Shown here piece by piece: positions 1 through 64,000 of a DNA stretch of 64,000 nt. A model generated the notes under the pieces. That model was given only the letters and a program-made list of their open reading frames with translations, had not been told where the DNA came from and ran no database searches. A program made the translations under genes and the position numbers. Source of the DNA: Octopus vulgaris (taxonomy: Eukaryota); the NCBI GenBank assembly GCA_951406725.2, contig OX597820.1:10602001-10666000 (forward strand). The letters run 5' to 3'. Position 1 is the first letter of the stretch; every line of letters starts with the position of its first letter.

Positions 1-76
1 GACTTCACTGGTATGAGTGAAAGGTATGCTTTTTCCAGTGTAAACATCTGAAAGATCTCTAGACAATCGAGTTTAT

Positions 77-289
<213 letters not shown>

Positions 290-1030
290 ACACATACGTA
301 TGGTGTGTGCATATGCACACATTTACATATATATAATATAAATGTTTGTGTGTGTGTGTTTAACAGATATAATCCGGATATTCTCTGCGTAAATAACAGT
401 AGTCCTCAAAAGATTCAAACTTACACTTGGTGTGTTTACATGGGATCGCTCCACAAGGTAAGGAAAGGGTATAAGAGGGATCAGGTCAAATATATATATA
501 ATAAACAGAGTAGATATTTTTACGTGCAACTATTTTCATGTGCTGAGGACGTTGGTGTCCCAGCGCAATTCTCAGACACTGCCCACAATGCATAACGAAC
601 TGAAAATGGAGCGAAATAAAAACCGAGAAAAGGCGAGAAGGAAATATATATATAAAAGGTGGAACGTTGAAAAACCAGAAAACAAAGTATAAATCACAAA
701 GAATCAAAAGGAGATAGTAAGAGTTATTTCCCTTAAAACGCAAATTATAAAGCTGAAAAGGTAATGGCTGTGAGCCTATGGTAAAAGTTATTCAATCTAG
801 TAAGGGAATCAATTTCCAATTCGTCAATAGAAACTTAGTTATATATTTTCAATCGCTGAAAATTTCGGTTCCAAAACCCAACAGTGAGTTAGAGTTCTTG
901 GATGAGAAAAGGATCCGATTTCTTTCAGCTACGCATAACTTAATTTTTTATTCATATAACATAGATTATTTTTTACTATTTTCACTTTATCATATGTGGT
1001 GTGACATTATGGTAGTACATAAAAAACAGA

Positions 1031-2024
1031 TACGAAATTTGATCAACAAGTATCTGAACTGTTGCCATAGCAACAATATTAAATCATGCAGGGTAAAACT
1101 GCTCGGTGCAGACTGACCTTGATGTCTGCTGTGCGTGCGTACTAAGTTTTAACGTTCTAGCTCACTGTTACTGCTTACAGCAGTGCTTGGAAGGAAGGTG
1201 CGTAGCTTGTGATCGTCACGTTGACCATGACAGAGAAGGTTGTCATGGCGATACCTGCTCAGAGTCCTACTTGGGTATGAGACACGTTTCTGCCAAGTTT
1301 CCGTCAAAACTGCTTTCAGTTGACCAAAAAGTCACTCGGATTTCAGTTGGACAAGGTCACTTTGATTGAGTTGAGAACGATGACAAACTTTTGAACTCTG
1401 AGCAGGTATCGGCAAGATTTTGGCAAAATTTTTTCCTATTCTCTCCTCAACGTTTTTGTCATGATCAATGTAACGAGCACACGCTACACACCTTCCTTCA
1501 AAGCAATGTTGTAAATTGGTGAAATAAGCTAGAACGTTAAAACAGAGTGCGCATGTACAGCAGAGATCAAGGTTAATCTCACCAAGCGGTTTAACTCTGT
1601 GTGCTTTAGCTTCGTTACTTTTGCAACAGTTCGGATACTTAATGGAATATGGAAGCACTCCGTCGGTTACGACGACGAGGGTTCCGGTTGATCCGATCAA
1701 TGGAACAGCCTGCTCGTGAAATTAACGTGTAAGTGGCTGAGCACTCCACGGACACGTGTACCCTTAACGTAGTTCTCGGGGAGATTCAGCGTGACACAGA
1801 GAGTGACAAGGCCGGCCCTTTGAAATACAGGAAGTGAGAGTGAGAGAAAGTTGTGGCGAAAGAGTACGGCAGGGATCACCACCATCCCCTGCCGGAGCCT
1901 CGTGAAACTTTAGGTGTTTTCGCTCAATAAACACTCACAACGCCCGGTCTGGGAATCGAAACCGCGATCCTACGACCGTGAGTCCATTGCACCTCCACAG
2001 GATACTTAATAATAAGTCCACGTA
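1031..2024. mobile_element. Decayed non-autonomous mariner-family element built from two inverted 5' ends, interrupted by a SINE
   Basis: About 1031-1265 is an imperfect inverted repeat of about 1396-1643 plus 2000-2024. TA is present at both ends. The internal peptide GMRHVSAKFPSKLLSVDQK resembles the mariner linker motif. The same family recurs at 53490-53772. Confidence 0.7.
1644..1999 (-). mobile_element. tRNA-derived SINE, family A
   Basis: Reverse complement of the copy at 7955-8345. 11-bp TSD GGATACTTAAT at 1633-1643 and 2000-2010. Confidence 0.9.
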
Positions 2025-2235
2025 TTGTGTTTATTAAATAACATTCATCTCTCACCAGATGGAGTACTTTTTTGCCCATCACGGAAGAGTACATACGCCA
2101 TGCAGCATTTTCCAACTAAATGTTTATCTTCTACCAACACCAAACCATAACACCGCTTGACTTTCCTCAACCAATCGCAGTAATAACAACCATCTGTCAT
2201 TCAAATTTGACTCAAACTGTTTTGATCTACACATT

Positions 2236-2297
<62 letters not shown>

Positions 2298-2448
2298 ACA
2301 CGCACACACACACATACACACCCACATATATATTATCGGGTTTCAAAACAGAGATATGATGGATACAAATTAATTTATTAATTAATTACCATATTCACCT
2401 ACAGTTGTTTAATTTCTCAACCCAAATTAAAACTATAATACACACACA

Positions 2449-2494
<46 letters not shown>

Positions 2495-2570
2495 TATATA
2501 TACTCACGCACGCACAGACATACAAATATAGTGTACTGTTCTGTAATGGTTACATCAATAGCAAAGTGGC

Positions 2571-2630
<60 letters not shown>

Positions 2631-2631
<1 letters not shown>

Positions 2632-2790
2632 TACGACGGGCTTCTTTCAGCTTCCGTCTACCAAATCCATTCACAAGGCTTTGCTCGGCCCGAGGCTATA
2701 GTGGAAGACACTTGTGCCACGCAGTGGGCCTGAACCTGTTACGATGTGATTGGAAAGCAAGCTACTTACAACACAGTCACTCCTGCGCCT
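2631..2790 (-). mobile_element. tRNA-derived SINE family B, 5' half
   Basis: Matches the head of the copies at 3735-4136 and 54674-55125. Confidence 0.85.
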
Positions 2791-2799
2791 ATGAATGGA

Positions 2800-2914
2800 A
2801 TGCTTACAGCACCAAAGTTTCGCCAGCGGTCACCCGTCTAAGTACTAACTAGGCTCGATGTTGCTTAACTTCGGTGATCGGACAAGAACCGGTGCTTTCA
2901 ACGTGTATAGCCGT
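2800..2914 (-). pseudogene. 5S rRNA pseudogene (dispersed copy)
   Basis: Minus strand reads ACGGCTATACACGTTGAAAGCACCGGTTCTTGTCCGATCACCGAAGTTAAGCAACATCGAGCCTAGTTAGTACTTAGACGGGTGACCGCTGGCGAAACTTTGGTGCTGTAAGCA, recognisably animal 5S with substitutions. No T4 terminator follows. Confidence 0.9.
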
Positions 2915-2915
2915 G

Positions 2916-3204
<289 letters not shown>

Positions 3205-3734
3205 ATTTGTACATATTATGTATATATATATTTATATTTAATACATACCAAAATGAGATTATATTTAGGTTAATGTAAATATGGATATGTCACTGTCTGT
3301 GAAATATGATCATATTGCAGAAAGATAGCCAATGATGAAATATGATTCTAATAATAACTTGTCGTTCGGATTTATGACAATAAATGCCTGCCGTCATTCC
3401 TTTAACAACTTAAGAATTAGGAGATAAATAATCTTCGTCATGACACTAACAATATATAGCATTTAAATATTCATTCGATGTCATTCTAATGAGAAAAGAT
3501 TGAAATAAAATAGTTCAGAGATTATATAGTTTCTAAGCAGCGCAGCTTTGAAATCGGACTGTAGGATTGTACACACGCGCACACACACACGATATGAGCT
3601 CACAGAGATACACACGCATGCGCACGTAATTATATGCTTACATTCGTTAATGTATTTCGAATGTAATGTATTATGGAAATATATTCTTGGTGTTTATACT
3701 AATAACCATGAGTTAAATACACATCTATTTAGTC

Positions 3735-4136
3735 TACTCTGTTACTTGTTTCAGTCATTTGACTGCGGCCATGCTGGAGCACCGCCTTTAGTCGCGCAAA
3801 TCGACCTCGGGACTTATTCTTTGTAAGCCCAGTATTTATTCTATCGTTCTCTTTTGCCGAACCGCTAAGTGACGGCGACGTAAACACACCAGCATCGGTT
3901 GTCAAGCAATGCTAGGGGGACAAACACAGACACACAAACATATACACACACTTATATATATATACATATATACGACAGGCTTCTTTCAGTTTCCGTCTAC
4001 CAGATCCACTCACAAGGCTTTGGTCGGCCCGGGGCTATAGCAGAAGACACTTGCCCAAGATGCCACGCAGTGGGACTGAACCCAAAACCATATGGTTGGT
4101 TAGCAAGCTACTTACCACACAGCCACTCCTGCGCCT
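3735..4136 (-). mobile_element. tRNA-derived SINE family B, full length, with internal microsatellite
   Basis: A box TGGCTGTGTGG and B box GGTTCAGTCCC on the minus strand, internal (TA)/(TG) tract, tail GGCGGTGCTCCAGCATGGCCGCAGTCAAATGACTGAAAC. More than ten related copies occur in the window. Confidence 0.9.
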
Positions 4137-4260
4137 ATTTACATCCATATATGAAAACATACATTGTAATCAGACATATACACGATATTCATTATGTAGT
4201 ATATATATATATATATATATGCTACATTATATTCATTATGTAGTATATATATATATATAT

Positions 4261-5722
4261 ACTCTTTCAGCCATGCGGCTGTGGTCATGCTGGAGCACAA
4301 CCATGGTCTTTCTGACTTCCTCAGTTTGGGTGTTTCACATCACCACTCCTATATGTACCTTTGTCCCAGCTGTTGGTTCATCCGGTATTGCGGAGAGGAG
4401 GATGTCTAGTTCCACTTTGAAGATATCTACTTCCACCTTATGCAAATTTGTTAATTTTTGTCGCACGGCATGGAAGAGCTGTGGGCCTTCGAACTCTAGA
4501 CTATTGCAGTAACCGCTCCTAAATTTAGACGGAGTGGATGGCACCAACGGTACTATACAATGGCGGCCAGTTCTGGCATTTGTATAACACTCAATGCCAA
4601 AGTCATGTACTAGCTTCTCTAGAGTTTTCCATATCTATATGATTGCCTATCTCCATCTCCATCGCTCCAGGAAGTAAAGTTGGAGCTTTCTCAGCCTATC
4701 CCTGTAGCTTATCTGCTGCGCTGTTTCAATCTTTTTAGTGTAGTGGCGTTGGACTGCTTTAAGCTCCGCTGTTAGTTTGGCACTATGCGGTGACTATAAC
4801 CGTGAGCAGTAGTCGAGGCGACTGAGGACAAAACTTCACCACAGGATCAAAATAATTTCTTGAACTCTTGTCTTGAAGGACCTTAGTATTCATCCTGCCA
4901 CTTGTCTGCACTTTGCTGCCATCTTGCTAATGTGCATATAAAATGATGCGTCATTGCACGTATTGATCCCCAAGTCTTTTACTGCTTGTGACTCTGGGAG
5001 TGTAGTGCCTTAGCGTCCTGTATATGTAGATTGTAATGTATTCATGAGTTGATCGTGCAGAGATTAAAAATGTCCAGCATTGAACTACATATTGTTTATT
5101 TGGCATACTTGTATATTGAATTTAGGTTCCGTTGTAAACTTGACATCATCTTACTTTTTTATTGCCTGTGATAATTTAGTATCGTCAGCATAGCTAGTGA
5201 CAGTGGCTGTCCGATTGACCGTGGACATGTCTAAGAGGGCTATTATGCACACTAATGGCCCTAGAACAGTTCCCTTTGGGACACCACTTAGGATTTGAGT
5301 TTCCTCAGGCTGCAGCTACCTGACTTCTGTTTTTAAGGAAGTCATGCAGCCACCGTCCCAGTTTATCAGCAATGCCAAGGTCTTGTAGCGTATGACGTAT
5401 CATGCCATGATTTACCTTATCAAATGCCTTTGCAAAGTCAAGGTATATCACACTGACATCTGAATGGTCAAGCAGCTGTTTCACAACCCAGTCATATTGC
5501 TGTGTATGGCAGCGTCTTCCTGGACGGAAGCCATGCTGTATATTGTTCAGTAAGTCATTTTCTTCTAGGAACATTATCAACTGCTTTCTGATGATTCGCT
5601 CCATGACTTTCCCGATATGTGAGGTCAGACGGATTGGATTTTAGTTTTTAGCCTCTGCTCTGCTTCCACATTTGTGGATAGGGCATATCATGCCTTCTTT
5701 CAGCTTTTTAGGAACTATACCA
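4261..5722 (-). mobile_element. 5'-truncated, decayed CR1-type LINE (RT domain and 3' end)
   Basis: Minus-strand peptides PIHKCGSR, QHGFRPGR, VIYLDFAKAFDKV, GVPKGTVLGP, YADDTKL and C-terminal IPDEP. Multiple stops and frameshifts. Confidence 0.88.
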
Positions 5723-5732
5723 CCAGCATAAA

Positions 5733-5794
5733 TACACCAGCATCGGTTGTCAAGCAATGCTAGGGGGACAAACACAGACACACAAACACACACA

Positions 5795-5838
<44 letters not shown>

Positions 5839-6004
5839 TACGACGGGCTTCTTTCAGTTTCCGTCTACCAAATCCACTCACAAGGCTTTGGTCGGCCCGA
5901 GGCTATAGCAGAAGACACTTGCCCAAGGTACCACGCAGTGGGACTGAACCCGGAACCATGTGGTTGGTAGACAAGCTACTTACCACACAGCCACTCCTGC
6001 GCCT
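5733..6004 (-). mobile_element. SINE family B, 3'-truncated
   Basis: Head and internal microsatellite match the other B copies. Confidence 0.85.
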
Positions 6005-6680
6005 AAATATATTTATATATCATACATTTAATTTGCAAAGCTTATATTTTTATATGGTACCATCTCCGTCCGATCTAAGTATCTAAGAATATATGTATAT
6101 AGATATGGAAAAAGCAGTTGGAGATGTGAAGATGCACTGGGATTCGTTTAGATTTTCCAGTTACAAATTTTTTAAAGATAGATTCTCTGATTTTCAAAAC
6201 CCGAGATAGAAAGACGTGGAACTCTGGTGCAACTTTCTTGCCTCTGATTAGAATTCAAAAATTATCTTGTTTTTAGAGAGAGAACACAGCTCAAATTAGT
6301 ATCTGTTTTTGGATATGTTGTGATTGGTGGAGGATGATCACGTGATTAGGTTTAGAAATGTTTCTCAGTGCCTCGCTACATTCGTTCTTTAACGTCACGT
6401 GTCAATGTTTGGCGCCGTAAGTTAAAGCTGTCTCTGTCAAATAATCATCAGTCAAATATACTAGAGAAATATCACGTGATTGGCCTCAGGAAATTTTTGC
6501 CCGTTTACCACTATATTCGTATGTTAATATCATGACACTATCTTGTTTTGTGTCGAAAACTAAGGCTGACACGGTTGAGTGAACATGTCTAAATTTAGAA
6601 AGCCTGGTTTGAAGACTGTCACGAGAAAACATACATTCAAAATAATAATTATAGTATGCATACCAATATAGAATGTATAC

Positions 6681-6801
<121 letters not shown>

Positions 6802-6814
6802 TAAATATATATAT

Positions 6815-6857
<43 letters not shown>

Positions 6858-7111
6858 ATAATAAATATTAGGGAATAAATCCAAATTTACAGGGAAAAAA
6901 ATCAGATTTAGGATTAAATCCAATTTTATAGTAAAATATTATATAATATTACTTGTTTGTTTTGCAAAATAGTGGTTTTGCCTCGAAGTAATATTATATA
7001 TATAAATATGTATATATAAAGGGAAAGTTTACAAAAATAAACAAAAGATGAAGACAGGTGGTGTACAAAACAAACAGATGTATTAGTATACAGCTCAGTA
7101 ATAGAAAAAGT

Positions 7112-7147
7112 CTTTTACGTTTCGAGTCTACGCTCTTCTACAGAAAG
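7112..7147 (-). ncRNA. Degenerate or variant minimal type I hammerhead-like motif
   Basis: Minus strand CTTT-CTGTAGA-A-GAGC-GTAG-ACTC-GAAA-C-GTA-AAAG. Stem I is CTTT/AAAG and stem II is GAG/CTC. The core deviates from CUGANGA at position 6. Confidence 0.45.
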
Positions 7148-7831
7148 GGACACAGAAAAAATAAGGAGAGAAAAAAATGTGTGTAGTGGCTAACGATATA
7201 TATATATATATATATATATACTTATACATGTACATTTTTCTCCACATAAACACAGACAGACAGACACACACACACATACATATACACACACACATATATA
7301 CATGCACACACACATACGATGAAAGTAAAATCGTCACACTGATGAAAACAGAACTACTTCACGAGTAAGTTATTTAAGAAGACGTAAGTACTCTTAAGCG
7401 TAACAGGCCAGATATTGTTGTTTGGGACAGAGGAGCAAAGGTATGTAGCATCATAGAGGCTAGCTGTCCTGCACGTATAAATATTTCTTTGAAAATCAAA
7501 GAAAAATAGGATATCTTTAGACAGCTGCTCTGAAACCACCACCTTCTATATCCAGACTATGAATTCATATTCATACCAATAATAAATGGAGCACTAGATC
7601 TTGTTAGCAAATGCTTGGATACACTGGGTTTTTTAAAAAGAGAAATTGACCGGCTGATTCGTACATTACAAGTGCAATCTGTGAGTGGAACAGTAGAAAT
7701 ATGCAAGACTTTTTTAAAGTTCCAAATGTGAACTTGTCTGTGTTAACTACATCCCAAAGACGGAGTGACATATCATTGTTGGAAACCGGCTCCCTCATCA
7801 GTGGAAGATTTATAATAATTAAAAAATAGAA

Positions 7832-7905
<74 letters not shown>

Positions 7906-7954
7906 ATACATATCGTGTGGGAGTAAATATATGTACATGTCTGTACCGTATTCA

Positions 7955-8345
7955 GTGGAGGCGCAATGGCCCAGTGGTTAGGGCAGCGGACTCGCGGTCA
8001 TAGGATCGCGGTTTCGATTCTCAGACCGGGCGTTGTGAGTGTTTATTGAGCGAAAACACCTAAAGCTCCACGAGGCTCTGGCAGGGGATGGTGGTGATCC
8101 CTGCTGTACTCTTTCACCACAACTTTCTCTCACTCTTACTTCCTATTTCTGTTGTACCTGTATTTCAAGGGGCCGGCCTTGTCACTCTCTGTGTCACGCT
8201 GAATATCCCCGAGAACTACGTTAAGGGTGCACATGTCTGTGGAGTGCTCAGCCACTTACACGTTAATTTCACGAGCAGGCTGTTCCGTTGATTCAGATCA
8301 ACCGGAACCCTCATCGTCGTAACCGACGGAGTGCTTCCATCCACT
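7955..8345 (+). mobile_element. tRNA-derived SINE, family A, full length
   Basis: A box TGGCCCAGTGG, B box GTTTCGATTC. TSD GTATTCA at 7948-7954 and 8346-8352. Confidence 0.9.
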
Positions 8346-8696
8346 GTATTCAATAAGTATAGCTGCACGTATTTGGCAATTATTGTAGACGTTCGCATTC
8401 ACACAAATTCGAATGAGCAAACATTGGTGCTAACGTACACGTATATATATATGTGTTAGGTTTTACTCATTCTTTTGATATTAATGCGACATTTTGAAGT
8501 TGTCAAGAGTACATTGAGCCTCTTTTGGCGTCCGGTACCAGAAAAGAGTCTTGTTAAATATTTACATCAACAAATAAGTACAATAATAAAATAGAACTGA
8601 AGAACGAACCACATGGTGCGCGAGTGTTTATTCCGAAATAACGTATGTCCATTCCGAAATATATCTATATATATATATATATATAGCTTGTATACT

Positions 8697-9142
<446 letters not shown>

Positions 9143-10423
9143 TTAAGATATATATATATATATATATTACCAACCATGTGGTTGGTAATAAGCTACTTAC
9201 CACACAGCCACTCCTAAACCTACAAACACACACACACACGCACATATATATAAGCTAAGATACGACATCACAAAAAAGGGACTGCACACTATTCCTGACG
9301 AATATTAGCAAAGCTTGTTTATGTCTTAAAGTTTCATTATGAGAGTCGATAAAGAAATGAACCGGATTGATCTACTGTATGGTTGAAAGAATAGATGATG
9401 GTGTAATCGTACAACGAAATACAGTTTCAATGCCATGTAAATTGAATGCATCAGATGTATACAATAAATTTTCTTTGCAGTGTTATCATCACTCGTAAAT
9501 TTCCGCGCTCAGAATGAATCGTAGTTACCTCTTGCCAAGCTCAAATTTTAAAACGTGGTGTTTCACCAAATTCCTGTAATCAGAGACTGACAAGCTGAAA
9601 GAATAAATGAGAAAGAGGGAAATGAAGAAGGAGAGATTTAATCGATACTTTCTCAATAGGAAATACAATTGCATCAATCCGTTATTGAGAAATGTTTTGT
9701 TAACAACAGAAATTACCGCGCATGCGTCTGTTAACAAAACTTCATTCATGCTACGAATTGACGACAAGATGCAATTAAATTGTATTTCCTGAGTTTTATC
9801 TGATACTTCTCGATATTTTTTTTAAAATAATCATTATTACCATTGCATTAAATATGTTTCTAAATATCTTTTTTATTTTTATTGTTTGATTTTCGGGTAT
9901 TTTTTGTCTTATGTTCTGTTTCATTGCTTTTCTGCTTTTTTTCCTGATTTTTATTTATTCCAAATTAAATATTGAGACTCGATATTGTAATTTACGGTTT
10001 CCTCTCATATTTTCGCATCGGTTTAATATTTCGGTATTCCGTTGCTGCTAAAATATTTCAATTCAACATTTGACGTGAATGCGCGATGGACTTACAAATT
10101 ACTTTTTTTATTATTGTGTTAATCAGTGGCCAGGGCTGTAGTCTAGAATTACATTCAAGATGAAATGTAGGCGTAACATAATTTCTACTGTCGCTCGAAA
10201 CCAACTAAATATTACCAATTAATACAAATGTGAAAGATAAGGACATCAAAATATACCGTTCCACCTAAATATTTTAGGTTGTCCACAAATTTAATAAACA
10301 TTATCTTTTGTGGCGGTATTATATTATTACTTCGGTGTTGTATATTTTTCACAACTGACGTGATCTGAGACCATATATTGAAATTGATAATTATATTATT
10401 GAAGAGTCATTTTAAGCAAGTGA

Positions 10424-10695
10424 TGGCGCGTAGGCTAGTGCTTGGGTTGTTGCACTCACGATTGTCAGATCATGGTTTCGATTTCCAGATCGGGTGGTAC
10501 GCTGTGTTTTTGAACAAAACACCTTATTTCATGTTGCTACAGTCCACTCTGCTCTAAACGGATATCTAACTCTGTGACGATTAGAGTTTGATGATATAAC
10601 TAATTTACTGGGTGGGGGAATTTCTGATCATGGTTACTTTTAAGCCATATAACCCGACTAACTGGCCTTATGAGACTTAGGACTTGAGACAACAA
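10424..10695 (+). mobile_element. Old tRNA-derived SINE, family C
   Basis: Degenerate A/B boxes. Body and tail resemble 47838-48075. Confidence 0.6.
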
Positions 10696-11035
10696 TGTTC
10701 AAGGATTAACGATGAAAGCTTTAAATATCATAACAGCAGAGGCAGAAAATAATTGTTACGCCTACATTTTGCTTCATTATGCAGTGAAGAAGAAACGTTT
10801 GACATTTTATGGCTGACATTACTGTGGAAAAATAAACAAACGTAACGAAATATTTATCCTGTAATAGTGGCCTCGTAGTTGATATATAAACTTTAAAATC
10901 GACAGTGGTAGACGACGGCCATTAGAGAGTTGCTTTTGTCAAAGAAAACCCTGTAGCTGTGAAACGTAATGTTTTTCTGTCGCACAGTTTTTAATTGGTC
11001 ATGCATTATGTCGTAGCTTCACGAGTTTGATGATA

Positions 11036-11176
11036 TTAGGTTGTCCCAAAAGTTCGTAAACACTTGCGAAAATTGAATTTTTACTCGCCAAGTACTAACA
11101 AAAACAACAAAAATTATTCCTCAAAATAAAGACCATTATTTTCCAAGACTTTCTACGAACTTTTGGGACAACCTTA
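11036..11176. mobile_element. 141-bp Tc1/mariner-type MITE
   Basis: 21-bp perfect TIR AGGTTGTCCCAAAAGTTCGTA / TACGAACTTTTGGGACAACCT with flanking TA duplication. Confidence 0.85.
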
Positions 11177-11971
11177 TATAATTGATTATTTTCCGTATAC
11201 CATACGGTGGGTGTGCGAGATCGTATTTGGCCGGTAGTAACACGGTCGAAGGTAATGGCTAAAGCATACTACTTTCATTGTAACCTAGTTCTGTAGATCA
11301 TCTCCCACACACAATAATTCAGCTGGAGACATTAATTGGTAAGTTAAGTTCATAGCTACATGCAATAAATAAATAAATAAATAAAAGTTATTAATTTTCT
11401 ACCGCGAGCCATAGTAGTAGCTTTGTAAAGAAAGAAAGAAAAAAAATATAACTTCATTGCATATTGGTATAAAAGTATTTGAAATAATTTGAATTTTATC
11501 GCAACAGACATTAACACCAATATCCTTTTTAATTAAACATTTTATAAAGAAATCAATAGATTCTTTTTTCATTTCATTTAACAGATCAATATTAATGTGA
11601 GTGTCTGTAACCTCCCTGTCTATATTTTCTACTGACATAAAATAAAAAGAAATATATATTTTTTCCATTCCGAAATGACCAAACTAGACAAAACAATTAG
11701 AAAAAGTTAGTAAATGCAATAAATGAGAATAAGAAAAAATTTATAAAGCCATACTACAACAATGAATGCCAGCATCTGCAATATCCAGAATTATAAATGA
11801 TATTAATTTTATTCATGTCAACAGATTCGAAATTGCTAAGGGATACATTAAAAAATTGAACAAAAATTATTTTGTTGCTTAAAGGATAAACAAGCGTTAT
11901 AATTAGCATTCTTCTTGCCAAGTTTAGAAGCACAGTAACAGTACAATGTCTGTATTTTGTATTTTCATTTA

Positions 11972-12305
11972 GTTGTCTCAGTCGTTGGACTGCGGCCATG
12001 CTTGAGCACAGCCTTCAAATTTTTAATTGAATAAATTGAGTCAAGTACGCAATTTATCATCACTTCTACCCAATCTCTTATTTATGGAGAGGTAAACAAG
12101 CCAATACCAATTGGCAAGCAATAGGAAGGACAAAAATAAGCGCAAAGACACATATATATGTACACGGCAGGCTTCCGCACAGTTTCCGTCTGCGAAATTT
12201 CTTTACAAAGCATCGGTCGGCCCAAGGCTATAATAGAAATCTCTGGTTCAATCTGTCACAGAGTGGGACTGAACAAGACACCATGTGGTTGCAAAACGAC
12301 CACGT
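11972..12305 (-). mobile_element. Old SINE family B
   Basis: Degenerate match to the B tail and head. Confidence 0.65.
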
Positions 12306-12445
12306 GGTGTTTTTTTAAGCCCACAATAATTACTGGTATCGATTTGTTGTTCAACTAAACCCTTGAAAGCCGTTACCCAGCATGTCTAGGGTCATATGAC
12401 TGAAGCAAAAGTAAAAGTAATAAGGTGAAGGATTCATTTTTGAGA

Positions 12446-12835
12446 GGTAAGAAGCTTGCTTCCAAACCACAAGGTACCGAGTTCAGTTCCACAGTGTGGC
12501 ACATTGGGCAAGTGTCTTCCTCTATAATCTCGGGTCGATCAAAGGTTTGTGAGTGGATTTGGTAGGCGGAAACTGGAAGAAGCCCGTCGTATGTATATAT
12601 ATATGTATAACATATGTATATGTGTGTGTGTGTGTATGCATGTATTTGTTTATCTCCCAGGATCGCTTGACACCGATGTTGGTGTATTTATGCCCCCATA
12701 ACTTAGTGGTTCGGCAAATGAGAATGATAGAATAGGCACCAGGCTTATAAAGAATAAATTCTGAGGTCGATTAGGTCGACTAAAGGTAGTGCTCCAGCAT
12801 GGCCGCAGTCAAATGACTAAAACAAATAAATGAGT
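12446..12835 (+). mobile_element. SINE family B
   Basis: B box GTTCAGTTCC, internal microsatellite, B tail. Confidence 0.8.
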
Positions 12836-12838
12836 ATG

Positions 12839-12912
<74 letters not shown>

Positions 12913-13080
12913 TATTATTGTTGGTAAAACATTTTAAAACTAATATTTGTGCTAATTCCATGAAAACAAAGATGGAACAAGTTTACTCTCCGATCAAATA
13001 TTCTTGTTTAGTTCTCTTCATCTAGCGATTCCTTAATCAACCATCATAATACCGGAAGCATTGGTATATAATATATAACA

Positions 13081-13492
13081 AGGAACTTTAGCATCGAGAG
13101 TTACACAAATGCCAGAACTGGGCGCCACTGCGTGGTGCCAATGACTCCAAGTTTGCCATCAAGATGCAGGACAAGATACTGTGATAGCCTGGGCTTCAGA
13201 GGCCCACAGCTCTTCAATATCCTCCCGAAGAACCTGAGGGACCTGCATGGGGTGGATGCGGATGTCTTTAAAGTAGGACTGGATCTCTTCCTGTCAGGTG
13301 TCCCGGATGAACCAACTTCACGGCAGGAGGTGCAGATGAGGGCAGCTGCATCGAACTCTCTCATGCACCAAATGGCAGTTGCTAAAAAGCATTCGTGAAG
13401 TAAAATCATGTAGCAACACCAAATGGCGGTGCCCCAGCATGGCCACAGCTCGTGAGCTGAAACTAGATAAAATAAGAAAAATAAAATAAGAA
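13081..13492 (+). mobile_element. 3' end of a CR1-type LINE
   Basis: Peptide CDSLGFRGPQLFNILPKNLRDL...FKVGLDLFLSGVPDEP is homologous to the C-terminus of the 4261-5722 LINE. It is followed by a short 3' UTR with a stem-loop and an A-rich tail. Confidence 0.85.
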
Positions 13493-13814
13493 ATACCAGT
13501 TTTGGAGATAAAGAGGCACTATAATCAATGTTGCTGTATACTCTTCTTTCTGAAGGTCTTGGGAAAAATTAGTATTTTCTCATTACCTATTCTTAATGAC
13601 AACCAGTTCTGGGTAATTTTCATCACAGATTCTCCATCAGAACAGAGTATTTTGTATCTGTCCCAGGGATGTATAATGCGTTTAAGTGGGATGACAGACA
13701 AAGCTGCACGACCAGTCGGGCTGGTTAATCTTCTTAACTCTTTCTTGGTAAAGCAACTATCAATAATTAATTGGTAAATATTTATTACCCGGAAATGATG
13801 GTCAACGTTTCATG

Positions 13815-13896
<82 letters not shown>

Positions 13897-14003
13897 AATC
13901 GACACACACACACACACACACACACTCATATATATTACATATTCAGGTATACATGTATCTGTATAGGTGTACATATTTATGTGTGTATGACACACACACA
14001 CAT

Positions 14004-14065
<62 letters not shown>

Positions 14066-14217
14066 ACGTACGCAAATATCTATCTATCTATTTATCTATC
14101 TATCTATATATATATATATATATATATATATGTAGGTCCCGGGTTGATTCGGGGTTAACCACAGTAAGTAAGGTACTCAATACATAGCAGAGTAAAATTA
14201 ATTTATTATATAGAAGG

Positions 14218-14268
14218 AGCTTCTACAGGACTAGTACTGTTTCATTCAAGAGAAATCTTCAGGAAGCT
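14218..14268 (-). ncRNA. Type I hammerhead ribozyme (PLE copy A)
   Basis: Exact reverse complement of 23115-23165. Confidence 0.85.
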
Positions 14269-14764
14269 ATTTAACAAGAATTGTATTAGCATTTATACAT
14301 TTAGGCAGGTTTAAAGGAGTGGTGGTGGGGGACTTTTTGGGGGTAGGCATAGCGCAAAATATCATACTTGGGGGAGTGGTCAAGGAGTCAGTGGTAAGTA
14401 GATGAAAGAATAGATAAATAAAAAAATAAAAAAATAAAAAAATAAAAAAATAAAGAAATAAAAATAAAAAATAAAAAATAAAAAATAAAAAATAAAAAAT
14501 ATAAAAAATAAATAATAAATAATAAATAAAAAATAAAATATAAAAATAAAAAAATAAAAAATAAAAAAAAAAATAAAAAAATAAAATAAAATAAAATATA
14601 TAAAAAATATAAAAAATATATATAAAATATATATATAAAATATATATAAAAAATATATATATAAAAAGGGGGATAGAGTTATAGGTAAATAAGGAGATTC
14701 TCACTTATACCTATACACACATGTATACGTATCTACACACACATACATACATACACATATATAT

Positions 14765-14815
<51 letters not shown>

Positions 14816-15695
14816 CATATGTACACACATACATACATATCTACATACACACATACATACACCCGCCCACATATACAAATTTATACACATGCACATGCCT
14901 ATACCTGTCTACACATACACACACGTATATATGCATACACTCACTCCCATGCATGCACGCATACACACATGTATATATATATATATATATATACCCACGA
15001 CCACACATACATATATACACATAAAAATATATATTCATACGCACATACACTCATGCACACACAACACACCTAGTTCCCTATATACACATATTTACACCTA
15101 TATATACATACACCCACATACACCTATGTACACATATATATATATAAACATATACACGCATACATATATATACATGTGTGCACATACATACATACACACA
15201 TATATACATACACATACGCATACACATGTGTACCTATACATACCTACACATACACACATACATACATACAAATATACATATACATATATATATATACAAT
15301 CCAATACAGGCCCATTCCCTAATTTTAATTTTATTATCTTCATTTATTACTTTTGTTATCTTTGATCGCTAGGGCTAAGAATCCTGGCAATGGCTGCATG
15401 TCCATTTGTCTGTCTACTAGAAGGCAAGTACTCATTCCCGCACGCACACTCATTAGCACGTACATTCACCCATTCGTACACCCATACACATACACGTACG
15501 CACGCGTTATATTCATACATACCAACATCTACATACGTTCACGTATATACACATACGTACTCGTACCTACAGATTCGTGTCTACACTTTAGGAGGCTAGT
15601 CTATACATATACACCAATAAATATACATATATATATATATACCCATATATATACATACACATACACACATATATACTCCTACATACAGATACATA

Positions 15696-15753
<58 letters not shown>

Positions 15754-15943
15754 CATACACATACACACATACATATACACACACATACATACACATATAT
15801 ATACATACACAAACATATATACACACATATATATATACATACACACATACACACACACATACATACGTATACATACATACATACATCCATACATCCATAC
15901 TTACATGCATTTATACGCATACACACACCCATCTATATATATG

Positions 15944-15974
<31 letters not shown>

Positions 15975-16251
15975 TCACACATACATATACAAATCTACGC
16001 ACACACATACATACATACACGTATACGCATACACGCACATACACATATACATGCGTACCCATACACGTGCACACACGCACGCGCATCCATATATATACAC
16101 ACACACACATATATATACACGTGTGCAAGCATACATACATACTCATACGCGCACACATAATTACAAATACATATATGCACACACTTACACACATATATAT
16201 ACATACACATATACATGCATACATACATATATGCATACATACACACACGCA

Positions 16252-16297
<46 letters not shown>

Positions 16298-16573
16298 TAT
16301 ATACATATATAGATATATATACACATACATACACATACACATACATACACACATATACACACATATACATATATATATATATATATATACATATACACAT
16401 ACATATATACACATATACATACATATACATACACACACACATACATATATACATATACACTGATACACATACCCATACATACACATGCATATACTTATAT
16501 CACTACATACTCACATATATAAACATATATACATATACACACATACATATATACATGTACATACACATACGTA

Positions 16574-16613
<40 letters not shown>

Positions 16614-16761
16614 TATACACATATATACATATATACATACATACACACACACACACATACATATACACATATACATGTATACATACGCAAAAATGATACA
16701 CATATATACACATACACACACACAGACACACACAGATGCATATACATACATATATATATAC

Positions 16762-16792
<31 letters not shown>

Positions 16793-16970
16793 AATATATA
16801 CATATATATATAAATACATACATAATACACATATACACATATACACATATACACACACATATATATACATTCATGCATATACATATACAAGTATACATAC
16901 ACATACATACACACACACGCGCACACATACATATACACACACACATATACAAATACATACATACACACAT

Positions 16971-17013
<43 letters not shown>

Positions 17014-17334
17014 CATGTACACATATACATATGTATATATATATCAACAAGGGAGGGTAAAGTTAATTAGTTATTAATCAATTTCATCAAGTGTTCAGTA
17101 TGTAAAGGGACCATTATTATTTTGAGTAAACAATGTTAGAGGGAAAAAATTCTCTAAGTAGTGGAAGAGGCTAAAAAACTTTATTGGCTGCTATTTCTAG
17201 AAAGTTTAGTATGTGGCAAAGTAATTTATTTTATTTTCCTAAGCCCTAATTATATAATATTTTATACATACACATACATAACACATATACATACAAACAC
17301 ATATACACATATACACACACACACACATACAAGC

Positions 17335-17380
<46 letters not shown>

Positions 17381-17613
17381 GCAAATATATATACATATAT
17401 ATTTTTACATGCATACATACACACACACACACATAATACATGCGTATATTCCTACTGTACCCATGCATTTCTATACATATATACATACATACATACGATA
17501 CACATATACAAGCGTGCACATATAATATGTGAAAGGTCTTAGGAGAAAAGGTAATCGGGGGTGCTAGGGGAACAGTGGGGTTGGGGGGGTTTGGGGTTGT
17601 GGGGGGGTTGTCA

Positions 17614-18794
17614 TCAATCAGGTTGCCGGGTAGGTCTATAGTTCTTGTAGTTCGCATACTTCTTATGCATGCAATTTGGGGAGTGTTCTGAAAATTTGTT
17701 AAGGAGAGGGCCTTTGGCGAACAAGGTCTCTAGGCTCTCTGATATGCATAGGTCACAGCAGGTATGTCCTCCTGTGTACGAGCGCGCCTTCTGTAGTAGT
17801 TTCCACTTGGTCTTGAAGGGGATTGAGTTCCTTTTAAGGTACCAGATGTGGGCGGCGAGGGTAGTTTGGTTGGATTTATCCTGTCGCCGGAACGAGTGTG
17901 TATGTGCATACCAGCGGGTCTTAAAGCTGTTTGACGTCATTCCAATGTAGGATTTACTTTTATCGTCAAGGCCTGATCTTACCTCGCATTTATATACTAG
18001 GTCCCTCTGTAGGCAGTTGTTGTTGAGGGGGCAGGTGGTTTTATCATGGCAGTTGCAATTGCTATCGGACGTTGGATGGGCCCCGGAGAAAGTAGATATG
18101 TTAAGTTTTTTCACATTGTTGTTGGCTAGGTTCCTGGCTAGGTTGGGCGTAGTAGAGTAGGAGAGTCTAATAGTGTTCTTATTTAGGATAGTGTAGTACT
18201 TATGTTGGGTGGGGAAGTGTTTCTGTAGGAGAGTGAAAAAGATCTTAGCTACAGGTGTAGCGACCTCACGGTTGAAGGGGGGTTGTACCAGCTAATGTGT
18301 CTTCGTCTATTTTTCCTGGGTTGGCGTGGGGCTATACTAGTGTAGGTAATCTTATCTTTAAAACCACTGCGGGCCAGGGCCTCGTTGTAATAGGGGGCTG
18401 CGGCCCTAAAGATATCTTCCGTGGCGGACAGGCTAGAGATTCTAATTGAGACACTTTTTACTAGGTTATCTAATATATTTCTGGGGTGGTTGGAATTGAT
18501 ATCTATATATCTAAGGGATTCATTTGGTTTGTGGTACGGGTAATAAAGTGAGGTTTTTAAGTCGAGGGTGACATCTAGGAAGTTAGCCTTAGTTAAGTTG
18601 GATTCTAGGGTAATCCTAAGGCCTAAGTTTTTAAAGAAGGTGTGAAGATTTTTCCGGAACCCATCCGTGGTCCTGGGGTTTATATTGTGGAGGGCGAAAA
18701 GGCCGTCATCTCGGTAAAGACCACCGGAGAGGCCTGTGAATAGGGTTTTCAGCCTATGGAGGATGAAAAGGCCCACTAGGTCACTTATTTCAGC
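17614..18794 (-). pseudogene. Truncated PLE RT C-terminal half plus GIY-YIG endonuclease (copy A)
   Basis: ORFs 18249-18776 and 17614-18114, joined by a one-base shift in a C6 run. Confidence 0.9.
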
Positions 18795-19732
18795 TCACTT
18801 TATTACCCGTACCACAAACCAAATGAATCCCTTAGATATATAGATATCAATTCCAACCACCCCAGAAATATATTAGATAACCTAGTAAAAAGTGTCTCAA
18901 TTAGAATCTCTAGCCTGTCCGCCACGGAAGATATCTTTAAGGCCGCAGCCCCCTATTACAACGAGGCCCTGGCCCGCAGTGGTTTTAAAGATAAGATTAC
19001 CTACACTAGTATAGCCCCACGCCAACCCAGGAAAAATAGACGAAGACACATTAGCTGGTACAACCCCCCTTCAACCGTGAGGTCGCTACACCTGTAGCTA
19101 AGATCTTTTTCACTCTCCTACAGAAACACTTCCCCACCCAACATAAGTACTACACTATCCTAAATAAGAACACTATTAGACTCTCCTACTCTACCACGCC
19201 CAACCTAGCCAGGAACCTAGCCAACAACAATGTGAAAAAACTTAACATATCTACTTTCTCCGGGGCCCATCCAACGTCCGATAGCAATTGCAACTGCCAT
19301 GATAAAACCACCTGCCCCCTCAACAACAACTGCCTACAGAGGGACCTAGTATATAAATGCGAGGTAAGATCAGGCCTTGACGATAAAAGTAAATCCTACA
19401 TTGGAATGACGTCAAACAGCTTTAAGACCCGATGGTATGCACATACACACTCGTTCCGGCGACAGGATAAATCCAACCAAACTACCCTCGCCGCCCACAT
19501 CTGGTACCTTAAAAGGAACTCAATCCCCTTCAAGACCAAGTGGAAACTACTACAGAAGGCGCGCTCGTACACAGGAGGACATACCTGCTGTGACCTATGC
19601 ATATCAGAGAGCCTAGAGATCTTGTTCGCCAAAGGCCCTCTCCTTAACAAATTTTCAGAACACTCCCCAAATTGCATGCATAAGAAGTATGCGAACTACA
19701 AGAACTATAGACCTACCCGGCAACCTGATTGA
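18794..19732 (+). pseudogene. Truncated PLE RT thumb plus GIY-YIG endonuclease (copy B)
   Basis: Near-identical to 24498-25436; includes ORF 19232-19732. Confidence 0.9.
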
Positions 19733-19971
19733 TGACAACCCCCCCTACAACCCCCCCCTACAACCCCCCCCCAACCCCACTGTTCCCCTAGCACCCCCGA
19801 TTACCTTTTCTCCTAAGACCTTTCACATATTATATGTGCACGCTTGTATATGTGTATCGTATGTATGTATGTATATATGTATAGAAATGCATGGGTACAG
19901 TAGGAATATACGCATGTATTATGTGTGTGTGTGTGTATGTATGCATGTAAAAATATATATGTATATATATT

Positions 19972-20016
<45 letters not shown>

Positions 20017-20382
20017 GCTTGTATGTGTGTGTGTGTGTATATGTGTATATGTGTTTGTATGTATATGTGTATATATGTATATGCATATGTATGTGTAAAT
20101 GTATGTGCTTATGTATGTGTATGTATGTATAAAATATTATATAATTAGGGCTTAGGAAAATAAAATAAATTACTTTGCCACATACTAAACTTTCTAGAAA
20201 TAGCAGCCAATAAAGTTTTTTAGCCTCTTCCACTACTTAGAGAATTTTTTTCCCTCTAACATTGTTTACTCAAAATAATAATGGTCCCTTTACATACTGA
20301 ACACTTGATGAAATTGATTAATAACTAATTAACTTTACCCTCCCTTGTTGATATATATATACATATGTATATGTGTACATGT

Positions 20383-20420
<38 letters not shown>

Positions 20421-20553
20421 ATGTGTGTATGTATGTATTTGTATATGTGTGTGTGTATATGTATGTGTGCGCGTGTGTGTGTATGTATGTGTATGTATAC
20501 TTGTATATGTATATGCATGAATGTATATATATGTGTGTGTATATGTGTATATG

Positions 20554-20585
<32 letters not shown>

Positions 20586-20597
20586 TATATAGATATG

Positions 20598-20637
<40 letters not shown>

Positions 20638-20765
20638 ATATATATGTATGTATATGCATCTGTGTGTGTCTGTGTGTGTGTATGTGTATATATGTGTATC
20701 ATTTTTGCGTATGTATACATGTATATGTGTATATGTATGTGTGTGTGTGTGTGTATGTATATATG

Positions 20766-20813
<48 letters not shown>

Positions 20814-20987
20814 TACGTATGTGTATGTACATGTATATATGTATGTGTGTATATGTATATATGTTTATATATGTGAGTATGTAGTGATATAAGTATATGC
20901 ATGTGTATGTATGGGTATGTGTATCAGTGTATATGTATATATGTATGTGTGTGTGTATGTATATGTATGTATATGTGTATATATGTA

Positions 20988-21030
<43 letters not shown>

Positions 21031-21089
21031 ATATGTGTGTATGTATGTGTATGTGTATGTATGTGTATATATATCTATATATGTATATA

Positions 21090-21137
<48 letters not shown>

Positions 21138-21414
21138 TGCGTGTGTGTATGTATGCATATATGTATGTATGCATGTATATGTGTATGTATATATATGTGT
21201 GTAAGTGTGTGCATATATGTATTTGTAAGTATGTGTGCGCGTATGAGTATGTATGTATGCTTGCACACGTGTATATATATGTGTGTGTGTGTATATATAT
21301 GGATGCGCGTGCGTGTGTGCACGTGTATGGGTACGCATGTATATGTGTATGTGCGTGTATGCGTATACGTGTATGTATGTATGTGTGTGCGTAGATTTGT
21401 ATATGTATGTGTGA

Positions 21415-21453
<39 letters not shown>

Positions 21454-21627
21454 TGGGTGTGTGTATGCGTATAAATGCATGTAAGTATGGATGTATGGAT
21501 GTATGTATGTATGTATACGTATGTATGTGTGTATGTGTGTATGTATATATATATGTGTGTATATATGTTTGTGTATGTATATATATGTGTATGTATGTGT
21601 GTGTATATGTATGTGTGTATGTGTATG

Positions 21628-21681
<54 letters not shown>

Positions 21682-22561
21682 TATGTATCTGTATGTAGGA
21701 GTATATATGTGTGTATGTGTATGTATATGCGGGTATATATATATATATATATGTATATTTATTGGTGTATATGTATAGACTAGCCTCCTAAAGTGTAGAC
21801 ACGAATCTGTAGGTACGAGTACGTATGTGTATATACGTGAACGTATGTAGATGTTGGTATGTATGAATATAACGCGTGCGTACGTGTATGTGTATGGGTG
21901 TACGAATGGGTGAATGTACGTGCTAATGAGTGTGCGTGCGGGAATGAGTACTTGCCTTCTAGTAGACAGACAAATGGACATGCAGCCATTGCCAGGATTC
22001 TTAGCCCTAGCGATCAAAGATAACAAAAGTAATAAATGAAGATAATAAAATTAAAATTAGGGAATGGGCCTGTATTGGATTGTATATATATATATGTATA
22101 TGTATATTTGTATGTATGTATGTGTGTATGTGTAGGTATGTATAGGTACACATGTGTATGTGTATGTGTATGTATATATGTGTGTATGTATGTATGTGCA
22201 CACATGTATATATATGTATGCGTGTATATGTTTATATATATATATGTGTACATAGGTGTATGTGGGTGTATGTATATATAGGTGTAAATATGTGTATATA
22301 GGGAACTAGGTGTGTTGTGTGTGCATGAGTGTATGTGCGTATGAATATATATTTTTATGTGTATATATGTATGTGTGGTCGTGGGTATATATATATATAT
22401 ATATACATGTGTGTATGCGTGCATGCATGGGAGTGAGTGTATGCATATATACGTGTGTGTATGTGTAGACAGGTATAGGCATGTGCATGTGTATAAATTT
22501 GTATATGTGGGCGGGTGTATGTATGTGTGTATGTAGATATGTATGTATGTGTGTACATATG

Positions 22562-22612
<51 letters not shown>

Positions 22613-23296
22613 ATATATATGTGTATGTATGTATGTGTGTGTAGATACGTATACATGTGTGTATAGGTATAAGTGAGAATCTCCTTATTTACCTATAACT
22701 CTATCCCCCTTTTTTTATATATATATATTTTTATATATATATTTTATATATATATTTTTTTATATATATTTTTTATATTTTTTATTTTTTATTTTTTTAT
22801 TTTATTTTTTTTATTTTTTTATTTTTTTATTTTTTTATTTTTTTATTTTTTATTTTTTATTTTTTATTTATTATTTATTATTTATTTTTTATATTTTATT
22901 TTTTATTTTTTATTTTTTATTTTTTATTTTTTATTTTTTTTTTTTTATTTTTTTATTTTTTTATTTATCTATTCTTTCATCTAACTTACCACTGACTCCT
23001 TGACCACTCCCCCAAGTATGATATTTTGCGCTATGCCTACCCCCAAAAAGTCCCCCACCACCACTCCTTTAAACCTGCCTAAATGTATAAATGCTAATAC
23101 AATTCTTGTTAAATAGCTTCCTGAAGATTTCTCTTGAATGAAACAGTACTAGTCCTGTAGAAGCTCCTTCTATATAATAAATTAATTTTACTCTGCTATG
23201 TATTGAGTACCTTACTTACTGTGGTTAACCCCGAATCAACCCGGGACCTACATATCTTAGCACACCCTAGTGCCCTTATAACCATCACCAAGAAAA
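19733..23296 (+). repeat. PLE non-coding arm / pseudo-LTR (copy B), mostly cryptic (TA)/(TG)/(TATG) repeats plus a T-rich tract
   Basis: Repeated at 25437-28846 and inverted at 14128-17613, with the same order of landmarks. Confidence 0.9.
23115..23165 (+). ncRNA. Type I hammerhead ribozyme (PLE, internal copy)
   Basis: AGCTTC-CTGAAGA-T-TTC-TCTT-GAA-T-GAAA-CAG-TACTAGTC-CTG-TA-GAAGCT. 6-bp stem I, CUGANGA and GAAA cores, GUA triplet (predicted cut after 23159). Confidence 0.85.
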
Positions 23297-25436
23297 ATGC
23301 TGACAAGAATCGACCTCGACACTTCCCTGAAGAACATTACTATCCCACCAAGGAAACAGTACCAAAAGCCCTCATTAGACGGACTGATGAGTTCATCAAA
23401 AGAATTCGATGGAGATCTTTCTTCTTCGACAACCCTGATGTAGCATCTACCAGTAATGATAAGTACGGCTTCAAATCAAATAAGGCCCCTCCTACCAACA
23501 GCCTACTTGAACCGTTTGAAGAAGACCTCTTCCTCATGATAAAAAACATCAAATTCAGGAGAGTCAACTTACCTTTCCAAACGGAACTGAATGCGAAGCT
23601 TTCGAAAATGAAAAGCTCCCAGAACCTCCATGTCCCTTCGGACAAGACAAAAAATATTTACGCGGTGACTCCGGATACCTATAATAGACTAGCCGATAAC
23701 GCCATCACAGCTAAATACAAGAAAGTAGACGACGTAGCGCTAACTGAAACCAACTTGGCCGGGAAAGAGATTGCCACCTCCCTTAAAATCGACGACCGAA
23801 CAGAACCCCTGAGGGTGAAGTCCCCACACTTCACCCTGAAAGACCACAAAGACCATTTCGAAAATAAACCGTCGGTCCGTTTGATTAACCCAACCAAGTC
23901 TGACATCGGATCCGTCAGCAAGAAGATCTTGGACAGGATTTTACCAAAAATGCGTGAAGCTTCACCCCTTCCACTCTGGAATAGGACCTCCGAGGCAATA
24001 ACTTGGTTCCGGGATTTACCAGATAAAAGCAACACCCGATTCCTACAACTGGATATCGAGGATTACTACGCCTCTATATCGGAGAGCTTGCTGATCGATG
24101 CGATTAACTTCGCCAGGAGGTCCTCCACCATCACCGAGGCCGAGCAAGATGTGATCCTCCACGCACGTAAGACTTTTCTTTTCTATGACGGATCCCACTG
24201 GATCAACAAAAAATCTGTGACCCCCTTCGACGTCAGCATGGGTGCTAACGACTCTGCTGAAATAAGTGACCTAGTGGGCCTTTTCATCCTCCATAGGCTG
24301 AAAACCCTATTCACAGGCCTCTCCGGTGGTCTTTACCGAGATGACGGCCTTTTCGCCCTCCACAATATAAACCCCAGGACCACGGATGGGTTCCGGAAAA
24401 ATCTTCACACCTTCTTTAAAAACTTAGGCCTTAGGATTACCCTAGAATCCAACTTAACTAAGGCTAACTTCCTAGATGTCACCCTCGACTTAAAAACCTC
24501 ACTTTATTACCCGTACCACAAACCAAATGAATCCCTTAGATATATAGATATCAATTCCAACCACCCCAGAAATATATTAGATAACCTAGTAAAAAGTGTC
24601 TCAATTAGAATCTCTAGCCTGTCCGCCACGGAAGATATCTTTAAGGCCGCAGCCCCCTATTACAACGAGGCCCTGGCCCGCAGTGGTTTTAAAGATAAGA
24701 TTACCTACACTAGTATAGCCCCACGCCAACCCAGGAAAAATAGACGAAGACACATTAGCTGGTACAACCCCCCTTCAACCGTGAGGTCGCTACACCTGTA
24801 GCTAAGATCTTTTTCACTCTCCTACAGAAACACTTCCCCACCCAACATAAGTACTACACTATCCTAAATAAGAACACTATTAGACTCTCCTACTCTACCA
24901 CGCCCAACCTAGCCAGGAACCTAGCCAACAACAATGTGAAAAAACTTAACATATCTACTTTCTCCGGGGCCCATCCAACGTCCGATAGCAATTGCAACTG
25001 CCATGATAAAACCACCTGCCCCCTCAACAACAACTGCCTACAGAGGGACCTAGTATATAAATGCGAGGTAAGATCAGGCCTTGACGATAAAAGTAAATCC
25101 TACATTGGAATGACGTCAAACAGCTTTAAGACCCGCTGGTATGCACATACACACTCGTTCCGGCGACAGGATAAATCCAACCAAACTACCCTCGCCGCCC
25201 ACATCTGGTACCTTAAAAGGAACTCAATCCCCTTCAAGACCAAGTGGAAACTACTACAGAAGGCGCGCTCGTACACAGGAGGACATACCTGCTGTGACCT
25301 ATGCATATCAGAGAGCCTAGAGATCTTGTTCGCCAAAGGCCCTCTCCTTAACAAATTTTCAGAACACTCCCCAAATTGCATGCATAAGAAGTATGCGAAC
25401 TACAAGAACTATAGACCTACCCGGCAACCTGATTGA
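23297..25436 (+). CDS. PLE polyprotein: reverse transcriptase plus C-terminal GIY-YIG endonuclease (about 713 aa after repairing two single-base frameshifts)
   Basis: ATG at 23297 gives MLTRIDLDTSLKNITIPPRKQYQK. It shifts at the A4 run (23364-23367) into ALIRRTDEFIKRIRW...SDKT...QLDIEDYY...SMGANDSAE...LYRDDG...NFLDV...WYNPP. It shifts again at the C6 run (24768-24773) into FNREVATPVAKIFFTLLQKHFP...LSYSTTPN...CNCHDKTTCPLNNNC...LVYKC...YIGMT...CDLC...CMH. Confidence 0.88.
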
Positions 25437-25673
25437 TGACAACCCCCCCTACAACCCCCCAACCACCCCCCCAACCCCACTGTTCCCCTAGCACCCCCGA
25501 TTACCTTTTCTCCTAAGACCTTTCACATATTATATGTGCACGCTTGTATATGTGTATCGTATGTATGTATGTATATATGTATAGAAATGCATGGGTACAG
25601 TAGGAATATACGCATGTATTATGTGTGTGTGTGTGTATGTATGCATGTAAAAATATATATATGTATATATATT

Positions 25674-25722
<49 letters not shown>

Positions 25723-26080
25723 GCTTGTATGTGTGTGTGTGTGTATATGTGTTTGTATGTATATGTGTATATATGTATATGCATATGTATGTGTAAATGT
25801 ATGTGCTTATGTATGTGTATGTATGTATAAAATATTATATAATTAGGGCTTAGGAAAATAAAATAAATTACTTTGCCACATACTAAACTTTCTAGAAATA
25901 GCAGCCAATAAAGTTTTTTAGCCTCTTCCACTACTTAGAGAATTTTTTTCCCTCTAACATTGTTTACTCAAAATAATAATGGTCCCTTTACATACTGAAC
26001 ACTTGATGAAATTGATTAATAACTAATTAACTTTACCCTCCCTTGTTGATATATATATACATATGTATATGTGTACATGT

Positions 26081-26118
<38 letters not shown>

Positions 26119-26280
26119 ATGTGTGTATGTATGTATTTGTATATGTGTGTGTGTATATGTATGTGTGCGCGTGTGTGTGTATGTATGTGTATGTATACTT
26201 GTATATGTATATGCATGAATGTATATATATGTGTGTGTATATGTGTATATGTGTATTATGTATGTATTTATATAGATATG

Positions 26281-26324
<44 letters not shown>

Positions 26325-26674
26325 ATATATATGTATGTATATGCATCTGTGTGTGTCTGTGTGTGTGTATGTGTATATATGTGTATCATTTTTGCGTATG
26401 TATACATGTATATGTGTATATGTATGTGTGTGTGTGTGTATGTATGTATATATGTATATATGTGTATATATATGTATATATATATATATATATATATGCA
26501 TACGTATGTGTATGTACATGTATATATGTATGTGTGTATATGTATATATGTTTATATATGTGAGTATGTAGTGATATAAGTATATGCATGTGTATGTATG
26601 GGTATGTGTATCAGTGTATATGTATATATGTATGTGTGTGTGTATGTATATGTATGTATATGTGTATATATGTA

Positions 26675-26719
<45 letters not shown>

Positions 26720-26782
26720 ATATGTGTGTATGTATGTGTGTATGTGTATGTATGTATGTATATATATCTATATATGTATATA

Positions 26783-26830
<48 letters not shown>

Positions 26831-27320
26831 TGCGTGTGTGTATGTATGCATATATGTATGTATGCATGTATATGTGTATGTATATATATGTGTGTAAGTG
26901 TGTGCATATATGTATTTGTAAGTATGTGTGCGCGTATGAGTATGTATGTATGCTTGCACACGTGTATATATATGTGTGTGTGTGTATATATATGGATGCG
27001 CGTGCGTGTGTGCACGTGTATGGGTACGCATGTATATGTGTATGTGCGTGTATGCGTATACGTGTATGTATGTATGTGTGTGCGTAGATTTGTATATGTA
27101 TGTGTGAGTGTGTATATATATATATATATATATACATATATATAGATGGGTGTGTGTATGCGTATAAATGCATGTAAGTATGGATGTATGGATGTATGTA
27201 TGTATGTATACGTATGTATGTGTGTATGTGTGTATGTATATATATATGTGTGTATATATGTTTGTGTATGTATATATATGTGTATGTATGTGTGTGTATA
27301 TGTATGTGTGTATGTGTATG

Positions 27321-27370
<50 letters not shown>

Positions 27371-28248
27371 TATGTATCTGTATGTAGGAGTATATATGTG
27401 TGTGTGTGTATGTATATGCGGGTATATATATATATATATGTATATTTATTGGTGTATATGTATAGACTAGCCTCCTAAAGTGTAGACACGAATCTGTAGG
27501 TACGAGTACGTATGTGTATATACGTGAACGTATGTAGATGTTTGTATGTATGAATATAACGCGTGCGTACGTGTATGTGTATGAGTGTACGAATGGGTGA
27601 ATGTACGTGCTAATGAGTGTGCGTGCGGGAATGAGTACTTGCCTTCTAGTAGACAGACAAATGGACATGCAGCCATTGCCAGGATTCTTAGCCCTAGCGA
27701 TCAAAGATAACAAAAGTAATAAATGAAGATAATAAAATTAAAATTAGGGAATGGGCCTGTATTGGATTGTATATATATATATGTATATGTATATTTGTAT
27801 GTATGTATGTGTGTATGTGTAGGTATGTATAGGTACACATGTGTATGTGTATGTGTATGTATATATGTGTGTATGTATGTATGTGCACACATGTATATAT
27901 ATGTATGCGTGTATATGTTTATATATATATATGTGTACATAGGTGTATGTGGGTGTATGTATATATAGGTGTAAATATGTGTATATAGGGAACTAGGTGT
28001 GTTGTGTGTGCATGAGTGTATGTGCGTATGAATATATATTTTTATGTGTATATATGTATGTGTGGTCGTGGGTATATATATATATATATATACATGTGTG
28101 TATGCGTGCATGCATGGGAGTGAGTGTATGCATATATACGTGTGTGTATGTGTAGACAGGTATAGGCATGTGCATGTGTATAAATTTGTATATGTGGGCG
28201 GGTGTATGTATGTGTGTATGTAGATATGTATGTATGTGTGTACATATG

Positions 28249-28299
<51 letters not shown>

Positions 28300-28840
28300 A
28301 TATATATGTGTATGTATGTATGTGTGTGTAGATACGTATACATGTGTGTATAGGTATAAGTGAGAATCTCCTTATTTACCTATAACTCTATCCCCCTTTT
28401 TTTATATATATATATTTTTATATACATATTTTATATATATATTTTTTTATATATATTTTTTATATTTTTATTTTTTATTTTTTTATTTTATATATATTTT
28501 TTATTTTTTTATATTTTTATTTTTATTTTTATTTATTTTTTATTTATTTTTATTTTTATTTTTTATTTTTTATTTTTATTTTTTTTTTTATTTTTTTTTT
28601 TTATTTTTTTATTTTTTTATTTTTTTATTTATCTATTCTTTCATCTAACTTACCACTGACTCCTTGACCACTCCCCCAAGTATGATATTTTGCGCTATGC
28701 CTACCCCCAAAAAGTCCCCCACCACCACTCCTTTAAACCTGCCTAAATGTATAAATGCTAATACAATTCTTGTTAAATAGCTTCCTGAAGATTTCTCTTG
28801 AATGAAACAGTACTAGTCCTGTAGAAGCTCCTTCTATATA

Positions 28841-28846
<6 letters not shown>
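25437..28846 (+). repeat. PLE non-coding arm / pseudo-LTR (copy C)
   Basis: Direct repeat of 19733-23182. It ends at AATAAAT and runs into (TA)n. Confidence 0.9.
28779..28829 (+). ncRNA. Type I hammerhead ribozyme (PLE, terminal copy)
   Basis: Identical to 23115-23165. Confidence 0.85.
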
Positions 28847-28901
<55 letters not shown>

Positions 28902-29790
28902 TATATACATATACATATGCACAAATACAATACATATATGATAGTATGTGTCTGTGTATATGTGTATTTTCGTGTGTGTGTGTGTGCGTGCGTATGTTGG
29001 TTATCCATCACGAACTAATACAGCGATAATATGTGTTATTTCTTAGATGCATTGAATAAGTTTCAACATGTTTCAACGGCTTTTGCTGCTTTCATACCCC
29101 ATTTAATTCTGATGAAAATAATGGCTTTAGTCTTCGTGAATATTTCCTCAACTATAGCTTGCTCGTTTGCCTATTCATGCTCCTGCTGTGTTTAGAAGCC
29201 ATAACCTCCCTTATAAATCTGAAATTCTACAAAGCATTATCTTCTACCAATTATTTTCATGCTCCGAAGTGAATTCAGGATCCAAAGCCTTTCATAGAGT
29301 TGTTTTGAAGAAAATATTCTGTCTACCTAATAGTGTGAATTCCCCAACATAATTCCAAATTCACAGCTTGCTTGCTTACGCACAATTATTACAGAGCCTT
29401 CATAGAAAGTGTGCTCGCATAATGTGTTGCCTCTGCGCCCCGGGACTATATTGTTCAGCACCTTTATTCAACCAACGTATTGAAAACCTTTTCGACATTA
29501 TCTACGGGTCACATGCAAGTCGTGAACATTCATTTCAATTTTTTTTTCTGTACAAGAGACGCAGCAATCATAATCTCTGCAGAATTCTTCGTGTTGTCAG
29601 CATCAATACACTTCACGCTAAATTCGAATGCAGAATAGTTAATCTTTACGTATAGAAGTAACACTAGTGGTGATCACCCAGTTATTTGACTACAATATGT
29701 TGCTAGTCACTACGCGAATTCTTCCGATAGGTAATTCAAAGTAAGCTTCGCTGGACGACAAAAATTGTCTAAAGTATATAATAAAAACAA

Positions 29791-30190
29791 AGCGGCGAGC
29801 TGGCAGAATCGTTAGCACCCCGGTGAAATGCTTTGCAGTATTTCGTCTGCCGTTACATTCTGAGTTCAAATTCCGCCGAGGGCGACTTTGCTTTTCATCC
29901 TTTCGGGGTCGATTAAAAAGGTACCAGTTACGCACTGGGGTCGATATAATCGACTTAATCCCATTTGTCTGTCCTTGTTCGTCCTCTCTGTGTTTAGCCC
30001 CTTGTGGGTAGTAAAGGAATAGGTATTTCGCCAGTCGCTACATTCTGAGTTCAAATTCCGCCGAGGTCGACTTAGCCTTTCATTCTTTCGAGGTCGATAA
30101 AATTAGAACCAGTAAAACACTGGGGTCGATGTAATTGACTAGTCCCCTCCACTACAATTTTCAGACTCTGCGTCTGAAGTAGAAAGGATT
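29791..30190 (+). mobile_element. tRNA-derived SINE family D, dimeric
   Basis: A box TGGCAGAATCG, B box GAGTTCAAATTCC. The body repeats after the junction GTAGTAAAGGAATAGGTATTTCG. Confidence 0.85.
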
Positions 30191-30630
30191 ATTAATATTA
30201 AAGAGTACGGAGACTTGTATATCCATAAATTTTGTTTTTCAGAGTTATATACAACATATAATAATGATCTACAAGTGTTTCCGCTTCAGCCACTACTCAC
30301 CATTGCAAATGCAGCCTTGCATTATTGTCGGTGGAGCTTTATCAGGGTCCGTCCATTTGACTATCGTTTCGAACCGATTGAAGTAAATACTTATTATTTT
30401 GTGTTCTGTTGGAGGTGGCGGGAAACAAAGATATACTTCAATCAGCTGACTTAGTGGATGGCCAAATGGCAGGATCCTGATGAAGCTGCACCTACAATAA
30501 TACAAGGTTGAGTATGTAACAGCGTGTAGTCGCTTCAGCGGAAACACGTGTAGGCCATTATAATTTGCTGTATATAACTATATAACAAATTTTGTGGATG
30601 TACAAGCCTTCATACTCTTTACTATTAATA
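30190..30630. mobile_element. Old foldback made of two inverted PLE-type 3' ends, each with a hammerhead motif
   Basis: Imperfect inverted arms (about 30190-30366 vs about 30457-30630). Hammerhead cores at 30266-30349 (-) and 30473-30556 (+). Confidence 0.7.
30473..30556 (+). ncRNA. Type I hammerhead ribozyme with long stem II insert
   Basis: GATC-CTGATGA-A-GCTG...CAGC-G-GAAA-C-ACGT-GTA-GGCC. Intact cores, palindromic ACACGTGT stem III, weak stem I. Confidence 0.6.
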
Positions 30631-31494
30631 TTAGCACGCGCGCACACACACACACACACATACACACACACACACATGCACACACACACACATACCACAG
30701 AAGTATAGAGATTTTAAATCCAGGCTGATACCTTACAAGCGCGCTGTTAAAAGTTCAAATTTGGCTACCCACGTCGTATCTAAGGAAATATTTAGAATCC
30801 TTTAGAATAAACAATTATAGTTCTATTCCATTCAGTCAGCAAGTTCTGAGTTTGTTTCGTAAGATTTCGTGTAGAATTCAGAGTATATTATAAAGGCATG
30901 ATGGGGAATTTGGGGTTATACACCTTTAAAATCTATTGAATTATAATTCTTTTTCTGCATATTAAATTCTGATACGTGTTTCTGCTGTATAAGTGTCTTA
31001 GGATCCTTAGGTGTGATCGTTCAATGCATCTGGTCGATTTATATTAAATTAATTACAGTATAAATTCTGATTCAAAGATTGGCATTATTATATAGCTTTT
31101 TTTAACGTGTTCCCCATATGCGTCTATGAAGCGAACTGAATTTACAAGTATGAAGGATGAATTTCTAAAAGTGGTGAGGGAATATAAGATATAGGTGCAA
31201 AAGATAGTGGAAAGGATATCAACATATGATATGCCTAGAGATCCAGCTACATGTTGTTGCTACTATGCAAAAGAGTCGTATGTCCAAAACGTTGCTTTTT
31301 CAGAAAACCAAAAAAAAAAAAAATAGCTTCACGGTTCCGTAGCAAAACCATTGTGCTACACTTTGAATATTTTTGATATCTTGTCATCTGAAGCAGCAGG
31401 AGATACGATAGTTTGTCGAAAAGAACCAGTTATTATAAGCAAAAATAAATATTGACAAAAACGTATTTGGCCATATTAATTGAGCAGGTGTTAC

Positions 31495-32191
<697 letters not shown>

Positions 32192-32259
32192 ATATATATA
32201 TATATATGTTTATGTACATATAGATATAAGTTCATAAATATATATATACATATATATAC

Positions 32260-32333
<74 letters not shown>

Positions 32334-33052
32334 ACATCTATTAATATGTTTGTGTGTATGTGTGTGAACTGACCGATGATGTCAAATAACTACTGAAATG
32401 TAAATTGACGTATAAATAATACAAAATCTCTTTATATATTATGAATTGAAAAATATCTGAAGATGTTTGTAATACAGAGATTTACTTGCATAACATAAAT
32501 AAATCAAAGTAACTTAACTTTTTTTTCCAAATAGATTTCGTTTGGTTACACACAGATGTCAAAATTTACGAAAGATTTTGTATAAACATATCTTATTGCA
32601 TCAACATTTAAATTATTGAAGATACTGTAAGTTAAGTGAAATAGAAAAGAAAAAAACACAATAAAAAGCTATCGTTGGATATTTGCCATTTGAAAATTAT
32701 TTTGTTTCGTTTTCGATTTGGTTTTGGTTTGTTGTTCATAACTCTGGAACATTGCCAATATGGGGTTTGTCGCAGGAATTAACTGGCAGATATATTAAAG
32801 TGACTGGCGAAAACACCTTTACCGTGTCAAAGGGTAACAACTCTATAGAGAATTTGAGAGTTCATATTTATCGGTGTAAATGTATATATATATATATGTT
32901 TAAGTAGTTGAATGAATTATCCTAGTATGGATAATTCGGTTAACCGATACCCGGGTAGCAAATTTACGTCAGAAAGCATGGTTGAAGCTACATGCCAAGG
33001 GCAGAAATCACGTGCTTTCGTGTGGAAATTTGTGTTTTTTTACTATAGATAA

Positions 33053-33313
<261 letters not shown>

Positions 33314-33435
33314 CTATTCAACACACACACACATACACATATATATGTGTGTGTGTATGTGTATTTATATGTATATGTATGTTTATGTGTATGCATGTAT
33401 GTATATATATATACATATATATATATGTATATGTG

Positions 33436-33494
<59 letters not shown>

Positions 33495-33612
33495 GTGTGT
33501 GTGTGTGTGTGAGTGTGTTCAGTGTGGCTGGCGTGAAACGTAAGTCATGAGACTAACGATCACGTTCAATAAGGAAACCGTATTCTATACCACATGTATT
33601 CAGCATTCTTAT

Positions 33613-33667
<55 letters not shown>

Positions 33668-34429
33668 GTATATACTCGAGTAATGCTCAATGTTATGTAA
33701 TAGACGCCCCTCTATTTTTGACCACAAAATGAGGAATTCTCCATGAACCCCGCATAAAAGTCGACCCTAATATTTCACGGACAACAGGACGGCATTTGTG
33801 GGTCAAGGTACCGTATTATACCGTACGTAGAAATAACGCTGTTCCAAAACTGTGCGGTTATCTTAATGTAGGTGGAATGCTTGGTGCTTATAATAAAATG
33901 CTCGGTGCTTATAGTAAAACACCATTTAATAGCGAGCACTACTCATGTGTGGATGGGTCCTATATATGTATGTCAGTATATCTGTATGTCTATATATTAT
34001 GTAGTCTGATACGATATGGTCTCGAACTCTTTAAGTTGATCACGACTATTACCGGATATTGACGAACAGACACACAATTAAATTCTTATACTGTAAAGAT
34101 TATTTCCCGACATAATCTGGCAGTCCTGGTTAGGACGAATGTTACTGCTATTTAGCGCCAGGAAACATCGTCTCCAGTTGGCTATACGGCACACCACCTA
34201 TGTCCTTATATTTTCTCACAAAGGAGTTTAGCGTCCTCACTCGGCGTAACACAATTTCAGCGTACCGCGGTTTCAGGCTTATTTTCCTTCGTCAGCACAG
34301 AATAACTGCTTGGCAAGAGATGAGACTGCTAAACTCTTGTTCGAAATATATAATTTTCAAAGTGACATGCAGTCACAGATTAAAAAAAAAATGTTCTATT
34401 TGAATTCTTATAGTTATACTCTTTATTCT

Positions 34430-34665
34430 CTTTAGACCCCCTTTTGGCCACAAATGACCATGGGGTTGTACCTAGAAAGTTTCCCTCCGAAGCACATGTC
34501 CGACCAAGTTTGTTTTATGGAAAACCAGTAGCCACCCATGAATACCACTCTCCTCTTTCCCTGCCACCGATGTTGTCCAAGGGAAAGGCAAAGGTCGATA
34601 CAACTTGCCACTAGTGACGTGACGTCGCAACTCATTTCTTCAGGTGACAGAACTGGAGCAACGCG
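34430..34665 (-). mobile_element. SINE 3' fragment
   Basis: 34565-34630 is the reverse complement of the tail segment at 52673-52728. CTGGAGCAACG matches the family C central domain in reverse. Confidence 0.55.
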
Positions 34666-34947
34666 AACCTCTTCACCCTATGGTTTGATTGTGCGTCCGA
34701 CACTCTAATCACTAATCCATGAGCCACCACGCACACATATGTATATATATATATATATATACATATATATACATATATACATATATATATATACATATAT
34801 TATATATATATGTATATATGTATATGTATGTATATATATGTATATATTATATATATATGTATATATGTATATATATATTATATATATATGTATATATGTA
34901 TATATATATATATATATATACATATTATATATATATGTATATGTATG

Positions 34948-35006
<59 letters not shown>

Positions 35007-35571
35007 ATATATATATAATGTGGATTATTAAATCATGTGCACCATGTACAAAATAGTGTATGCTTTCAGACTCTGAAAGTTGGAGAAGTGTTATTTCTGT
35101 CTTATATCCAGAAATCATGTTATATAATCTCTCTACTTTAAATGCCTCGTTATATCTGAAAACTTTTAAAGCTTCAAAGAAATTGCACGATTGATTTTGA
35201 TCTCTTCTACCTCATAAGCCATAGCTAATTATAAAGTTAAAACGCCGTCATGCGCTTATTTTTTATTAACATAAAAAAGAATAATTTCAATATTTTACTT
35301 AATTATGGCCTTTTGCAAATATTCTAAATCAATAATTTACATATTTTTCTGTAAACGAACAACAAAAAGTGGAAGCGTTTGAGTGTGTAGCAGTCCTTAA
35401 TGTTTGTGAAATTATAGATTTTTTAATAAAAAAAAAATGAATATGTTATTTAATGCGCATGTCTGGAGTAAAAAAAATAATCATGTGGAATCTGGAAGAA
35501 AATTTGGAATCTTAATTAACAAGTATATGGGACGGAAGAAATAAATAACAGGAAATACTTAAAATATAAAT

Positions 35572-35775
35572 GCCAACTAAATGTGGCGGTCCCATAGAGG
35601 ACGATGCTACTGTTGTTTTTAGCTCCAGGAGAACATCTACAGCTGGCTAATGACACACTATGTATGATTATTATTTCTGAGGACAGTGTGTCGTTAGCTA
35701 GCTGGAGGGGATGTTCTCCAGGGGCATAAAACATCAGTAGCATCGTTCCTTATGGGACCGTCACATCTAGTTAGC
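35572..35775. repeat. Imperfect ~90-bp inverted repeat (foldback) of a dispersed repeat
   Basis: Arms 35572-35659 and 35685-35775. A solo related copy lies at about 34115-34195. Confidence 0.8.
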
Positions 35776-37186
35776 GATTATATATTATGATTCCACTTCT
35801 CGCTCAGAGATTAAATATTGCTTATTTTTCCTTTTTCGAGAAAATACTTATCTGGAATTTTTTCGACAAATAGCTAACTTTACTGTTATATTCTACTAGA
35901 AGTTGCAGGGCAAGGAGAATAGTAAAACTTGAAACTTATTGTCACAGATTAATTAGCAAATATGTCGTAAATATAGACATTCAGATTATTCGCCATCTTC
36001 GCATTATTTTCTCACAATTCCTCCCAGCTTGTGTTGCCGTCGTCTGTTGATAATAATACTCCTTAAAAACATAAAGGTTAGTTTTTTTTAATATACGTCG
36101 TCAGTTCTTTTATTATGGTAAAATTAGCCTCGTTTATTACTGAATCATCACTGACTCGGGATAACGAGCTACGCTTATTTATGAACCATGCTATGCTTAT
36201 CACAAAATGATCTGTGATAACACGTTCCGCAATCAGTCGAAGATTCTGAGTGTATCGCAAAAAACGCGCCTCAGTGGTCACCCACGATACTCACCTACTT
36301 AGTATGTACTGCTTATCGCTTGTCTATACATGACAGCACTTCGAGGGTGCGTACGTGGAGGGTACGTACCCGTAACTATAAACTTGGAAGCAGTGCAAAG
36401 AAAAATACAAACATGTCTGACCCTAACGAATGATACCGATGAGTGTATTCTCTACAGGAAAAGGTGATCAATCAAGAAACCCACGTGAAAGCTTCGCTGC
36501 TGTCTGTTGCAATGAATCTAAGATGCGTTAAAATTACCAAGGGTGATTCATTTATCACCGATTCATTTATCACTGATTCCTTTATCATGGTATTTCCTTG
36601 GAACCAAACTCTCGTGGTAAACAAAAATAGACGTATTATAATCCAAAAATTTGTAAAAATTCAATTACTTACAATAATATTATTGTTCCCTTCATTCGAT
36701 ATCCCCTTTTATTAGCTATAAACGGGGCGTTGGAACTGGAAGAGGAATTTAGAAATAACTCGCTTTACACGTTCTTGTCCTTGCAATATTTGATACTCAC
36801 CCAAACTGACCATGTCTATAACTCATTCGTAACAGTCCAACAAATTTAAACTCCAGCATGACCGTCAGGTCAAGAAGCCTACATTGCGGTGTCTAGGGAA
36901 AACATTTCATGCTACAGTCCAGATAAATTCAAGTCTGAGTGGAGGGAAATGATGCGGACATCCATCGGTTGGATTGTATCCATTCTTTAAAAGTATTCAT
37001 GATTTTCCACTCTTTTCAACGTTAGAATCATGTCGTTGAGTATCTTTAGTAGAGGCCCTCATGTTGCATGCATTCAAGTTAGCTCTCTTCTTCAGTGATA
37101 AGTTACTTCATCAACTCTATCAGAGTCAGTCTCTATAAAATGGTTATAAGCTTTTGCACTTATTTGCCTATATCACACAAAATATA

Positions 37187-37492
37187 GTGGAGGCACATGA
37201 CCTAGTGGTTAGAGCAGCGGACTCGCGGTCGAGGGATCGCGGGTTCGAATCTCAGACATGACGATGTGTATGTTTATGAGCGAAACACCTAAGCTCCACG
37301 TGGCTCCAGCAGAAGGTAATGGCAAACTTCTGCTGACTCTTTCGTCACGAATTTATCTCACTCTTTCCTCCTGCAACTTGCAGCTCACCTCCGACGGGCC
37401 GGCGTCCTGTCCAGGAGGGGAACCTATACGCCAAGGAAACCGGGAAACCAGCCCTTATGAGCCAGGCATCGCTCGAGAAGGAACAAACAAAT
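37187..37492 (+). mobile_element. tRNA-derived SINE: family A head with family C tail
   Basis: Head matches 7955ff and tail (GGAAACCGGGAAACCAGCCCTTATGAG) matches 48030ff. TSD CAAAATATA at 37178-37186 and 37493-37501. Confidence 0.85.
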
Positions 37493-38381
37493 CAAAATAT
37501 AAATCGCATCGATTCTGATTGTTGTTTTTGGCACCAGGCGAACGAAGCAGCAAGTGTTTGGATGGTTGTTTAGTAATATAGGATTAACTGCATTTATATA
37601 AGTTACATTTACATCAAACTCTCTAGTGTTCTGTGTTTATGGACAAATGTTCTTATAGCCATTCAGAATTACTGTGAGCAAACATACTTAATGATCTTTG
37701 CTCGCGGGAATACATGAGGAATCTATGAGCAAATGTTTACATTGCTGTTGTGATCGATTTAAATACATCCGGCAGTGATCTATTAGGATCTAATACAAAG
37801 CAAAACATTCGAAAAGCAAAGTCCTCTGAAGGTGTGAGACTGCAATATTTATTATATTTAAGTCTTCAGAATTATATCAGTAACTTTTTGTTTGCATTGC
37901 AGCTTTACATAAAATGGAATCTGATGGGATATAACTTGAATTGGTTAGTGTTAAATCTATCTATAATGGCGTTAAGAAGAACCTTTTTGTGGCAATGCGG
38001 TTTCAGTCCCTTGGGCAAGTGGTTTCTCTTATGTCTTAGGGTTGACTAATGCGTGGGCAGAAAGTGAGTAGATAGCTAACTCGCTTTGTGATAATGAGTG
38101 CACCAAACCTCACGTGTGCGAAGGCTCACATTTTTGCGAATGCTTGTATAAGCGATTGTACTGACGCCATGCAGCTTGCTCGAGGGCGTTTATACATTCA
38201 TATGTGTTAACGGTTATTTTAAATACTTTTCTCGCTGGATTGCCTGTTCGGTTCTTTTTTCGTCATCTGTGATTTTATTTTTGATCTTCTATATAAATGA
38301 AGATATTTCTTCTGGTTGGCTGCTTTTCTTTCTACAAGACGGGAATTGCGGAACAGTTATTTTAACAAGTTGTATTCATTT

Positions 38382-38475
38382 ATCACCCGACGAGATACAT
38401 CTGCACCGCCGGATGCTCCTGAACCAGTTGTTGAGTGTCTCACCCAAGATGATGCGTCGAAACAATTGTCGTGAT
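38382..38475 (+). ncRNA. Type I hammerhead-like motif with large stem II loop, PLE-type
   Basis: ATCAC-CCGACGA-GATACATC...GATGCGTC-GAAA-C-AATT-GTC-GTGAT followed by AATAAA. Perfect 5-bp stem I, 7 of 8 bp in stem II, U4 replaced by C in the core. Confidence 0.6.
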
Positions 38476-40067
38476 TAATAATAAATTCTCGTATATTCCA
38501 TCTTTTGTCTTTCATTTTCCATATATATAGACATACATTCACGTGTATATGTGTGTTGGGTGTGTTTATTTGTGTTTCTACTCCCTTGAGAACCAGTGTA
38601 ATCAAGCTACTCGGCTAAAGAGACAGGCAGAATAATTAGCAAATTATCAGACATTGAAAAAGAAAAAGATGTACTGGGGAGATTTGTTAGACTAGCATCC
38701 TTTAAGGCACTCCAGTTTGGGCGTAGTCTAATGACCGAAAGATGTAAAATATGAAGTATCTCAAGGTTAAACATCTATATATATTACCATAGGAGGGCCT
38801 CATACAGAAATGTACATAAAATTTACAGACCATGATATTGTAATATACAATGAAATACAATCTATTACAGGGTTGGGTCACAGGAGACCAGACTGGCGCC
38901 TTTCGGCAGCTGACCACGAGGGGAAAATTGCTACAAACTTAGTAAGACAAATCTAGTAAAAGAATAAGAACCTATCAAAAGAAGATGTAAACGGAGAGGA
39001 TTTATAGAAATACAAATAAGTGGGAAATAACAAGCTGGGAAATAAGTTTGGGAATGATGAGGTACATGTCGTCTAGGAAACAAGGTTTCATAGCCGTGGA
39101 AAGGACGAACTGTCTGCTCTTCCCCAGCACTTATGGGTGAACCAAGGAGTACAAAGCACTAGTGTAGTAGGTAGTAGATACGATCTGGTTGGTGGCCACT
39201 CGGTCGCAGTCAGTAAGTATTAATGATTTCATATAAGGAGGTCATGACTTCGAAAGCCATTTCAGAGTTGGACATCTGATGTATCTGATGTTAAAGATAG
39301 GCACGGACATTGATATGCATTTGTCGATCCAAAATCTCTGAAACCATTGTTGGTGTTAAATTAATTGCTGCCAAAAGCAAGAACTTTTCTCTAAGACAAA
39401 CCACAGTGAAATGGCTTTTTTACAGGTAAAATACGTCCAAGGCATATTTTAACTGACCTGAAATTTTCTTTAGTGCGGGGCATATTTTGAGAGAACTACA
39501 AGTTGTGTCAGATAGATTTATGGTGATTTATGACTGAGTGGAATTTCGATAGACCCTGCATCTTGATAGATGTGCCAGACAAACTCAATTACCATTACCA
39601 TTTGGACTAATTCTACCCTTTTCACTGTTAACATGGTGATACTGAGAAAGCTGCGACCTGAATGACATTACAAAGCTACATAGATTCTGTTGCTATAATT
39701 TTGGTTAGTACCTCTTACTGCTGCCACAGATGAAGACCACTTCATGAACTACGCATAAACAATATTTTTACAAAAAGAAGTTCTATAATTGCATGAAAGG
39801 AAAACATTTCTTTTACCAAAGCTAATTCAATAGACATTTAAATGTTATAGACAGGGAAAAAATCCTTGTTTACAAAAGAAATAAAAAAAAGTTTTCTTTA
39901 AACAAATCGGAAAGCCAAATTTTATAGATGCTTTCTCGAGAGACTTCCTTACACTTCATCGCACAAATATAACGATGATTATTGTGATGATGATAGTGGT
40001 TGTCGGTGGTGGCGGAGTTGGCGGTGTCGGTGACGATGATGATGGTGGTGGGGATGATAAAAAAATA

Positions 40068-40099
40068 ACAATAACAACAACAACAACAACAACAACAGC

Positions 40100-40151
<52 letters not shown>
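40068..40151. repeat. (AAC)n-(AAT)n microsatellite
   Basis: Directly visible. Confidence 0.95.
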
Positions 40152-40689
40152 TGGCAACAACAACCAAGCATAACCTATTTTTGCTCTCTTGACGTTGAAG
40201 TGCATTCTCATCAGTCACACATGGATGAATCTGTGCATTTTAACATTGGTGGGGTGGGGTGGGGGCTTTTCTTTTAACGAACCCACACAACACTCACGCA
40301 AATCCACACAAGACCCGCGCAAACGCACACAAGCCCACATGCCCAAACACAACATAGTCACAGAGTTCGTTAGATACACAACTATTTCCACGTATATTCG
40401 TAAACATACATGAATAAAATATGACGCCATCACGCATAAACCAGGAAGCCAAAAGGGAGAAAAAAAATGGCTACAATCGAGCTGCTGTCAAATTAATTTA
40501 ACGGCGATTGTGCACCGTTGTACTTTCCATATTTTCATTCCTAAAAGCTGGGTCTTTGTTATTTCCTTATCAGTAATGTTTTTTGTAAACTTTTCCCCTA
40601 GTTACCATTTTCCTTTCAACTTGATATCTCGGCTCGATTGAGTAACTAAAATGGTCCAACTCGTCGAAGATTCTATATTCACCTGTCTC

Positions 40690-41341
40690 TGGCGGCGAGC
40701 TGGCAGAATCGTTAGCATGCTGGGCGAAATGCTAAGCGGTGTTCGTCTGCAGTTACGTTCTGAGTTCAAATTCTGCCGAGGTCGACTTTACTTTTCATCC
40801 TTTCGGGGTCGATAAATTAAGTACCAGTTACGCACTGGGGCCGATGTAATCGACTTAACACCTATGTCTGTCCTTGTTTGTCCCCTCTATGTTTAGCCCC
40901 TTGTGGGTAGTGAATAAATACGTATTTCGTCTGCCGCTACGTTCTGAGTTCAAATTCCACCGAGATCGACTTTACTTTTCATACTTTCGGGGTCGATAAA
41001 TTAAGTACCAGTTACGCACTGGGATCGATGTAATCGACTTAATACCCATGTCTGTCCTTGTTTGTCCCCTCTTTGTTTAGACCCTTGTGGGTAGTAAAGA
41101 AATAGGTATTTCGTCTGCCGCTACATTCTGAGTTCAAATTCCACCGAGATCGACTTTACCTTTCATACTTTCGGGGTCGATAAATTAAGTACCAGTTACG
41201 CACTGGGGTCGATGTAATTATACCAAAATGATTATCAAAACCTTTAGAGTTACGCACTGGGGTCGATATAATCGATTTAATCCCTTTGTCTGTCCTTGTT
41301 TGTCCTCTCTGTGTTTAGCCGCTTTTGGGCAATAAAGAAAT
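40690..41341 (+). mobile_element. SINE family D multimer (one head, three-plus bodies)
   Basis: Body of about 180 bp repeated. 16-bp TSD TATATTCACCTGTCTC at 40674-40689 and 41342-41357. Confidence 0.9.
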
Positions 41342-41532
41342 TATATTCACCTGTCTCCCTCTCTCTGTGTATCTCTGTTTGACTCTTTCCCTTTCTGCTG
41401 CCCATTTTTAGATCATATAACATTAAGCGAAAACAACAATGCATTCTATTAAATAAAATATGGCGAAGACGTAAATGCTTTTGGCGTACAAATTATCTTT
41501 CTATCTTGGAATATAAGAGAAAGTGTGTACTA

Positions 41533-42335
41533 AATATTTATTTTCTGCTCTAGGTACAAGACCCGAAATTTTGGGGGGAAGAGGCTAGTCGATTAGATCG
41601 ATCCCAGTACGAAACTGTTACTTACTTTATCGACTCAGAAAGGATGAAAGGCAGAGTCGACCTTGGCGGAATTTGAACTGAGAACGTAACGACCGGTGAA
41701 ATACTGCTAAGTATTTCATCCACCATGCTAACGACTCTGCCAGCTTGCTGCTTTAAATAATCTTTTCTACTATAGGCACAAGGTCCGAAGTTCTTTTTTT
41801 CATGGGGTGGGGTCAGCCGATTAGATCGATCCCAGTACGCAACTGGTAATCAATCTATCGACCTCGAAAGGATAAAAGTCAAAGTCGGCCTTGGTGGAAT
41901 TTGAACTCAGAACGTAAAAACAGACGAAATACCTATTTCTTTACTACCCACAAGGGGCTAAAGACAGAGAGGACAAACAAGGACAGACAAACGGATTAAG
42001 TCGATTATATCGATCCCAGGGCGTAACTGGTACTTATTTAATCGACCCTGAATGGATGAAAGGTAAAGTCGACCTCGGCGGAATTTGAACTCAGAACGTA
42101 GCGGCAGACGAAATATGGCGGAGCATTTCGCCCGGCGTGCTAAGGGTTCTGCCAGCTCACCGTCTTAAATAATCTTTTCTACTCTAGGCACAAGGCACAA
42201 AAATATTTGGGGAGCGGGAGTAGGAAATCGAGTAGATCGACCCCAGCACGCAACTGGTATTTAATTTATCGATCCCGAAAGGATGAAAGGCAATGTTGAC
42301 CTCGGTGGAATTTGAACTCAGAACGTAAAGACAGA
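41533..42335 (-). mobile_element. Head-to-tail array of SINE family D copies
   Basis: Heads end at about 41751 and 42164. The junction TTAAATAATCTTTTCTACT recurs. Confidence 0.85.
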
Positions 42336-42391
42336 CACATTTCTGAACTAAATATAATGTGCGTGTGTATCTTGTATATTTTAATTTTTAT

Positions 42392-42920
42392 CTTTTACTT
42401 ATTTCAGTCACTAGATACCGGCCATGTTGGGGTACTGCCTTGAATTGCACACGAACAAATACACAGACATATACACAATCACATACGTATATATATATAT
42501 ATATATATATATATCCCAAACGCATTCACAAAACTTTGGTCAGCCCGAAGTATAATAAAAGACATCCTCCCAAGATGCCATGCAGTGGGATTGAACCCGG
42601 AACATGCGTTTGAAAGCAAACATCTTACCTACATCTAAGCCTACACCTGTATGTGTATATGTATATATATGCTTGTGGTGTATTATTGATAAGGAATTGT
42701 TTGTTTTGGTACGTGTAGATGTGTGTCTGAGGTGTTTATCCCCACCCTTCGTATGGCAAACTGTGCTTGTTTGTTTTCGTCCTTGCTACCTAGCGATTCA
42801 ACAAAAGACACCGATAGGATAAATAGCAGACTGAAAAAAATAAACCGTAGGGTCGAGTTGTTCAACGAAAATCCTTCAAGATTCTGCGACAGCCTGACCA
42901 CAGACTAATGGCTGAAACAA
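42392..42920. mobile_element. Old SINE family B fragments in both orientations
   Basis: Degenerate tail and head at 42392-42650 (-) and a tail at about 42720-42920 (+). Confidence 0.55.
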
Positions 42921-43450
42921 GAATGATGGTAAGATACTGTTTCCTTGGCTCGAAACACAACCGTTTCATTCTTTCGTTATTCGGTTCTCCGAGACAATTT
43001 ATCTCGATTTCGAAATATTCTACATGGCTTCGCAATTCTACTGCAATATGCAATCACTCGCAAACACACAACCACACACACACACACACACAGACAAAAG
43101 CCACACACACACGTACACCCATTCACTCATACTCACACACATACTCACGCGTATCTATACAGTTAAATGCATTTCTACCGTTATAAGTAAATTTTCCTGA
43201 TTTTAATAAATTTGATAAATTTTCAATTCGTGCGCAACTTGAACTTTTGAATATAAACACTTGAGAACACCGACATTAATATATTGAATTAATTAATTCA
43301 TTCTAATATATTATATGTATCACTGCGATGTTCCAGTGTGGCCGCATCTACTGGGAGCAGTAAAACAGAATGTAGTTATATATATATATATATATATATA
43401 TACAAGCACACATACACACATTCATACATACATAGACCCATACATATGTG

Positions 43451-43558
<108 letters not shown>

Positions 43559-43651
43559 ATACATATATACATATATATACATGGAAAGATAGATAGATAA
43601 TTTGATATATGTACATATGTATACATACATATAAATATAAATATATATGTG

Positions 43652-43689
<38 letters not shown>

Positions 43690-43812
43690 TGTAAATATAG
43701 AAAGAGTCAGAAAGAGAAAGAGATTGTTAGATGTATAAATTGATACGTAGGCGTGTGTACATATAACCAGATATACATACACATATGTTTATGTATGTAT
43801 AGGTGTGTGCGC

Positions 43813-43855
<43 letters not shown>

Positions 43856-44405
43856 AAAGTATGTGTGTATGTATCAATGTATATGACTATAATTGTTTTC
43901 CAAAAATCTACTTTCATATAATAAAATCCGGTGTATTTATTATATTAAACGCAGCACATTTTTCGGTCCTCAAACTGAAAGCGAACACCTGGAGGCATAA
44001 AGAGCAATAACGAAAAGCGTGGGGAAAAATTCGAAATTGTTCTTACGCACACATTGAGAATCATAGACGCACATACGAACGGAACACAAGCATGGATATA
44101 CACACATTGGCACAGTGAAGGTAATTGAAATATATGCAGAGATTACACGGACTTGCTTTCGACGTTTTCACTTCTTCCGTATAAAGCTCAGGCGGAACTC
44201 TACATTCATACATGATTTTAAGCATACGTTCACACTGAGGTTCGCTTGTATACATACACACATAACATGAACACATACGCATACACGTACACATATACAC
44301 AGATACACACGCTCACATATAAATATATGTTTATTATACTTAACTGGTTAAAAAGGCTGTGAGGCAAATCTCGATGCACTAGTCGTTATATACATACATA
44401 CGTAC

Positions 44406-44438
<33 letters not shown>

Positions 44439-44452
44439 TGTATGTATGTATG

Positions 44453-44526
<74 letters not shown>

Positions 44527-44599
44527 ATCTCTCTCTCTCTCTATCTTTCTGTCTGTCTATTTATATGCATGTATGTATGTATATATGTGTGTGCGTGTG

Positions 44600-44634
<35 letters not shown>

Positions 44635-44781
44635 CTCTCTCTCTCTATCTTTCTGTCTGTCTATTTATATGCATGTATGTATGTATGTATGTATGTATAT
44701 ATAAATTTAAACTTATATATGTGCGTATAGATACACAGGTAGATCCGTAAATACATAGATATAGATGCAAATATACTCTTG

Positions 44782-44832
<51 letters not shown>

Positions 44833-45526
44833 CTGTGTCTGTGTATGTGTGTGTGTATATATATGTGTGTATATGTTTAAAAAAGAAAAAAAAAAGCTTG
44901 TAAAAATTCAACACCACATAACATAAGTAAACAGAGAACTGAAATAAGGAAACACAAATGTGTCATGTCAGATAATCGTTCAAAAAAGTCAAACACATCC
45001 ATTCATGATGTGCGCATCAAAATATACATAATTATGTATAAAGTTCTTGTGTAATCTAGCCTAGAGCAGCGTATTAATCCTGTGTAGGGACACATATTTA
45101 TCGTTATTGGGAAAAATAAAACAAGATGAAAGTCTCGAATTGCAACGAAATGACTCGTGCTTCGCAAAATAACTCCGTAATTTCGATCTGTTTAGGCTTC
45201 GTAGTTAGATCTTTTATAGTTTGCAGACATCAAGCGTTTTCTGGTAACTTTTCAAAGCATCTGTAGGTATCCGGCATTTATCACTTCCTGGTGCACTTTT
45301 GACACGCAAAAGTAGGCCCAGTGATTACGTAAATAGAGCAGAGGGCAAAATGAATTCATAATTATCGATTTATTCTTTGAAAGTGCAAAGTCAATAAAAA
45401 AAAAAAAATCTTTATTTATTCAAAATGTCAAATTGCAGAACCTAAATTATGGCGCTTCACAACAGATCAATCGTAATATCAACATATGTCGGTAGGTTCT
45501 ATATTTAAGAGATGAGGAATTATGTA

Positions 45527-45621
45527 CATTATTTACATTTGACGGATATTTCTCTTCATCTTGTTTGTTAACACAACGCTTTGGCTGATATACCCTCCAG
45601 CTTCGTCAGGTGTCTTGGGGA

Positions 45622-45696
<75 letters not shown>

Positions 45697-45867
45697 AAGA
45701 AGAAAAAGAAGAAGAAGAAGAAGAATATCCAAAAATACCTCAGGAATGAGAACGCAGATTTGAAATTTCCTCCAAGACACCTGATGAAGGCTGGAGGGTA
45801 TATCAGCCAAAACGTTGTGTCAACAACAAACTAGATGAGGACAAATATCCGTCAAATATGAATAATG
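45527..45867. mobile_element. Foldback of two PLE-type 3' ends with minimal hammerheads, with an (AAT)n(AAG)n spacer
   Basis: Arms 45527-45624 and 45765-45867. Hammerhead motifs at 45570-45614 (-) and 45776-45821 (+). Confidence 0.8.
45776..45821 (+). ncRNA. Minimal type I hammerhead (core G12 mutated)
   Basis: GACAC-CTGATGA-A-GGCTG-GAGGGTATAT-CAGCC-AAAA-C-GTT-GTGTC. Perfect stems I and II; GAAA reads AAAA, consistent with CpG decay. Confidence 0.7.
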
Positions 45868-46104
45868 AGTATGTAGGTAGGTCTCTTAATTCTTGCTATA
45901 TCAAGCACCTCACCTCAACTACATATATGCAAACACGCATATTTGTATGGAACATGGAGGACGTTTCTTGATCGTCTATCAATATCTTAGAAAGAAATCT
46001 TAGATTTTCACCAAATTGCTCTATAACCTCTGAACAAAAGATTCTGTCAGGTGTACCTTGGTGTACAGTGATGTTTGCTCTTTATGTCTCTGAGGTGTCT
46101 AACT

Positions 46105-46868
46105 GTGTGGCTAAGTGGTCAGCATATTTCACTCATAATCCTATGGTCGAGAGTTCGAACCCCGGCGGTGCGCTTTAGTTTTGAGCTAGACGCTTTGTTT
46201 TGCGTTGCTCCAGTTAACTCAGCTAGCAAAATAGAGTAGTACCCGTGTTTACAAAAAAACAGCCTTGTCACATTCTGTGTCATACCGAATCTCCGTGAGA
46301 ACTACGTTAAGAGAACGCGTGTCTTTGGAATACTCAGCCACTTGTACATTAATTTCACGCGCTTGGGGTTCCGTCAGTCGGACCAAGTGGAACCTTCGTC
46401 GTCGTAACCGACGGAGTGCTTTTTTTATTTATATTACGCTAATAACAATCAAATACATAAAGCCCCGTTGATTAGCGTAAGAACTTTAAAATGAGGCGGA
46501 AATGTGGTCGAGAGTTCGAACCCCGGCGGCACCTTTTAGTTTTGAGTCAGACGCTTTGTTTCGCAATGCACTAGGAGTCAGCTAGCAAAATAGAGTAGTA
46601 CCCGTGTTTTCAAAGAGCCAGCCTTGTCACATTCTGTGTCATACTGAATTTCCCTGAGAACTACGTTAAGGTAACGCGTGTCTGTGGAGTACTCAGCCAC
46701 TTGCACATTAATTTCACGAGCCTGGGATTCCGTCAGTCGGATCAAGTGTAACCTTCGTCGTCGTAACCGGCGGAGTGCTTTTTTTTAATTAATATTACGC
46801 TAATAACAATCAAATACATAAAGTGTCATTGATTAGCTTAAGAACTTTAAAATAAGGAGGAAATGTGG
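46105..46868 (+). repeat. Old SINE (A-type tail) tandemly duplicated with its 3' flank, period about 361 bp
   Basis: 46144-46504 is repeated at 46505-46865 with scattered substitutions. Confidence 0.85.
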
Positions 46869-47375
46869 ATCAACTACCGAACCTCATCTTCCAGCTCTTA
46901 TGGTATCTAGTGGCAAGACAGCATCAAAACAGCTACGAAGTACCAGGTGCAAGAGCTACCAGAATAAGACATAACTGTCCTACTACCTGTAGAGACCCAG
47001 TCCTAATCATCTTTTAGACTTTTGAGTCCCTTAGCCTTAATTAAGCATAATCTGCTAGGTAACAGATGCATTTTCCGGTGGTTGAATTTTAAGCTGATGA
47101 AAGCCCTTGAGCAGGGTCAATAGCACTCTCAAATCAGCGTATGCATTTGTAGAATAAGAAGAAATTGTCTACGTCATTGGGTGCAAACAAAGTCGCAGAT
47201 ATTATATCAGAATTTTCATTCTAGAGAGATGTCTAACCAAGGCTACGGGTTTGTCACACCCTGCTCTTTGAAGGCCTTTCACTCAGGAGAGTTCGTCCGC
47301 CACGTTGACATGTAATGTTTTTCATCCTGCAGTTTGTTCGAAGAAAACCGCACACACACACACACACACACACAC

Positions 47376-47428
<53 letters not shown>

Positions 47429-47551
47429 TATATATATATAGGCCTGCTCGCTTAGCCAGCGGGGTGGCGTCATTTGAAGGCTAAAACAATGCGAAGCGCA
47501 TTGTGACCAGCGATGTGTAGCAACATCTGATAGCCTGGTCGGTCATGTGAT

Positions 47552-47589
<38 letters not shown>

Positions 47590-47594
<5 letters not shown>

Positions 47595-47795
47595 TGTGTG
47601 TCGGTGTTTGTAACCCAACATCACTTGACAACCGATGCTGGTGCGTTTACGTCCCCGTAACTTAGCGGTTCGGCAAAAGAGACCGACGAAATAAGTACTA
47701 GGCTTACAAAAAAAAAGTCCTGGGGTCGATTCGCTCGACTAAAGGCGGTGCTGCAGCAAGGCCACAATCAAGTGACTTGAAACAAGTAAAAGAAT
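47590..47795 (+). mobile_element. SINE family B, 3' half
   Basis: Matches the B tail. Confidence 0.8.
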
Positions 47796-47837
47796 ATAAT
47801 TTTCTCGTTCTTTTGTTTTGCACTCTTACATGGATAA

Positions 47838-48075
47838 GTGGAAGCGCGTGGCTTATTGGTTAGGATGTTGGTCTCGCGATCGTAAGATTGTGGTTTCGAT
47901 TCCTGGATCGGGCGATGCGTTGTGTTCTTGAGCAAAACACTTTATTTTACGTTGCTCCAGATCACTCAGCTGGCGAAAAGGAGTAATCCTGCAACAGACT
48001 TGCATCCTGTTCAGGCGGGGAATGTATACCCCATGGAAATCGGGAAACCAGCCCTTATGAGTTAAAAGGAACTTT
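47838..48075 (+). mobile_element. tRNA-derived SINE family C
   Basis: A box TGGCTTATTGG, B box GGTTTCGATTCC, central TTGAGCAAAACACTTTATTTTACGTTGCTCCAG domain. Confidence 0.8.
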
Positions 48076-48669
48076 GCTTCTTATTGATTGGCCACAGTGG
48101 TCTCTGCGGTTGGTATAATATCGACAAATCTTTCGAGAAGAACGCTGTAGCAAACAACGCTCAAACGACATCAGCATAGTACTGGCACTGCGTCTGTACT
48201 TCGCCGAAATAATTTATAAGGATCTAAACCTGGAGGGATCGACTCTAATACATCGTTCATGAATGTTTTGAATTTTATAAGAATGGGTGAATAAATTGAA
48301 CGAAGCGCGGGCAAACGGCCGTAGTAACTATGCCTCTCTGTGTGTAAGCAAACAAGCAAGCAATGGTCGGGGCCAACAAAAAGCATATCGATTTGAGGAT
48401 TTGAGAGTTAAAAGGACGCAATCTTGTGTCAGAAATGGACGAACGAGTAGAAAGGAAATTAATCATTTAAAAGAATCAGGGTTCTCCTCTAAGGCTGATC
48501 GGAGGGAGGGAAAAGGATAACCTCAAACCAGGGCCCAGGGTTGAATGAATAGAACATTTGCACTGCGTTAAATACACTCAGGAATTGATTGGCAGAGTCG
48601 CCTCTGAAGACAATTGATCTGTAAAATTATATTTAATCGTTTTGTTAAACCGTGCAGATGTCGATAATC

Positions 48670-48892
48670 TTTTATTCTTTTACTCGTTCCAGTCATTTGA
48701 CTGTGGCCATGCTGGAGTACCGCACTGAGGAGTTTTAGTCGAGCAAATCAATCCCAGGGCTATTTTTTAAAGCGTAGTACTTATTTTAGTTGTCTCTTTT
48801 GCTGAACCGCTAAGTGATGGAAACGTAAACACACCAATACAAGTTGTTAAATTGTCATGGCGGACAAATGCAGACACAAAGACAAAACACAT
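48670..48892 (-). mobile_element. SINE family B, 3' half
   Basis: Reverse match to the B tail. Confidence 0.8.
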
Positions 48893-48904
48893 AAATATAT
48901 ATAG

Positions 48905-48974
<70 letters not shown>

Positions 48975-49405
48975 TTCATATTAAAAGAGATGACAGTAGA
49001 AGCACCATCAACATACTTTGGACACCGCTTGTCAAGGTTGATTAGTTTAGGGAATGCAGTCGTGATGTGAAGACAATTTAGAAGCTCGCTAAGGAATAAA
49101 ATTTTGTGCTAAACTGGATAAAAACACTACATAATTAAATACCAATTATATACGTTTTTATTATTTTTTTTGCAATTGACTTAATCATTGATATTTTATT
49201 GTTATTTTAGTTTTAATACTTCTACTATATGTAATTTTCTAGATGGTGTAATTAAATTGTTCATTTTGAATTGATAAAAGGTGGGTTTTAAAACAAAATT
49301 TAATATATATATATTATATTGTATAAAATTTGATTTAGTATTTCTAAATTGATTTTTTTTTCTCTGTAAGTTTAGATTTATATTCCCTCAAATAATTATC
49401 ATATA

Positions 49406-49465
<60 letters not shown>

Positions 49466-49688
49466 TATATATACGACCGGATTCTTTCAGTTTCCAGCTA
49501 CCATATCCTTGGAGCATTCACGAAACCGCAGGAGCGCTACAATCGGTGCATTGAAGCAAGAGAATCATATTTGAAGTACATCAGAATTAAGTACTTCGTT
49601 GAAATTATTGTCTCCCCTGAAAAGTCTCGAAACTTCTGGAACGCACATTTTATACGCATCAAGGTTTCTATACACATTCATATATTCA

Positions 49689-49738
<50 letters not shown>

Positions 49739-49740
49739 AA

Positions 49741-49804
<64 letters not shown>

Positions 49805-49807
<3 letters not shown>

Positions 49808-49843
49808 GCATTATGAGCCGGCAATGCCGGGTCATTGTGCTAG
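49805..49843 (+). mobile_element. Probable Helitron 3' terminus
   Basis: GC hairpin CCGGC-AAT-GCCGG, about 9 nt, then CTAG followed by T. Confidence 0.5.
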
Positions 49844-49984
49844 TGCATGTATATATGTGTATATATATGTGTACATATTACATGTACATCTATATATATA
49901 CATCTACACATAAAATACAATATACAAAGTTATATCTTGATATCACTAATGATAACAATACTCAAAATATATAACAGACTGGAA

Positions 49985-50850
49985 TTGTAGGCCCGTCTCT
50001 CGCAATTTCGATCAATTGTATCTTGTCCTCCCTCTTGTATATAAGTGTGGCTATAATCCAGCCTACCTTTACTTCTGGGGGACATTTTAAATTTTTATCC
50101 GGGACGTCCTACTTCCCAGATATAAAGGTAAAAATAAAATATTTCCACTTTGCAAGGTTCGAGTCGAGTACTCCCTTGCACGCTCCCTTGACTCGAACCT
50201 TGCTTCTATTGTGGTGAATTTACCATCTCTGGTTAGATATCTTTCATAGTCGCACCAAGACACTTTTCGAAGGTGCTTTCCTCCAGTTGTTCAAATCTTT
50301 TTTTTTTACTCTACATTGTATACTTTATAGACGATAGTCTTTTCTTTAATTTTATTTTTTATTTCGTTTGGTGGTGTTATCCTAGATTCACTGTCTTTGT
50401 CGGTGATCAATCCGAAATAGGTTTGTTTTTCTTCCATTTTAATTTTAATGAGTTCGCGCCCGCCGACGGCTGCGGTGAAATTCATTTTTGGACTTTCTTC
50501 TATCGAAGACAATTTTAACAAAACTGCTTCCGTATAAACGGTGAAAATATTGTCCATTTCCCCAAACAGGGACACAATTCAATTTATAAACAATAACGAG
50601 AGCTCCTTCTCACAAAGGGAGAGGGTTACGGTTTACAATTATTTAACAAATGCAACACAACAACGTTTCCCTTTCGAGGAACCAACAAGCGTGATAACAA
50701 TAGTTAAACAGTTATAATAATAACAACAAACCTTACGGTGAATCAAAAAGCAGTACTCAGTTGAAGCTATAGTCCTTTATGGATAAGAAATAAACCAACA
50801 GCAGAACTCAGTAGAAGCGGCTGTTCGAGAAAACAGACATTACATACAGC
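49985..50850 (-). mobile_element. Possible decayed LINE 5' UTR/ORF1 remnant
   Basis: Non-repetitive 89-aa ORF (50306-50575) continuing with stops into a basic region and PPEVKVGWII. Resemblance only. Confidence 0.3.
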
Positions 50851-51199
50851 CAAACTTCATATAGATACTTAATTCTAGCTAATTAGCGGATAATCTAATG
50901 TAAAAGCCGTGGTAAAGGGTGTGTGCACAGCTCCATCTGGACTATTCCATTTCTGCACAATCATTTTATTTTTAATTTATTCCCATTCATGTGAAACTAC
51001 TTATTCAAGTTCAAGTCATTGATGCAATTTTATACCATTTGCTATTTTTACTTTTGATTATTATGTTACGACTTAATTATTATATTATACTTTAGTTTGA
51101 TTTTAATTATTACTTACTACATATAATTCAATTGTTATTATTATCTCTAATTTTTATTGTTAAAGTGAAAGTATCTGACATAAAATAGAGAAATGTTTT

Positions 51200-51364
51200 T
51201 TGTTTCACTTTTAACACGTAATACTGAAATAGGCAAGAAGTTGAACTTTATTTGCCCATGAAAATACATGGACCCTAAGTAAGGCATGTGTAAAATTTGA
51301 ATGAAATTGGTTGTAGTTCTCAAGCTTTAGGGCATCACACAGACAGACAGACACACATTCTCAC

Positions 51365-51372
<8 letters not shown>
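51200..51372 (-). mobile_element. Possible non-autonomous Helitron 5' region
   Basis: AAATTTGAATGAAATTGGTTGTAG...(CAGA)n...TTTATATA layout is typical of such ends read in reverse. Confidence 0.4.
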
Positions 51373-51422
<50 letters not shown>

Positions 51423-52484
51423 AGAAAGATACGGGTTTTACTGATTTCTTTTTTTTTTCTGAAGGAGAACAAATTGTTAATTCACACAGTACGAATCTAC
51501 GGTATATGAATTGGGAATGATGTTTAGCTTCACGTGAAGAGAAATATTATATATTGCAAATAAGCAAACGGACATATATATATATATATATATCTCAACT
51601 GAATAAGAATGCCGTATTGAAATTAGCCTTTCAAGGCATGTGTCTGACGTTGGGTTGATGGGAGTGAGGAAATTATGATTTATAAAGAAACGAATGGAAA
51701 TTTATCAATGGAATTCTGATACCGCATTATACAGCAAATACAAGTAATAAAAGTGAGAATAATGATAACAAGTAGAATGGTAAAGATATTGTTGGTTTGG
51801 CAGTGATCTCCACAAACGTAGGCTGCGGATGACAATCGATTTTGCAAATGTAGGTTTGTGTTTGCATACTTTAGGCGGAAATGGAGTCACCTCCCCGATC
51901 AGAAAGTAATATTAAGAAGCCATTCTGCTTCGATAATGTTCTGTTGAACCCGATAGAGAAAATAATAATGAAGTCCTGGGAGTATAAATTTGAATACGAG
52001 ACAATTTCGAGTTCTGATGGACAAAATTATTTATTCATGAAAACTTTTTCCGTCTTTTCTTATATTTTAGTTTTATAAATATAAGAAAATATATTTTTGC
52101 AATATTGTGTTTTACTTTTTTCTACTTTTTAACTTGTTTCAGGACCGCCTTTAAAGGATTTTCTATCCTCGTGGGACGCGAACCCACATCCCTTTGTTAA
52201 CGCTACTAAGTGTGTTATCTTTATGCATACAGACACATAAACACACACACACATACACACACATTATTGAAAATTCAACACAGAAATGTGAATAACTGTG
52301 GAGGAAAGAGTATGGTCAGTGTTTGGCAGGCAGAGTTTATTAAGGCTTTCCACACATTCCTATTTTCAGCCGCTACAAGTATTTCATTGAGCGACATCAC
52401 GCAGTCCGCATGAATCATTCGTTGGAAAGGCTTTCTTGGTCGTTTCCTCTCGTGCTTTCCACTTTGTTAAGCTGCAGGCAGAGG

Positions 52485-52728
52485 CTGCTGGTGAACCTTG
52501 CTGTACTCTTTCACCACAACTTTCTCTCATTCTTTCTTCCTGTTTCTGTTGTACCTGTACTTCAAAGGTGCCAGCCTTGTCACACTCCGTGTCACGCTGA
52601 ATCTCCCCGAGAACTACGTTAGGGGTACACGTGCCTGTGGAGTACTCAGCAACTTGCACGTTTAAATGAACTGCGACGTCACTGGTGCCAAGCTGTATCG
52701 GCCCCTTTGCCTTTCCCTTGGACAACAT
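52485..52728 (+). mobile_element. SINE family A body joined to a different tail
   Basis: 52490-52662 matches family A. 52673-52728 matches the reverse of 34565-34630. Confidence 0.75.
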
Positions 52729-52759
52729 GCCACGTGACGCGTATTTGTCTTGCAGTCCT

Positions 52760-53190
52760 TCTTTCCTGTTCGTCGATTTTTACGATGGTTGAAACGAAGG
52801 AACATCGTGCTTCAGTGAAAGTCTGTTTTACAGTTTACAAGGACGCTGCTATGAGCAAAACACAAGTTTACGAGTAGATTTCGCGCTTTAGGAATGGTCA
52901 CTTGTCGCTTGAAAACCAACCTCGTTCAGGGCGGACGTTGACCTCACGAACGAATGAAAATATCATGAAAATCCATGAACTGATCTTGGAGGACAGTAAC
53001 ACCAAAATTTAACGAACTTGATATGTATGATTGGTGTGGGTCCTGGAGCTCCCGCCACCGACTTTTGGGCTAGAAATTGCCAATGAAAAGAGTTGCAGCA
53101 AAATTTGTGCCTCGCTTGCTCACGCGAGATCAAAAGCAGTTGATCCGGACATTTCATCGTTCTCAACAGAATGAAGGAGATATTGAACAA
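52760..53190 (+). mobile_element. Mariner transposase N-terminal remnant
   Basis: MVETKEHRASVKVCF, VYKDAAMSKTQVYE*ISRFRNGHLSLENQPRSGR, MKRVAAKFVPRLLT. Confidence 0.85.
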
Positions 53191-53199
53191 CTGAAGTCC

Positions 53200-53772
53200 G
53201 CGTGCATTTTTGTTCAGATGAAAGCGGTTTGGGCATAAACTTGGCAGACACTCATCTCATACTCAAAACTTCAGTGATAATGGACTGAACAGAACCGTAA
53301 CTATCCTTCCCATCCTCTGATAATTTACAGATGGGGATTTGACGATCTCCCCTCACAGCTGCACGCACATCTGTTTTTTCTCAGTTCTGCTGGTTTGGCG
53401 TCTCCCATTAACATTCATCAATATCGATATTTTTTTCTGCCATCTTGGAAACGTCTGAACCAATCGTACACTTGTGTACACCACTCTCCATACATTCATG
53501 TACCTAATTCCATTCACTTTCTGCAATTTTGCGTAGGCCTCTGAGTAGTTATCGCCATGGCAATTTTTCCTATCATGGTCAATGCGGCCATCACACACTT
53601 CACAACTTCCTTCCAAGCCCTGCTGTAAACAGCAGAAGTGAACTGGGACATTAAATCTTAGTGCACATTCACAGCAGAGTTTGATGTCAATCAGTGCCGA
53701 GCGGCTTTATTCTGCGTACTTTAGCTTCGTTACTATGACAACAGCCCGGATATTTATTGATCAGACCTCGTA
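53200..53772 (-). mobile_element. Mariner 5' end and transposase N-terminal remnant (same family as 1031-2024)
   Basis: Minus strand starts TACGAGGTCTGATCAATAAATATCCGGGCTG. Peptides TQVYDWFRRFQDGRK, GRRQTSRT, VSAKFMP. Confidence 0.85.
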
Positions 53773-53849
53773 TGTATACATATGTATGTATTTATGTGTG
53801 TATATATATACACACACATACTAACACACACACACACATATATATAGCC

Positions 53850-53914
<65 letters not shown>

Positions 53915-53978
53915 TATACATATATATATACATATACACGTATGTATCTAGATATATATTTATATATATACATGTGTG

Positions 53979-54018
<40 letters not shown>

Positions 54019-54199
54019 TATATACATATATTTATATATATTTGTATATTAGAGATACCGTAATGTATTTTGAAGCAGATAGTCTGACGTCATGCCTCAA
54101 GAGGATGTACAAGAAACTCGAGGACTTATTTGTAAATAAAAATTGTTTCATTGTTGCAAGATCATCTCAAGTAGATCGAAGAACTGAATGGGAAAGAAG

Positions 54200-54600
54200 A
54201 AAAAGTAAATATAAGTAACATGATCAAGGACGGTCACGTGCAGTGAAGACAACCCGAGAAAAATATATTCGTAAAACTGGGAAATTTTACTTGAACGCAT
54301 CCCCAACTCACCTTAGGTAGCACCGACATATTTTTGTTCTTTTAGCTCACATGAAATCTGTCCTAATGGAATAACATTGAGAAACATGTGCTATGTCGAC
54401 ACGGCTTCCAAAACAGTTTTCTCTCTAAACAACAACTTGATGCTTTTTGGCCTGAGGAATTTGGAAAGTGGTTTTGAAGTTTGGAAACGGGGAAATTTCT
54501 AAAGATGCCAATCAGATTTTGAATGAATAAATAATTTGACGAAATGTTTTATGTTGATTTCAACTCATAACATAAGCTGAAATTACATCGGTACCCCTAA
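54200..54600 (+). mobile_element. Highly decayed mariner transposase C-terminal remnant
   Basis: TGGGAAATTTTA...CATCCCCAACTCACCTTAGGTAGCACC resembles WEIL.HPPYSPDLAP. Confidence 0.4.
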
Positions 54601-54673
54601 TTTACGTGTATGTGTGTGTGTGTGTGTGTGGTTGGGTGGGTAGGTATTGTTTGAGTGTGTGTATATAGACATA

Positions 54674-54904
54674 TTTACTCTTTTACTCTTTTACTCTCTT
54701 ACTTATTTCAGTCATTTGACTGCGGCCATGCTGGAGCACCGCCTTTAGTCGATCAAATCGACCCCGGGACTTATTCTTTGTAAGCCCAGTACTTATTCTA
54801 TCGGTCTCTTTTGCCGAACCGCTAACTGACGGGGACGTAAACACACCAGCATCGGTTGTCAAGCAATGCTAGGGGGACAAACACAGACACACAAACACAC
54901 ACAT

Positions 54905-54959
<55 letters not shown>

Positions 54960-55125
54960 TACGACAGGCTTCTTTCAGCTTCCGTCTACCAAATCCACTC
55001 ACAAGGCATTGGTCGGCCCGGGGCCATAGCAGAAGACACTTGCCCAAGATGCCACGCAGTGGGACTGAACCCGGAACCATGTGGTTGGTAAGCAAGCTAC
55101 TTACCACACAGCCACTCCTGCGCCT
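54674..55125 (-). mobile_element. SINE family B, full length, young
   Basis: Complete head, microsatellite, tail and (GAGTAAAA)n end. Confidence 0.92.
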
Positions 55126-56507
55126 GTGTATATATTTATATTTGTTTCTTGTTCTTTTGTCAATTTTTATTTTCTTATTACCGCTCTGTACCCGACTGAC
55201 ACTGTATTCTGAAGCATACGTATATTTAGGCCTAACGCTAGGTTATTAGTATTGCTATGCGTAAGCAAAACACACACACACATACACACACATACACACA
55301 TACATGCACACATACATGCATCGATGCATCCATGCATACATACATACGTAGATAAATATATACATACATTTATGATAGAATAATATACAAGTGTGCGCGT
55401 GGGTGTGAATATATATATTTATAGAGAAGTGTATGTATGTGTGAGTATATATTTATAGAGGTGTATGTGTGTTCAATATTGTGTAGTATTTTATGTATAG
55501 AGCATAGCTTTGAAAATACAATGCATGAAGTTATGGCCCCATCGGTATATCAAAGCGTTAAAAGGGTTGTTAGAAAATTTATGAAAACATACACAAAATC
55601 ATTTAACGAGCTTTTGTGTTGCTTTTCTTTGTGAATCGCAATATCTAAGTGTTTCTTAAGGTCTGTTTTATGGCTGTTTACATTTTCCCTGTTCGTTGCC
55701 AATTGCAATAAAAGAAATGAAGTTCTCTGGCTTAAGCACTTCTGCAAAACAAATATTTTCATTACGCTCGTGAAATATCTATTTCTGTTGCTCATATTAT
55801 ATCCCTGTTCTGTGAGTTGATGGTAAATATCACTTCTTTTTCTTTTTAATTTTTTATCTATCGTCTTTTAGTTTTTAAAATTAATTTGAGATTCGAGTAA
55901 ATCATCTGTAGTATTTTACAGAGAGAAAGGCCAAAAAGATGTATTGACATTTCAATTCTATTCGTATTTTCCCGTTTTCTATTTTCTGTTTCTTACAATT
56001 TGTGTGCTCTGCAGTTGCTCATGCGTTAGTACAGGAAGTACATGTATTTGAATATAAGTGTTTCATTAGAGGCTGTCCTATAATTATATGATCTAAGGCA
56101 CAGCCAGAATACCAATTGATATAGTTTTGTTTTCCCTTCATTTCTTTTCTCCGCTATTTCTTCTCAGCGCGCTCTTTTTCAGTCAGTTATTTTATTTCTT
56201 CTTATTTTACTTTTTCTCATCGTGACACCTCCTTATACATTTCTTCATCTTTTTCTCTCTTTTGCAACACACAACATTTCTCCTTATCTTTCTCTCCGTT
56301 CCTCCACTCTCTCTCTGTCTCTCTCTCCATTTCCCCAACTCATTCTTTTCCTCTTGACGTCACCCCCCTTACTTCTATGATACAAACCTCCTGCTTTAAA
56401 GTAATCTAAACTAAAACCTCCCCTCTGTATTCCTTGCTCATTTATGTTCCAACTACCACTTTAACTATAAAAAAATTATTTTACTTACTTCTAACTTTTA
56501 TTAACAT

Positions 56508-56888
56508 AGGCGTAGGAGTGACTGTGTGGTAAGTAGCTGGCTTACCAACCACATGGTTACGGGTTCAGTCCCACTGTGTGGCACCTTGGTCAAGTGTCTT
56601 CTATTATAGCCTCGGGCCGACCAAAGCCTTGAGAGTGGATTTGGTAGACGGAAACTGAAAAAAGCCCGTCGTATATGTATATGTATGTGTGTGTGTGTAT
56701 GTGTTTGTGTATCTGTGTTTGTCCCCACAACATCATTTGACAGCCGATGCTGGTGTGCTTAGGTCCCCATAACTTAGCGGTTCGGCAAAATAGACCGATA
56801 GAATGAGTACTAGGCTTACAAAGAATAAGTCCTGGGGTCGATTTGCTCGACTAATGGCGGTGCTCCAGCATGGCCAGTCAAATGACTG
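56508..56888 (+). mobile_element. SINE family B, full length
   Basis: Begins AGGCGTAGGAGTGACTGTGTGG and ends CAGTCAAATGACTG. Confidence 0.9.
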
Positions 56889-57204
56889 TACCAGTGAGGT
56901 ACAACAGCTATAACTAGAAAGACCAGTCAGTTCGACTCATGGTCCCGGCTGAAAAATGAGAAATCCGTTGCTTGGAGGATGGCGTGGGAGGCGAGCTGGA
57001 ACAGCCGCTCCGACTCATAGAGCTCACTCATCAAATATTAGATTTGTTTCTGTCATACTTTAGTTTATCGCACTGACGTTCTCTACTTAGTGTTATATAA
57101 TTTATCTCCATACACGATATACTAAATATATCCTGTCACTTATTGTGCGTTTTTTCCAGCCAATTTATTTCACATTGATCCAACCCACTTTGCTGCCACA
57201 AATG

Positions 57205-57388
57205 TCTTGTACCTGTATTTCCAAGGGCAAAGCCCTGTTACATTCTGTGTCACGTTGAACCTCCCTGAGAACTACGTGAAGGGCACTCGTGTCTGTAGAG
57301 TGCTCAGTTACTTGTATATTAATTTTACAAGTAGGCTGTTCCGTTGATTGGCTCAACTGGAATACTCGTCGTAGTAACCAATGGAATA
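57205..57388 (+). mobile_element. SINE family A, 3' half, old
   Basis: Degenerate match to 8155-8335. Confidence 0.75.
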
Positions 57389-57699
57389 CAAGTTTCTTTA
57401 TATTTTCTTTAGATTTGATACTTTAATACGAGTTTCGTATTATTCTTAGAAAGGTTATTTGAATTCGTTTTCTTTGAAAATTATGCATTATGCATAATAA
57501 ACAGAATGAGTTTCTCAAACGTGAAGGGTAATTACATTTCAAATGATTGATACATTAACCACTGGTTCAATAAGTTTAAAGATTTTTTCTTGAATACTAC
57601 GTTTCATACTCACTTTCCATGGCGTATAGGTGGCAGATACCACAGCACTCCTCTTGAACGGGACAGTGATCCGTTGTAGGGTTCCATTTTGAGGTGAGG

Positions 57700-57874
57700 G
57701 AAGATGTCAAATAATACTGACCTCCGTATTACACTGGTACTTTATTGTAACGAATCAGTTGGAATGAAAAGCAACGTCGACTTCCGCAATATTTGAACTC
57801 AGTACGTAAAAAGCCGTAGGAAATAATGCTCAGCTTTTTATCCGAGGTGCTAACGATTCTGTCAGCCCACCGCC
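57700..57874 (-). mobile_element. SINE family D, old
   Basis: Degenerate reverse match to the D head and body. Confidence 0.65.
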
Positions 57875-58109
57875 TGCAGCTGTTAATTGCATAATGCATA
57901 ATCTTTAGAATTGGTTGCGTAAACTTTAAAGCTACTTCGAAATAATCGATATATTTACAACGTGTTCAATCATTGCAATCAATCAATCAATTACTCAATC
58001 AAATTTCATTTATTTTTCCTTTTATACAATATTTAAGAGTTTCGAACTTTCTTAAAATGTGAAGTGTATTTCAGTTTCCAGAATAGTAATCGAACAAACG
58101 GTAAATCGC

Positions 58110-58650
58110 TGCTGAGTGACGACTAGTGGGTAGGGTGTTGCACTCATGACTGTGAGATTCTGGTTTCACTTCCCGAACCCAGCAGTGTGCTGTGTTCATG
58201 AGCAAAACCTTTCATTTCACATTGCTGCAGTCCAGTCAGCCGTAAATAGGCTCCAGCAATAATTGAAAGTTAGCCCTGTGATGGACTGACGTCCCATCCA
58301 GTGAGGTTTTGTTGTCTCAATCGCTTAAATGCCATATAAACTGGGTTAACATCTGACCTTATGAAATCTCAGGTTCAAAACGGACGTAGACCTCGGCTTC
58401 TTTTTTATTTCAGTTTTATGGTAAAGATGCTAAGGCCGGATGGTGCGCTGTGTTCTTGACAAAAACACATTTAGTTCAGATTCTTACAATCCATTCAACG
58501 ATAAATGAATATGAAAAATAGCTGGGAAGTTACCCCTACGATGAGCCAGCGTCTCGTTAAGGGGAAACTATTCTGCTCTCAGTCACTTACACACAATACA
58601 AACCGGATTCAATTCTGGCCTTGTGAGTTCGATAGCTTATGAGAGACCTA
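58110..58650 (+). mobile_element. Two old SINE family C copies
   Basis: About 58110-58390 and 58435-58650 resemble 10424-10695 and 47838-48075. Confidence 0.6.
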
Positions 58651-58709
58651 CGTAATTAATTAAAATCTTCCTGTAATATCTACTTCGTGATAATATCAAA
58701 CCTTTGTAA

Positions 58710-59323
58710 GGCAGCGAACAGACAGAATCGTTAGCACACCAGAAAACCTACTGGCGGCATTTCGTCCGTCTTTACGTCCTAAGTTAAAATTCCGCCGAGG
58801 TCAACTTAGCCTTTCATCCGATAAGAGTCGATAAAGTAAGTACCAGTTGATCACTGGGGCCGATGTAATGGACTTCAAACCACATTCGAAATTCCTGGTT
58901 GTGCGATAACATACGAAGCCAATATTCTTTTCTACTCTAGGCACAAAGCTCAAAATTTTTGAGGAGGTGACCAGTCGATTACATTGACCCCAGTGTTTGA
59001 CTGGTTCTTGATTTATAAACTCCGAAAGGATGAACGGCAAAGTCGACCTCGGCGGAATTTTAACTCAGAACGTAGCGGCAGAGGAAATACCTATTTCTTT
59101 TACTACCCACAAGGGGCTAAACACAGAGAGGACAAACAAGGACAGACAAACGGATTAAGTCGATTATATCGACCCCAATGCGTAACTGGTACTTAATTTA
59201 TCGACCCCGAAAGGATGAAAAGCAAAGTCGACCTCGACAGAATTTGAACTCAGGACGTAGCAGCAGACCAAATACAGCTACGCTTTTCGCCCGGCGCGCT
59301 AACGTTTCTGCCAGCTCGCCGCC
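58710..59323. mobile_element. SINE family D copies tail to tail (58710-58915 +; dimer 58925-59323 -)
   Basis: Matches to the D head and body in both orientations. Confidence 0.8.
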
Positions 59324-59755
59324 TTGTAATCGAAACCAATGTTGTATCGTTTTGTTTAGAGGAAATAAACGATATTTACTTATGCTGTTCTTAGTGTTAT
59401 ACCGTAGTAACAAGTACTTGATAACCTGTCTTGCCGTCTACTCCGTTTTTATTTTTATATCAATTTACTTATGTCTCCGATCATATTTAGGAAATCATGG
59501 TCGATATACAGTCTCGTTTCTTTTGCAGAAAAATGACAAATATTGTCGGATGAGAGTTATTAATACCTCTTTGATGTTGATGACACTGTAAAGCCAGTGC
59601 AAATCTTGATTTAAATAAAATATCAAGAAATTCTAAATTTATTGACTGTGATGTGTTTCGAGTTGTTCACAAAATAAAGAGAAATTTACACGTGACCTAC
59701 CAAGAACATAAAATAATAAGAAATAAATGCTTGCTTCTTGTCCGTTGTTAACGTA

Positions 59756-59944
59756 ATTAAGTCGATTATATCGACCCCAATGCGTAACTGGTACTTAATT
59801 TATCGACCCCGAAAGGATGAAAAGCAAAGTCGACCTCGACAGAATTTGAACTCAGGACGTAGCAGCAGACCAAATACAGCTACGCTTTTCGCCCGGCGCG
59901 CTAACGTTTCTGCCAGCTCGCCGCCTTGTAATCGAAACCAATGT
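59756..59944. repeat. Exact 189-bp local duplication of 59154-59342
   Basis: Base-for-base identical, including 19 bp of non-SINE flank. Confidence 0.92.
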
Positions 59945-60233
59945 AATTAGGAGTGCGTCTTTTGTTGAACAAATAGTATCAAATATACATACATGCAGAT
60001 AGACAGAGGACAGCCAGATAAACAGATAGATAGATTGATAGATAGATAGATTGATAGATAGATAGATTGATAGATAGACACATAGATATTAACATATACA
60101 TGAATATGAAGGTATATGTTTGTGTGTGAGTATACCTATCTATCTATCTGTCTATCTATCTATCTGTATCTATCTATCTATCTGTATATATATATATAGG
60201 GGTTAGCCATATTCAAATGGCAAATATACGTCA

Positions 60234-60278
<45 letters not shown>

Positions 60279-60316
60279 TGACTGACAGCCTCATACTTCG
60301 AAACCAACGAGAGAAT

Positions 60317-60385
<69 letters not shown>

Positions 60386-61187
60386 GTATATGTAAAATTT
60401 TATGTGTATATATCTATATGTGTGTGAATGTGATTGTGTGCATTAAAAATGCAACGAAAATAAAGTATGAACAAAATGAGAGCACGAAAATAAAACTGAG
60501 ATTTTAAAGGTATGGAAAATAATGGAAACGAATGTAAATATAGCAGAAATAAGAGGAAGAAGAGAAAAAATTGTTGAACGGTAAGTAATGTTATATTTTT
60601 CCTGTAATGCGTGCGAACGAAAGGACACAGAAATCAATTGGCTGAAAGCAAGTCTCCACTTATGTGTAAAATTGTGCTCCTTAAAATAACCACTCGGTAC
60701 GTTTTATAGCGTACGAAGATATTTCGCTGTATTTTACGTTCATTTTCCTTTTGTACCGGAAACAAAATGCAAAATTTTCATTCTTCTAACGACACTTAGA
60801 AAATTGGTGATCATTTATAGAACACTCTATCATAGCTGGAAACAAGGAGAGAGAGAGAGAGAGAGAGACAACGCGTTTATCATCTTTATAGATTGTTTCG
60901 TTGTTTCGTTGTTGAGTCAGATAGAATCTGAGAATCGAGGGAAATTATATTCATGGTGACAGGAACGGAAAAAGAAACTGAGATGCGTTTCTAAAACTTT
61001 CTTTGCTACCGTTGTCTCTTGTCTGCTTCCAATGTAATTACAAGAACGATAAGGGTTATACATAGCAAATGACACACACGGACAGACACACACATATACA
61101 TATATACACACATATAGATACATATGCATATATATGCATATATATGTGCATAGACATATACACTCACACACATATCTATATATATAC

Positions 61188-61244
<57 letters not shown>

Positions 61245-62089
61245 CAAATATATATATATGCATATATACGTACATATACACACATATATAGATTTATATT
61301 CTGAAGTGTAAATGCAAGTTAGCGTGAGCATTGCTATTCCTGTATATTCTCATTACTTCATCTGTAAGTGTAAACTTGTAGAAGAGTTAAGTTTAATAAG
61401 ATATCTATGAGAACGAACAACCGTATTGAATGTAAATGATACGAAATCTAATAACATGCCTGGAAAGGGAGTTCTCTTGGTATTGTAATATTATAAACTT
61501 GCCAGTATCTTGTGTTTGCAAATGATACCGTACTACATAGAGATAATGTGCGGAAGCAATTTGCATTTAAATTCTTAGTATTTAATCTTAGTATTTAACG
61601 GCGGTATTTAAAAACACTGGAAAGCTAACAAACAAGGATTCCATTTATTCATCTCCGACCATTATTCCTGGTAAAGTTGTGGGGATATAATCTTCAAGCA
61701 CTTCTTACATAGGTTTCAATCACAAACAATCGTCATTACACTTTCCGTCTGAATACTGATGTTTAATAGACTCGGGCTCTGGTTATTATCAAACTAAATC
61801 GTTCCCTCGTCTACTCCTAAGCCTTCTGCCGGTTGGCCTGGCTTGAACAGTCCGTCTTGTTATTCGTTCCTGTGATATTCTAATCACATACCTGTAGTCC
61901 CAAAGTAAAAATTGGCAGCTCAAGCTGAAGACACTCACTCATCTCCGAGTTATAGACTGTTGAGTAACGTTACTGCTAAGACCTTTTGGAGGGACCGGAT
62001 TTTGGCTGCTTTGCGTCATATACTCTCGGGTCATTACCGAACATTTATGTCCCCGAGAAAAGACAGACACGGAAACTAGATTGAGAATA

Positions 62090-62320
62090 TATTTCTTTAT
62101 TGCCCACAAGGGGCTAAACATAGAGGGGACAAACAAGGACAGACAAAGGGATTAAGTCGATTACATCAACCCCAGTGCAAAACTGGTACTTTATTTATCG
62201 ACCCCGAAAGGATGAAAGGTAAAGTCGACCTCGGCGGAATTTGAACTCAGAACGTAACGACAGACGAAATACCGCTAAGCATTTCACCCAACGCGCTAAC
62301 GTGTCTGCCAGCTCGCCGCC
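62090..62320 (-). mobile_element. SINE family D monomer
   Basis: 13-bp TSD TAGATTGAGAATA at 62077-62089 and 62321-62333. Confidence 0.92.
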
Positions 62321-63084
62321 TAGATTGAGAATAGCAAGTTTCTTTCCTTTTTACCTACCTCTTTTATTCTGAGGATCGAACGCTGGATCTGGAACATAAC
62401 TGAACCACTACCTGCTAGTCTTTCTATTAAATTTTCTAGAAATTCTGAAATAGCAAAAGAACTAAAGGTTAGGGGTGTTGTTAATCAAGATCAGACTTTG
62501 TATTTGGATGTAGCTTTTAATGTAGGTGTTCGTTTACTCCACATGAGCAAAAAGTGTACAATTTTTTTTCAGAGATACCATGTTTCCGTACCCCATGAGT
62601 GGATGTTTTCGTGGTTTCTATTTATAAAGGCGGTTCGTGTTTGTTGTGAACTTAATAAGTTGCATCGGGGTGATGCCTATATTGCAAGGTTAAGAAAAAG
62701 GTAATGATAATATCATCTGACGGACAGGTGTGTGTTTGCATGTGTTTTTAGTCATGTGCAGCAGGTATTGATAATTGAGAACGTACAAAAAGGAAAAAAA
62801 TTGAAGATGCAACTAAACTCATGTGCATGAAATTTGGTACAATGTAAACTGACAGCGAATCAAGTTGACATGTAACGATGGAGTGACCTAAGAGAACTCT
62901 TACAACTTATATCATGAGAAGTCTTACAATCTATATCATGAGAAACAAATGAATAGCTGCATTGATGCTATACGGCGTGATTTTTGTCAAAACGTGCGAA
63001 TTTTAGAGCGATGAATTATAATCTATATACACGAAGAATACATTAGGAAAGGAATGCTTGAGAAGATCATTAACCATGAAACAC

Positions 63085-63502
63085 TTACTCTTTTACTCTT
63101 TTACTCTTTTACTCTTTTACTTGTTTCAGTCATTTGACTGCGGCCATGCTGGAGCACCGCCTTTAGTCGAGAAAATCGACCCCGGGACTTATTCTTTGTA
63201 AGCCCAGTACTTATTCTATCGGTCTCTTTTTGCCGAACCGCTAAGTGACGGGGACGTAAACACACCAGCATCGGTTGTCAAGCAATGCTAGGGGGACAAA
63301 CACACAAACATATACACACACACCCATATATATATACATAGATACGACGGGCTTCTTTCAGTTTCCGTCTACCAAATCCACTCACAAGGCATTGGTCGGC
63401 CCGAGGCTATAGTAGAAGACACTTGCCCAAGATGCCACGCAGTGGGTCTGAACCCGGAACCATGTGGCTGGTTAGCAAGCTAATTACCACACAGCCACTC
63501 CT
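63085..63502 (-). mobile_element. SINE family B, near full length, young
   Basis: Near-identical to 54674-55125. Confidence 0.92.
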
Positions 63503-64000
63503 ATGTTAAAAAGCGGAAAAAAAGTGGCCTGATTTTGTAACAGGACGGCTCTGATTCATAAGAATGTAATGTAATGGACGACAAACGAGACAGTGGTTGA
63601 ACGGTATTAAAAAATGGAGAAGAAATAGAAATGTGGAAAAGTTGAGGTTTCTTGATGACTGTTACAGTTGGAAGGAGAGATCTATGTCTTTTGTTAGGAA
63701 ATTATGGCCTCCTTGGGTAATATAAATTGATTGGTTGGTGGAAGCCAGATATATGTCAATTTCATAGTCACCATTTAATCTAGAATCTTAATATATAGTA
63801 ATATGCCTGCGGTTCGTAAGAGTATGGACGAAGCATTTCCATTCCTTTGCTATAATTTCTCTGACCAGTGTCAGCATAACTTCATTCTATACTGTAACAT
63901 GTAATTTTGCTCTCGCATAATGGACATGTCTGCATCGGCGCAAGGATTTTCGTAATGTATTCAGTTGTATATAATACCAAACGAAAGTCTGAGAACAAGC

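Follow-up and report, generated by a model that had tools for sequence, protein, structure and literature searches.

Two clades of Penelope-like elements (PLEs) described by Craig et al. 2021 (PMC8557442) come closest to the locus analysed here. In the passages of that paper on the two clades, Hydra families are characterized by DKT, RWK and CxCx5C motifs, a C-terminal nuclease and a hammerhead ribozyme, and are generally short (<3 kb), which is a tendency rather than a diagnostic feature, while Naiads are defined by an N-terminal nuclease, DKA and the lack of a hammerhead. The same source reports that PLEs keep introns and carry a promoter in the pseudo-LTR, and that in a Physarum consensus the ORF is followed by a run of (CA)n. 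The repeat annotation of Octopus vulgaris, in the portion consulted, counts 30 recently active Penelope families with a mean of about 5.5 kb per insertion (PMC13282606).

Self-alignment of the window, a 64,000-nucleotide stretch of Octopus vulgaris DNA, confirmed a three-copy structure with a period of 5,704 bp, in which the copies, designated A, B and C, are 96.8–98.0% identical over 4.4–4.65 kb. The features are as follows.

14105–14127, no strand: (TA)n target, left side, read from the sequence; adjoins a (TATC)n run
14128–18794, minus strand: copy A, inverted and 5'-truncated, with the 3' part of the ORF, the whole arm, the hammerhead and the 73-nt tail (that is, the long end)
14218–14268, minus strand: type I hammerhead of copy A (pattern match)
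18794–23255, plus strand: copy B, direct and 5'-truncated, acting as a 4.5-kb pseudo-LTR
21754–22088, plus strand: unique mid-arm island of copy B, with many variant contigs in 4/4 public runs
23115–23165, plus strand: type I hammerhead of copy B (CTGAAGA core at 23121; stem I of 6 bp; cleavage predicted after 23159)
23183–23255, plus strand: tail of 73 nt that separates the short end (23182/23186) from the long end (23255)
23190–23210, plus strand: first post-hammerhead hairpin, an ACTC..GAGT variant of the conserved GCTC..GAGCAC hairpin (alternative fold)
23256–28846, plus strand: copy C, a near-whole unit that stops at the short end
23260–23273, plus strand: second hairpin, GCAC..GTGC variant, just 3' of the long end
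23297–25436, plus strand: single ORF of about 713 aa with reverse transcriptase (RWR, DKT, YRDD, WYNPP), CxCx5C linker and C-terminal GIY-YIG nuclease
25437–28784, plus strand: 3,348-nt non-coding arm from stop codon to hammerhead core, with a C-rich start
25531–25829, 26048–27454 and 27771–28339, plus strand: TG/TA/TATG blocks of the arm in copy C
25830–26047, 27455–27770 and 28340–28400, plus strand: unique islands of the arm in copy C
28401–28630, plus strand: T tract of the arm in copy C
28779–28829, plus strand: type I hammerhead of copy C (pattern match)
28847–28899, no strand: (TA)n target, right side, read from the sequence

The whole 2,140-nt ORF is present in copy C only. Copies A (0.82 unit) and B (0.78 unit) are truncated at points that match 24256 and 24498, respectively, and join at 18794 with an overlap of 1 nt; 1.76 units make up the insertion's right arm. 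An earlier note on this DNA had described a 5.7-kb unit copied three times, of which the layout and the period stand and the completeness of A and B does not. Since the copies differ by only 3–5 substitutions over 1,751 unique bases, the insertion is young. An assembly artefact, in which one copy was duplicated or folded back through long-read errors, is hardly credible: private changes differ from copy to copy, the inverted plus tandem layout with its asymmetric tail is the published Penelope insertion pattern (PMC8557442, in the part consulted), the tail-to-ORF junction is bridged by public contigs in runs X1, X10 and X11, and the outer flanks of the two arms, with (TA)n on both sides, are different. 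In its favour, the A/B junction at 18794 was not encountered in other data, and the homopolymer frameshifts, which public contigs lack, point to consensus errors left uncorrected.

These frameshifts, two of 1 nt in the ORF of copy C, lie near 23363 and near 24767, the latter common to all three copies; in most runs, the main public contigs show neither. The family ORF is likely intact, judging from the public contigs, because these have an additional A at 23363 in X1 and X11 (run X10 lacks it and run X8 has no coverage there) and, in each of the four runs, an additional C at 24767. The protein shows RIRWR, a variant of RWK, at P0001 12–16 (RW[KR] is found in 89/104 full-length homologues), SDKT at P0001 91, where DKG is changed to DKT, and CxCx5C at P0003 76–84; the nuclease core, from LVY to YIG, has a single unconserved Cys and lacks a Cys pair. 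A model of the C-terminal 222 aa aligned with I-TevI (Z 9.1, rmsd 2.7 over 89 residues), T4 EndoII (Z 7.2) and UvrC (Z 6.2), and Foldseek placed the same nuclease family at the top, but with an E of 0.08. Pfam gave no relevant family for the two ORF pieces, one homologue matching RVT_1 below the cut-off; neither a PDB sequence search nor a first metagenome scan returned a match.

The element is a Hydra-clade PLE, on account of its C-terminal GIY-YIG domain, the RWR, DKT and CxCx5C motifs and the hammerhead at the end of each copy, the Hydra reference proteins of the published supplement having been compared by eye. Naiads, to which the earlier note had assigned it, share the PLE layout and the (TA)n preference but are ruled out: their N-terminal nuclease, DKA, CxC domain and lack of a hammerhead do not fit here, and DKT and CxCx5C, which had been taken as Naiad traits, are assigned to Hydra in the relevant passages of PMC8557442. 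The remainder of that claim holds: the element is Penelope-like and young, has (TA)n as its insertion site and includes the repeat arm in its unit. As described in part in the same paper, Hydra elements, including Hydra-1_Obim, likewise have a single ORF of about 710 aa with RWK-type, DKT and CxCx5C motifs, a C-terminal GIY-YIG domain without CCHH, a canonical hammerhead, and (TA)n insertions laid out as tandem and inverted copies plus a tail. They differ in size: the unit is 5,704 bp here, outside the usual Hydra length, against 1.1–3.0 kb in the 27 listed families, the tail is 73 nt against 30–40, and the 3.3-kb microsatellite arm sets this element apart. Hydra-1_Obim, an octopus family with another hammerhead and protein (compared by eye), is a different family whose 3' region, as given there, is short and without microsatellite.

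A predicted hammerhead with a 6-bp stem I lies near the 3' end of 3/3 copies and is of the same core type as those in the published Hydra table (PMC8557442), though it is a pattern match and not the minimum-energy fold (z 0.1–0.6). Rfam, searched with 18700–29000, showed no hammerhead among 150 of 253 matches listed, nearly all of these being microsatellite-like miRNA models below gathering scores. The family ends that join (TA)n fall at 23182/23186 in up to 12 contigs and at 23255 in up to 37, so that those shown use two fixed points, both 3' of the hammerhead; this account rests on the loose contig ends listed, of which there are 171 more. Contigs with other upstream sequence before 23115 (X8 and X11) and before 23024/23036 indicate that the hammerhead end also exists without the T tract.

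Between the stop codon and the right end lie 3,410 nt, of which 2,505 nt are simple repeat (299 + 1,407 + 569 nt and the 230-nt T tract) and the rest unique islands and the hammerhead, which the earlier note had overlooked. The arm reported earlier is real, but only part of the supposed 3.4–3.5 kb is simple repeat; the three arms together reach about 10.3 kb, in line with the 10 kb of largely simple-repeat DNA said to have been deposited, and simple repeat accounts for about 7.5 kb of this total. The islands match at 99.4–100% between copies and nowhere else in the window, and therefore the between-copy match is not low-complexity chance. Neither coding content resembling homologues in islands 2 and 3 nor a match of the arm islands to 77 related loci was found. 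Copy A has a 43-nt deletion in its arm. Recent internal duplications as the source of the arm are rejected, as only 1/1,163 of its rare 14-mers is repeated. In its alternation of repeat blocks and unique islands, the arm resembles host DNA.

Four runs from four studies gave 13, 13, 651 and 32 contigs for the mid-arm island, and one of these contigs, 313 nt long, has 32 differences (about 10% divergence). Because the island occurs in many variant contigs of 4/4 runs, one contig being this diverged, the arm is probably a family trait and present in other members, the linkage of repeats and element being direct within this insertion and indirect for other copies; the island could also be a separate repeat unlinked to the element. 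Contigs in X1, X8 and X11 lead out of the ORF, across the stop codon, into the first part of the arm. Summed contig depth, which is not copy number, climbs from ORF 5' to ORF 3', island and hammerhead in X1, X8 (both guessed to be RNA runs) and X10, and does not in X11 (island 1.1–4.6k vs 3–18k). The spacer from stop to hammerhead, 3,348 nt here, is 30–516 nt (median 109) and without microsatellite in 37 related loci, which are those of the 77 with both stop and hammerhead detected (27 with a stop but no detected hammerhead and 13 without a detected stop are left out) and are drawn from short-read contigs, in which an arm of microsatellite would cause a break.

On these data, we favour, with a probability of roughly 0.72, a young Hydra-clade insertion whose 3.3-kb, mostly microsatellite 3' non-coding region is likely a family trait and likely copied into DNA first. 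It is unlikely that the unit is a recent chimera, formed when a short Hydra element either recombined with a genomic stretch rich in microsatellites and ending in a hammerhead stub or was read through into it, the arm being confined to a small sublineage. The resemblance of the arm to host DNA, the hammerhead end with other upstream sequences and the short 3' region of Hydra-1_Obim are compatible with such an origin, and no record of another copy was found to span ORF to hammerhead. Against it, both island and ORF have variants about 10% diverged (29/252 and 18/190 differences in the ORF), and no joint of ORF end to hammerhead appears among the public contig matches listed. Moreover, the main block of about 1.4 kb is 4x the longest in the 49 kb of flanks (335 nt), and the mixed repeat runs face the TG way in 32/32 cases in the arm vs 25/53 in the flanks, these runs being non-independent.

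For the favoured insertion with a long repeat arm, PLE biology suggests that the GIY-YIG domain would nick (TA)n and that reverse transcription would begin near the RNA 3' end, at two points just 5' of the two small hairpins, proceeding from hammerhead to arm to ORF. With the arm placed 3' of the ORF, truncation would in most cases leave a hammerhead-capped block of microsatellite without the ORF. The 1.76-unit right arm may have been copied from a read-through tandem RNA, which is slightly favoured, from a circle or by a template jump, and alleles that differ between copies give a means of telling a linear tandem RNA from a circle as the PLE template; from the length of that arm, a PLE reverse transcriptase would appear able to copy about 10 kb of template, largely simple repeat, in a single run.

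Most likely, the arm is a tolerated passenger, grown and decayed in place by slippage. Its maintenance by selection, as a retained intron, a spacer for hammerhead timing, a pseudo-LTR promoter region or an aid to target annealing, is very unlikely. The order of landmarks is preserved, the island is kept across about 10% divergence and PLEs are known for introns and pseudo-LTR promoters, but relatives manage with a spacer of about 100 nt and target (TA)n, the arm mutates freely by slippage, as in the deletion in copy A, and the ends shown fall after the hammerhead, outside the arm. Targeting of (TA)n needs no arm, since short armless Hydra families have the same target (PMC8557442, in the part consulted), which, with the two fixed post-hammerhead ends, tells against the annealing role proposed earlier.

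The insertion illustrates concretely how an element that targets microsatellites could add to its own targets, one (TA)n site having been used and 45 perfect runs of at least 6 TA units left, which may serve as new ones. On this basis, some of the long compound microsatellites with a hammerhead at one end are predicted to be truncated copies of a transposon, overlooked by annotation. A self-seeding retroelement in the full sense, keeping a multi-kilobase arm for millions of years, laying it first at each jump and making its own (TA)n targets, with most copies ORF-less, hammerhead-capped repeat blocks unseen by short-read assembly and repeat annotation, is a doubtful extension. If other Hydra families of this genome do likewise, a sizeable share of compound microsatellites would be retrotransposed DNA and not the product of local slippage; for one family, the earlier suggestion that such a loop could help explain the repeat load of the genome is probably overstated, no microsatellite of the flanks within the window having an arm island.

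Penelope elements as microsatellite carriers are already in print for penaeid shrimp (PMC7878876), which limits the surprise. The open literature searched, the consulted part of PMC13282606 included, yielded no Hydra element that has an arm of this kind. The shrimp elements also have recent copies and syntenic microsatellites that moved with the element, and are described, in the portion consulted, without clade, arm length or position relative to a hammerhead. In the Chlamys PLEs, length is raised by internal or 3' tandem repeats, but they belong to a different clade, and repeat type and size are unstated in the sections of PMC8557442 consulted. The CR1-L3 and Rex LINEs of snakes, as partly described in PMC6050309, similarly spread a microsatellite from their own 3' part, in that case one motif at the 3' tail, whereas the octopus element has kilobases of mixed internal repeat and carries its own target motif within it.

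The ORF of the Penelope-like element (PLE) inserted at 14128–28846 encodes a reverse transcriptase (RIRWR, SDKT, YRDDG, WYNPP) followed by a CxCx5C linker and a nuclease, whose structure model (mean pLDDT 87.5) matches I-TevI (Z 9.1), T4 EndoII (7.2) and UvrC (6.2). A homologue search gave 1,899 matches, the closest two being 52% and 48% identical, and among 104 full-length homologues DK[TS] is present in all 104, W[FY]NPP in 101 and CxCx5C after YRDD in 99. Pattern matching identified a type I hammerhead with a 6-bp stem I in each of the three copies, of the same form as those tabulated for Hydra in PMC8557442, where the motifs, nuclease position and hammerhead seen here are given as Hydra features. 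Judged from motifs, domain order and hammerhead form, the sequence is that of a Hydra-type PLE. The earlier note had placed it among the Naiads, which does not hold, since its nuclease follows the reverse transcriptase, DKT is present and every copy has a hammerhead, whereas in the Naiads of PMC8557442 the nuclease is N-terminal, the motif is DKA and hammerheads are lacking. By eye, the family is also distinct from Hydra-1_Obim.

The insertion has a unit period of 5,704 bp and the following parts.

Features of the insertion (window coordinates; period and copies from self-alignment)
14128–18794: copy A, inverted, 5'-truncated
18794–23255: copy B, direct, 5'-truncated
23256–28846: copy C, a near-whole unit
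23297–25436: ORF, with two 1-nt frameshifts
23190–23210: first post-hammerhead hairpin, ACTC..GAGT
23260–23273: second post-hammerhead hairpin, GCAC..GTGC

A 73-nt tail terminates copies A and B and is absent from copy C, and (TA)n adjoins the insertion at both outer ends, so that a target duplication is not readable. The PLE layout described in PMC8557442, a partial tandem with a 5' copy in inverted orientation and a tail on one side only, is also that of the window insertion. Over 1,751 unique bases the copies differ by 3–5 substitutions, and the insertion would be at most about 0.4 Myr old if the rate of 0.0036 per Myr used in PMC13282606 applies to the host. At the A/B inversion junction (18776–18810) the two sides are alike over ~10 nt, which may be homology used in a template switch.

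Each of the two fixed ends (23182/23186 and 23255) falls a few bases upstream of a small hairpin. Of 54 hammerheads in related loci that have enough downstream sequence, 39 are followed within 220 nt by a GCTC..GAGCAC hairpin and 23 by two, compared with 109 of 2,310 random windows of those loci. Both window hairpins show paired changes relative to the conserved Hydra GCTC..GAGC stem, a covariation in favour of a putative structural signal beside the ends.

From stop codon to hammerhead core, the non-coding arm measures 3,348 nt; TG/TA/TATG blocks together with a T tract account for 2,505 nt of it, with unique islands in between. In a control of 77 related loci from metagenome contigs, biased against long arms because long repeats break short-read contigs, a stop was detectable in 64, of which 37 had a downstream hammerhead, at a spacing of 30–516 nt (median 109) and with no microsatellite in that spacer. 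The 27 published Hydra families span 1.1–3.0 kb in PMC8557442. A swollen 3' region is not unique to the window element, since one control locus, L018 (2415–4146), is a second case: a Hydra-like element whose ~1.6 kb beyond the stop includes a partial internal duplication as well as a GT-rich minisatellite, and whose hammerhead-like end is degenerate and runs into (TA)n.

Contigs from four public runs, one per study, were compared with 22985–25545 and with a unique mid-arm island (21754–22088). An extra A at 23363 is present in contigs of X1 and X11 and absent from X10 (X8 does not cover the site), and all four runs have an extra C at 24767; the main form of the family is thus probably open (~713 aa), and the window frameshifts probably arose in assembly or belong to this insertion only. 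Contigs stop matching at 23182/23186 and at 23255, continuing into (TA)n; others bridge the tail-to-ORF junction or cross the stop codon into the beginning of the arm, and the matches listed for 22985–25545 in the four runs include no short joint from ORF end to hammerhead. The island occurs in 13, 13, 651 and 32 contigs, in many variants (one of 313 nt has 32 differences), and ORF variants show similar divergence (10–14%). In all runs but X11, summed contig depth, which is not copy number, is higher nearer the 3' end, as 5' truncation predicts. Some contigs have different sequence upstream of the hammerhead end, which counts against a universal arm, and no contig listed for the four runs joins ORF, island and hammerhead. 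We put the probability that the arm is a family trait at about three in four. One X1 contig departs at 23108, just before the hammerhead, into a different hammerhead-like core, which suggests a related family with another ribozyme.

As in established PLE biology, the nuclease would nick the target and the reverse transcriptase would copy starting at the 3' side of the RNA. At 10,053 nt, the right side of the insertion amounts to 1.76 units, which implies a template longer than one linear unit. At two sites, copies A (15523, 15482) and B (21856, 21897) have in common an allele that few or no public contigs carry, and copy C has the family-majority allele at both. This sharing fits a linear tandem RNA template, in which case priming of copy A would have been internal, at the long end (23255), and fits conversion between the inverted arms too. 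The arm would be copied first, as it lies on the 3' side of the ORF, and truncation would leave repeat blocks that carry a hammerhead. The arm had been proposed to help target (TA)n, a role that is not needed, since Hydra families without an arm do so, as described in PMC8557442. Perfect runs of at least six TA units, candidate targets, number 45 in the insertion versus 62 in 49 kb of flanks. Elsewhere in the window, a 184-bp unit is repeated 2.6 times at 40742–41218, with a similar SINE-like repeat near 29820–30120, and fragments at 5305–5640 and 13072–13398 resemble what we take to be old LINE reverse transcriptase ORFs.

The arms of one family, if they number tens to hundreds, would be a minor fraction of the microsatellite in a large genome. 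A Hydra element with a multi-kilobase arm was not found in the literature open to search. Related associations are described for Penelope copies moving together with microsatellites in shrimp (PMC7878876), for microsatellite seeding by LINEs in snakes (PMC6050309) and for Chlamys PLEs, which contain internal tandem repeats (PMC8557442). Beside these, the window element is real and is a new form within the known Hydra clade.
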